Source of the DNA: an uncultured Clostridium sp.
Lineage (GTDB): Bacteria; Bacillota; Clostridia; TANB77; CAG-508
Direction of reading: 5' to 3'
NCBI GenBank assembly: GCA_947368535.1
Contig: CANBHY010000002.1
Location: forward strand, 95,536-159,535
Length of the DNA stretch: 64,000 bases
Within the stretch, counting starts at the first letter, position 1. Every line of letters starts with the position of its first letter. A program made the translations under genes and the position numbers. The notes under the pieces were generated by a model. It was not told the DNA's origin. It saw only the letters and a program-made list of their open reading frames with translations, and ran no database searches. Shown here piece by piece: positions 1-64,000 of the stretch.

Positions 1-503
1 TCTTTTCTTATTTCATTATTTGTTCTAAGCTTATACATGTCTGGTTCAAGCATTTCATTTTTTGCATTACTAATTTCTGATAAAACAGCTCTATCTGTAA
101 ACATTTTATCATCTATATTTAATTGTTTAAGACATTGTTTTACTAATGTTCTTTGATCAGATGAATCAAAAATAACAAAAGAAGACGTAAAACCAATTCT
201 ATCAATATATCTTCTTAATATACGAACACATATTGAATGGAAAGTACCTATCCACATATCTTTTGCGACTTCACCAACTAATTTTTCAACTCTTTCTTTC
301 ATTTCATTTGCTGCTTTATTTGTAAATGTAATAGCTAAAATATTCCATGGTTTTACATTTTTTTCTTGCATTAAATAAGCGATTTTATGAGTTAACACCT
401 TTGTTTTTCCTGAACCTGCTCCTGCTATAACTAAGCATGGTCCAGATGTACTCAAAACCGCTTCTTTTTGCTTATCATTTAGTCCTTCTATAATTTCATT
501 CAT
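1..503 (-). CDS. pcrA: ATP-dependent DNA helicase PcrA/UvrD, N-terminal part (gene continues beyond window start)
   Basis: Reverse-strand translation from the ATG at 503 gives [48 protein letters not shown]. This is the UvrD/PcrA N-terminus with its Walker A GAGSGKT motif. The ORF is open to position 1. Confidence 0.8.
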
Positions 504-716
504 TTTTATTTTTCCTTTCGAATGTATCTTTTACGAATTTATGTTTGCATTATATAAAATATAATTTCTTTTGTAAATAGTTTAATTTTCTTTTTCTATT
601 TTTTAATTATTACAATTATTAACTTTTTATTTCATTTTTCTATCGTACTTGACATCATAATATTATTACTTGTACAATATAATCAATTAATAATATTAAA
701 AAACAGGAGGAAAACC

Positions 717-1106
717 ATGAAAAGTTTAAAAAAAGCAGTTGTCCTTGTGTTATCAATATTGATTATCTTAACACTAACAAATTGTTCATTTGCCAGAGTA
801 ATCGGTAATTCATCTAATGATACAAACAATACATCAAATGATACAAATAATACTGATAATAGTACTGATAATGAAATTGGTAACAATACAACTAATAATA
901 CAAGTAGCGGAAATACAGCAGCACCAGTTGTTACAAATAATACATCAAAAACTATTAATAGCTCAAATGTATCAGAAAATCTACCAAATACAGGTCTTAG
1001 TTCTGCAGAATTAAATCTTGCTTTAATTCTTTTACTAGCTTTAGTATTTGGAATGTTCTCATTAGTTCAATATAACAAAATAGTAAAAAAAGACAATGCA
1101 GAATAA
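717..1106 (+). CDS. small LPXTG-anchored surface protein with an N/T-rich low-complexity region
   Basis: N-terminal signal peptide (MKSLKKAVVLVLSILIILTLTNCSFA). An Asn/Thr-rich repeat region follows. The C-terminus has LPNTG, then a hydrophobic segment and a basic tail (KKDNAE), which is the sortase sorting signal. A GGAGG RBS lies upstream. Confidence 0.65.
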   Translation: MKSLKKAVVLVLSILIILTLTNCSFARVIGNSSNDTNNTSNDTNNTDNSTDNEIGNNTTNNTSSGNTAAPVVTNNTSKTINSSNVSENLPNTGLSSAELNLALILLLALVFGMFSLVQYNKIVKKDNAE

Positions 1107-1150
1107 TACAAAAAGGATTGAAAAAAATTTTTTCAATCCTTTTTTATTAT

Positions 1151-2212
1151 CTATTCTTGATCACCTTTTAATTTCTCAGCTCTATCAAATGCTGTCAAAC
1201 TATCTATCATTTCATCTAAATTTCCATTTAAAAAGTCTTCCATTTGATAAATACTTAATCCTATTCTATGGTCTGTTATACGTCCCTGAGGATAATTATA
1301 AGTACGAATTTTTTCACTTCTATCACCTGCACCAACTTGCGATTTTCTTTCACTTGCTAGTTCTGCATCTTGTTTTTGTTTTTCTATTTCATAAATTCTA
1401 GATTTTAAAAGCCTCATAGCATACTCTCTATTTTGAACTTGTGAACGCTCTGTTTGACATTCAGCAACTATACCTGTAGGTTCATGTATCAATCTAACTG
1501 CTGATGAAGTTTTATTAACATGTTGTCCTCCAGCTCCTGATGCTCTAAAAACTTCCATTCTAATATCCGCTGGATTTAATTCTATTTCAACATCCTCAAC
1601 AACTGGCAATACAGCTACTGTTGATGTTGATGTATGAATTCTCCCACTACTTTCTGTATCTGGAACTCTTTGAACTCTATGAACACCACTTTCAAACTTC
1701 AACCTACTATAAACTCCATTTCCAGTAATCATAAAAGAAATTTCTTTATATCCACCAAGCTCAGTAGCATTTTCATTTAAAACTTCTAATTTCCATCCTT
1801 TTCTTTCTGCATACATAGAATACATTCTAAATAATGTACCCGCAAATAAAGCAGCTTCTTCTCCTCCAGCTCCTCCACGGATTTCACAAATAATATTTTT
1901 TTCATCATCCTTGTCTTTAGGAATTAATAATATTTTTAGTTCCTCTTCAATTTTAGCAATATTTTCTTTACATTCTAACATTTGCATTTCTGCTAAATCT
2001 TTTAAATCTTTATCTGAAAGCATTTCTTGGGCTTCATCTAAAGCTTGCTTTACTTTTTTATACTCTCTATATTTCTCAACAATATCTATCATATCGCTGT
2101 GTTCTTTCATTAAGTTTTTCCACTCATTCTGTCTACTAATAACTTCTGGATCACTTATTAATTGATTTAATTCCTCGTATCTTTTTTCAACAGCCTCTAA
2201 CTTATCAAACAT
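1151..2212 (-). CDS. prfA: peptide chain release factor 1
   Basis: GGQ motif ([11 protein letters not shown]). RF1-type RVQRVP...TES tripeptide region. The likely start is the internal M (MFDKLEAVE...), which has a GGAG RBS 8 nt upstream. The track ORF extends to 2239. Confidence 0.9.
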
Positions 2213-2288
2213 AAAATTTCTCCTTTTAAAAATTAACACAATTATTATATACTCAAATCAGCATAATTTCAAGGCAAACTAACAATAT

Positions 2289-3053
2289 CTATTTAATTTT
2301 AAAAATTGTTTTCGCATTCTTCTTAGTCTGGTTTGCCACTTCTTCTAATGAAACGCCCTTAACTTCAGCAATCTTTTGTGCAACATATTTCACAAACAAA
2401 GAAGTATTAGTTTCTCCCCTATGAGGTTCTGGAGCCAAATATGGACTATCAGTTTCAATTAATATTCTATCCCCAGGTACAAGCTCTATACAACCAGCAG
2501 ACTTAGCGTTTTTAAAAGTTACATTTCCACTAAAAGATATATAAAAACCAAGCTTTAATCCTTCTTTAATTAATTCTTGATTTAATGGACAACAATGAAA
2601 TACACCTTTATTAATTACAGGATACTCTTTCAATATCTCAATTGTATCCATAACTGCCTCACGCGTATGAATCACAATAGGTAAATTCAATTTATTAGCC
2701 AATTTTATCTGCTCAATAAATACTTTTTTCTGCAACTCTTTATTTTCTTTATTCCAATAATAATCCAGCCCTATTTCACCTATAGCAACATTTTTTTCAT
2801 ATGTTGCTATTTTCTCAATTTCTACTAACTCTTTATCAACATTTTCAGTTATATCATTAGGTGAAATTCCACATGTTGTAAAAACATGTGGATATTTTTT
2901 TGCTAATTCAATTGCATCTCTTGAAGCTTCTAAATTATAGCCAGCACATACAATGTTAGTTATCTCATTGTTATACATTTTTTCTATCAATTCATCACGT
3001 ATATCTAAAAATCTCTCATCATTATAATGTGCATGTGAATCAAAAAAATTCAT
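2289..3053 (-). CDS. tatD: TatD-family metal-dependent hydrolase/DNase
   Basis: N-terminal FDSHAHY motif and the expected length (254 aa) for the TatD family. Confidence 0.8.
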   Translation of the reverse strand: MNFFDSHAHYNDERFLDIRDELIEKMYNNEITNIVCAGYNLEASRDAIELAKKYPHVFTTCGISPNDITENVDKELVEIEKIATYEKNVAIGEIGLDYYWNKENKELQKKVFIEQIKLANKLNLPIVIHTREAVMDTIEILKEYPVINKGVFHCCPLNQELIKEGLKLGFYISFSGNVTFKNAKSAGCIELVPGDRILIETDSPYLAPEPHRGETNTSLFVKYVAQKIAEVKGVSLEEVANQTKKNAKTIFKIK

Positions 3054-3064
3054 AATATTTCCTC

Positions 3065-6000
3065 TTACTTTTTCAAATCTAATGATAACAACTTTGAAAT
3101 ACCTTTTTCCTCCATTGTTATTCCATAAACTGTATTTGATGCTTCCATAGTACCTTTTCTATGTGTAATAACTAAAAATTGTGAATCACCTGCAAATTTC
3201 TTTAAATATTCTGCAAATCTATAAACATTTACATCATCCAAAGCCGCTTCAATCTCATCTAATACACATAATGGTGCAGGATTTATCTTAAGGATTGCAA
3301 ATAATAAAGCAATAGCAGTAAATGCTCTTTCACCACCAGATAAAAGCATCATATTTTGAAGTTTTTTACCAGGTGGTTGTACTTCTATTTCTATTCCTGA
3401 TTCTAGTAAATTACTTTCATCAGTAAGTTTTAGTTCTGCTTTACCTCCACCAAATAATTCAACAAATATTTCAGAAAAGTTTTTATTAATTATTTTAAAT
3501 CTTTCTGCAAATTGTTCTTTCATTATAATTGTCATGTCACTTATCATTTTTCTTAATTTTGACATAGTAGTTTCTAAATCTAAACGTTGTTCATTCATAA
3601 AGTCATAACGTTCTTTTAATTTTTTATACTCTTCTATTGCATCTATATTAACATTTCCCAATTCTTTCATACTACTACGTAAATTATTTACCTGTTTTTG
3701 AACTTCAACAATATTCTGTGGCTTTTTATATTCACCAGGATCATTTGGAGTAAGTTCATATTCTTCCCACATTTTTGTAACAATCTGTTCTAATTCAAAT
3801 TCAAATTTTGATTTTTTAACATCACATTTACTTACTTGATCTTTCAAATCATCTATTTTGCTCATTTGTGATGTTAAATTTTCTTCTGTCTCTTCAAGTT
3901 TACTGTTTTTAGCAATTCTATCTTTTTTTAATTCATCTATTTTACTTCCACTATTTGAAACATCAATAACAAGGCTTTCTACCTTTTCATTTAATTCTAC
4001 ATTTAGTTTTGCTAGTTTTTCATTATCTATAGACATTTTTTGCTTTTGATTTTCTTTATTTTCAGAAGATTTTTCAAGATTTTCAATATCTTGTTTTATT
4101 CTTTCTAACATTTCTTCTAATGATAATTCGCTCTCATCAAAAGAAGATACTGATATTTTTAAATTAGTAATATCAAAATTTAATTCATCTACAATACTTT
4201 GAGTGTCCTTATTTTTACTATTAAATTCTAATATTTCTCTATTTAATTTGCTATTTTCCTCGTCAATTTCTAACTTTCTATTTTCTAATTGTTCTTGATT
4301 TGTTCTATTTTCATCTACTCTTGTTTCAATTTCTTTTTCTTCTTGCTTTAATTTTTCTAATCTTGCTTCTACTTTTTCTACAGTTTCTTCAATAGCTACA
4401 ACCTTCTGTTTTTCAGTGGCATGAACAATTTCAGTATCTTTCAATTGATTTTCTAACTCAGAAATCTCTTTTTGAATTTTTTCCAATTCTTTCTCTAGTT
4501 TTTCTTTTTCTTTAGTTAAATCTGATCTTGTTTTTTCTAATTCTTTGAGCTCTTTTTTTAATTCTTCTATTTCTCTAGATCTACCTAATATATTAACTGT
4601 TTTCTTTTGAATACTTCCACCACTAATACTTCCAGAAGAATTTAAAACATCTCCTTCTAGAGTAACTATTCTAAAACCATAAGAATTTTTCTTAGCTATT
4701 AAAATTGCATTATCCATATTATCAACAATAACTGTTTGACCTAATAAACTACATACAATTTGCTCATATTTTTTATCAAATTTAACTAAATCTGCTGCAA
4801 TTCCTATTACACCTTTTTCAGCTTTTAGTTTATCTATTTTTTTCCCTTTTACAGAACTTATTGGTAAAAAACTTGCTCTTCCTAAATTATATTTTCTTAA
4901 ATGTTCTACTAATCTTTTAGCATCTTCTTCTGTATCTGTTACAACATTTTGCATAATTGAACCTAGACACATTTCAATAGCAACTTCATATTCTTTAGGT
5001 ACATTAATTAAATTAGCTATTACTCCATGTACACCTTTTTTTAAGCTACCATTTTTTTCACATTCTTTAAGCAATTCTTTAACACTTTTTATATATCCTT
5101 CTTTCTCTTTTTCTGTCTCTTCAAGAAATTTTAATCTAGAATCTTTTATCCTCATGTTAGTCTCATATTGATTAATTTTTGATTTTATATCTTTAACTTT
5201 ATTTTCTATATCATTTTTAGAATCAGTTTGCTTTGATAATTCACTTAAAATTTTACCTCTTTTTCCTTCTATTTCAGTAAATTTTTGTAAAATTTCTGAC
5301 TTAGATAATCTTGATGAATCTAATTCTGAAATATTATTATCTATTTCTTCTTTTATAACTTTTTTTCTCAATTCTGCATTTTCAGAATTAGCAATCAATG
5401 TTGAAATTGTATTAGAAATTTCAAATTTTTCATTAATATTATCATCAAATTTCTTTTTTTTCTTTTCCATTTCTAATTCTTTTTCAGACATTGTTTCAGT
5501 TAATTTTTTTAATTTTTCTTCTTTTTCTTCTAATTCTTTAACAAATTTTTCTTTATTTTGGTTTAGTCCTTCTTTTTTGCCTTTTTTAGTATTTATTTCT
5601 TCTTCTAATATTGCAATTTTCTCTTTATTTTCTGCAATTTCATTTTCCAAACGCTGCATGTTTTCATTATTATTATTTATTTTTTCTATGTTTAAACTAA
5701 TGTCTGACTTTAGTTGAACATTTTTTCTTTCATTTTCAAAACTTAAATTTTGTACTTTTTCAATCTGTTCTGTAATTTTGTCTAAGTTTTCTTTAAGTTC
5801 TTCTTTTAAATCCTGAATATTAGAAAGTCTTTCATTTTCACGTACTAATTGTGTATTAAAAATATCTTCGTTATTAACAACTTCTTCTATCTTCTTTTTA
5901 TATTCATCGATATTATGTATAAAAAGGCCTATTTCAATTGTTTTTAACTCATCTCTCAATTTTAAGTATTCTTTTGCTTTTTCTGATTGTATTCTTGTTG

Positions 6001-6610
6001 GTTCAATATTAACTTCAATTTCTGAAATAATGTCATTAATTCTTAATAAATTTAATTTTGATTGCTCCATTTTCTTTTCGGATTCTTGTTTTCTAACTCT
6101 ATATTTTACAATACCCGCAGCTTCTTCAAAAACATGTCTTCTTTCTTCAGATTTATTGCTTAATATTTCATCAATTTTACCTTGTCCAACTATAGAATAG
6201 CCATCTTTACCTATACCTGTATCCATAAAAAGTTCAAGAACATCTTTTAATCTACATGGTGTCTTATTAATAAAATATCCTGACTCACCGCTTCTATATA
6301 ATCTTCTAGTTACTATTACCTCATTATATTCAATTGGTAACTTTTGGTCTGAATTGTCCATTACTATAGATACTTCAGCAAATCCTAATGATCTTCTGTT
6401 TTGTGTACCAGCAAAAATAACATCTTCAGTCTTAGAACCTCTTAAAGATTTCATACTTTGTTCACCAAGTACCCATCTTATGGCATCAGCTATATTACTT
6501 TTTCCTGAACCATTAGGTCCTATAACCGTAGTAATTCCTGACATAAATTCTAATACTGTTTTATCTGCAAATGATTTAAAACCTTCTAATTCGATTTTCT
6601 TTAAATACAT
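3065..6610 (-). CDS. smc: chromosome segregation protein SMC
   Basis: N-terminal Walker A (GPNGSGKSN). Long coiled-coil regions and a hinge. C-terminal LSGGE signature with Walker B (LCVLDEIEAALD). The start is set at the internal MYLKKIELEGFKSF with an RBS. The track ORF extends to 6655. Confidence 0.9.
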   Translation of the reverse strand: MYLKKIELEGFKSFADKTVLEFMSGITTVIGPNGSGKSNIADAIRWVLGEQSMKSLRGSKTEDVIFAGTQNRRSLGFAEVSIVMDNSDQKLPIEYNEVIVTRRLYRSGESGYFINKTPCRLKDVLELFMDTGIGKDGYSIVGQGKIDEILSNKSEERRHVFEEAAGIVKYRVRKQESEKKMEQSKLNLLRINDIISEIEVNIEPTRIQSEKAKEYLKLRDELKTIEIGLFIHNIDEYKKKIEEVVNNEDIFNTQLVRENERLSNIQDLKEELKENLDKITEQIEKVQNLSFENERKNVQLKSDISLNIEKINNNNENMQRLENEIAENKEKIAILEEEINTKKGKKEGLNQNKEKFVKELEEKEEKLKKLTETMSEKELEMEKKKKKFDDNINEKFEISNTISTLIANSENAELRKKVIKEEIDNNISELDSSRLSKSEILQKFTEIEGKRGKILSELSKQTDSKNDIENKVKDIKSKINQYETNMRIKDSRLKFLEETEKEKEGYIKSVKELLKECEKNGSLKKGVHGVIANLINVPKEYEVAIEMCLGSIMQNVVTDTEEDAKRLVEHLRKYNLGRASFLPISSVKGKKIDKLKAEKGVIGIAADLVKFDKKYEQIVCSLLGQTVIVDNMDNAILIAKKNSYGFRIVTLEGDVLNSSGSISGGSIQKKTVNILGRSREIEELKKELKELEKTRSDLTKEKEKLEKELEKIQKEISELENQLKDTEIVHATEKQKVVAIEETVEKVEARLEKLKQEEKEIETRVDENRTNQEQLENRKLEIDEENSKLNREILEFNSKNKDTQSIVDELNFDITNLKISVSSFDESELSLEEMLERIKQDIENLEKSSENKENQKQKMSIDNEKLAKLNVELNEKVESLVIDVSNSGSKIDELKKDRIAKNSKLEETEENLTSQMSKIDDLKDQVSKCDVKKSKFEFELEQIVTKMWEEYELTPNDPGEYKKPQNIVEVQKQVNNLRSSMKELGNVNIDAIEEYKKLKERYDFMNEQRLDLETTMSKLRKMISDMTIIMKEQFAERFKIINKNFSEIFVELFGGGKAELKLTDESNLLESGIEIEVQPPGKKLQNMMLLSGGERAFTAIALLFAILKINPAPLCVLDEIEAALDDVNVYRFAEYLKKFAGDSQFLVITHRKGTMEASNTVYGITMEEKGISKLLSLDLKK

Positions 6611-6750
6611 GTTCTTTCCTCTTCTTAATTCTTTTAAAATTGCTACACATATCATATCTTAATTTTCCAATTTAATCAAGCTTTTCACTTGACCAAATTG
6701 CTTCTTAGATATATTATAATTACAACTTACTAATAGATTGGAGATATTAA

Positions 6751-7695
6751 ATGAAAGAACCAGAATTCGACTTTTATGACAGAACATCATTAAAGTCATA
6801 TAACTTAGATTCAGCCATGAGATATCAATTAGGCTGTTTAGATAGTTTAGACGCATATACTAGAAAACATTGTGAAAATGTTGCAACTATTACATGTAGA
6901 TTATGTGAGCACTTACATTGTGAAGAAGGTTTTACAATCTATTGTACTATATGCGCTTATTTACACGATTTAGGAAAGCTTTTTATTCCTCCATCTGTTT
7001 TGCAAAAAACATCTAAGCTTACTGATGAAGAATATGAAATTATGAAAACTCATACTACTATTGGTTACAATATGTGTATGAAAGATTTGAAACTTAGGCC
7101 ATATGCTGCTGGTGCTTATTACCATCATGAAGCACTAAATGGATCTGGTTACCCTCAAGGATTAACTAGAAAAGATATTCCTTATGAAGCCCAGATTATA
7201 CGTGTTGCTGACGAATTTGAAGCTATAAGCGCCAAAAGGCAATACAAGACCCATATTGGTATAATTGATACCCTTAACATCTTAATTGAAAATTCGGAGC
7301 CTTTAAAGCCCAAAGAAGGCATAAAAATGATTATCAAAGATACCCATGTTGGAAAAATTGATAAAAAAATTGTAAAAGCATTATTTAAAGTAATTTTAGA
7401 AGATACTGAATACGAAATCACTGTTAGATCTGAATATATACAATTTATTGAAGAAGAAATAAAACGCTTAAATCAAGCAGAAGCTTACTACAAAAAATAC
7501 TTATCAACAAATAACGAAAGCAAAAAGGAATATTATAAACAAGGCGTTGAAATGTACTTAAGAAAAAGTAATGGTGAAACCATTGATAATTTTGAATCTG
7601 CCTTAAATGAATATAAAATTTCTTACAAAGATAGAAAAGAACATATAAATAAATTATATCAGGAAGCTAAACAAATTAAAAAATTAAAAGTATAA
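6751..7695 (+). CDS. HD-GYP domain protein (putative c-di-GMP phosphodiesterase)
   Basis: HD motif (LHDLGKLFIP) and GYP motif (NGSGYPQGL). GGAGA RBS upstream. Confidence 0.7.
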   Translation: MKEPEFDFYDRTSLKSYNLDSAMRYQLGCLDSLDAYTRKHCENVATITCRLCEHLHCEEGFTIYCTICAYLHDLGKLFIPPSVLQKTSKLTDEEYEIMKTHTTIGYNMCMKDLKLRPYAAGAYYHHEALNGSGYPQGLTRKDIPYEAQIIRVADEFEAISAKRQYKTHIGIIDTLNILIENSEPLKPKEGIKMIIKDTHVGKIDKKIVKALFKVILEDTEYEITVRSEYIQFIEEEIKRLNQAEAYYKKYLSTNNESKKEYYKQGVEMYLRKSNGETIDNFESALNEYKISYKDRKEHINKLYQEAKQIKKLKV

Positions 7696-7700
7696 ATAAA

Positions 7701-7729
7701 AGCCAGATATACTATCTCTGGCTTTTTAT
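7701..7729. terminator. bidirectional rho-independent terminator between convergent genes
   Basis: Hairpin AGCCAGA...TCTGGCT, flanked by an A-run on the left and a T-run on the right. Confidence 0.6.
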
Positions 7730-7737
7730 TATCCATT

Positions 7738-8454
7738 CTAATTTGAATTAAAGTAGTTTAATATTCCTGTATAAATTCCCCAAGCTAATTCGTTTTGATA
7801 TTCTTCTGTAACTAATTTCTGTTCCTCTTGTGGATTTGATAAAAAACCACATTCAACAATAGTTATAGGTATTTCTACATGATCTGTTATATATATACCA
7901 CTTATTGCATTTTCAGTTCGTTTATTTTCAATTTTTATTGTACCTTTTAAACCATCTTGCACACATTTAGCCAGCCTTTTTCCATTTTCATCATCTTCCC
8001 TATAAAAAGTTTGCCAACCATTGTACTTAGAACTGTCCCCTTTGTTTAAATGAATGGATACAAAAATATCTGCAGATGATTCATTTCCTATTTTAACACG
8101 ATTTTTGGCATCTGATACTTTTTTATCTTTAAGAGTTTGTTTATCTAGGTCATAAATACCATTTTCATCCGATCGTGTCAGAATAACTGTACTGCCACTC
8201 TCTTCTAAGTATTTTTGTAATTTTAATACTATATCTAAATTAGTTTTTTCCTCTGTAATTCCATTTTTGCTCTCTGCTCCGCCATCAGGTTTGCCATGTC
8301 CTGCATCTAATACAACTACCTTTGAAGAAACAGGAGTAGCTGAAACCATTATAGAATCTCTAGTATTATTAACACTTGTGCATAATATAGCAGAAAAGCA
8401 AAACACTCCTAATAGTGTCATACATATTCTTTTTTTATCTAAAAAAACAACCAT
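7738..8454 (-). CDS. N-acetylmuramoyl-L-alanine amidase (amidase_3, CwlD-like)
   Basis: VVLDAGHGKPDGGA motif, typical of the amidase_3 family. Has an N-terminal signal/TM segment. Confidence 0.75.
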   Translation of the reverse strand: MVVFLDKKRICMTLLGVFCFSAILCTSVNNTRDSIMVSATPVSSKVVVLDAGHGKPDGGAESKNGITEEKTNLDIVLKLQKYLEESGSTVILTRSDENGIYDLDKQTLKDKKVSDAKNRVKIGNESSADIFVSIHLNKGDSSKYNGWQTFYREDDENGKRLAKCVQDGLKGTIKIENKRTENAISGIYITDHVEIPITIVECGFLSNPQEEQKLVTEEYQNELAWGIYTGILNYFNSN

Positions 8455-8494
8455 ACTATAAAGTATGATTGTTTTTCTGAAATATCACTATAAT

Positions 8495-8926
8495 TTATTT
8501 TTTTAGAACCTCTTTCATTTCTTCTGCACCATTTTCTTTTAAAATTTCAATTTGCCTACTATTAAATTCAGAAGGTTTATATTTTAAAACAAGCTTAATA
8601 GAACCATTTTCCTCTCTACATTCTATATCCATAGAACTTTTATTTACATCATATACATTGTATCTTGCACTTAAAATTGCTTGTTTTTCAGAATCAGTAA
8701 GTTCCATATCAGAATTTAACTCTGTCTGTTCCAATTCAAATAATGTTTCTTTTTCATGTAATTGTTCAATTATTTGATTAACTTCAGTTTTGAAACTTCC
8801 ATCAGAAGATTGAGCAATAGCTCCATCATCTCCCATAATATATGATATTGTTACACCTGCAAGTATTAGTAAAATAATAATTGTAAGAATTAGTATTAAC
8901 ATCGTTATACCTTTTTCACTTTTCAT
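8495..8926 (-). CDS. hypothetical membrane-anchored protein
   Basis: N-terminal hydrophobic segment (MLILILTIIILLILAGV). No family recognised. Confidence 0.4.
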   Translation of the reverse strand: MKSEKGITMLILILTIIILLILAGVTISYIMGDDGAIAQSSDGSFKTEVNQIIEQLHEKETLFELEQTELNSDMELTDSEKQAILSARYNVYDVNKSSMDIECREENGSIKLVLKYKPSEFNSRQIEILKENGAEEMKEVLKK

Positions 8927-8939
8927 TTGTACCTCCTAA

Positions 8940-9302
8940 TTACTTATATAAAACCACTACATTAGCTACTGCATATTCTCTACAATGAGAAATTGAAACG
9001 TCCATGCTTTCAATTTTTTCGTCATTAATTTCAATCTTTGGTTTTCCATGTTCACAGTTAATTATTTCAAAATTTTTCCATGTCAACTTATCCTCTTCCA
9101 CTATACCTGATAATGCCTTGTATATAGCTTCTTTAACTGCAAATCGTGCAGCATAATGCTGATATTTATTTTCTTTGTGATTTTCACAATATTCAATTTC
9201 TTTTTTAGTAAAAATAGTTTCGATAAACTTATTTCCTTGTCTGTCAATTGACTTTTTTATTCTATCTATTTCAATAATATCAGTACCACATGAAATTTTC
9301 AA
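8940..9302 (-). CDS. acpS: holo-[acyl-carrier-protein] synthase
   Basis: GTDIIEIDRI N-terminal motif and the ~120 aa size typical of AcpS. Confidence 0.8.
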   Translation of the reverse strand: MKISCGTDIIEIDRIKKSIDRQGNKFIETIFTKKEIEYCENHKENKYQHYAARFAVKEAIYKALSGIVEEDKLTWKNFEIINCEHGKPKIEINDEKIESMDVSISHCREYAVANVVVLYK

Positions 9303-9319
9303 TTTGCCACATTCCTTTT

Positions 9320-10552
9320 CTACATGAACATATATGCTATTATCGTAAATGTATTCAATATTAAAGATAATATCAATAACATAACCATAATACTATAGTT
9401 TCTATTATTTTTTTCTATATCTAAATCTTTATATATAATTTCGTATTTTTTTCTAATTTGTTCAAATAAATCCTCTAATTCAAAAGAAGAACCTAATATT
9501 CTATAATATAAACTTCCTGTATCATCATTAGTAATTTCTTTTGCCCACATAGTTTTTGTAAATTCAATAAATTTTTTACGAATATGAATAATTCTGTCAT
9601 AGCTTCTAAATTCTAAATTTACTTGCTTTAAAAATATTTTTTGATATAGTCTAAGTATATATGTGTAATAAATTACTGTTTCATATTCATAAGGAAGTTT
9701 AGTATAATTATACATATCTACGGTTGAACAAAGTAAATTACAATTTGATTTTGTAATTCCTGTACGTGAATATTTTAATTTAGATATAATACTTAAATTT
9801 TGCTCTTCATTTTCTTTATTCAAGTCAGTAATGTAATTACTTGGAAAAGTATTTACATACTTTAAAAACTCATTTTCAAAGCTTTCAAACTCATTTCTAT
9901 CATTCCAATGTTCTGATGGTATACATGTATATCCAAATGTATAAAATTTATTTTCAATATCTTCAGATTCTTTTTGATTTCCAGTTATATCTTTAATAAT
10001 ATCTGTAATTTGTCTTGCATCTTCTAGCATCTCTGTTTGGATATTAATATTTTCATATTGCTTAAGTCCTACAAATTCAGAATTTATTTCTTTAAATTTA
10101 TAATTGAAATTTAATATATCTGAAAATTTTTCGCTTTGCTCAATTGTTGTTTTTATACTAACAAAACAAATTCCTGTATTAAAGCAAATAATATCTATCT
10201 TAGGAATATTAAAAAATACCCCATTTTCTTGTTCATTTCCTTCTACTGTTTGTCCTAGCATATATTCAAAACAAACACATCCATGTTTAGATAATATTTT
10301 TGCTTTTTTCTCATTATTTAACTCTTTAAAATTCCTTAAATCATTATCTCTTATTTCAAATGTTGGAAATAAGTTTTGCCTAATGTTTGAACTAAAATAG
10401 TTGTATATGTCTAAATCTTTCTCTTTTTCAAAAATTCTAAGAGTTACTTTTTTATCTTTTAGCAATCTAAGCAAATATTTTTCATATTTTTCACTTTCAA
10501 TAATATACGGATATAAAAAATACGTATATTGATACTTAAATGATAATTCCAA
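9320..10552 (-). CDS. hypothetical protein with C-terminal TM helix
   Basis: Long ORF (410 aa), codon usage consistent with neighbouring genes. No recognisable domain. Confidence 0.4.
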   Translation of the reverse strand: MELSFKYQYTYFLYPYIIESEKYEKYLLRLLKDKKVTLRIFEKEKDLDIYNYFSSNIRQNLFPTFEIRDNDLRNFKELNNEKKAKILSKHGCVCFEYMLGQTVEGNEQENGVFFNIPKIDIICFNTGICFVSIKTTIEQSEKFSDILNFNYKFKEINSEFVGLKQYENINIQTEMLEDARQITDIIKDITGNQKESEDIENKFYTFGYTCIPSEHWNDRNEFESFENEFLKYVNTFPSNYITDLNKENEEQNLSIISKLKYSRTGITKSNCNLLCSTVDMYNYTKLPYEYETVIYYTYILRLYQKIFLKQVNLEFRSYDRIIHIRKKFIEFTKTMWAKEITNDDTGSLYYRILGSSFELEDLFEQIRKKYEIIYKDLDIEKNNRNYSIMVMLLILSLILNTFTIIAYMFM

Positions 10553-10581
10553 AATTACTCTCCTCTTTTGTATACTATATT

Positions 10582-12108
10582 TTATTTTGTATAAGTATTA
10601 AGTTCTACATTTTCATTCAAATGCCATGTTCCTATAAAATCAATATTTATACTATTATCTAATACAACTGATGGTTCAAGTAGTACTGCACCATTGCTTT
10701 GTAGTGCTCCCCATTTTCCATCCTTATTCACTGCTGCAAATCCAAATTCATTTTGTTCTCTAGCATCATCATAAATACATTCAACAACTTTTTCATTATT
10801 GCTATTTACATAACCATATTTACCATTTTCTTTTACTAAGAATAATGTATTTCCTTTAAGAGCATCTCTGTTGCTTATTTCTTGATATTGTAAATTATAG
10901 TACTTATATTCATCACCAACTCTTGCTCTTATATATCCCTTATCTGCATTAGCTTGACTAATTGTTCCTGTAAATACTAGTTTCAAATCACGTGTATATA
11001 CATCAGTTGTAAAATCATCGTTTTCACATACAAGTGAAGCAATATCACTTCTATATTCAATATTATTATATTTTACTTCTACTTTTATATTTTTTGCTAA
11101 ATCAATAACTCCATATTTTCCTGCTGTACTAACAATATAGTGCCCTGAAAAGCAACTCTTCATTGAATCAAAAGCTGCATCTATTATAACTGTTCCAGAT
11201 TTATCAATAACTCCATATTTTCCTATATTCTTGATAAGTAAATATTCACCATCAATAGATGTAATTTCTTCAAAGCCAGCATTTAATATTACTGTTCCGT
11301 CTTTAGAAATTAATTCTTTTCTTCCACCCTCTAATACTACATACATATCAGAACCAGAAACTTTATCAATTCCATCATATTTATTTTCTAAAATTACTTT
11401 ACCTTCAGATCCTACAAGCCCTATTTTTCCATTTACATCTGTAGTTATATACCCTTCATTATAAGTATCTCCAAAAGCCTCAATTGAAATATAGTTCTCA
11501 TCTAAAAATTTGGTTTTAGAAACACTATTAAATAATCCATATTTTCCATCTTTTTTTATAACCACTGTTTTAGTAATTCCCTGTAATGCTGTAATATTTT
11601 CATATTCAGGTGGTAATACTTGTTTACCAGCAAAATCAATTAATCCATATTTTCCATCTTTTTCAAAAGTTAATACTTCATTATCATACCAAACATCGTC
11701 TAAAGACTTATAATTTACAACAGCAGCTACATTATTATATTGTGAAAATAATTGTTCATTTTTTTCGTTAATTGCTTTTGTTTTAAAAGTTCCATTTGTA
11801 TAATCTACATCATATGTAGCTATAAATATATTTTTAGCCTCATCTGGAATTATAAGCATCTCATCATATACTATGTCAGTAAGTTGCTCTCCCTTACTAT
11901 TAATTACACTCCATTTTGAATCAATATAAGCTGAAAAATATTTAGTTACTCCATCATTAACAACTTGTTGATTACTTTTTTTGCGTATTATCATTATTAT
12001 TGAAGCAATAACCATAACTAAGACAATTATTGCTAATATTGTTGCTATAACTTTTTTTATATTTAACTTAGGTTCAGCATCAAACCTTCTTCCTCGATTA
12101 TTTCTCAT
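10582..12108 (-). CDS. WG-repeat (KWG-type) containing membrane-anchored protein
   Basis: N-terminal TM helix. At least 7 repeats of the DGKYGLI / NGKYGYV / DGKWGAL type. Confidence 0.6.
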   Translation of the reverse strand: MRNNRGRRFDAEPKLNIKKVIATILAIIVLVMVIASIIMIIRKKSNQQVVNDGVTKYFSAYIDSKWSVINSKGEQLTDIVYDEMLIIPDEAKNIFIATYDVDYTNGTFKTKAINEKNEQLFSQYNNVAAVVNYKSLDDVWYDNEVLTFEKDGKYGLIDFAGKQVLPPEYENITALQGITKTVVIKKDGKYGLFNSVSKTKFLDENYISIEAFGDTYNEGYITTDVNGKIGLVGSEGKVILENKYDGIDKVSGSDMYVVLEGGRKELISKDGTVILNAGFEEITSIDGEYLLIKNIGKYGVIDKSGTVIIDAAFDSMKSCFSGHYIVSTAGKYGVIDLAKNIKVEVKYNNIEYRSDIASLVCENDDFTTDVYTRDLKLVFTGTISQANADKGYIRARVGDEYKYYNLQYQEISNRDALKGNTLFLVKENGKYGYVNSNNEKVVECIYDDAREQNEFGFAAVNKDGKWGALQSNGAVLLEPSVVLDNSINIDFIGTWHLNENVELNTYTK

Positions 12109-12209
12109 TACGTCCTCCGATTAAACATTAATTCATGGTTAATATATCACAACTTTACCTTTAAATTCAATACTATTACTATATTTTCTAAATAAACTTA
12201 AACTATAAC

Positions 12210-12238
12210 AAAAGACCTATTAATAATAGGTCTCTTTA
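12210..12238 (-). terminator. rho-independent terminator downstream of spoIIE
   Basis: Hairpin AGACCTATTA..TAATAGGTCT followed by a T-run. Confidence 0.6.
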
Positions 12239-12240
12239 TT

Positions 12241-14682
12241 TTAAATTTTATTAACTTTAGCCACTATAACTGTCATGTCGTCTTTTAAAACTCCATATCC
12301 ATTATCAATAGCTTCATTTATTATAATATCTGCCATTTTTTTAACATTATTTGTATTAATTTCTTTTATCATTTTTATAAGCCAACTATCATCTTGTTGC
12401 TCTGGATTAGACTCTACAATACCATCACTGCACATAATATAAATGTCTCCATCTTTCATATCTCTATCATAAACCGTAAAATCAACATCATTTAATATTC
12501 CTAACGGTAATGAATTAGAATCAATTGTCTCTAACGCTTGCTTATTTTTTATATATGTTTTACAAGCACCATTCTTAATAAATTCAGCTACACCATTATA
12601 AAGATCAAATATCGCAACATCCATAGTAGCATAAATCTCTTCTGTAGAAACTTTAACTGTAGAATTTATCAATTCCATAGAATCTTCCTTTTCAAATCCT
12701 GCAGTTAATGTTTGTCGAAGCATTTTTGCAACTATTTGACTAGATTTTTTAGCTTCTGCACCAGCTCCCATTCCATCACTTAATGCCACTAAATGCTTAT
12801 TATCATCTAATTTAAATTGTATACAACTATCACCAGAAATATCATTTCCTGATTTAGGCAGCCTAGCTAACCCAAGTTGTACAGTATACTTGTCCTCCGA
12901 AATATATTTTTGCAAATATAAATTAGAATCTAAATGAGCTGTATCTTTTTGAAAAACAATTTTTTCTTTACATATCTTAGTTAAAATTGATTCTATGCAT
13001 TTTATCTTATCTTTTTCTTTTATTTGCTTTTCAAATAAAATATCTATAAAATACTTTTTACTTTTATTTTGCTTAACACGGACTTCCTTTACTAAAATAC
13101 TTTTCTGTTTCATCAATTCTTTAATTTCTATTTCTTGTTTTTCAAATATATTATCTTTATTTTTTGATAAATCAACTGCTATATCTGAAATTGCTTTTGA
13201 AACACCTTTTAATTGTTTAGAAATTGATTTTTTATTTTCGTTTAAACGTTGTTTCCATTGAAAGTTCATTTCGTTAATTCTATATGTTCTATTAACTATT
13301 CTTACGACTTGATTTACATCTTCCCTAATAGCCTGATTTGCATAAATATCAAGAATTTCATTTTTTTCTTCATATAGACTAACCATATCTCTTTCTGAAA
13401 TTTCTTCTTTTTCTGCAAGTATCATATATATTTTTTCAATAATATCATTATTAGTATCAATTAAATCTTCATACAAAATATTATTCGGAAAACTATCTAA
13501 GTTATTTAATAAGTCTTCAACAAAAGCCTCTTTACTCCTATTAATATTTTCTATCTCGAGAGCTATTTCTTCATCTTTTAATCCATATGTTTTAGCTATT
13601 TCTTTAACTGTTTTTGAAAGATGTTTCAATTTAGCACCTGCATCTTCACTTTCAGCTAATCTATGTTCTTCTCTTGCTTCAAAAAATTTATTTTTTCCTA
13701 TTAAACCTTCAATATCAATTTGGATATACTTAGGAACAAAAAATATAGCAATTCCTGCAATTAACAATTCCTTATATAACAATACTTGTATAGTATTTCC
13801 GGTTGTTAAATATGATATTAGTGCATTTCCTACTAAAAATCCTGCAACAACACCAATTCGTCCTAATCTATTTACTGCACCTGCTAATAAACCTGATATT
13901 GCAAATGCTAAAACTTGTATAGGTGTAGCAGAACCAATTATTCCTAATATTAAGCCAATAGAAACACCTATAGTACTTCCGACAAGCAATCCATTTTTCC
14001 ATGCTAAAATTAAAATCAAAAAAACAGAAAGTACATTTGAAAGTGAAATTCCATATATTCTATAGCTATTTACACTTACAGCAGCAATTGCTGTAAGCAT
14101 TGTAGCCCCAATAATTTCTTCTATTGTAAAAGCTGATTTTAATCCAAAATTCTCTAACACACCTATGCTATTAACAAAAATTTTATAAAAAACATATGTA
14201 AAAACAATATTTAAAACTGCTACTACTACATCATAAACAAGTAGCACATCTGTTGACAATTTTATAGCATGTACTACTATACAAGCAATAATTAAATTTT
14301 TACCTAATTTAGCAATTTCATTTCTATCATCTTGAATATATGGCTTAAAAAACACTATCGTAAATAAAAAGATTAATACTTTCAAAAAATACATTAAAAA
14401 ACCAGGTATTCCTTGTGAAATAAAAACTCCTAATGCAGTAGCTACTAAAACTGGACCTGCTGGTATAACACTACTACACGCAGCTACAAAAAAAGCAAAT
14501 GCAAATGGTGCTATTCCTTCTCTTAATACTACAGTAGAAACTAAAAAAGATAAAATATAAATAATAATATTTTGAATACTAATTAAATCTTTTATTTTTT
14601 CTAAATTATATTTTTTATTTTCTTTAACATCCTTATTATTTATAGCAATATTATCTGTCAAATTTTGAAACATCCTTACCAC
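12241..14682 (-). CDS. spoIIE: stage II sporulation protein E (membrane PP2C phosphatase)
   Basis: About 10 N-terminal TM helices. C-terminal PP2C domain (SGDSCIQ...ALSDGMGAGAEA). Length 813 aa. Confidence 0.85.
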   Translation of the reverse strand: MVRMFQNLTDNIAINNKDVKENKKYNLEKIKDLISIQNIIIYILSFLVSTVVLREGIAPFAFAFFVAACSSVIPAGPVLVATALGVFISQGIPGFLMYFLKVLIFLFTIVFFKPYIQDDRNEIAKLGKNLIIACIVVHAIKLSTDVLLVYDVVVAVLNIVFTYVFYKIFVNSIGVLENFGLKSAFTIEEIIGATMLTAIAAVSVNSYRIYGISLSNVLSVFLILILAWKNGLLVGSTIGVSIGLILGIIGSATPIQVLAFAISGLLAGAVNRLGRIGVVAGFLVGNALISYLTTGNTIQVLLYKELLIAGIAIFFVPKYIQIDIEGLIGKNKFFEAREEHRLAESEDAGAKLKHLSKTVKEIAKTYGLKDEEIALEIENINRSKEAFVEDLLNNLDSFPNNILYEDLIDTNNDIIEKIYMILAEKEEISERDMVSLYEEKNEILDIYANQAIREDVNQVVRIVNRTYRINEMNFQWKQRLNENKKSISKQLKGVSKAISDIAVDLSKNKDNIFEKQEIEIKELMKQKSILVKEVRVKQNKSKKYFIDILFEKQIKEKDKIKCIESILTKICKEKIVFQKDTAHLDSNLYLQKYISEDKYTVQLGLARLPKSGNDISGDSCIQFKLDDNKHLVALSDGMGAGAEAKKSSQIVAKMLRQTLTAGFEKEDSMELINSTVKVSTEEIYATMDVAIFDLYNGVAEFIKNGACKTYIKNKQALETIDSNSLPLGILNDVDFTVYDRDMKDGDIYIMCSDGIVESNPEQQDDSWLIKMIKEINTNNVKKMADIIINEAIDNGYGVLKDDMTVIVAKVNKI

Positions 14683-14880
14683 CTCATACCTTTTTTAATA
14701 TTTAACAATATGCAAACTAAAAAAGATGTCGTATATCATTATAAAATTAAAAAAGTTATTTACTTTTTGTGATATTTTTCATCAAGTTTTGTCAAGTAGT
14801 GTTCCCATTCTATTACACTTTACAAAAAAAATCAATGATTTAACAACAAATCTGAAAAATCAAAGATTTTTATACAATAA

Positions 14881-14914
14881 AAAACTCAAGTTATTTATAA
14901 TAACTTGAGTTTTA
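14881..14914. terminator. bidirectional terminator hairpin
   Basis: AACTCAAGTTA..TAACTTGAGTT stem with flanking A- and T-runs. Confidence 0.55.
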
Positions 14915-14928
14915 GCTATGTTATGATT

Positions 14929-17889
14929 TTATTCAACTACATGTAACAATTCTGATTTTAACTCTTCTAATCTCTTTTCTGCCTCTTTCATTGTTTTTGC
15001 TTTTACACCCATATAGAACTTCACTTTTGGTTCAGTTCCAGATGGTCTAGCACAACACCATTCATTATTAGCAAGTTCATAATATAAAACATTAGATTTT
15101 GGTAAGTCAATTTTTTCTTCTTTACCTGTATTCATATCTTTTCTAATACTTGTAGTATAATCTCTAATAGCTTCAACTTTATATTTTCCAAAAGTCTTAG
15201 GCTGATTTTTTCTTAAATTGTCCATCAATTCTTTTATTTTTTCTGCACCCTCAGCACCTTTTAAAACAATTGAAACTTGAGCTTCACGATAATATCCATA
15301 TTTTTCATAAATATTAATCATTTGATCCCATAAAGTTAAACCTTGTTTTTTATAATATGCAGCAACCTCGCAAAGCATCATAACTGCAACAATACCATCT
15401 TTATCTCTAGCATGTGTTCCTACTAAACAACCATAACTTTCTTCAAATCCAAATACATATTCATAATCGTGATTTTGTTCAAATCCCCTAATTTGTTCTC
15501 CTATGTACTTAAATCCAGTTAAAGTTTCTATTAAATGCATTTTGTAATGTTCAGCTATAGCATCTGTCAAGTTAGAAGAAACTATAGTTTTTATAATTGC
15601 TCCATTTTTAGGTAACATCTTTTTATTTTTTCTTTGATCTAAAATATATTCAGCTATTAGTAAAGCTGTCATATTTCCTGTATAGAATATATATTCATCA
15701 GTTTTTGTATCTTTAACATATATTCCTAATCTATCAGAGTCAGGATCTGTTGCTAAAATAATATCAGCATCCACCTTTTCAGCTAATTTTAAAGCTAATT
15801 TATATGCCTTTGGATCTTCAGGATTTGGATAATCAACTGTTGGGAAATTTCCATCAGGTAATTCTTGTTCTGGAACAACATATACATGTTTAAATCCAAG
15901 TTCTGCTAGAACTCTTTGAACAGCTTTGTTTCCAGCTCCATGTAAAGGTGTATATACTATTTTTATATCATTACCCATTTCATGAGTAACTTCTGGATTT
16001 ATTGACAAAGACTTTAATTCTTGATTGTATCTTTCATCAATTGATTTTCCAACAGTAACATATAACTTCTTTTCTCCCGCTTCTTCTCTTGAAATTGTTT
16101 TTACCATTGAATAATCAGTAACTTTATTTACTTCTTCAATAATTTCCTTATCTCTAGGTGCTACTATTTGAGCTCCATCATCCCAATATACTTTGTAACC
16201 ATTATACTGAGGTGGATTATGGCTTGCTGTAATCATTACACCAGCTGTAGCTCCTAATTCTCTAACTGCAAATGATAGTTCTGGAACTGGTCTTAATTCG
16301 TCCATAACATATGTTTTTATTCCATTTGCATTTAAAACTAATGCTGTATATTCACTAAATTCTTTTGACATTCTACGAGAATCGTATGAAATTACTACTC
16401 CCTTATCCTCTGTTCCTTGTTTTAATATATAATTTGCCAATCCCTGTGTTGCCTTAGAAACAATATATTTATTCATTCTATTAGTTCCAGCACCAATAAC
16501 TCCTCTAAGTCCAGCTGTTCCAAAATCTAAGCTCTTATAGAAACGATCTTTTATTTCTTCATCATTTCCTCTAATTTTCAATAATTCATTTTTAGTTTCA
16601 TCGTCAATTGCTGGATTTTTGCACCAAGCATCATATTCTTTCATATATTTAACTTTATTCCAGTAATCTGTATAAAGTTTTCTAGCAGTTTCTGGACTAT
16701 CCGCACCCTCAGCATTTTTAATAGGTGCAAATTCTTCTTCTCTTTTTACTCTTAATACTACTACGTCATCAAGCATCTCATATGAGTCAAATATAAATAA
16801 TTCAAATTTATAAGCATTTGGTTTTTTAGGATCAATTTTATTTCCTAATTTATCTGTTTTAGCCTTTTTATGTGCAATATGATAAGGTAATTTTAAATCG
16901 CTAACTCTCTCTAAACCTTTTATGTTATATAAATGGAATATTGCATTAGCATCTCCATAAACTAACGAACCATATTTATCTCTTTGCTCTGCTAATTCTT
17001 CTGAAATTTCAGTGTATTCTATAACTCCAACTTTTTTATTTTTTCTACAAAATACACCAACGTTTTCTTTTGGATCTGTTTTTTCAATTGTCTTAACTGC
17101 TCCTAAAACTTTATTTTCAATAGACATACCAATTAATAATGGATCCACAGATTTAACTAATACATTGTCTACTCCACTAACAAAAATCCATTCAATTCCG
17201 TCTTTTTTCATTTGTGCAATAATTTTTTCTTTTCCCATCGCTTTCAAAGTTCCGCCATGACCATCAGCAGCTTTTTTTACCATTTTATTTTCATCTAATA
17301 AAATTTTTCCTTCTTCATCAAGCATTGGTAGTTCACCTTGAATAAAGAATTGTATTTTTTCTTTAGGGTATCCGAAATATTTGTTTTTCTTGAAGAAATC
17401 AATTGTTGCTGGATTATTTTCCATGCTAGTCATAATATACCAAGGAATAATAACACCATATTCATCATTAGCTCTCTTTAAAGTATCACATAATAACTCA
17501 AATAAAGATTTATGAGAAGGTAATCCCATATCAAAAGTTCCTTTAGGTCCACTATGACCTAACCTAGTTCCTTGACCTCCTGCCATTGTAACTACAGCAA
17601 ACTTATTATCTTTAATAGCATTTATTCCTTTTTCCTCATATTCCTTAGTTTCTGTAGCTGTTAATTTAGATTTATCTACATAATCAATTGGTTCTATAAC
17701 AACATCTTCTAAATCTGGCGGAACTATTACTTTTTCATAAAGTTTATTCATTAAGTCAAAATCTATAGTAAGAATTTGATCTAATAATTTATCTTTATCT
17801 TCATTAGATTTCTCATCATAAAACTTTAATAAGTGTTCTTGGTTGTATTTTTTTACAAGTTTTTGCGCTTTTTCAAATTTTTCGTTCAT
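14929..17889 (-). CDS. bifunctional UDP-sugar pyrophosphorylase (UDPGP/UAP1 family) and phosphohexomutase fusion
   Basis: The N-terminal half has the UDPGP signature (VTMAGGQGTRLG). The C-terminal half has phosphoglucomutase/phosphomannomutase signatures (GTAGLRGVIGAGTNRMN, TASHNPPQYNGYKVY, GFEESYGCLVG, GTEPKVKFY). The start is set at MNEKFEKAQ with a GGAAGGAG RBS. Confidence 0.75.
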   Translation of the reverse strand: MNEKFEKAQKLVKKYNQEHLLKFYDEKSNEDKDKLLDQILTIDFDLMNKLYEKVIVPPDLEDVVIEPIDYVDKSKLTATETKEYEEKGINAIKDNKFAVVTMAGGQGTRLGHSGPKGTFDMGLPSHKSLFELLCDTLKRANDEYGVIIPWYIMTSMENNPATIDFFKKNKYFGYPKEKIQFFIQGELPMLDEEGKILLDENKMVKKAADGHGGTLKAMGKEKIIAQMKKDGIEWIFVSGVDNVLVKSVDPLLIGMSIENKVLGAVKTIEKTDPKENVGVFCRKNKKVGVIEYTEISEELAEQRDKYGSLVYGDANAIFHLYNIKGLERVSDLKLPYHIAHKKAKTDKLGNKIDPKKPNAYKFELFIFDSYEMLDDVVVLRVKREEEFAPIKNAEGADSPETARKLYTDYWNKVKYMKEYDAWCKNPAIDDETKNELLKIRGNDEEIKDRFYKSLDFGTAGLRGVIGAGTNRMNKYIVSKATQGLANYILKQGTEDKGVVISYDSRRMSKEFSEYTALVLNANGIKTYVMDELRPVPELSFAVRELGATAGVMITASHNPPQYNGYKVYWDDGAQIVAPRDKEIIEEVNKVTDYSMVKTISREEAGEKKLYVTVGKSIDERYNQELKSLSINPEVTHEMGNDIKIVYTPLHGAGNKAVQRVLAELGFKHVYVVPEQELPDGNFPTVDYPNPEDPKAYKLALKLAEKVDADIILATDPDSDRLGIYVKDTKTDEYIFYTGNMTALLIAEYILDQRKNKKMLPKNGAIIKTIVSSNLTDAIAEHYKMHLIETLTGFKYIGEQIRGFEQNHDYEYVFGFEESYGCLVGTHARDKDGIVAVMMLCEVAAYYKKQGLTLWDQMINIYEKYGYYREAQVSIVLKGAEGAEKIKELMDNLRKNQPKTFGKYKVEAIRDYTTSIRKDMNTGKEEKIDLPKSNVLYYELANNEWCCARPSGTEPKVKFYMGVKAKTMKEAEKRLEELKSELLHVVE

Positions 17890-17963
17890 TAATATTTTTA
17901 GACTCCTTCCTTTATTACAAATATTACAAATCAAATCAAACATATCTTATACTATTACATTTA

Positions 17964-18437
17964 TTAAGTCAATATACTATTTTTATACCATTTTGCATGA
18001 AACATATCAGATATTTTTTTTACACCTAATGTATTTAAAATGTAATCATGACACTTTAAAATTTCTCTAGAATTTTTTTCAAAAATATCTAATTCAAAAC
18101 AATTAATAACCTTATTTACTTTATCATTCAAACACATATTCATTTTATTAATATACTCATAACTTCCTTTTACTAAAACAATTTTATTCTTCATATTAAA
18201 AATTTCTTCTTCTGATGCTGTATTTTCTGTCCATTCAATCTTTTTCAATTTTGTTTTTTTAGAATTTTCTAAATTAACTTTTGTATAAAATAAATCAACT
18301 TCTTCTTTTAAACTATCTTCAAATATAGTAACGATTTTTTCTCCTTTTTCTAGCTCCTTTTCAATATATGGCATAAGCATCACCACCAGATGCATATCAT
18401 TCACACAAACAGCACAATATCTGTTGTTTTCTACCAT
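17964..18437 (-). CDS. hypothetical protein
   Basis: 157-aa ORF, no recognisable motif. Confidence 0.4.
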   Translation of the reverse strand: MVENNRYCAVCVNDMHLVVMLMPYIEKELEKGEKIVTIFEDSLKEEVDLFYTKVNLENSKKTKLKKIEWTENTASEEEIFNMKNKIVLVKGSYEYINKMNMCLNDKVNKVINCFELDIFEKNSREILKCHDYILNTLGVKKISDMFHAKWYKNSILT

Positions 18438-18596
18438 AAATCATCCCTCCTAGGTATCTCGTTTGGTAAATTTTACCATGTATAATATTATTCGTCAATC
18501 TGTTTCGTATGCCGATTTTCGACATAAAACTAACCTGAATATTATTTGTAAAAATGTTAATACTTTTACAAAATCAATAAACCAAAGGAGACTATT

Positions 18597-19202
18597 ATGA
18601 AATTTAAATCAATACTTTTAATCTTTTTATTATTTATTATTTATTTCACTTTTAATTCATTTTCATATTCTCGCTCAATATCAAACAATCTTGAAGAAAA
18701 CTTATTTAGATTACGTGTTGTAGCAAATAGTGATTCAGAAATAGATCAAAATTTAAAAATACAAGTACGTAATAATATCTTAAATTACTTATCACAATTT
18801 AACTTTTCTAATAAAACAGAAACTATTTCACATCTACAAAATCATAAATCTGACATAGAAAATATAATATCAAGAACCATTACAGACAATGGGTTCGACT
18901 ACACTTTTGAATATGAAATATCTAATTCTTTTTATCCTACTAAAAAATATCATACAGTAACTTTACCTTCTGGAAATTATGATGGTTTACAAATAAAACT
19001 TGGAAAAGCTACTGGTCAAAACTGGTGGTGCATATTATTCCCGCCAATGTGTCTTATAGATTCGTCAACTTGTAAGCTTGAAGAAGATTCAAACGCTTTA
19101 TTATCTAGTAATCTAAATAATGAATCTAATAATGTTATTCAATCTTCTGAATTTAATTACAAATTTAAATTTAAAATCATTGATTTTTTTAATAATTTAT
19201 AA
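18597..19202 (+). CDS. spoIIR: stage II sporulation protein R
   Basis: Signal peptide, conserved RLRVVANSDS and QNWWCILFPPMC motifs. GGAG RBS. Confidence 0.8.
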   Translation: MKFKSILLIFLLFIIYFTFNSFSYSRSISNNLEENLFRLRVVANSDSEIDQNLKIQVRNNILNYLSQFNFSNKTETISHLQNHKSDIENIISRTITDNGFDYTFEYEISNSFYPTKKYHTVTLPSGNYDGLQIKLGKATGQNWWCILFPPMCLIDSSTCKLEEDSNALLSSNLNNESNNVIQSSEFNYKFKFKIIDFFNNL

Positions 19203-19224
19203 TTTAGATATTTTATCTATTCCC

Positions 19225-19253
19225 TTGTCAACATATTTTTTTTATGTTATAAA
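19225..19253 (+). promoter_or_regulatory. putative sigma-A promoter upstream of murA
   Basis: TTGTCA, 17-nt spacer, then TATAAA, located about 100 nt upstream of the murA start. Confidence 0.3.
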
Positions 19254-19361
19254 ATGATATATTAGAATAATTATGTCTAGCTTACTAGATTTTTATAAAT
19301 ATCAAAGATATTGGCTTTTCAAGTATTACAGTATTTTAGAGGTCCATATCAAATTGGGGGT

Positions 19362-20636
19362 ATGTATATGGAAAAATTAGTTATAACGGGACCTACTCCA
19401 CTACGTGGAGATGTAAAAATTAGTGGTGCAAAAAACGCTGCAGTTGCAATAATTCCAGCTACAATATTAATAAATGGTATTTGTACAATAGAAAATTTAC
19501 CTAATATCAGTGACGTTAAAACGTATTGTGAAATACTAGAAAGCTTAGGAGTAAAAGTAACTTGGATAAATAGACACACTGTACAAATTGACTCAAGAAA
19601 AATTACTTCTTCTACTGCTTCATTAGAACTTACTAGAAAGTTTAGAGCATCTTATTATTTAATTGGTTCTTTATTAGGTAGATGCGGAAGAGCAGAAGTT
19701 GGTCTTCCAGGAGGATGTAATTTAGGTCCTAGACCTATTGACCAACATATAAAAGGTTTTGAATCTTTAGGTGCTCATGTTGATGTTTCTAGTGGAAATA
19801 TTACAGCTACATGTGAAAAATTAAAAGCAAATTCAATATATATGGATATAGTATCAGTTGGTGCAACTATGAATGTAATGTTAGCAAGCGTTTTAGCAGA
19901 AGGTACTACTACTATCGATAATGCCGCTAAAGAACCTCATATAGTTGATTTGGCTAACTTTTTAAATACAATGGGAGCAGACATTAGAGGTGCTGGAACT
20001 GATGTGATAAAAGTAAACGGTGTAAAAGAATTAAAAGGAAATGCAACATATTCTATAGTTCCAGATCAAATTGAAGCAGGAACATTTATGCTAGCTGCTA
20101 TTGCTTCTAAAGGAGATATAACCATTCATAACTGTATAACAAAACACTTAGAACCAATAATAGCCAAAATATTAGAAATGGGTGGAAATGTTGATGCTAA
20201 CGGAGATCATGTACGTGTTTGGTGGTCAAAAAGAACTACAAAAGCAAATGTAAAAACACTTCCTTATCCTGGATTTCCTACAGATTTACAATCTCAAATG
20301 GGAGTATGTTTAGCAATGTCTTCCGGAACAAGTATAATTAACGAAAGTATCTGGGAATCACGCTTCCAATATACTCAAGAACTAAACAAGATGGGTGCAA
20401 AAATAACTACATCTGGCAAAACAGCCGTATTCGAAGGTGTTGAATACTTATATGGTGCTCCAGTTAATGCTACAGATTTACGTGCTGGTGCAGCATTGAT
20501 TATTGCTGGAACAAGTGCTAGTGGAAAAACAGAAGTATTTAACTTACATCATATTGATAGAGGATACGAAAACATAGAAGAAAAATTTAGAAAATTAGGT
20601 GCAAAAATAGAAAGAGTAAAATACACTGAAGAATAA
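19362..20636 (+). CDS. murA: UDP-N-acetylglucosamine 1-carboxyvinyltransferase
   Basis: MEKLVITGPTPLRGDVKISGAKNAAVAIIPA N-terminus and strongly conserved MurA motifs throughout. A GGGGG RBS precedes the ATG at 19362 or 19368. The track ORF starts at 19311. Confidence 0.9.
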   Translation: MYMEKLVITGPTPLRGDVKISGAKNAAVAIIPATILINGICTIENLPNISDVKTYCEILESLGVKVTWINRHTVQIDSRKITSSTASLELTRKFRASYYLIGSLLGRCGRAEVGLPGGCNLGPRPIDQHIKGFESLGAHVDVSSGNITATCEKLKANSIYMDIVSVGATMNVMLASVLAEGTTTIDNAAKEPHIVDLANFLNTMGADIRGAGTDVIKVNGVKELKGNATYSIVPDQIEAGTFMLAAIASKGDITIHNCITKHLEPIIAKILEMGGNVDANGDHVRVWWSKRTTKANVKTLPYPGFPTDLQSQMGVCLAMSSGTSIINESIWESRFQYTQELNKMGAKITTSGKTAVFEGVEYLYGAPVNATDLRAGAALIIAGTSASGKTEVFNLHHIDRGYENIEEKFRKLGAKIERVKYTEE

Positions 20637-20647
20637 TGGAGAAAAAG

Positions 20648-21442
20648 ATGTTTAATTTTTGTAGTTTATATAGTGGCAGCACAGGAAATTGTTTATTTGT
20701 AGAAACAAATGAAACTAAAATATTAATAGATGCAGGAGTAAGTCAAAAAAAAATAGAGACTGCTCTTGCGTCTTTTAATGTTACTTTTAATGATATTGAT
20801 GCAATTCTTATAACTCACGAACATTCAGATCATGTAAAAAATGTTGGAAGTATATCAAAAAAATATAATATTCCTGTATATTGTAATATAGAAACATTAA
20901 ATAACATGCCAGCACAAAAAGAAAAAATATCTGATGATAATCAAAATATATTTAAAGAAAATAAAAAATTTAAGATACAAGATTTAGAAATAGTACCATT
21001 TAATATTCCTCATGATGCAGCTAATCCATGTGGTTTCAATATCTTTCATGATAATAAAAAAATCAGCATTGCTACAGATATAGGTCATATGGATAACACT
21101 TTAATATCTAAATTAAAAGACTCATCTTTCCTATTATTAGAGGCAAATTATGATCCAGACATTTTAAAATATAGTAGATACCCATTTCAGCTAAAACAAC
21201 GTATATTAAGTCCAATCGGTCATCTTTCAAACGAAACTTCTGGAAAAACAATAACAGAGCTTAGAATTAAATATGGACTTAAAAATGCTATGTTAGGTCA
21301 CTTAAGTAAAGAAAATAATTTTCCTGAATTAGCATTAAAAACGGTAACGAACGAATTAGAAAATAACAATGTTTCTCTTAAAGATATATCTATAAATGTA
21401 GCTTCTAGAGATTTTCCTAGTAAACTAATAAAAATACAATAA
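20648..21442 (+). CDS. MBL-fold metallo-hydrolase (YycJ/WalJ-like)
   Basis: HEHSDH metal-binding motif and an N-terminal SLYSGSTGNC region like YycJ. The start is set at MFNFC with a GGAG RBS. An alternative ATG overlaps the murA stop at 20636. Confidence 0.7.
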   Translation: MFNFCSLYSGSTGNCLFVETNETKILIDAGVSQKKIETALASFNVTFNDIDAILITHEHSDHVKNVGSISKKYNIPVYCNIETLNNMPAQKEKISDDNQNIFKENKKFKIQDLEIVPFNIPHDAANPCGFNIFHDNKKISIATDIGHMDNTLISKLKDSSFLLLEANYDPDILKYSRYPFQLKQRILSPIGHLSNETSGKTITELRIKYGLKNAMLGHLSKENNFPELALKTVTNELENNNVSLKDISINVASRDFPSKLIKIQ

Positions 21443-21471
21443 AAAGTGGATTATTTTTCATAATCCACTTT

Positions 21472-21987
21472 TTATATATTAAAAAATATTTTTGCAAAAA
21501 AAGTTCCCAAAATAATTGAAAAAATATTGCCCAAGATAGCTAAAATAATAACTTTATATGACATTTTTTTGTTGACACATCCACTGTATACTGCTATAGC
21601 ATACATTAAAGTTTCTATAGTACCCATTATTATTGCTGCATTAAAGCTAATATAAGACATTGCCCCATATTCTTGCACCATCTCAGAAAATAGAGCTAAA
21701 CTTGCACTTCCAGACACTGGTTTTAACATAACTAATCCAACTAGCTCTGTAGGAACTTTAAAAAAGCTCAAAATTGGCTCAAAAATACTCGAAAATACAG
21801 AAATTAAGCTAGATGCTCTAAATATACTTACTGCTAAAAAAAGTCCTAAAAAAACAGGAAATAAATTGAAGATCGTATATAGTCCTTCTTTCACTCCTTC
21901 AGCAAATAATTCAAAAACCTTAACTTTATTTAATACCCCAATAACGATAATACCTAGAAGCATAATTGGAATAACCGCACTACTCAT
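21472..21987 (-). CDS. spmB: spore maturation protein B
   Basis: Polytopic membrane protein immediately downstream of spmA, forming an overlapping operon. Nucleoside-transporter-like SpmA/SpmB family. Confidence 0.7.
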   Translation of the reverse strand: MSSAVIPIMLLGIIVIGVLNKVKVFELFAEGVKEGLYTIFNLFPVFLGLFLAVSIFRASSLISVFSSIFEPILSFFKVPTELVGLVMLKPVSGSASLALFSEMVQEYGAMSYISFNAAIIMGTIETLMYAIAVYSGCVNKKMSYKVIILAILGNIFSIILGTFFAKIFFNI

Positions 21988-22562
21988 TAAATTTCCTCTT
22001 CTTCACTTAAAATACACTTTCCTAAAAACATTACAACAGTAAAAGTAATTATACTAGTAAGTAAAATTGGCATTATAATTTTACCTACATTAACATTTCC
22101 ATAAGAAATCATTATACTCATTACAGTTGTAGGAATAATTTGAACTGATAATGTATTCATAAGAATAAATAAGTTCATTTCTGGAGACATTTTTTCAGAT
22201 TTTAATTCTTTATCCATCTCTTTCATAGCTTCTATTCCAGCAGGTGTTGCTGCATTTCCAATTCCAATCATATTTGAAAAAACATTTATTACTATAAAAT
22301 CTTTAGAATTTTGACTAGTCTTTTTATAAAAATAATTAATAAAAGGTCTCAAAATTTTATCAAAAAAGCCCAGAATTTTCGTGTTTTTTACTATTTTTAT
22401 TACACCACACCAAAAGCACATTATACTTGTTATAGAAATTATCATTTCAGTTGTATTTTCAAAACTTAAAAAAATTGCACTATTAATTTCATCCATTCTT
22501 CCAACAAAAACTCCAAAAATAATTGAAACTATTAACATACCAGCCCACAATTTATTAATCAT
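21987..22562 (-). CDS. spmA: spore maturation protein A
   Basis: MINKLWAGMLIVSIIFG N-terminus typical of SpmA. Membrane protein. Confidence 0.7.
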   Translation of the reverse strand: MINKLWAGMLIVSIIFGVFVGRMDEINSAIFLSFENTTEMIISITSIMCFWCGVIKIVKNTKILGFFDKILRPFINYFYKKTSQNSKDFIVINVFSNMIGIGNAATPAGIEAMKEMDKELKSEKMSPEMNLFILMNTLSVQIIPTTVMSIMISYGNVNVGKIIMPILLTSIITFTVVMFLGKCILSEEEEI

Positions 22563-22681
22563 ATTAACCTCTTTATAAATAAATATTCGTATTTATTTAT
22601 TTTTATTCTAAAATAGTTGTTTTTTTTTATCAGGTATGTTATATTATGTCTATAGGACAAAAAGTAGCTTGGAGGTAATTT

Positions 22682-22936
22682 ATGAAACTTTCTACAGGAA
22701 TCATTAGACGTGTAGACGAATTAGGTAGAATTGTTATCCCTAAAGAAATGCGTCGAGAACTTAATATTGATCAAAAAGACCCAATAGAAATATCTATTGA
22801 GGGTCAATCAATTGTATTAAGAAAATATCAAAATAAATGTGTTTTTTGCGGAGCATTAAAACCTACTATTCGTTACAATGGTAAGCTAATATGTACACAT
22901 TGTTTAAAAGAGATTAACAAATCTCTAGAAACTTAA
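22682..22936 (+). CDS. AbrB/SpoVT-family DNA-binding protein with C-terminal Cys4 zinc-ribbon
   Basis: N-terminus MKLSTGIIRRVDELGRIVIPKEMRRELNI is the AbrB swapped-hairpin domain. C-terminus has CVFCG...CTHC (CxxC-x16-CxxC). GGAGG RBS. Confidence 0.7.
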   Translation: MKLSTGIIRRVDELGRIVIPKEMRRELNIDQKDPIEISIEGQSIVLRKYQNKCVFCGALKPTIRYNGKLICTHCLKEINKSLET

Positions 22937-22966
22937 AAAGTCACCCAGTCATGGGTGACTTTTTAA
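22935..22966. terminator. bidirectional terminator hairpin
   Basis: AGTCACCCA gtcat TGGGTGACT followed by TTTTT. Confidence 0.65.
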
Positions 22967-22967
22967 G

Positions 22968-23798
22968 TTATTTATTTATAAACTCCTTATAAATTTCATT
23001 TTTAGGTATATTTCTATCTTTTGCTATTTTTTTTATAATTTCTTTTTTATCACATCCCTGTTTTTCATAAAATTTATAATGTTCTTCTAAAGACATCTCA
23101 TTTCTACTTTCTTTTTCCATATCTTCTTCCGATTTTTTAGAACCTTCAACAATAATAACCATTTCTCCTCTAGATTCTATTTGTTCTATAATCTTTGAAA
23201 TTTTTCCTCTAATAAATTCCTCATGTATTTTTGTTATTTCTCTACCTATTGAAATCTCTCTATCTCCTAATATTTCTAACATACTTCTTAAAGTGTCTTC
23301 TATTTTGTGTGGCGCTTCATAAAAAATCATAGTATATATATTATTTTTTAAACTCTCTAATTTCTCTCTTTTTTCCTTCTTTTTTGTAGACAAAAATCCA
23401 ACAAACAAAAACTGCTTTGTATCTAAACCTGAACATATTAACGAATTAATAGCTGCACAAGCTCCTGGAATCGGAATAATACAAATATTTTCATTTATAG
23501 CCTCTTTAATAACTTCCTCACCAGGATCAGAAATTCCTGGTGTTCCAGCATCTGAAACTACTGCAACATCTTTTCCATCTTTTATTTTATTAATAATCAT
23601 TTTCGCTTTTGTCTTTTCTGTTTCTTTATAATAACTTATTAGTGGTTTAGAAATATTTAAATGATTTAGTAATTTTAAAGTATGTCTAGTATCTTCAGCA
23701 GCTATTATATCAACAGTATTTAAAACTTTAACCGCTCTATATGTTATATCATCCAAATTTCCTATTGGTGTAGCAACTATATACAATTTTCCTTCCAT
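22968..23798 (-). CDS. rsmI: 16S rRNA (cytidine1402-2'-O)-methyltransferase
   Basis: Tetrapyrrole-methylase fold N-terminus (LYIVATPIGNLDDIT). Confidence 0.8.
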   Translation of the reverse strand: MEGKLYIVATPIGNLDDITYRAVKVLNTVDIIAAEDTRHTLKLLNHLNISKPLISYYKETEKTKAKMIINKIKDGKDVAVVSDAGTPGISDPGEEVIKEAINENICIIPIPGACAAINSLICSGLDTKQFLFVGFLSTKKKEKREKLESLKNNIYTMIFYEAPHKIEDTLRSMLEILGDREISIGREITKIHEEFIRGKISKIIEQIESRGEMVIIVEGSKKSEEDMEKESRNEMSLEEHYKFYEKQGCDKKEIIKKIAKDRNIPKNEIYKEFINK

Positions 23799-23811
23799 AT
23801 CTTTTCTCCAT

Positions 23812-24564
23812 TTAACTTTCTTTATTATACATTTTTAAAATTTCATCTGTATATTCATTTTTTTCATTATACACAATTAATGGTTCTAATATTTCTAATT
23901 GTGGCTTTCCGCATTTTACGCCCTTAACTAACACTAAATTAGCCTTATCATTAATGTGAGGATATACTAATTGTATCTCTTTAGGTTCTATTTTATTTTT
24001 TCTCATAAGTTCTATAATAGACACTAATCTTTCTGGTCTATGAACCATATAAAAAACAGCGTTATCCTTTAAAATCTTAGAACTTTCATAAATTATATCC
24101 TCTAAAGTACATTTTACTTCATGTCTCGAAATTAGTTTCTTTTCATTATCATTTACAAGTCCAGTTGAAATTTTTTTATATGGTGGATTAGTCACTATCA
24201 CATCAAAAAATTTTTTATACTTTTTTGAACTCATTCCAACAATATCAAGATTTTCAAGAATTACTTTGTCATCTAGTTCATTCATTTGGACACTTCGACT
24301 AGCCATTTCTATCATATCTGGTTGTATATCAAAGCCATAAATCTTATCTACTTTTTCATTTTTAGCAGCCATTAAAATACTAATAATTCCTGTTCCAGTA
24401 CCTAAATCAGCAATTATAGAATCTTTTTTCAGCACTTTTGCAAAATTTGCAATTAAAACACTATCCATTCCAAAGCAAAAACCGTCATTTTTTTGAATTA
24501 TTTTCATTCCTTTGTAATCTAAATCATCAATTCGTTCATTTTCTAAGCACTTTACGTTCTTCAT
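23812..24564 (-). CDS. tRNA1(Val) (adenine37-N6)-methyltransferase family (YfiC/YabB-like SAM MTase)
   Basis: SAM-binding DLGTGTG motif and N6-adenine MTase NPPY motif (VTNPPY). Confidence 0.7.
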   Translation of the reverse strand: MKNVKCLENERIDDLDYKGMKIIQKNDGFCFGMDSVLIANFAKVLKKDSIIADLGTGTGIISILMAAKNEKVDKIYGFDIQPDMIEMASRSVQMNELDDKVILENLDIVGMSSKKYKKFFDVIVTNPPYKKISTGLVNDNEKKLISRHEVKCTLEDIIYESSKILKDNAVFYMVHRPERLVSIIELMRKNKIEPKEIQLVYPHINDKANLVLVKGVKCGKPQLEILEPLIVYNEKNEYTDEILKMYNKES

Positions 24565-24644
24565 TTATATCTAATTCCTTCACACTCATATACAATTTTG
24601 CATATTATATAATAAAAAAATAAAACATGCAAAAAGGTGAGAAT

Positions 24645-24800
24645 ATGAACAAAAAATCAAAAAATTTTTCAATTAAAAATACAATTTCATCATTATACGA
24701 AGTTGAACATTTTTTAAACAGTTATAATACATTTTCTGATGCTGTTTCAATACTAAAAATATTAAAACACAGAAAAAATAAAAAAACTAAACAAAATTAA
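24645..24800 (+). CDS. small hypothetical basic protein (51 aa), below the ORF-track cutoff
   Basis: ATG preceded by AAAGGTGA RBS at ideal spacing. Translation is MNKKSKNFSIKNTISSLYEVEHFLNSYNTFSDAVSILKILKHRKNKKTKQN. It overlaps the stop of the convergent gene by 4 nt. Confidence 0.3.
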   Translation: MNKKSKNFSIKNTISSLYEVEHFLNSYNTFSDAVSILKILKHRKNKKTKQN

Positions 24801-25345
24801 TTATCTCTTTTGGTAAAGCTATCTTTTAATGCTTCTATTTGCTCACCATTAATAAGAATTTTAACACTTGAAATATCTTTGAATTCTAAAAGAGTATCAA
24901 CTACAGAATAAACTCTATTTTTAAACATTTCTGGATTTTCATCACAATCTTTTGCAAAATTCTCATTAAAGTCAATCTCTATCTCTTCTCCATTTAGAGT
25001 TGTAAGATTTAAAACTGTTCCTTCCGGAATAGTATTTTTTAAATTTTCATCTTCTGATCCTTCGATTAAAAAATTAATTACTTTCTCATATGGGTTTTCA
25101 ATTAATTCTTTTGCATCAATATTTCTTGCTTCAGGTACTATTTCTCCAGTTTTATTATTAACAAAATATAATGTAACTATTGTCATTCTATTCTGCTCAT
25201 CACTAATTTCCTGCTCAGGAACATACTCTAATACGGTGTTTGCCTCGTTATTATCTTTAATTTCAATATTATTAAATATAGCTATCCCTACTAATACTAC
25301 AAATAAAATCAATACAACAATATAAACAATCTTTTTCTTGCTCAT
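24797..25345 (-). CDS. GerMN-domain-like membrane-anchored protein
   Basis: N-terminal TM anchor. TLYFVNNKTGEIVPE...LIEG region resembles the GerMN (germane) domain. Confidence 0.45.
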   Translation of the reverse strand: MSKKKIVYIVVLILFVVLVGIAIFNNIEIKDNNEANTVLEYVPEQEISDEQNRMTIVTLYFVNNKTGEIVPEARNIDAKELIENPYEKVINFLIEGSEDENLKNTIPEGTVLNLTTLNGEEIEIDFNENFAKDCDENPEMFKNRVYSVVDTLLEFKDISSVKILINGEQIEALKDSFTKRDN

Positions 25346-25536
25346 AAGTTCTCCTTTCTATTTAATTATTAAGTAATATAGTTAAAAACTAATAATTCTA
25401 AAATCATTTTATTTTAGAAAGCAAAAAATATGCCATATATATGTCAAAAACGGCATTTTAGCCATTTTTATACATTGACAAATACAGTTTTTCATTATAA
25501 GATAAGCGTGATTTATTATAAGCAAGGAGAAAAATA

Positions 25537-28500
25537 ATGTCAGAATTATTACATGTAGGATTAGATGTAGGTTCAACAACAGTAAAAATCGTTGTAATGA
25601 ATGATAAACAAGAAACAATATATACAAACTATACTAGACACTTTTCAGATACAAAAAATACAATATGTAATGTCTTAGAACAACTATCAAAAGATTATCC
25701 AGATGCTACATATACAATGGCTCTTACTGGTTCTGGAGCCATGTCAGCAGCTAATTTTTTAAAAATACCATTTATACAAGAAGTTATATCTTGTAAACGA
25801 GCTGTTGAAAAATATTTGCCAGAAACTGATATCGTTATTGAATTAGGTGGCGAAGACGCTAAAATCATATATTTTGATAAATTTATTGAGCAAAGAATGA
25901 ACGGAACTTGCGCTGGTGGAACAGGTGCATTTTTAGATCAAATGGCATCATTATTAAATACCGATACAGCAGGACTTAACGAATTAGCAAAAAGCTATAA
26001 AGTTATTTATCCAATTGCATCAAGATGCGGTGTATTTGCTAAAACTGATGTACAACCACTTTTAAACGAAGGTTCTAGAAAAGAAGATATTGCTGCATCA
26101 ATTTTTCAAGCAGTTGTTAATCAAACTATCAGTGGTTTAGCTTGTGGCAGACCAATTAGAGGAAAGGTTGCTTTTCTTGGAGGACCACTTAGTTACCTTC
26201 CAGAGCTTAGAAAACGTTTTATAGAAACACTTGAATTAAAAGATAATGAAATTCTTATTCCTGAAAATGCTCATCTTTTAGTAGCTAAAGGAGCAGCTCT
26301 AGATTCATTAAATTCACCAGAATTTTCAAATTCTCAATTAAAAGAAAAAATTAAAGATTTAAAAGTTGCTAAAGATACGACTACTAAGCCATTAGATCCT
26401 CTTTTTTCTAACGAAGAAGAATATAAAAAATTCAAAAAAAGACATGACAAAGCAAAAATTAAAACAAAATCCCTAGAAAAATATACTGGTGACTGTTTTG
26501 TTGGAATTGATGCTGGTTCAACTACTACAAAATTAGTATTAATAGATACTGATAAAAATTTACTTTATTCTGACTATAAAAGCAACGAAGGCAATCCACT
26601 AAATAGCGTTATAAAAATGCTAAAATCTATGTATGAAAAATTACCTGAAACTGCTAGAATTAGATTTGCTGGAGTAACTGGCTATGGTGAAAAATTAATT
26701 CAAACAGCTTTAAATGTTGATTTAAATGAAATTGAAACAATAGCTCATTACACAGCAGCAAAAGAATTTATGCCAAATGTTACTAGTATCATTGATATTG
26801 GTGGACAAGATATGAAATACATAAAAATGAAAGAAGACGTTATAGACAATATAATGCTAAATGAAGCATGTTCTTCTGGATGTGGATCTTTCATTGAAAC
26901 TTTTGCTAAAAGTTTAGGTTTAACCATCGAAGAATTCGTAAAATCTGCTATTGATTCAAAGGCTCCTGTAGACTTAGGCTCAAGATGTACAGTATTTATG
27001 AACTCAAAAATAAAGCAAGCACAAAAAGAAGGTTACAGTGTTGGCGATATTTCTGCTGGTCTTTCTTTTTCAGTAGTAAAAAATGCTATTCAAAAAGTTA
27101 TGAAAGTCCGTGATATGAAAACTCTTGGAAAACACATTGTTGTACAAGGTGGAACATTCTACAATGATGCTGTTTTAAGAAGTTTTGAAATATTAGTAGG
27201 ACAAAATGTAATTAGACCAAATATATCTGGATTAATGGGTGCATACGGTGTTGCACTACTTTCTAAAGAACAATTTGAAGCAAATTTAGATATGGAATAT
27301 ACTTCAACATTACTAAAAACAGAAGAATTAGATAATCTAAACATAAAAACAACACAAGTACGTTGTGGAAAATGTGAAAATAATTGTCTATTAACCATAA
27401 ATAAATTTAATGATAGTAAATCATTTATATCTGGAAATCGCTGTGAAAAAGGAAGCGGTGGAATTACTGAAAACAAAAATCTACCAAACATGTATAAATA
27501 TAAATTTGAAAGATTATTTGGATATGAGCCATTATCTGAAGAAAAAGCCTTCAGAGGAACAATTGGAATACCTAGAGTTCTAAATATGTATGAAGATTAT
27601 CCATTTTGGTTTACCTTCCTAACAAACTTAGGATTTAGAGTAATTCTTTCAGAAAAAAGTACTAGAAAAACATATGAAAAAGGTATGGAATCAATGCCTT
27701 CGGAATCAGTATGTTACCCTGCTAAATTAAGTCATGGACATATAATGGATCTTCTAGAAAAAGGTATTAAAACAATATTCTATCCTTGTATTCCTTATTC
27801 AAGAAAAGAATATCAAAAAGCAAATAACCATTATAATTGTCCAATCGTAATATCATATTCAGAAGTACTTAAAAACAACGTAGAAGACCTTAAATCTGAA
27901 AATATTAAATTCATTAATACATTTTTACCTTTCGAGATAAAAAACCTCGTAAAAGTCATTTTAGAGCGTGATGAATTTAAAGAATATAATTTTACTAAAA
28001 AAGAATTAACTGAAGCAGCAAAAAAAGCAGAAGAAGAGTATCAAAATTTCAAAAATGATGTCGATAAAAAAGGTCAAGAAATACTAGATTATATGAACAA
28101 AAATGATTTACGAGGAATTGTTCTTGCAGGAAGACCATATCACGTAGATCCAGAAGTAAATCATGGAATTGATACATTAATAACTAGTTTAGGTCTATGT
28201 GTTCTTTCAGAAGACAGTATATCTAAAAAAACTGAAGCAAAAAGACCTATCAGAGTAGTTGATCAATGGGTATATCATGCCAGACTATATGCTGCAGCAG
28301 AATTTACAGGTCAACATGATAACTTAGAACTAATACAATTAAACTCTTTTGGATGTGGCGTTGATGCTGTAACAACAGACCAAGTAGAAGAAATATTAAA
28401 AAGTTATGAAAATATGTACACTCTAATCAAAATAGATGAAGTTAATAACTTAGGAGCAGTCAGAATACGTATTCGTTCACTACTAGCTAGTATGAATAAG

Positions 28501-29820
28501 AAAATAAAAGAAAAGTCAGAAAGACAAACTTGTGAAGATTGTAAGTCCGTAGGAGATTATGAACTTCACCCTATAGAGTTTACTAAAGAGATGAAAAAAG
28601 ACTATACTATTTTAATTCCTCAAATGGCCCCAATCCATTTTGAATTAATAGAAACAGCCGTTAAATCTTGTGGATATAATGTAGAGTTATTAAGAAATTG
28701 CACACCAAATACAGTTGAAACAGGATTGAAATATGTAAATAATGATGCATGCTATCCTTCAATTTTAACTACGGGTCAAATGATTGAAGCCTTAGAGTCA
28801 GGTAAATATGATCCAAATAAAACAGCCTTAATAATGTCTCAAACTGGTGGAGGTTGTAGAGCAACTAACTATATTGGATTTATAAGAAAAGCTCTAAAAG
28901 ACGCCGGTTTCTCACAAGTACCAGTTATATCATTTAATGTGGTTGGTATGGAAAAAATGTCTGGATTTAAAATTACAATTGGCTTAGCAGAAAGACTACT
29001 AAAAAGTGTTACCTATGGTGATTTACTTCAAAAATTATTAATGAAAAATCGCGCATACGAAATAAACAAAGGTGAAACAGAAAAATTATATGAAAAATGG
29101 TTACAAAAATGTAAACAATTAGTTAAAAAATCAAATAGTAAACAATTTAAACAAAGCATTTATGATATTGTAGAAGATTTTGAAAAAATAGAATTAGACA
29201 CAAGTATACCAAAACCTAAAGTTGGTATAGTTGGAGAAGTCTTAATAAAATATCATCCTTTTGGAAACAACTTTGTAGCCAACGTTTTAGAAAAAGAAGG
29301 TGCTGAAGTAATATTACCAGACTTTATGGGATTTATAAAATTTATAGCAACTCATAAAATAACATTTAATAAACTATTAAAAATAGATAAAACAAAAGCA
29401 ACCATCTTTAGAGCAGCTATAAAATTAATAGATATTTTTGAAAAAGATTTAAAAATTGCCTTATCAAAATCTAATAAAAACTACCTGCCACCTTGCGATA
29501 TCTGGCATTTAGAAAATAAAGTAAAAGATATTCTATCTATTGGAAATCAAACTGGTGAAGGTTGGTTCCTAACAGCAGAAATGGTAGAATATATAGAACA
29601 TGACATTCCTAATATCGTTTGTGTTCAACCATTTGCATGTCTTCCTAACCATATTGTTGGAAAAGGTGTAATAAAAACTATTAGAGAAACTTATCCAAAT
29701 GCTAATATTACACCAGTTGATTATGATCCTGGAGCAAGCGAATCAAACCAAACTAATCGATTAAAATTATTAATGACAGTTGCAAAAGATAATTTAAAAA
29801 CAGAACAAAATAAAAAATAA
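25537..29820 (+). CDS. acyl-CoA dehydratase activase-related protein (two BadF/BadG/BcrA/BcrD-type ATPase domains fused to an HgdB-like domain)
   Basis: Two ASKHA-type ATPase N-termini (LHVGLDVGSTTVKIV and CFVGIDAGSTTTKLVL), two Cys-rich segments, and a long C-terminal dehydratase-subunit-like region. 1427 aa. GGAG RBS. Confidence 0.75.
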   Translation: MSELLHVGLDVGSTTVKIVVMNDKQETIYTNYTRHFSDTKNTICNVLEQLSKDYPDATYTMALTGSGAMSAANFLKIPFIQEVISCKRAVEKYLPETDIVIELGGEDAKIIYFDKFIEQRMNGTCAGGTGAFLDQMASLLNTDTAGLNELAKSYKVIYPIASRCGVFAKTDVQPLLNEGSRKEDIAASIFQAVVNQTISGLACGRPIRGKVAFLGGPLSYLPELRKRFIETLELKDNEILIPENAHLLVAKGAALDSLNSPEFSNSQLKEKIKDLKVAKDTTTKPLDPLFSNEEEYKKFKKRHDKAKIKTKSLEKYTGDCFVGIDAGSTTTKLVLIDTDKNLLYSDYKSNEGNPLNSVIKMLKSMYEKLPETARIRFAGVTGYGEKLIQTALNVDLNEIETIAHYTAAKEFMPNVTSIIDIGGQDMKYIKMKEDVIDNIMLNEACSSGCGSFIETFAKSLGLTIEEFVKSAIDSKAPVDLGSRCTVFMNSKIKQAQKEGYSVGDISAGLSFSVVKNAIQKVMKVRDMKTLGKHIVVQGGTFYNDAVLRSFEILVGQNVIRPNISGLMGAYGVALLSKEQFEANLDMEYTSTLLKTEELDNLNIKTTQVRCGKCENNCLLTINKFNDSKSFISGNRCEKGSGGITENKNLPNMYKYKFERLFGYEPLSEEKAFRGTIGIPRVLNMYEDYPFWFTFLTNLGFRVILSEKSTRKTYEKGMESMPSESVCYPAKLSHGHIMDLLEKGIKTIFYPCIPYSRKEYQKANNHYNCPIVISYSEVLKNNVEDLKSENIKFINTFLPFEIKNLVKVILERDEFKEYNFTKKELTEAAKKAEEEYQNFKNDVDKKGQEILDYMNKNDLRGIVLAGRPYHVDPEVNHGIDTLITSLGLCVLSEDSISKKTEAKRPIRVVDQWVYHARLYAAAEFTGQHDNLELIQLNSFGCGVDAVTTDQVEEILKSYENMYTLIKIDEVNNLGAVRIRIRSLLASMNKKIKEKSERQTCEDCKSVGDYELHPIEFTKEMKKDYTILIPQMAPIHFELIETAVKSCGYNVELLRNCTPNTVETGLKYVNNDACYPSILTTGQMIEALESGKYDPNKTALIMSQTGGGCRATNYIGFIRKALKDAGFSQVPVISFNVVGMEKMSGFKITIGLAERLLKSVTYGDLLQKLLMKNRAYEINKGETEKLYEKWLQKCKQLVKKSNSKQFKQSIYDIVEDFEKIELDTSIPKPKVGIVGEVLIKYHPFGNNFVANVLEKEGAEVILPDFMGFIKFIATHKITFNKLLKIDKTKATIFRAAIKLIDIFEKDLKIALSKSNKNYLPPCDIWHLENKVKDILSIGNQTGEGWFLTAEMVEYIEHDIPNIVCVQPFACLPNHIVGKGVIKTIRETYPNANITPVDYDPGASESNQTNRLKLLMTVAKDNLKTEQNKK

Positions 29821-29825
29821 AAAAA

Positions 29826-29856
29826 ATGGATAACTTAGGTTATCCATTTTTTTTCG
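29826..29856 (+). terminator. rho-independent terminator of the activase gene
   Basis: TGGATAAC ttag GTTATCCA followed by TTTTTTTT. Confidence 0.75.
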
Positions 29857-31039
29857 CATTCTAGATAAAAATTTTTGTTTTCAAAATTATAAATATAAAT
29901 TTTATATAAATATCTTTAAAACATCAAGCATTTTTATAGAAAATCCCCTAAATATTTAAATATTACATCCACTTTTTCTATCCTATTTAACTCTTAATTT
30001 TATATATATAACAATTTTATCTTCAATCATTATATCATCTTTGTCTTTCACGTACTGTTTTTGTTTTGTTACATAAAAAATTGGCATCTAAAAAAAATTT
30101 TTCATTTTTCTTTTCAACATAAGTATTATTTTTAAAAGTTTAAAATAATTAATTTTTATCAGTGACTTTATATTAAAAAAAATAAAAAGCAAAATGTTTT
30201 AAAAAAAATACCCTAAATAATTCAATTTAAGAACATTCTTTTAATCTTTAAAAGCTAGTAAACATGGGAAATTTGTGCTAAAAAGATTATTTCAAAAATA
30301 TTTAAAATGTTGCAAACAAAAATCCTTGCAAAAATCGAATATTATATTTTAATGATAATTAACATTAACCTTTTGACAAAAATCAATTAAAACGGAAAAT
30401 AAAAGGTCAAATAATTTTATCTCAAAAAAATTTATGGACAACTCATCAAATCATAAAAATAGTGTAGCTTATATTTTTTTATCCTCTAAAATTTTTTCTC
30501 TATCATTTTTTATTAGTAATTATTTTCTTCAAAATTGCTTTTACTCTAAAAAATTTAATAAAAATAGCAATTATTACATAAAAAATATAAAATAATTATT
30601 ATAAAAATAATTAAATAATAAAAAATAATAATTATTCTTACTTTTTCGCATAAAAATACGATTTTTAAAGCATTTATTACAGTTAAATTCGAACATCTAT
30701 CAATATCAAATTTTCACTCTTTTAAAAACAAATTTCAGTAAAAAATAATTTTTTTCCTTAAATAGCAAAAAAAATTTTTTTCTCGATCAAAAATCCGAAA
30801 TTTTTTTAGTCAATATGATTTTCCCATATATCTCATCTAAATTACTAATTTAAAAAAAGCTATTATTCTAATCATTCATTTTAAAATTTATAAAATCTCA
30901 TCAAAAATATAAAAATATCACCATATACAAAATAGAAAAACTAAAATAATGCTTAATAAAATATAATCGCTATATTATAGGAAATAAGCAAACTAGCAGA
31001 TTTTATATAATTATGGATATGCTTCAAAAATAATATTAA

Positions 31040-31054
31040 TTGCCAAAAAAGTAG
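31040..31054 (-). repeat. 15-nt motif copy (reverse complement CTACTTTTTTGGCAA)
   Basis: Read directly from the sequence: TTGCCAAAAAAGTAG. Confidence 0.6.
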
Positions 31055-32458
31055 TTGTGCTCCTTTCTCTACATTCAGCATAGAAATGACAATTTAAAAT
31101 AGATAAATAAGTCATCTACTTTTTTAGAAATCTTGTTATTAAAATGAAATGACAAATCAAAAATGCACATTTTATAAAAATTTTATTGCTCTTATAAAAC
31201 AAATAGCATATTTTTATTTTTTAAAATAAAAACTCTACTTTTCATGAATTTTAAATTACAATAAAATAATATTTATAAAAAACGTATGTTTGTTTTTGAA
31301 TATTTTTTAAAAATATAGCCTTAAATTCTTCATTTATGTTATGTATACTTATTATTTTTTAAAAAATATCTAAAAATTCAACCTTAGTTATACCAAGCAT
31401 TTCAAATTTTATATACTTTAATATTCTTTCATCTACATTTATATTTACATAATTCTTAATAATATCAAATTACATCAATTTTTTTGATTACCCGATCTTC
31501 TCTATCATATACATATATTAAGTCAAAATATATTTTAAAAAAGACTAAAAATTAAAATTTTTATTTTTCTCTATGCATTTTTAAAAAATTTTAATTTTTA
31601 GACATACTTACTATTTTTTTAAATTATCCTACAAATTTAAAAATATTATAAAAAAGATAATTCTTAAAAAAATCACGTCAAAATTATCCATTTTTTAAAT
31701 TTATTCATTTTTATAATATTCAATCAAATATAGGATTTACAAGCTGTATACGTTTTTTATATAAATGTAATAATGAACTTTTCAAAATTGTTTGCAAAAA
31801 ATAAAATGAAAATCAGAGAAATATTTTTAGTTATTTTTGAGTCAATCAATAATAAAATTTTTTAATTAATTGGCAATTATTTTTATTTAAAATACATACC
31901 TATGACAAAAATAACTTAAAATATAATCCAATTAAAAAATACTTTAACTTTTTACCTTATTTTTAATTTTTATATCTATTTATTCAAAAATACTAAATAT
32001 TACACTAATATAGCATAATATTCAATTAATAATTTATTTATTTATTTTTTTAATGTAAACTTACTAAAAAAAGCTGCTTTTTTTGGTAAAAATCTATAAA
32101 ATTCATATATAGTATTACACTAAATATGATAATTTTTAAAAATTTTTCTAAAAATATACAAATAACACTACTCATTAATATATAAACCTACATTAAATTT
32201 TTTATATACCAAAACAATATATTTTTTAGTCATACGTTAATCAATCCTCTTTTTATGCTTCAAAAAATATTTTTTAATATTTTTTTCTCGTTTTCATTTT
32301 TAAAAATGCAAAATACATATTTTATTTATAAAAAAAAGTTTTAAAAAAATTATGCTTTTTTTCACTTTTAATGTCCAACTTCAATTCATTAAATATGCGG
32401 AAATAAAGATAATTCAAAAAACAGTATATTTTTATTATATATATTTTTTTTAATTTTA

Positions 32459-32473
32459 TTGTCAAAAAAGAAG
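32459..32473 (-). repeat. 15-nt motif copy (reverse complement CTTCTTTTTTGACAA)
   Basis: TTGTCAAAAAAGAAG. Confidence 0.6.
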
Positions 32474-34053
32474 TTTCAAATTATAACTGAATTAAAACTT
32501 TAATAGACAAAAAAAGAAGCATCTCATTTCAGTTACAAAACTAATTTCTATTCTTATTAAAGTAAATGACAAATAAAAACTGTAAAAAAGCAGTAATATT
32601 TTTTAATATATCTTTTTATCATTTTAAGAATGAAAATCGAAATTTGAAGCATAATTTAAAAATTACAAATTTTTTTCCAAAAAATAAATATAAAAAAATA
32701 AAATTTATTTTTTTATATTTATTTTTATTAAAATCTATTTTCCTCATTTTTGCTCTATTTTTTTATTTTTGAAAAATAATATCTTTAAGCTATCTATTAT
32801 TTTTAATTTGTTTCGCTTACCGCTCTAAGAGATAGTTAGCTAATCTTCAATTTTTAATCTCTCATGCAAATATATTTTTTAGACTAATTGCCAATATTTC
32901 CTTAAAATACTCTTTTTATAAAATATTACACTCTATTTTGACCAATTTATTTTCTTTTTATTATATAAAGATTTATAAAAATTTATAAAAATTTATTTAT
33001 ACAAAATCACCAATTTTTATAAACTAATTATTATTATTTAGGCAAAATATATTTTTTATCAATTTTTATTCTTTATTCTATAAATTTTATATATTTATAA
33101 ATTTGATAAAAATTTTTTATAATTCTTTACATAAAAATAATAATTTAAATTTTAATAAATCAAAGGAAAAAAAGATCAAAAATTAATTATTTTAAATTTT
33201 TTTAAGCTTAGGGTAAAACCGCAAAATCTTCGGAATATCAACCAAAAGAGCTATTTAATATATTTGTAAAAATTCTCCAAAAAAAATTCTTTGCAAAAAA
33301 ATAAAAATAAAAATAAAGCTAAAAAATATAAAACATAGTGACAATTAATTTATATTCCTCTCATATAAGATGTCAAACATTTTTATAAATTATAATTAAT
33401 GTAGACAAAGTATTTATATTTATTTATTAATAAAATCATCTTAGCTAAAAATTTTAACCCTATTTCATTTTTATAATTCAGATCATATAATTTCATATCT
33501 AACATAAATTTAATGGTAATAAAATGAAATATTACAAAAAAAAACTATTAAAATTATATTTTCAATTTAATTTGAATTAAAATATATACAAAAAGTCAAA
33601 AAATGATATTTTCAAAAAAATATAAAAAATAAAATTAATTAAATATTACAAAAAAAATATTATTTTTAAATAAATATTACCATTTTTTTAGTATCAAAAA
33701 GATGTTTAAATATACTACTTAAAAATTTATAAATTATATACAAATCATCACCTATTTTATGTAACCTAAAATTAATATTATTAGCAAAACATTTTAATAA
33801 ATTTTTATTTAATTTTTTTGTGTCCAAATAATCAACACAAATTTTTAAATATAGTTTTAAAAATTTTAAAAATAACTTTTTTTAATATTACAATTAGATT
33901 TAAAAAATGTACACATTTAAAAAAAATTTATTGAAAGACAAAAAATAGTAAAAATCAGTAATATTATTTTTTTTTGTTTTCTGTGAAAGTTGGGATATAA
34001 GTGATAAAGCCGTTTTAATAAATAAAATGAAAAATTTACTTTATTTTATAGCT

Positions 34054-34068
34054 TGTCAAAAAAGGAGA
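34054..34068 (-). repeat. 15-nt motif copy (reverse complement CTCCTTTTTTGACAA)
   Basis: TTGTCAAAAAAGGAG. Confidence 0.6.
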
Positions 34069-35129
34069 TTACTAATATAAGAAAAATGTATACTAATTGG
34101 ACAAAAAAACATTTAAAAATTTAAAAGAAAATATATTAATTAAAATAATTATTCAATTGAACAGACAAAATCTTTCTAAAAAAAGATTAAATATTCCCCA
34201 AAATGCTTTTCAGTATCGAATATATGTTCTCCACTCTTTAAAGTTAAATAAAATAGTAGTTTTATTTAACTTTAAATCAAAAAAAATTAATAATTCTAAT
34301 GTTACAATACACAGTTTTTTAAAAAATATTTTTTTCTATTTTTTTAATTATTTATCTATTTTTTTTAATTTTTTTTAATTATTTTTAATTATTTTTAATT
34401 ATTTAATTTATTATTATAAATAATTATTAATTTATAATAAAATATCTAATAATTATTTATTTAAATATAAAAAAAATCATAGCTAGATATCCTAAATAAA
34501 TTTTTTAAACTATATGCATGAAACGCATGTGAAAATTTTTAGCCCTTATTTTCGTTTTTAATCAATTTTATTAAAAAAAAGTACCAATAATATTAATATT
34601 ATTAATAGATATTTACGTATTATAATGAAAAATTGATAAAAAAAAGAACCCAAATCATAAATTAATTGGATTCTACAATAAAATAAAGCTCATTTATGTG
34701 TAAATACATAAATCATCTCTCATAATTATCAATACTTTAATTATATTTTATAAATTAACTGTATAACAATTGCTTATTAAAATATAATTATGTAAAAATA
34801 ATTATTGATTAATAATCATTTTTTAAACTATGAAAAATAATTAAATAATTAAAATAAAATATTATTGATTAATTTAATAAATATTTAACATTTAATTCTA
34901 TAAAAATTAAATCATATTTATTAAATTTTTATAGAATTATTCTAAAATTATTAGTCAATAATAATGTTTTATTTGTATCCATTTTCCTGTTTCAACACAC
35001 TATACATATTTCACATTTTTTGTCTATATAATATAAACTTATGCAAAAAGTATTGTTTTTTAAGAAAATTTTATATGAATTTGATCATTTTTTTGTCTGA
35101 TATTAAAATTTTTTTATTAATTATTATCT

Positions 35130-35144
35130 CTACTTTTTTGACAA
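35130..35144 (+). repeat. 15-nt motif copy CTACTTTTTTGACAA
   Basis: Exact. Preceded 38 nt upstream by TTTTTTTGTCTGA. Confidence 0.65.
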
Positions 35145-36139
35145 ATATTAAAAGTTCAGCTTTGTGATTATTATCTATATTTATTAATATATCTGCATTA
35201 TATAATATTCGTACAAATTTATTGTTATAGATTTTTAAATTTAAAACTACATTTTCTTTTAATTATTTTCCACTATTTTATAAAATTTCCTAAAAATGAA
35301 TTTTTTTTCTTATAATCTTATATAAATTTGTATTCAAAAAACAATATTTTTTATTATCATCATTTAGTATTAATAACTTAGTAAATAATTGTATTTTTTT
35401 TACAAAAATTATAATAAATTATCCACAGATAATATCAAACAAGTTTTCTCTTATCAAAAATATTTTTTCTAATTATTTCAAATATATTTTTATTTTTTTA
35501 TATTTTTTATTAATTATTTTTAATTTATTTTTATTTTTTATTTATTTATTTTTATTTATTTATTTTTATTTATTTATTCCATGCACAAATTTATATATTT
35601 TTTACTTCAAAAATTAAAACCCTGGTTCCAAATTAATTCCAATTTATATATATTAATCTTTCTAAAATTTTTTTACATTATATCTCTTTTTATAGTCCGG
35701 ATAAAAAATAAAATTCCAAATTTAAATATTATTTTTTTCATACCTCTCTCTTACTATAGTATCACATACAAATTTTAATTCATATATTACTAATCATTTT
35801 AAATATTTTAATCTCTCAATTTATATATTTTTAAATTAATTATTTATATTTTTTCAATAATTATTAAAAAAATAATTAAAAATAATAAAAAAATAAAAAT
35901 AATTATTTTATTTATGAAAATTTTTCGTAATATTAAATTTTATATTATCAAAATATGTTTTTATTGATTTTATTGATCAGATCTATAAATTTTAAAATTA
36001 TGTACTAAATTATTATTTTATATAGTTTTTTTGTCTAGTTGGCAGCTGAATAAACATTTTGAGCATACAATTAATCATTTAATGTCAAAAAATGCTGTTT
36101 TTTTGTCTAGCTACGAAATAATTTTAATATTTCACAATT

Positions 36140-36154
36140 CTACTTTTTTGACAA
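36140..36154 (+). repeat. 15-nt motif copy CTACTTTTTTGACAA
   Basis: Exact. Preceded by TTTTTTTGTCTAG at 36095 and 36026, and by an inverted TGTCAAAAAAT at 36074. Confidence 0.65.
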
Positions 36155-37083
36155 AAGTTTTTACTGTTTTTTTATTATTGATGCATGTATTCATTGATAT
36201 ATAGATGTTTGACGTCATATATGTTTAAAATAGATTTTGTTTTTTGTAAAATTTTCAAATTTTCCTTCCTAATATATTTTATATTAAAAAATTTTTTTCA
36301 CTTTTATAGCTTTTAATCCTAAAAAAAAGAAAATTTTTTGAAAATTCCTTCCAAAAAATTCAATTTCATATTTTCACAAATTTCTTTACTTTCGCCATTA
36401 AAAAAACTATTATTCTAACCTTTAAGAATAATCAAATAATTAATAAAAGTATTACAAAAATAAAAAGATATTTTTACTAATTATTTTTATTTTTTTATTA
36501 TTTTTCTAAAATAAATTAATTAATTCTATTTTTTTATTTAATTTTTTTATTTAATTAAAATATATTTTCACTCATTTAATAAATTGCACTTTGATTTAAT
36601 ACCTTTTAAAAATTTTTTTATAAATAAGTTTCATAATTATAGAAATAGTAGATCAAGTTGAACTATACTTTATCAATATTTATATTTTTCTATATATTTT
36701 TCCATTTCTTTAAAACATTGAACTTATTTTTATTATAATATTTTTTATATAATTATAAAATTAAACTTATATAATAAAATATTTAATATTATTTTTCCAT
36801 AATTAATTAAAATATTATTTAAAAATAAAATAATAAAATAAAATTATTAATCTTTTATTTTATATTTATATAATATTTATTTATTATTTATGATACTGTA
36901 ATTTTCTCACTTCTTTTCAATAAAAATACACTATTTATTATCTATAACATTTCGGTTTAAAAAACTAGTATTTTTGTCTTTTAAATTATATATTGTTCTC
37001 ATTGTAACTTTTTTATATTATATTTCAATAAAAATATAATATTTTCTTGTCTTATATTTATTTTTTTTAACCATATTTGTTAT

Positions 37084-37098
37084 CTACTTTTTTGACAA
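37084..37098 (+). repeat. 15-nt motif copy CTACTTTTTTGACAA
   Basis: Exact. Confidence 0.65.
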
Positions 37099-38099
37099 TT
37101 TTTATTCACATCACATTAAGTGTTCACCATATTTCCTTTGAAATTTGTGAGTTTCATGAATTTTATCTTAGAAAATTTATATATTTTTCAAATTCTATTA
37201 TTATATTCATCATATTTTAATTTATAAAAATTCTTAAAAACTTAATATTCCGTTTTAAAAAACAATTTTTAGAAAATTTACTAAGAATTTTTTAATAAAA
37301 TTTTACTATCTAAATTTCTCCAATTTTAAGGCCTTTTTTATATCAAAATTTATAACAATATAAATTATCTTTTTACTATATTAATATTTCATTTTTTTAA
37401 ATTTAATATTTTTATTTTTCATATTTTTTTAATATTTTTCTATTTATTATTTATATTTATTCTTTATTTTATAATTAATTTAAATTAATTATTTATTTAT
37501 TAAAAATTGTATATACTTTTGTATACATAATTATTTTTAAGATCAAAAATTGATCTTTTTTTTAATATTTTCTTATATGAAAATTTATAAAAGAAGATTT
37601 ATTTATACTTTTTTTATAATATTGGAATAAAACTTCTAAAATTTTAAAAATATCTTTTTATTTTTAAACTAAATTTTTATAAAAAAAGCAAAATTATATT
37701 TAGATTTTTAATAATACAAAATAAATTTTACTATTAATAAAAAAAATATCTAAAAAAATAATAATAAATTATAAAAAATTAAAATATTTTTTGTAATAAA
37801 TTTTAATTTTTATTTTCATCAATAAATTAAATTTTGAATATATTTTTATAATATTATTGGAATAAATTTCATAATTTTATGCAACTTTGAATACTCAATA
37901 ACATAACTTTTTTTACTTTAGAAGTTTTCTTCTGGCTAAATTTTCATTCACACTTTTTCACAATTCTTTCTACAATACTTCAGAGTATTTTGTCTTATGT
38001 ATATTTATTCTTCTATAACAGAACTTATATAATTCAATTTTTTATATTTTTTAGTTCATTTTTTGTCTAATATAAAATATTTTTGTTTATTTCTTAAAT

Positions 38100-38114
38100 C
38101 TACTTTTTTGACAA
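38100..38114 (+). repeat. 15-nt motif copy CTACTTTTTTGACAA
   Basis: Exact. Preceded 36 nt upstream by TTTTTTGTCTAA. A possible -10 TATTAT lies 17 nt after the embedded TTGACA. Confidence 0.65.
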
Positions 38115-39273
38115 ATATTTTTTAATATCCTATTATATATATTCGATATAAGTCCCATATTTAAAGTATTTTGAACTATTACTATACTTTTTAATTACTA
38201 CCTTTTCTTAATTTTTATTAAATAATTTATAATTTTTAAAATTATAAATTATACACTTAATCAAATTCGATTTATTTTTAAAGAAATTTAAAACACATTA
38301 TTCAAATTTTCTAAAAACTTTCTATCTTTTATTAAAAATCTCATATGTATATGTTTTCAAAACACATTCGTACATATGTTCTTAATATTTTTTAGTCAAA
38401 TTGATATGTTATAGTATATTCTTATTAATTACTTTTTTTAATTAAATATAACAACATATTTTGATATTTATTTTAATACATAAAAACTAATAGATTATAT
38501 TTTTATTTTTCTATATTTTATTATTTATTTATTATTATTTTTTTTATATTTATCTTTATTTTAAATATATTTTTTATTTTTTAAAAAAATATATTTTTTT
38601 ATTCCCTCAACTAATATAAAATTTTTCATTTTTTCCATATTATTCTTTATTTTAAATTTATAAATCAAAACTTTAAAATTTTTTCCTAAAATTTTTAAAT
38701 AAAGATACTTATTTCTTACAAATTTAATTTGATATTTTCTAATCTTTTTTCATAATCAGCAATTTTAAAAAAATAATTAAAGAATTTTTTTTTATTTTTT
38801 TAATAAATCCATTTTTTTATATTAACATTCAATTCATTTTTTATAAAATATAAATAATTATTCCTAATTTTTAATATATTTTTTTGTTTTTTTATTTTTA
38901 TATCAATTTATAAAATATTTATTAATTTAAATACTTTTTAAAAAATTAATTACTACGCATTTATTTTCTTAGTTTCAAATTTTGTACTACTCATTCTTCT
39001 TAAATTTGACCAGTTATATATATATGAATTTATATAAGATTTACTTGTCATTCTGTCAATATTTCTCTAACTATAATTAATACTTTATTTATGTTAGTCG
39101 ACAAATACCAAACATATTTTCTTAACTACTTCTATAAAATTTATTTACCCTCATTCTATTTTTATACTTATTTCCCTTTTAAATATATTACTTTTTCTTA
39201 CTTTAGCCATTTTATTAGTTACTTACTCTAATTTTCTTGACTAAAAAATTTATATTTTTTAATTTTCTCTAAA

Positions 39274-39288
39274 CTACTTTTTTGTCAA
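39274..39288 (+). repeat. 15-nt motif copy CTACTTTTTTGTCAA (variant)
   Basis: One mismatch. Preceded by TTCTTGACTAAAAAA. Confidence 0.55.
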
Positions 39289-41080
39289 ACATTTTTTAAA
39301 TAGTATCTTTAATAATATTCTATAACTCCCTATTTATAAAGATTTCATAAGTATACTCAATATAATCATGATCCATTTTTTCTATTTTAAGCATGCTTTT
39401 ACATTAATTTTAAAATTATAAATTATAAAAACTCTCTTTTTAAAAAAAATCTACTAATACAACTGCAAAGAAATTTCTAATCTAACTTTAAACATATTTC
39501 TAATCTCAAATTTTTTTTTGTCGTTTTTTCATTTATTCGAATTAAAAACGCAACCTAGTCAAATTGATAATAATTTATTCTTATCTTATTCATTTTTTAT
39601 TTCATTACTGCGAACAAATGTATTCGCATACATCTTTGATTAAAAATTTTTTTCTTCAGATAAAACTATTCTCTTTTATAAATATTCTGTATAGTTTTTA
39701 TTTAAAAACATTTTTTATTATTTATTTTATTTTTTGATATTTATTTCCTTATTTAAGTTTTTCAACGCATTATTTTCGTTTTTTTTTTGATTTTTATAAA
39801 AATTTCAAGTAATTATATTCCAAATTTCTATCAGTAAATAGTCTAAAATAATAATTTATTATATTTTTTACTGTTTATTTTATTATTTGATTATAAAAAC
39901 ATTTATAAATAAAAAATAAAAATATTTATTTTTTATTTTTTTAAATGTAATATTAAATGTATTTCATTTATTATTTATATTTTATATTAATAAATATCAT
40001 ATTGATCTATTTAATATGTTTTTTTATATTAATAAAAAAACATTGTCTAAAACATTAAAAATATCTTTTTTTAATGCTCATTTTTTATATTTTATTGTCT
40101 ATTATCTTAATATTTTTCCATTTTTTTCTTTCTACTTATTTGTCAATGAATTTTTGCCATTAAAAAACGCATTTAATATAAATCCTCTAATATCAACACT
40201 TTAATACTTATTTATATATTTTTTCTTAATATTTTTATACCAAACTTATTTATTCATTTAATCTTTCATTAATTTTATTAAAAATTTTCTTTTTTAAGCC
40301 TCTAAAAAAATATAAAAAAATTTACTAATCTACTTCTCAAATTAATCAATTTTTTTTATGCTATTTTTCACATACTATTATTTAATTATTCTTTTTTGAT
40401 ATTATAATTTCTAATTTTCATGTAATATTTTCCATATCTTTTATCTTTATTTTTTAATTAAATTTTATAATTACAAAATAAATTTCATTTATTTATTTTA
40501 TTTTTTTATATTTTTTAAATATTGATATATCAGCAAAAAATTAATTTAAAATTATTTATTAATTATTTTTTCGATATTTTTTTAATTAATTAATATTATT
40601 AAAATATTTACTTTTCAATATGTAATATACCTCTTATTTTCCTTTATTTAAAAGCATTCTACGATGTAACAATTAACATTTAAAAATTTATTTTAATTTT
40701 ATTTTTTTAATTATTCATGAAATTATTAAAAAATATTTTTTAATAATTTTTAAAATTAACTTTTCTATTTTTAAAATTCACATTTTATACACAAAAAAAT
40801 ATAAAATAATTTTAAATAAAAAATTTATTTTATATTTTAATATTATTTCCTATTTTTTTTATATTTAGTTTTTTAATATCAATTTACGATAAATATATAT
40901 CATTTTCCAAGCCTCTAAAATCGTCATATTTTGATTTTCAATATAAACAAATAATATATGTCATATTAGTATATATTTATATTATTTTTGGATTCTCGTA
41001 GCTTCTATATTATTTTTTAAAATTAATACATAATAAACAAAATATATAAAAAAAAAGATAGTACATTCTTGTACTATCTT

Positions 41081-41172
41081 TGGCGGAGATTGAGGGATTT
41101 GAACCCTCGCGGCCCTAAACGAACCCTAACAGTTTAGCAAACTGTCCCCTTCAGCCACTTGGGTAAATCTCC
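41081..41172 (-). tRNA. tRNA-Ser (anticodon GCU)
   Basis: The reverse complement reads GGAGATTTACCCAAGTGGCTGAAGGGGACAGTTTGCTAAACTGTTAGGG...GGGTTCAAATCCCTCAATCTCCGCCA. Anticodon loop is TT-GCT-AA. Long variable arm, T-loop GGTTCAAATCC, encoded CCA. Confidence 0.85.
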
Positions 41173-41211
41173 GTATAATTATAAAGCTAGATAGTATTTC
41201 ATATCTAGCAT

Positions 41212-41303
<92 letters not shown>

Positions 41304-41356
41304 GTGAAGAACATTAATAATTTAACACATTAAACTATAAATGTCAATATACTTTT

Positions 41357-41836
41357 TTATATTTTTTTCAACTCTTTTGCTTTATTTAAGGCACTTATCT
41401 CTTCCTCTGATAAAGTTTGTAAAGAATTACCATTCTCTATTCTTTTAGCATATACATTACTAGAAGATCTGCCATATACAGAGTTTATAATAAACCCATT
41501 ATCTTTATTATCTAATAAAGCAATTGCAAAACTCAACTTACTTCCAACATCATCAAAAGCATCATATTTTACTATTCCAATATTTTGAAAGCATTCATTT
41601 AACTGTTTTTCAAGGCTTTTGTAATTTGATTTTATAATTTTGTTTTCCTCATTTACATTATTTACCATTTTTTCTATTTCTTTAAACGTATTCTCTATAT
41701 TTTCGTCAGAATTAAATTTGGATATAAATTCAGAATAATGTTTTTCTATATTTTTTAGCTTAAAAATAAATAATAATATAATAGCAGTTAACACTACATT
41801 AACTGCTATTGATCCTATTAAAATAGCACTTTCCAT
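41357..41836 (-). CDS. DUF4446-like membrane-anchored protein (conserved neighbour of parB in Clostridia)
   Basis: N-terminal TM helix and a coiled-coil segment. C-terminal region has a VKYDAFDDVGSKLSFAIALLD...NGFIINSV pattern. Confidence 0.5.
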   Translation of the reverse strand: MESAILIGSIAVNVVLTAIILLFIFKLKNIEKHYSEFISKFNSDENIENTFKEIEKMVNNVNEENKIIKSNYKSLEKQLNECFQNIGIVKYDAFDDVGSKLSFAIALLDNKDNGFIINSVYGRSSSNVYAKRIENGNSLQTLSEEEISALNKAKELKKI

Positions 41837-41848
41837 TCAAATGTCTCC

Positions 41849-42688
41849 TTATTTAATTAAATCTAGTATGCGCTCTAAATCATCATTTGATGCATATTCT
41901 ATGATAATTTTTCCTTTTCTCTGTCCTGCATTTAATTTAACTTTTGTACCAAAGAAACTTTGAAAGCTACTCTCTATGTCTCTATAAATTGGTTCATATT
42001 TTTCGTTCTTTTTTGGCATTGTTTTTCTTGATTTTGTTTTCTTTTCTGCTTCCCTTACACTATCTCCAGATTGTATCATATAAATAGCCATATCATATTG
42101 TTTGTCCGGATTTTCAAAACCTAGTAATGCTTTACAGTGCCCTTCTGTCAACTTTCCTTGTAATGCTAAATCAATAACTCTTGGATCTAAATTTAATATT
42201 CTCAAAGTGTTTGTAATTGTACTTCTACCTTTTCCAATCACTTCTGCAACCTGAGCTTGAGTTAAATTATATTGATCCATTAATAACTTGATTCCTCTAG
42301 CCTTTTCTATAGGATTTAAATCTTCTCTTTGTATATTTTCTATAAGTGCAATCTCTCTATTTTTCTTTTCGTCATTTTCTCTAACAATTACAGGAATTTC
42401 CTCTAAACCTGCTTTTTTAGAAGCTCTCCATCTTCTTTCTCCTGCCACTATTTGATAAAAATCATCTTTTTTAGAAACTATTATAGGTTGAATAACACCA
42501 TAATTTTTAATAGATTCTGCTAATTCATTTAAGGATTCTTCATCAAATATCCTTCTTGGTTGATCTCTATTTGGTTCTATTTCTGAAATTTTTAAATTTT
42601 GTACAACCTCATTCTCTTGCGGTTCTTCTACAATAGATGTTGAAAAAAGAGCATCTAAACCTTTTCCTAAACCTGTTTTTTTAGCCAT
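41849..42688 (-). CDS. parB: chromosome partitioning protein ParB/Spo0J
   Basis: ParB box (IVAGERRWRASK) and an HTH region. Position immediately downstream of parA. Confidence 0.9.
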   Translation of the reverse strand: MAKKTGLGKGLDALFSTSIVEEPQENEVVQNLKISEIEPNRDQPRRIFDEESLNELAESIKNYGVIQPIIVSKKDDFYQIVAGERRWRASKKAGLEEIPVIVRENDEKKNREIALIENIQREDLNPIEKARGIKLLMDQYNLTQAQVAEVIGKGRSTITNTLRILNLDPRVIDLALQGKLTEGHCKALLGFENPDKQYDMAIYMIQSGDSVREAEKKTKSRKTMPKKNEKYEPIYRDIESSFQSFFGTKVKLNAGQRKGKIIIEYASNDDLERILDLIK

Positions 42689-42699
42689 TTTTATTCCTC

Positions 42700-43488
42700 C
42701 TATTTCATATGTTTTGGTTTATCTTTTGACTCTTGCATTTTTAAAAACTCTTTTGCCAATCTCTCATAACTCTTAGCTCCTTTAGACTTTGGATCATATG
42801 TAGTTATTGGCATTCCATAACTTGGTGCTTCACTAAGTCTTACGTTTCTTGGTATAACAGTTTTATAAACTTTATTATCAAAATACTTTTTAACTTCCTT
42901 TACAACTTGATTAGATAAATTTGTTCTTATATCATACATTGTTAGTATAGCACCTTCAATTTCTAATGTTTTATTTAAATGTTTTTTAACTAAATTTATC
43001 GTATTAATAAGTTGTCCTAATCCTTCTAATGCATAATATTCACATTGTACAGGTATTAAAACAGAATCAGCAGCAGTAAATGAATTTAAAGTTATTAAAC
43101 CAAGTGAAGGTGGACAATCTATAAATATATAATCAAATTTATTTTTAATTGTATCCAATTGTTCCTTCAATCTATGTTCTCTAGACATCTGTGATACTAA
43201 CTCTACCTCTGCACCAGCTAAATTTACATTTGAAGGGCATATTTTTAAATTTTTTTCTACAGTATTTTGTAATGTATCTTCTACGGAGTCCTCATTTATT
43301 AATACATCATATAATGATTTTTCGAAATTTTTTTCTACTCCTAAACCACTTGTAGCATTTCCTTGAGGATCTGCATCTAATAAAAGAACTTTTTTGCCTT
43401 TTTTAGCAAGTAAAGCACTTAAATTAACTGATGTTGTAGTCTTTCCGACTCCTCCTTTTTGATTAGCAATTGCTATAATTTTTCCCAA
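42700..43488 (-). CDS. parA: chromosome partitioning ATPase ParA/Soj
   Basis: Deviant Walker A KGGVGKTT. Length 262 aa. Confidence 0.9.
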   Translation of the reverse strand: MGKIIAIANQKGGVGKTTTSVNLSALLAKKGKKVLLLDADPQGNATSGLGVEKNFEKSLYDVLINEDSVEDTLQNTVEKNLKICPSNVNLAGAEVELVSQMSREHRLKEQLDTIKNKFDYIFIDCPPSLGLITLNSFTAADSVLIPVQCEYYALEGLGQLINTINLVKKHLNKTLEIEGAILTMYDIRTNLSNQVVKEVKKYFDNKVYKTVIPRNVRLSEAPSYGMPITTYDPKSKGAKSYERLAKEFLKMQESKDKPKHMK

Positions 43489-43639
43489 AATAATCCCTCC
43501 AATCTTTCTTTATTATAATATAAAAATTATAATCCTCTGTCAATAAAATTTATAATTATTTTACCCATATTTTTATTTTTTTAATATTTTTATCCTCAGA
43601 TTTTTAAATTTTTTAAAATATTTATACACAAAAATGTGA

Positions 43640-43700
43640 AAATGATAAAAAATTATCCACAGATTATCAACATTTTATCAACAGGTTATCTGTGGAACAT
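43640..43700. promoter_or_regulatory. DnaA-box cluster between parA and rsmG
   Basis: Perfect TTATCCACA at 43653-43661. Two TTATCAACA boxes (one mismatch each) at 43664 and 43675. TTATCTGTGGA at 43686. Confidence 0.55.
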
Positions 43701-43714
43701 TATTTTTTTCATTT

Positions 43715-44434
43715 TCATTTTAATGGTTCTTTAATAGGTTTTCCTTGTTTTCTTGGGTATATTTGTTCGGTATGTTTTTCCTTTAAAATAACTATTATAC
43801 TGCGTCCATTCCCATTTAATTCATATTGTATTTTCTTCTCTATTTTGCCTCCTAAAATCCTAATTGCATTTTTCGATTCTTCTAATTCTTTATCCACATC
43901 TGGTCCTTTTAAACATATACATTTTCCACCTTTTTTTAAAAATGGTAACATATATTCCACTAAAGTTGTCATATTTGAAACAGCTCTAGAAACTACAATG
44001 TCATATTTTTCTCTATATTTTTCATCATGTGCCAAATCTTCTGCTCTACTATGAATAGCAATAATATTATTTAAATTTAATTTTTCAATTGTGTCATTCA
44101 TAAAATTTACTTTTTTATTAACCGCATCCAATAAAGTAATATCCATGTCATTGTTAACAATTTTTATAGGAATTCCTGGGAATCCTGCTCCCGAACCTAA
44201 ATCTAACATTTTATTTCCTACAATTTCATCTTTTATAACTATTGAATCAATAAAATGTTTTATAACAATGTCTTTTTTCTCTTTTATTGCAGTTAAATTT
44301 ATTTTTTCATTCCATTCTATCAAATTATTCATATATAAATAAAATAATTCAATTTGTTTTTCTGAAAGATTTATATTATTTTTCTTTGCTTCATTTTTAA
44401 TAAAATCTTTAATATCTTCCATATTACTCTCCAT
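43715..44434 (-). CDS. rsmG: 16S rRNA (guanine527-N7)-methyltransferase
   Basis: SAM-binding [12 protein letters not shown] motif. Position immediately downstream of mnmG. Confidence 0.85.
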
Positions 44435-46310
44435 CTTTTTTGTATTTTCTTTGCTCCAAGTATACTAACAAAACAGATATATCAGCTGGTGAAACGCCTG
44501 ATATTCTAGAAGCTTGTCCAATTGAATATGGACGTATTTTGTTTAATTTTTGTCTTCCTTCTATACGAATACCCTTTATATCATTATAATCAATATCTTT
44601 TGGTAAAATTTTTCTTTCTAGTTTTTTAAAACTTTCTACTTGTGCTTCTTGCATTTTGATATATCCTTCATATTTCACCATAATTTCAACTTCCTCAACC
44701 ACTTCATCTGATAAAAGAGGTCTTTCTGAATCTATATCTTTTAATATTTCATATGTCAATTCTGTTCTCTTAAGTAATTCTGATAATTTAATACCTCCAT
44801 TTAATGCAGATGTTCCATTTTTTTCTAATAATTCATTTACTTTTTTAGTTGGCTTAATTATAGTGTTTTGAAGTCTTTCAATTTCTTTATATATTTCTTC
44901 TTTTTTCTTTAAAAACTTTTTATATCTTTCTTCTGAAATAAGTCCTACTCTGTGTCCTATCTCTGTTAATCTCATATCTGCATTATCTTGTCTTAATAAA
45001 AGCCTATATTCTGCCCTTGATGTCATCATTCTATATGGTTCATTAGTACTTTTAGTAACTATATCATCAATTAAAACACCAATATATGCATCTGATCTAT
45101 CTAATATTACAGGTTCTTCCTCTCTTAATTTTAAAGATGCATTTATTCCTGCAATAATACCTTGTGCAGCAGCTTCTTCATAACCAGATGTACCATTAAT
45201 TTGTCCAGCAAAAAACATTCCATCAATATTCTTAATTTCTAAAGAACTTTTTAATTGAGAAGGTTCTATACAATCATATTCTATAGCATATGCTGGTCTC
45301 GTAAATTCACAATTCTCTAGTCCTGGTAAAGTTCTATACATTGCTATTTGTACATCTTCTGGTAATGATGAACTCATTCCTTGAATATACATTTCATCTG
45401 TATCTAGTCCTAATGGTTCTACAAAAATTTGATGTCTTTCTTTATCAGCAAATCTAACTACTTTATCTTCTATGGATGGACAATATCTTGGTCCTGTTCC
45501 CTCTATTTTTCCAGCATATAAAGGTGACCTATGTAAATTTTCTTTAATTATTTCATGTGTCTTAGAGTTAGTATATGTTAAGTAACAAGGTTCTTGTTCC
45601 CTCTTCTCTAATGTGTCTTCGAAAGAAAAAGCTGGAACATTCTCATCTCCTTCTTGTAATTCCATTTTAGAAAAATCAATACTTTTTTTATTTATTCTAG
45701 CAGGTGTTCCTGTTTTAAATCTAACAATATTAATTCCTAATTTTTTTAGGCATTCTGAGAGCTTATTTGCCGGAAAAACTCCATCCGGTCCACTTTCACA
45801 TGAATATTCACCTACAAATATTTTTCCCTTTAAATACGTTCCTGTAGCTAAAATAACACTATCTACTTCATATATTGCTCCCATATCTGTTTCAACAGCC
45901 TTAATTTTTCCATTTTCTACTTTTATATCAACAATTTCGCCCTGCTTTAAATACAAATTATCTTGCTTTTCTAAAGTATGCTTCATTTCCATTTGATATC
46001 TTTTTCTATCTGCTTGTGCTCTTAAAGAATGTACTGCTGGTCCTTTTGAAGTATTTAACATTTTTATTTGTATTAATGTTTTGTCTATATTTTTCCCCAT
46101 TTCTCCACCTAAAGCATCTATTTCTCTTACTAGATGTCCTTTTGATGATCCGCCTATATGTGGATTACATGGCATATTAGCAACACATTCAAGAGTAATT
46201 GAAAATATTAATGTTTTAAATCCCATTCTAGCTGCTGCCAATGCTGCTTCGCACCCAGCATGTCCTGCTCCTATAACTGCTATATCATATTTTCCTGCAT
46301 TATAACTCAT
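44424..46310 (-). CDS. mnmG: tRNA uridine 5-carboxymethylaminomethyl modification enzyme MnmG
   Basis: FAD-binding N-terminus ([20 protein letters not shown]). 628 aa. Confidence 0.9.
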
Positions 46311-46337
46311 TTTATTTCCCCTCTTAAATTAAATATT

Positions 46338-47696
46338 TTATTTTCCTAAACAGAATTTAGAAAAAATCTCAGAAATCACATCGTCTGTAACACTCTCTCC
46401 TGTAATCTTTCCTAACTCTTCTAATATTTCTTTTATATAAATTGAAATAACATCAATTGGCATCCCATTTTCTAAAGTTTCTTTTGCTTTTTTTAATGAT
46501 TCTTCTGCTCTAACTATTAAAGCTCTATGTCTAGAATTTATTATAATATTTTCCCCATCAATATTAATTTCTTCCATCTCTGTTAATTTTTGCATAATTT
46601 TAATTAAATCCTCAAATCCATCTTGCGTCTTTGTAGATATTTTTACTATATTTTTACTATATTCATAAAATATTTTATCTTCAACTTTTTGATCATTTAA
46701 ATCAATTTTATTTAAAAGAATTATAGAATTTTTATTTTTTAATATTTGTAAAATATTTCTATCTTCGTCATTAATTTCTCTAGTAATATCAAAAATAGCA
46801 ATAATTAAATCACTTTTATTAGCAATGTCTATCGCCTTTTTAACACCTATTTTTTCTACAGTATCATTTGTATCTCTTATTCCTGCTGTATCTATTATTT
46901 TAAAAGGAACTCCTCCTATTGTCATATACTCTTCAATAGTATCACGAGTTGTTCCCTCAATATCAGTTACAATAGCCCTTTCTTCATTTAAGAATAAATT
47001 TAGCAAAGAAGATTTCCCCGCATTAGGTCTGCCAATTATTGCTGTCTTTACTCCCTCTCTTAAAATTTTTCCATTTATAAAAGATTTTTCTAATTTAATT
47101 AATTTTTTTTCATTTTTTTCTAATATATCTATTATTTTTTTATTTGTTATTTCTACCTCATCATATTCTGGATAATCTATAGAAACTTCAATATCTGCTA
47201 ATCCTGAAATTAAATCTTCTCTAATTTCTTTTATCTTTTTGGATAAATTTCCTTCTAGTTGATTTATTGATGCTTCTGCTTCTTTATCACTTTTACTATT
47301 AATTACATCTATAACAGCCTCTGCCTGTGTTAAATCAATTCTTCCATTTAAGAAAGCTCTTTTGGTAAATTCTCCTGGCTCTGCTAATTCTGCCCCGTTT
47401 TTCAAACATAAATCTAAAATTTTTCTCATTATTATATTTCCACCATGAGAATTTATTTCACACATATTTTCGGTAGTATAACTTCTAGGTTCTAAAAAAT
47501 ATGAAACAAGTACTTCATCTATTGTTTCTTCACCATCTAAAATTTTTCCATATTTAATAGTATATCCTTTTTCAACAGACTTATTGATAGGTTTAAATAT
47601 TTTATCTAATACTTTAAAACAATCTTTTCCACTCATCCTTATAATTCCAATTCCGCCAATTCCTGGTGCTGTTGATATAGCAACAATTGTAGACAT
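46338..47696 (-). CDS. mnmE: tRNA modification GTPase MnmE
   Basis: TIVAISTAPG N-terminus, G-domain (GRPNAGKSSLLN, DTAGIR) and C-terminal CLGK. Confidence 0.9.
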   Translation of the reverse strand: MSTIVAISTAPGIGGIGIIRMSGKDCFKVLDKIFKPINKSVEKGYTIKYGKILDGEETIDEVLVSYFLEPRSYTTENMCEINSHGGNIIMRKILDLCLKNGAELAEPGEFTKRAFLNGRIDLTQAEAVIDVINSKSDKEAEASINQLEGNLSKKIKEIREDLISGLADIEVSIDYPEYDEVEITNKKIIDILEKNEKKLIKLEKSFINGKILREGVKTAIIGRPNAGKSSLLNLFLNEERAIVTDIEGTTRDTIEEYMTIGGVPFKIIDTAGIRDTNDTVEKIGVKKAIDIANKSDLIIAIFDITREINDEDRNILQILKNKNSIILLNKIDLNDQKVEDKIFYEYSKNIVKISTKTQDGFEDLIKIMQKLTEMEEINIDGENIIINSRHRALIVRAEESLKKAKETLENGMPIDVISIYIKEILEELGKITGESVTDDVISEIFSKFCLGK

Positions 47697-47911
47697 ATTT
47701 TTCTCCTTTTTAAAAATCTTATTTAATAAAATTAATTCATTTTCTATTAAATAAAATCATTTTTATTCGTTTTAGCTTATTTTTTAAGTTTTTCGCTATT
47801 TTTCCTCTTTTTTTCTATTTTTAGCTATTTTTAATTATTTTTTATATTTTAAAAATAAATAATATTAAAATTGGGATGCACTTATTATATTAGCACACCC
47901 CACATTAATAT

Positions 47912-48601
47912 CTATTTTTTTAATGAAACTACTATTTTTCTATTAGGCTCTTCTCCAATACTATGTGTCTCCACTTTTGAATTTTCTTGTAATTTAGAAT
48001 GTATTATCTTTCTTTCATATGATGTCATTGGTTCAAGTGTAATAGATTTTCTTTTCTTTATAACTGTTCCTGCAATTTTATCTGCGAGGTCTTTCAAATC
48101 TTTTTCTCTTTTTTCTTTGTATCCTCCTATATTAAGTAAAACTCTTGCTCTCTCGTTTAATTCATTATTAGCTATATTATTTAAAATAACTTGCAATGAA
48201 TTTAAAACATTTCCTCTATATCCAATTAAATATCCTGTATCTTCTCCTTTTACATCAACAAATATATCATTTTTTTCATTTTTTATTTCATATTTTAAAT
48301 CATTCGTTGGTAATTTAGAAATAAATTCATCTAAAAATTTTCTAATATTTTCTTCTGCTTTTATCTCTGATTCTGCTGAAATATCTATTTTTTCTTTTTT
48401 TATACTTTTTTCAATGCCCTCTTTTACAATTAATTCCACTTTTACTACTCTAGGTGTTAATATATTAAAAAAGCTTCTTTTATCTTCAGATTCTAATATC
48501 TTTACATCAACTTGCTTTCTAGAAACATTTAACTCTTTTAATCCTTTTTCTATTGCTTCATTTGTTGTTCTTCCCTCATATATATTACTCATTTTCTCCA
48601 T
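47912..48601 (-). CDS. jag: Jag/KhpB RNA-binding protein (Jag_N, KH, R3H domains)
   Basis: N-terminus matches Jag_N (YEGRTTNEAIEKGLKELNVS). C-terminal R3H-like region. Conserved position after yidC. Confidence 0.8.
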   Translation of the reverse strand: MEKMSNIYEGRTTNEAIEKGLKELNVSRKQVDVKILESEDKRSFFNILTPRVVKVELIVKEGIEKSIKKEKIDISAESEIKAEENIRKFLDEFISKLPTNDLKYEIKNEKNDIFVDVKGEDTGYLIGYRGNVLNSLQVILNNIANNELNERARVLLNIGGYKEKREKDLKDLADKIAGTVIKKRKSITLEPMTSYERKIIHSKLQENSKVETHSIGEEPNRKIVVSLKK

Positions 48602-49478
48602 CCTCCTTAGATTTCATCACTTTTGTTAATATTATTCTTTGAATAGTAGTTGTAATATTATTAACAAGCCAATATAGTGCCAATCCTAAAGGAGCTATTG
48701 CTGCAACTGAAACTGCCATAATAGGCATCATTATCATCATCTGCTTATTCATAGCTTCAGCTGTATCAAAATCATCTTCTTCCTCACCAGCTTTGATAAG
48801 AGCTTTTTTCTCCCTTTTCTTTCTTTCTTCCTCTTCTTTTTCTTCTTTCGATAATTTTTTCTTACCTGCAGAAGTAGTAATTTTCATTGAAATTATAGAA
48901 GAAATAACATATAAACCAGGAATTATATATACTGTTGGATTTCCCCAATTTCTTGATGGAATATTACTTAAATCAATTCCTAAAAAATCCATTTCTATTG
49001 AAATAGTATTATCATTTGCTTTTCTAGCTTCTCTAATAATATCAATTTCTTTATAATTAGACTGCTGACTTATTTCATACTTGTTAATATACTCATCTAT
49101 TTTTGCTTTATCCATATTCTCCATATATGTAAGAGGTTGTCTTACTAGGTAAAATATAGAAATAAATAAAATTAATTGAATAATTGACTCAAAACATCCT
49201 GAACATGGACTCATTTTTTCTCTTTTATATAAATCCATTGTTTCCTGTCCAAGTCTAACTTGATCATTTTTATATTTTTCTTGTAATTCTTTTACTTTTG
49301 CCTGAATTTTATTATTTTTTATCATTGTTTTTTGTTGTCTAATTGTAAATGGTAATAAAATTATTTGTACAGCAATCGTAAATAAAATAATAGCAATTCC
49401 ATAATTGTTTACATATGAATAAATAAAATTTAACAAATATCCAAAAATACCTGCTAAAAAACTAATAATTGTTCCCAT
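48585..49478 (-). CDS. yidC: membrane protein insertase YidC/SpoIIIJ
   Basis: Polytopic membrane protein with a conserved PLGLALYWLVNN region and a basic C-terminal tail. Conserved position. Confidence 0.85.
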   Translation of the reverse strand: MGTIISFLAGIFGYLLNFIYSYVNNYGIAIILFTIAVQIILLPFTIRQQKTMIKNNKIQAKVKELQEKYKNDQVRLGQETMDLYKREKMSPCSGCFESIIQLILFISIFYLVRQPLTYMENMDKAKIDEYINKYEISQQSNYKEIDIIREARKANDNTISIEMDFLGIDLSNIPSRNWGNPTVYIIPGLYVISSIISMKITTSAGKKKLSKEEKEEEERKKREKKALIKAGEEEDDFDTAEAMNKQMMIMMPIMAVSVAAIAPLGLALYWLVNNITTTIQRIILTKVMKSKEDGENE

Positions 49479-49488
49479 AAAACCTCCA

Positions 49489-49707
49489 TTATTTTAGCGG
49501 ATCATATCCTCCCTTAGAAAAAGGATTACACCTCAAAAATCTCCAAACGCCTAAAAGAAAGCCTTTTAAAAATCCATATTTTTCGATTGCTTGTTTCATA
49601 TATTCAGAACATGTTGGGTAATATTTACAATGTATTCCTCTAAAACTAAATATTGGAGATATTCTCTTCTTATAAAAATTTAATAAAAAAATAGAAATTT
49701 TTTTCAT
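49489..49707 (-). CDS. yidD: membrane protein insertion efficiency factor YidD
   Basis: 72 aa, with a conserved YKKRISP...CKYYPTCSEY motif. Confidence 0.8.
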   Translation of the reverse strand: MKKISIFLLNFYKKRISPIFSFRGIHCKYYPTCSEYMKQAIEKYGFLKGFLLGVWRFLRCNPFSKGGYDPLK

Positions 49708-50054
49708 TTAATTTCCTTTATTTTTCCGGCTTTTTTTAAAATATTAGTTAAATCATTTTTTGTCTCAAAAAAAGTTGCAAGTTCAGGATTAACTTTTTTA
49801 TTCCATATAATAAGAATATTTAAGTTCGAATCTACTTCATTTTCTATTGATGTATATGCTTCTCTTATATATCTTTTTATATGATTTCTTGTTACGCTCC
49901 CCCCTACTTTTTTACTTACAACAATTCCTAACTTATTTTTTATATTATTATTTTCAAATACAAATACTTCTAAAAACTTACCAGAAAAAAACTTACCTTT
50001 TTTAAAAAAATATTTAAATTCATAATTTTTTTTAATTATTTCTGTTTTTTTCAT
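49704..50054 (-). CDS. rnpA: ribonuclease P protein component
   Basis: 116 aa basic protein with the RNR-type motif (VTRNHIKRYIRE). Lies between rpmH and yidD. Confidence 0.85.
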   Translation of the reverse strand: MKKTEIIKKNYEFKYFFKKGKFFSGKFLEVFVFENNNIKNKLGIVVSKKVGGSVTRNHIKRYIREAYTSIENEVDSNLNILIIWNKKVNPELATFFETKNDLTNILKKAGKIKEIK

Positions 50055-50075
50055 TTTTCCTACTTACCATAATTG

Positions 50076-50100
50076 CAAAAAAGGGCGCATCTTCGCCCCT
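50076..50100 (-). terminator. rho-independent terminator after rpmH
   Basis: On the minus strand, AGGGGCGAAGATGCGCCCTTTTTTGCAATT. This is a GC stem followed by a T-run. Confidence 0.6.
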
Positions 50101-50107
50101 ACTTCAA

Positions 50108-50242
50108 TTATGCACTTATTACTTTTCTTCCTTTTGCTCTTCTTGCTTTTAAAATATTTCTTCCTGATCTAGTTTTCATTCTTTTCATAAAACCATGTTC
50201 TTTTTGTCTTTGTCTCTTTTTTGGTTGTAATGTTCTCTTCAT
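50108..50242 (-). CDS. rpmH: 50S ribosomal protein L34
   Basis: Minus-strand translation is [44 protein letters not shown]. Not in the ORF track because it is under 60 aa. The track's plus-strand ORF 50073..50294 is its shadow. Confidence 0.9.
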
Positions 50243-50500
50243 ATTGCACCTCCTATATCTATTATATAATTTTTCATTTCTCAAAAGTAATTAAAATTAT
50301 ACAACAAAACCTTCAAAAATGTCAATACTAAAGCTTTATTTATATTTTGTTTAAACATCTTATTGACTATTGAAAGATAAATTGATATTATAAAGCCGAT
50401 AAAACAATAGGGATATTATGCTACGCAAATAATAATTAGAAGTATTTCATCAACCCTAATTTTGAATTATCTACTTATATAATTAAGGAGGTTATTTATT

Positions 50501-51856
50501 TTGTTAGATAAAAACGAACTTTTAAATCAAGCAAAAGAGCTTTTAAAAAATGAGATGACAAATATATCATATGCAACATGGATTAAAACTTTAGAAATAG
50601 GAAACATATATGATAATAAAATTGAACTAATAACAACAAATGCAATGCAAACAGATGCAATTAAATCTAGATATTGTGATTTAATTGTTAATACTTTCAA
50701 TTTTCTAACAAATAAATCTTGGCAATTAGAAATTATCGATTCATCTGATAGTTCTAATATAACAAGTGCTCAAGAAGCTTTAGATAATTCATTTGATTCT
50801 TTAACTTCTAGTCCAGAATATAGTAAAACTTCCTTAAATCCAAAATATACTTTTGATACCTTTGTAGTAGGAAATAATAACCGATTTGCTCATGCCGCAG
50901 CATTAGCAGTTTCTGAAGCACCATCATCTATGTATAATCCATTATTTATATATGGGGGAGTTGGTTTAGGAAAAACTCACTTAATGCAAGCAATCGGAAA
51001 TGAAATACTAAAAAGGGATTCTTCTAAAAAGGTATTATACGTAACATCCGAAGCATTTACAAATGAATTAGTAAATGCCATTAAAGATGCTAATTATAAA
51101 AACGAATTATTTAGAAATAAATATAGAAATATAGATATTTTATTAATTGATGATATACAATTTTTTGCTGGAAAAAATACAGCTCAAGAAGAATTTTTCC
51201 ATACTTTTAATACATTACATCAAAATGGTAAACAAATAATTCTTTCTAGTGATAAACCACCAAGAGATATTGCTTTATTAGAAGATAGATTAAAATCTCG
51301 TTTTGAATGGGGATTAATAGCAGATATATCAATGCCAGATTATGAAATGAGATTAGCAATATTAAGAAAGAAAACTCAAATGGAAGGCATTTTAATAGAT
51401 GACGATATTCTTTCATTAATTGCCACAAAAATAGATTCAAATATTAGAGAATTAGAAGGAGTATTAAACAAAATACTAGCCTATACATCATTAACTCATA
51501 GTCCAATAACAATCGAAGTAGTAGAAAAAGCAATAAATGATGTTACTTTACAAAAAGAAAATATTATTTCTGCAGACTATATTCAAGATGTAGTAGCAAA
51601 TTATTTTAAAATAGATAAAAAAGACATGGTATCAGCAAAAAAATCAAATGACATCGCATATCCAAGACAAATAGCTATGTACCTTTGTAGAACAGTGGGA
51701 CAAATGTCTTTCCCTAGAATAGGAAACGACTTTGGGGGAAGAGATCATACAACGGTAATGCATGCTTTCAAAAAAATAGAAAAAGAAATAAAAGAAAACA
51801 CAAATACAAAATTAATTGTGGAAAGTGTTAAAACAATAATTACAAACAAAAAATAA
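50501..51856 (+). CDS. dnaA: chromosomal replication initiator protein DnaA
   Basis: AAA+ Walker A (GGVGLGKTHL) and Walker B (LLIDDIQF). C-terminal DNA-binding domain (YPRQIAMYLCR...TVGQ...IGNDFGGRDHTTVMHA). TTG start 11 nt after an AGGAGG RBS. Confidence 0.9.
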   Translation: MLDKNELLNQAKELLKNEMTNISYATWIKTLEIGNIYDNKIELITTNAMQTDAIKSRYCDLIVNTFNFLTNKSWQLEIIDSSDSSNITSAQEALDNSFDSLTSSPEYSKTSLNPKYTFDTFVVGNNNRFAHAAALAVSEAPSSMYNPLFIYGGVGLGKTHLMQAIGNEILKRDSSKKVLYVTSEAFTNELVNAIKDANYKNELFRNKYRNIDILLIDDIQFFAGKNTAQEEFFHTFNTLHQNGKQIILSSDKPPRDIALLEDRLKSRFEWGLIADISMPDYEMRLAILRKKTQMEGILIDDDILSLIATKIDSNIRELEGVLNKILAYTSLTHSPITIEVVEKAINDVTLQKENIISADYIQDVVANYFKIDKKDMVSAKKSNDIAYPRQIAMYLCRTVGQMSFPRIGNDFGGRDHTTVMHAFKKIEKEIKENTNTKLIVESVKTIITNKK

Positions 51857-52198
51857 ATTTGATAAAACTTATATATCAATTTTATCGAATTTTTTATAAA
51901 AAAAGGTGTTTTACGAACAAAAGTATTATCAAAAAAATTCAATTTGTTCCTACGGAAGAGCAAGAAAAGATATCAACAGATTAGTGTTTAAAACGTGTTA
52001 AATTTCTGTTTATAATCAACATATGCACATAAAAAGTTTAATAATGTGGATAAATTTATTTTTTATTCACAGGTTTATAAACATCAAATTTTCTGCGGAT
52101 ATAAACAATAAACAGACTTTTCCACAGAATCCACACCACCTAATACTAATACTACTATATATATTTATATTATTTTATAAAAAAAGGAGTTTGAAAAA
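51857..52198. promoter_or_regulatory. oriC: dnaA-dnaN intergenic DnaA-box cluster plus AT-rich DNA-unwinding element
   Basis: TGTGGATAA (perfect box, reverse orientation) at 52045-52053. TTATTCACA at 52063. TTTTCCACA at 52117. AATCCACAC at 52128. Then a pure A/T tract (CTATATATATTTATATTATTTTATAAAAAAA) immediately before dnaN. Confidence 0.7.
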
Positions 52199-53314
52199 AT
52201 GAAAATAGTATGCGAAAAAGAAAAACTTCTAAAAGGTATTAATTCCGTAATAAATGGAGTTGCATCTAAAACAACAATGCCTGTATTAGAAGGTATACTT
52301 ATTCAAACAAAAGATAAAGAAGTAAAATTAACAAGTTATGATTTAGAAATAGGAATCGAATACATTATTGAATGTAATGTAAAAGAAGAAGGAAGTACAG
52401 TAGTAAATGCAACAATGTTTACTGAAATAATAAGAAAACTTCCTGATACAGAAATAACTATTTCTATAAATGAAAAAAATTTATTAGAAATAGAATGTGA
52501 AGGATCATTATATAAATTAGCAACAATGGATCCTAATGAATTTCCAGAATTACCTAAAATAAATATAGATAATTCAATAGAAATAGAACAAAATTTACTT
52601 AAAAATATGATAAGAAAAACAATTTTCGCTGTAAGTAATGAAGAAAATAGACCAATATTTACAGGATGTTTATTTGAAGTAGTAGATAATAAATTAAACG
52701 TAGTTGCTGTTGATGGATATAGACTAGCATTAAAAACTAATATACTAAACAATAATACAAATAGTTTTCATGCAGTAATTCCAGGAAAAACACTAAATGA
52801 AATAAATAAAATAATAGTAGATTCTTTTGATACAATAAAAATAGGTATTTCAAAAAACCAAGCTTTATTTGAAATGGAAAACTGTAAAATTGTAACAAGA
52901 TTATTAGATGGAGAATTCTTAAATTATAATAATGCAATTCCAGCAAATTGGGAAACAAGAATAAGAGTAAATAAAAATAATATTCAAAATTGTTTTGAAA
53001 GAATAATATTAATATCTTCATCATCAATAGAAAAAGAGAAAAAATATCCAGTAAAAATATCAATAGAAATAGGAAAAGTAATAATTTCTTGTACAAATCA
53101 AACAGGTGATGCTAAAGAAGAAATTATAGTATCAACTGAAGGAAAGAACTTAGAAGTAGGGTTTAATCCAAGATATTTCTTAGATGCATTAAAAGTAATA
53201 GAAGATGAGGAAGTTTATATTGAATTTGGTACAAACATTTCACCATGTATAATAAGTCCAGTAGAAAGTGACGAATATAAATATATGATTTTACCTATAA
53301 GAATGAAGGAATAA
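52199..53314 (+). CDS. dnaN: DNA polymerase III beta sliding clamp
   Basis: 371 aa. MKIVCEKEKLLKGINSV N-terminus. Conserved position after dnaA. Confidence 0.9.
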   Translation: MKIVCEKEKLLKGINSVINGVASKTTMPVLEGILIQTKDKEVKLTSYDLEIGIEYIIECNVKEEGSTVVNATMFTEIIRKLPDTEITISINEKNLLEIECEGSLYKLATMDPNEFPELPKINIDNSIEIEQNLLKNMIRKTIFAVSNEENRPIFTGCLFEVVDNKLNVVAVDGYRLALKTNILNNNTNSFHAVIPGKTLNEINKIIVDSFDTIKIGISKNQALFEMENCKIVTRLLDGEFLNYNNAIPANWETRIRVNKNNIQNCFERIILISSSSIEKEKKYPVKISIEIGKVIISCTNQTGDAKEEIIVSTEGKNLEVGFNPRYFLDALKVIEDEEVYIEFGTNISPCIISPVESDEYKYMILPIRMKE

Positions 53315-53315
53315 T

Positions 53316-64000: not shown

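What the first reader, a model, noticed from the sequence alone, without database searches (positions are those of the whole stretch)
36020..36160. Dense cluster of four motif copies in 140 bp, in alternating orientation
TTTTTTTGTCTAG is at 36026. An inverted TGTCAAAAAAT is at 36074-36084. TTTTTTTGTCTAG is again at 36095. CTACTTTTTTGACAA is at 36140. A relatively GC-richer spacer (TTGGCAGCTGAATAAACATTTTGAGCATAC) lies between them. This is the highest local density of the motif family. It would be the natural nucleation site if the array binds a protein.
Basis: seen in the sequence. Interest (0 to 1): 0.5.

Follow-up and report, generated by a model that had tools for sequence, protein, structure and literature searches.

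The report
Repeated motif module in AT-rich array
The four-motif cluster is real, but it is one of at least seven copies of a conserved DNA module that recurs about every 1 kb in an 11-kb gene-free, extremely AT-rich repeat array beside the replication origin of an uncultured gut Clostridium; I found no description of such a feature, and its function, most likely protein binding, is unknown.

Summary
The motifs exist and are far beyond chance.

The interval 36026-36154 is one copy of a module with TTGTC sites at -72 and 0 and a palindromic TTGACAA at +45. It recurs once per ~1-kb unit of an ORF-free array (29.86-41.05 kb, 14% GC). The array lies between two tRNA-Ser genes and a convergent CoA-activase gene, 9-20 kb from dnaA and beside parAB.

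Module orientation flips at ~34.5 kb. The same spacer holds a 1.5-11 kb array, down to 4-8% GC, with 0.8-1.3 kb units in many related gut Clostridia MAGs. Some relatives lack it.

The array bulk varies within species at the synonymous rate (6.3% against 5.7%). Modules vary at 2.1% (P=2e-5), and this was replicated in a second species (P=8e-4). Only the ~60-bp A-B module is conserved between species.

There is no conserved -10, no stable fold, no Rfam hit, no parS or DnaA-box array, and no phage or plasmid homology.

Best reading: spaced binding sites for an unknown DNA-binding protein. This cluster is not special. Its fourth copy and its GC-richer spacer are not conserved between species.

The parts
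29855..41053 (.). ORF-free, ultra-AT tandem array of about 10 degenerate ~1-kb units. It lies between the CoA-activase gene and two tRNA-Ser genes, which are convergent.
   Evidence: No ORF of 120 aa or more; smaller ORFs are low-complexity. GC is 12-18% per kb, against 25-32% in genes. Repeat family D1 has ~1-kb spacing. The lag spectrum peaks at ~1000 nt.
36026..36038 (+). Site A' of unit u36 (TTTTTTTGTCTAG). The TTGTC core lies 72 nt upstream of site A.
   Evidence: TTGWC is present at -72 to -74 in 6 of 12 modules and at -62 to -64 in 3. A' shows no polymorphism dip.
36039..36068 (+). GC-richer spacer (37% GC) between A' and the extra copy.
   Evidence: Only its first ~15 nt resemble the sister-species orthologue. 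The interval as a whole is at background identity.
36083..36093 (-). Extra fourth copy, TGTCAAAAAAT (reverse complement ATTTTTTGACA). It is specific to this unit and species.
   Evidence: It is invariant in the four strains but is not kept in the L005 orthologue.
36098..36110 (+). Site A of unit u36 (TTTTTTTGTCTAG). It is the 5' arm of the constrained module.
   Evidence: No SNP falls in any A core in the four strains.
36140..36154 (+). Site B of unit u36 (CTACTTTTTTGACAA). It contains the palindromic heptamer TTGACAA, and its G is 45 nt from the G of site A.
   Evidence: No SNP falls in any B core.
35083..35161 (+). Module of unit u35.
   Evidence: nhmmer E=5.8e-9; alignment A1.
37038..37115 (+). 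Module of unit u37.
   Evidence: nhmmer E=3.1e-8.
38054..38126 (+). Module of unit u38.
   Evidence: nhmmer E=3.1e-9.
39229..39304 (+). Module of unit u39. Its central bases are swapped: A is TTGAC and B is TTGTCAA.
   Evidence: nhmmer E=2e-7.
34045..34113 (-). Module in inverted orientation (left arm).
   Evidence: nhmmer E=1.7e-10; inverted repeat I10.
32449..32521 (-). Module in inverted orientation (left arm).
   Evidence: nhmmer E=2.8e-9; inverted repeat I14.
31040..31054 (-). Degenerate B-like site (TTGCCAAAAAAGTAG) in the left arm.
   Evidence: Read. It is below the nhmmer threshold.
34114..35016 (.). Zone where module orientation and AT skew switch.
   Evidence: All core hits left of it are '-'. 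All to the right are '+' except 36084. AT skew changes sign here.
35460..35578 (+). Example of the T-rich microsatellite-like tract found once per unit. Others are at 36471-36556, 37372-37503 and 38498-38582.
   Evidence: TRF. These are the most polymorphic parts of a unit, with 16-22% variable columns.
29819..29854 (.). Symmetric terminator-like hairpin (A8...T8) ending the CoA-activase gene at the left border of the array.
41054..41081 (-). Terminator-like hairpin after tRNA-Ser(GCT) at the right border of the array.
41081..41303 (-). Two tRNA-Ser genes (GCT, TGA) transcribed towards the array.

Best explanation
The interval 36026-36154 is one copy of a three-site DNA module. In the parB-proximal arm it is the fourth copy counting from parB. 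The module has TTGTC at -72, T7GTCTA at 0 and CTNCT6GACAA at +45. It recurs once per ~1-kb unit of an origin-proximal, gene-free tandem array.

Shown: the array bulk drifts at the neutral rate and has a composition close to the neutral expectation. Only the ~60-bp A-B module is held by selection, within two species and between them. Array position and unit length (~0.8-1.3 kb) are shared across a clade of uncultured gut Clostridia.

Inferred: each module is a bipartite recognition platform for a sequence-specific DNA-binding protein that has not been identified. The array would then display about 7-10 regularly spaced, oriented binding platforms in easily melted DNA beside parAB and oriC. It would serve chromosome organisation, anchoring or factor titration rather than gene expression.

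It is not a unique nucleation point.
For: Motif excess and layout:
- T5G[AT]C has 21 hits against 1.8 expected; the B 12-mer has 7 against 0.02.
- G-to-G spacing between A and B is 45-47 nt in the 11 modules of two species, and 44-45 in the module of a third.

Within-species constraint:
- Module SNP density is 10/469 = 2.1%, against 6.3% in the rest of the array (P=2e-5).
- No SNP falls in any A or B core, about 196 nt in all.
- The dip covers only offsets 0 to +49 from the G of site A.
- In a second species, using five strains, modules have 2/260 variable columns against 4.3% (P=8e-4).

Neutral bulk:
- Array polymorphism of 6.3% matches fourfold-site polymorphism of 5.7% in flanking genes. 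Codon positions 1+2 are at 0.6%.
- GC at fourfold sites is 6.8%.

Between species (window against L005):
- Module identity is 0.68-0.84. Flanks are at 0.52-0.72, which equals the random null of 0.61 +/- 0.06.
- Unit-specific module interiors are kept in two of the four positional orthologue pairs: 26/33 for u36 and 24/33 for u37. That argues for vertical constraint rather than homogenisation.

Clade level:
- The spacer ParB-DUF4446-tRNA-Ser x2-[array]-activase holds an array of 1.5-11 kb in many relatives, and no array in some.
- Unit periods are 0.8-1.3 kb in nine arrays.

No module occurs in the 53 kb of the window outside the array.
Against: - No binding protein is identified and no binding was tested.
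- The motifs do not meet any known operator consensus that I could check (0A box, parS, DnaA box).
- More distant relatives keep the array but not this module. L018 instead has a recurring TTATTTCCCWG island. Any binding factor or site must therefore have turned over, or the modules are not the conserved essence of the array.
- Constraint is moderate: 2.1% against 0.6% at codon positions 1+2.
- Polymorphism rests on 4 and 5 metagenome-derived genomes.
- A 45-bp gap between half-sites is unusual for a simple operator.
- Bulk neutrality fits a dispensable array equally well.
Confidence: 0.4

Rival explanations
1. The array is a neutral or selfish satellite with no cellular function. It persists in a tolerant tail-to-tail spacer through unequal crossing-over. 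The modules are kept because they promote the array's own duplication or recombination, or merely through linkage and low sample size.
For: - The bulk evolves at the synonymous rate, and its composition is near the fourfold-site expectation.
- Array length ranges from 0 to 11 kb among relatives, and some relatives lack it.
- Units are homogenised within species in L014, L016, L215 and L018, and L018 has a higher-order repeat. This indicates active unequal exchange.
- Module sequence is not conserved across the whole clade.
Against: - In the window species the units have diverged to background, yet the modules are retained. Two positional orthologue pairs also keep unit-specific interiors across species. 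That is the opposite of homogenisation.
- The polymorphism dip was replicated in two species.
- These are small genomes; the one complete relative is 1.8 Mb. Bacteria usually delete useless DNA, yet the array sits in the same spacer across relatives whose ParB is 66-97% identical to the window's.
Confidence: 0.2
2. The modules punctuate transcription units. B (TTGACA) is a sigma-A -35 element with a T-rich upstream region. The T-runs of A' and A terminate the preceding unit. Each ~1-kb unit would then yield a U-rich non-coding RNA transcribed outward from the array centre.
For: - A perfect TTGACA is present in 10 of 11 modules.
- The best promoter-like hit in the region is at B of u38: TTGACA-17-TATTAT.
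- Unit length is gene-like.
- Module orientation flips together with strand composition.
- Terminators at both borders would make internal promoters necessary for any transcription.
Against: - There is no conserved -10. Only about 2 of 7 window modules have an acceptable hexamer at 16-18 nt.
- The 75 nt after B are among the more variable parts of a unit, at ~10%.
- Promoter-like sites in the region number 151 against 152.5 expected.
- No terminator-like hairpins occur inside the array.
- Module folds are not more stable than shuffles; mean z is -0.3 and -0.4.
- There is no Rfam match even at E<=1.
Confidence: 0.15
3. The modules are clusters of near-consensus Spo0A boxes (TGTCTAA, TGTCAAA). 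This is a specific sub-case of protein binding. The array would titrate or recruit Spo0A~P near oriC in a spore former.
For: - All sites share TGTC, with G2 and C4 of the 0A core TGTCGAA, and have A/T flanks.
- PMC3485338 states that the core is TGTCGAA, that contacts are at G2, C4 and G5, that the flanks are A/T, and that many real targets carry only degenerate boxes.
- A sporulation-type Germane-domain gene lies nearby.
- The location is origin-proximal.
Against: - G5 is A or T in every site, and a G5A change lowered affinity about 10-fold in vitro.
- No regulated gene lies downstream.
- The 15-nt conservation of B (CTNCTTTTTTGACAA) exceeds a 7-bp box.
- The resemblance is a 4-5 nt match with a large look-elsewhere effect.
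- Presence of spo0A in this genome was not checked.
Confidence: 0.08
4. A and B pair with each other (TTGTC / GACAA) in single-stranded DNA or RNA. The selected feature would then be a hairpin or cruciform rather than a duplex binding site.
For: - A contains TTGTC and B contains GACAA, giving a 5-7 bp inverted repeat in all modules.
- In u39 both central bases are swapped (TTGAC / GTCAA), which keeps complementarity.
- Many MFE folds close with this stem.
Against: - The stem is only 5-7 bp around a ~40-nt loop.
- Fold energies are not below shuffles; mean z is -0.3 and -0.4.
- There is only one compensatory event; the chance that the two rare variants fall in the same module is about 1/11.
- B is itself a palindrome, so its central base only sets orientation.
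Confidence: 0.06

Closest known systems
Iterated centromere or partition-site repeats (plasmid sopC/parC-type iterons; chromosomal parS clusters bound by ParB). Comparison from general knowledge.
   Same: Multiple spaced copies of a short conserved DNA site in non-coding DNA. The sites lie next to parAB and near oriC and are oriented.
   Different: - Known arrays have periods of tens of bp, or are single 16-bp palindromes scattered over many kb. Here the period is ~1 kb, with neutral spacers.
- There is no parS-like sequence.
- The ParB helix-turn-helix looks canonical.
- Binding is untested.
Spo0A '0A boxes' (TGTCGAA), as described in PMC3485338.
   Same: A TGTC core with A/T flanks, several boxes clustered within ~130 bp, in a Firmicute that probably sporulates.
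   Different: - Contact base G5 is missing in every copy.
- There is no downstream promoter or gene.
- The conserved B motif is 15 nt long.
- The sites recur with kb periodicity.
DnaA-box clusters (oriC, datA-like titration loci). Comparison from general knowledge.
   Same: An origin-proximal, non-coding cluster of repeated sites that could titrate a factor.
   Different: Only one perfect DnaA box lies in 11 kb (35419). The real DnaA-box clusters are at 43590-43898 and 52045-52126.
Integron cassette arrays with attC/VCR repeats. Comparison from general knowledge.
   Same: A conserved ~60-130-nt element recurs every ~0.5-1 kb in a long array, with variable sequence between the elements.
   Different: - The units carry no ORFs.
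- No RYYYAAC/GTTRRRY core sites are visible in the aligned modules.
- Orientation flips inside the array.
- The spacers are low-complexity AT DNA.
Opposed Ter-site groups of replication fork traps (Tus/RTP systems). Comparison from general knowledge.
   Same: Two groups of oriented sites face each other, in the window species and in the L005 species.
   Different: - The array lies 9-20 kb from oriC, not at the terminus.
- GC skew keeps its sign across and beyond the array, so forks pass through.
- Relatives such as L018 show a single strand polarity across the array.
AT-rich satellite or regional centromere DNA of eukaryotes. Analogy only, from general knowledge.
   Same: - A kb-scale array of tandem units.
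- Extreme AT content; 4-8% GC in L018.
- Concerted evolution with higher-order repeats.
- Rapid sequence turnover with conserved position.
- The array breaks short-read assemblies.
   Different: This is a bacterial chromosome with a ParABS system. There is no evidence for any kinetochore-like function. The composition can be explained by mutation bias alone.

Membership tests
Spo0A 0A box | 7-bp core TGTCGAA with protein contacts at G2, C4 and G5 (PMC3485338). | tested here: not met
   G2 and C4 are present. Position 5 is T (sites A', A) or A (site B, reverse strand) in all 12 modules.
Spo0A 0A box | Located upstream of a regulated promoter or gene. | tested here: not met
   No gene lies within the array.
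Spo0A 0A box | Bound by Spo0A~P or its DNA-binding domain. | not testable with these tools
   Needs EMSA or ChIP.
Sigma-70/sigma-A promoter | -35 hexamer TTGACA. | tested here: met
   B contains TTGACA in 10 of 11 modules.
Sigma-70/sigma-A promoter | -10 hexamer TATAAT-like, 16-18 nt downstream, and conserved. | tested here: not met
   Acceptable in about 2 of 7 window modules. The region after B shows ~10% polymorphism.
Intrinsic terminator | Stable G+C-containing hairpin followed by a T-run. | tested here: not met
   The only three terminator-like sites are at or beyond the array borders. Module folds have mean z of -0.3.
ParB-parS centromere | 16-bp palindrome TGTTNCACGTGAAACA. | tested here: not met
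   No match with 3 or fewer mismatches in 64 kb. None in the arrays of close relatives.
DnaA-box cluster (oriC / titration locus) | Several TTATCCACA boxes. | tested here: not met
   One perfect box (35419) and two one-mismatch boxes in 11 kb. The clusters lie elsewhere.
Integron cassette array | An ORF in each cassette, and attC with inverted RYYYAAC/GTTRRRY cores. | tested here: not met
   No conserved ORF. The A and B cores differ from attC cores in the aligned modules. An integrase gene was not searched for beyond the window ORF list.
CRISPR array | Direct repeats of 24-48 nt separated by unique spacers of 26-72 nt. | tested here: not met
   The period is ~1 kb and the spacers are low-complexity.
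Described structured RNA family (Rfam 15) | Covariance-model match. | tested here: not met
   No hit at gathering score other than the tRNAs. No hit at E<=1 in 29800-41100.
Tandem type I toxin-antitoxin repeats (LDR-like) | A conserved small hydrophobic ORF with an antisense RNA in each unit. | tested here: not met
   No ORF is shared between units. Constraint is confined to the 60-bp module.
Replication fork trap (Ter sites) | Opposed oriented sites at the terminus, coinciding with a GC-skew switch. | tested here: not met
   Opposed orientation is present. The skew switch is at ~50 kb (dnaA), not at the array.
Phage- or plasmid-derived island at a tRNA gene | Homology to mobile-element DNA or genes. 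| tested here: not met
   No phage match, and one insignificant low-complexity plasmid match. No ORFs.

The most novel reading that the evidence does not exclude
The array is a bacterial 'regional' chromosome-architecture element. It would be a satellite-like series of ~1-kb units, each pairing a selected protein-binding module with a neutral ultra-AT spacer. It is kept beside parAB and oriC across a clade of uncultured gut Clostridia. It would act as an origin-domain anchor, centromere-like platform or factor sink, possibly during sporulation. This would be a kind of cis-element not described in bacteria.
Probability: 0.2. Interest if true: 0.85.

Novelty: categorically new. Interest (0 to 1): 0.62.

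Why it matters
Bacterial chromosomes are thought to hold almost no long non-coding DNA, and their known segregation and origin elements are short sites. Here a small genome carries 11 kb of gene-free tandem DNA at a fixed place next to oriC and parAB. Relatives carry up to about 7 kb there, at 4-8% GC.

Only one ~60-bp module per kilobase is under selection. If the modules bind a protein, this is a new class of chromosome-organising element. It would also be a tractable case of satellite-like concerted evolution in bacteria.

There is a practical consequence too. The array systematically breaks short-read MAG assemblies of this clade at the origin region.

Tried and rejected
- Replication origin or DnaA titration locus: rejected. 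The DnaA boxes are elsewhere, and the skew switch is at dnaA.
- parS or ParB site: none found. The ParB helix-turn-helix is conserved with relatives that do have parS.
- Intrinsic DNA curvature: there is no consistent 10-11 bp A-tract phasing in any array.
- Structured RNA: no Rfam hit, and folds are no better than shuffles.
- Coding potential: there are no conserved ORFs. The RHH-like ORF in L026 is unique to that locus.
- Mobile-element origin: there is no phage or plasmid homology.
- Fork trap: rejected on GC skew.
- A clade-wide shared motif (CTTATTTCC, which resembles a Noc-site half): not enriched beyond the null except in L018, L215 and L218.
That scan was wasted.
- Literature searches for TANB77/CAG-508, extremely AT-rich non-coding regions, satellite-like bacterial repeats and DUF4446 found no description of this feature.
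- The placement of these MAGs in GTDB order TANB77 is from memory and was not verified.

Full report
**Observation.** I read 35400-36800 directly.
- TTTTTTTGTCTAG occurs exactly twice in the window, at 36026 and 36098. The expected count is 0.02.
- TGTCAAAAAAT is at 36083-36093, not 36074-36084.
- CTACTTTTTTGACAA is at 36140-36154.
- The 37%-GC spacer is at 36039-36068.
- Against a Markov null with the array's own composition, the core T5G[AT]C has 21 hits against 1.8 expected. Four hits in 140 nt never occurred in 1000 simulations.
- The cluster is therefore real and non-random. It exceeds the next unit by only one hit (35017/35090/35135).
- 'Alternating orientation' does not describe it well.

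**Context.**
- The window is a bacterial origin region. In order it holds dnaA (50501-51856), dnaN, recF, gyrB, and on the other side rpmH to parA and parB, DUF4446 (41357-41836) and two tRNA-Ser genes.
- GC skew switches at ~50 kb.
- An 11.2-kb stretch lies between the tRNAs and a convergent 1427-aa CoA-enzyme-activase gene (25537-29820).
- That stretch has no ORF of 120 aa or more, and per-kb GC of 12-18% against 25-32% in genes.
- Terminator-like hairpins sit at both borders.
- It contains no Rfam family even at E<=1.
- It has no parS, one lone perfect DnaA box and no phage or plasmid homology.

**Anatomy.**
- Repeat finding shows a ~60-nt element, TTTTTTTGTCTA-N~32-TCTACTTTTTTGACAA. Forward copies are at 35089, 36099, 37043, 38059 and 39233. 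Inverted copies are at 34053-34113 and 32459-32518.
- Spacing between the forward copies is 0.94-1.17 kb.
- TTGWC sites fall at offsets -72 to -74 (or -62 to -64), 0 and +45 to +47 in 11 modules of two species. A module from a third species has the A-B pair at the same spacing, within 1 nt.
- All core hits left of 34.1 kb are on the minus strand. All hits right of 35.0 kb are on the plus strand, except the extra copy at 36084.
- AT skew flips at the same place.
- Each unit also has a T-rich microsatellite-like tract about 330-480 nt after the module.

**Relatives.**
- The DUF4446 protein, with exactly this sequence, is indexed in 691 blocks of the public collection. Three contigs that extend into the array are the same species, and one more ends just past DUF4446.
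- ParB homologues retrieved 80 loci from uncultured gut Clostridia MAGs.
- Many relatives whose ParB is 66-97% identical to the window's show the order ParB-DUF4446-tRNA-Ser x2-[AT-rich stretch]-activase.
- The AT-rich stretch in them ranges from 1.5 kb to more than 9 kb.
- It is 6.8 kb at 4-8% GC in a complete HiFi chromosome (L018, OZ006973.1), and 4-5 kb at 5-10% GC in L027 and L054.
- It is absent in L046 and L063.
- Many contigs, including ones of 250-340 kb, end 1-3 kb into it.
- Arrays of nine species have unit periods of 0.8-1.3 kb although their sequences differ.
- L018 has a 1.84-kb higher-order repeat.
- The A-B module itself is found in the window species, the L005 species and L212. 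L215 has clusters of related TGTC motifs.
- L018 has a different recurring island, TTATTTCCCWG.

**Selection.** Among four genomes of the window species:

| Site class | SNP density |
|---|---|
| Array outside modules | 6.3% |
| Fourfold-degenerate sites of flanking genes | 5.7% |
| Modules | 2.1% (10/469) |
| Codon positions 1+2 | 0.6% |

- The module value differs from the rest of the array at P=2e-5.
- No SNP falls in any A or B core. By my arithmetic from these numbers, the probability of that over ~196 nt is about 3e-6.
- Aggregated by offset, the dip spans only 0 to +49 from the G of site A. The 75 nt after B are at ~10%.
- In five genomes of the L005 species, modules have 2/260 variable columns against 4.3% in the array (P=8e-4).
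- Between the two species the array does not align. The exception is the modules, with identity 0.68-0.84, while flanks match a random null of 0.61 +/- 0.06.
- Two of the four positional orthologue pairs keep unit-specific interiors: u36 against L005 15649 at 26/33, and u37 against 14845 at 24/33.
- The A'-A interval of u36 holds the GC-richer spacer and the extra copy. It is at background identity (0.62), and the TGTC of the extra copy is not kept.
- GC at fourfold sites is 6.8%. Extreme AT-richness is therefore the neutral expectation here and is not evidence of function.

**Mechanism.**
- The module is a selected duplex element of ~60 bp with two conserved arms at a fixed distance.
- It is not a promoter in any standard sense. 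The -35 is present, but no -10 is conserved and there is no constraint downstream.
- It is not a terminator or a stable hairpin.
- It is not a known operator. 0A boxes need G5, which is absent; parS and DnaA boxes are absent.
- I therefore favour an unidentified sequence-specific DNA-binding protein that recognises TTGTC/TTGACAA in a T-tract context, with confidence 0.4. That the array acts as a series of spaced binding platforms near the origin is inference.
- Rivals, with confidences, are:
  - a functionless or selfish satellite (0.2);
  - promoter/terminator punctuation of non-coding RNAs (0.15);
  - a Spo0A-box array (0.08);
  - an A-B pairing structure (0.06), hinted at by the swapped central bases of u39.

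**Verdict.**
- The finding is a true, non-random motif cluster, but it is an ordinary member of a larger and much more unusual feature.
- I found no described counterpart in Rfam, in phage or plasmid collections, or in the searchable literature.

Noticed in passing
window 56600-61230: A ~4.6-kb low-GC (15-23%) insertion lies between gyrB and gyrA. It encodes a HerA/TraG-like P-loop ATPase (57902-59491) and two ORFs with no Pfam match (59494-60486, 60477-61151). It may be a defence or mobile islet.
   Followed up: partly
window 43590-43898: A second DnaA-box cluster (six boxes with 1 mismatch or fewer in ~310 bp) lies between rsmG and parA. It is additional to the dnaA-dnaN cluster at 52045-52126.
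   Followed up: no
window 1-64000; loci L001-L018: No parS-like site (3 mismatches or fewer) occurs anywhere in the 64-kb origin window, despite a canonical-looking parAB. No close match occurs in the loci of the nearest relatives either. More distant L080 and L084 have one-mismatch parS sites.
   Followed up: partly
L018 11650-18400: A complete HiFi chromosome of a relative has a 6.8-kb array at 4-8% GC, with 250-nt windows at 0-2% GC and strong A>T skew on the strand that carries parB. It has a 1.84-kb higher-order repeat and a recurring island, TTATTTCCCWG, about every 900 nt.
   Followed up: partly
window 39233-39296: Unit u39 has both central bases swapped relative to all other modules (A is TTGAC, B is TTGTCAA). 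This keeps A and B reverse-complementary. It may be a compensatory change, but it is a single case.
   Followed up: partly
L026 12901-13080: A 60-aa ORF that looks like a ribbon-helix-helix DNA-binding protein sits at the activase-side border of this relative's short array. It was found in no other locus.
   Followed up: partly
L063 16950-18250; L046, same place: Relatives that lack the array in the tRNA-Ser/activase spacer carry a 1.3-1.6 kb non-coding polypurine (A/G-rich) stretch about 5 kb further from the origin.
   Followed up: no
L072 7600-9700: The short AT-rich stretch of this relative carries two perfect DnaA boxes (AAAGTTATCCACATT) about 870 nt apart, unlike all other arrays.
   Followed up: no
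L215-L221, L006-L012: In human-gut relatives, even contigs of 250-340 kb end 1-3 kb into the array. The feature is a systematic break point of short-read assemblies and is probably under-represented in MAG catalogues.
   Followed up: partly
window 36206-36221: TGTTTGACGTCATATA, which contains the palindrome TGACGTCA, lies 50 nt downstream of the flagged cluster. It is the GC-richest short word nearby. It lies in a region that varies between strains.
   Followed up: no
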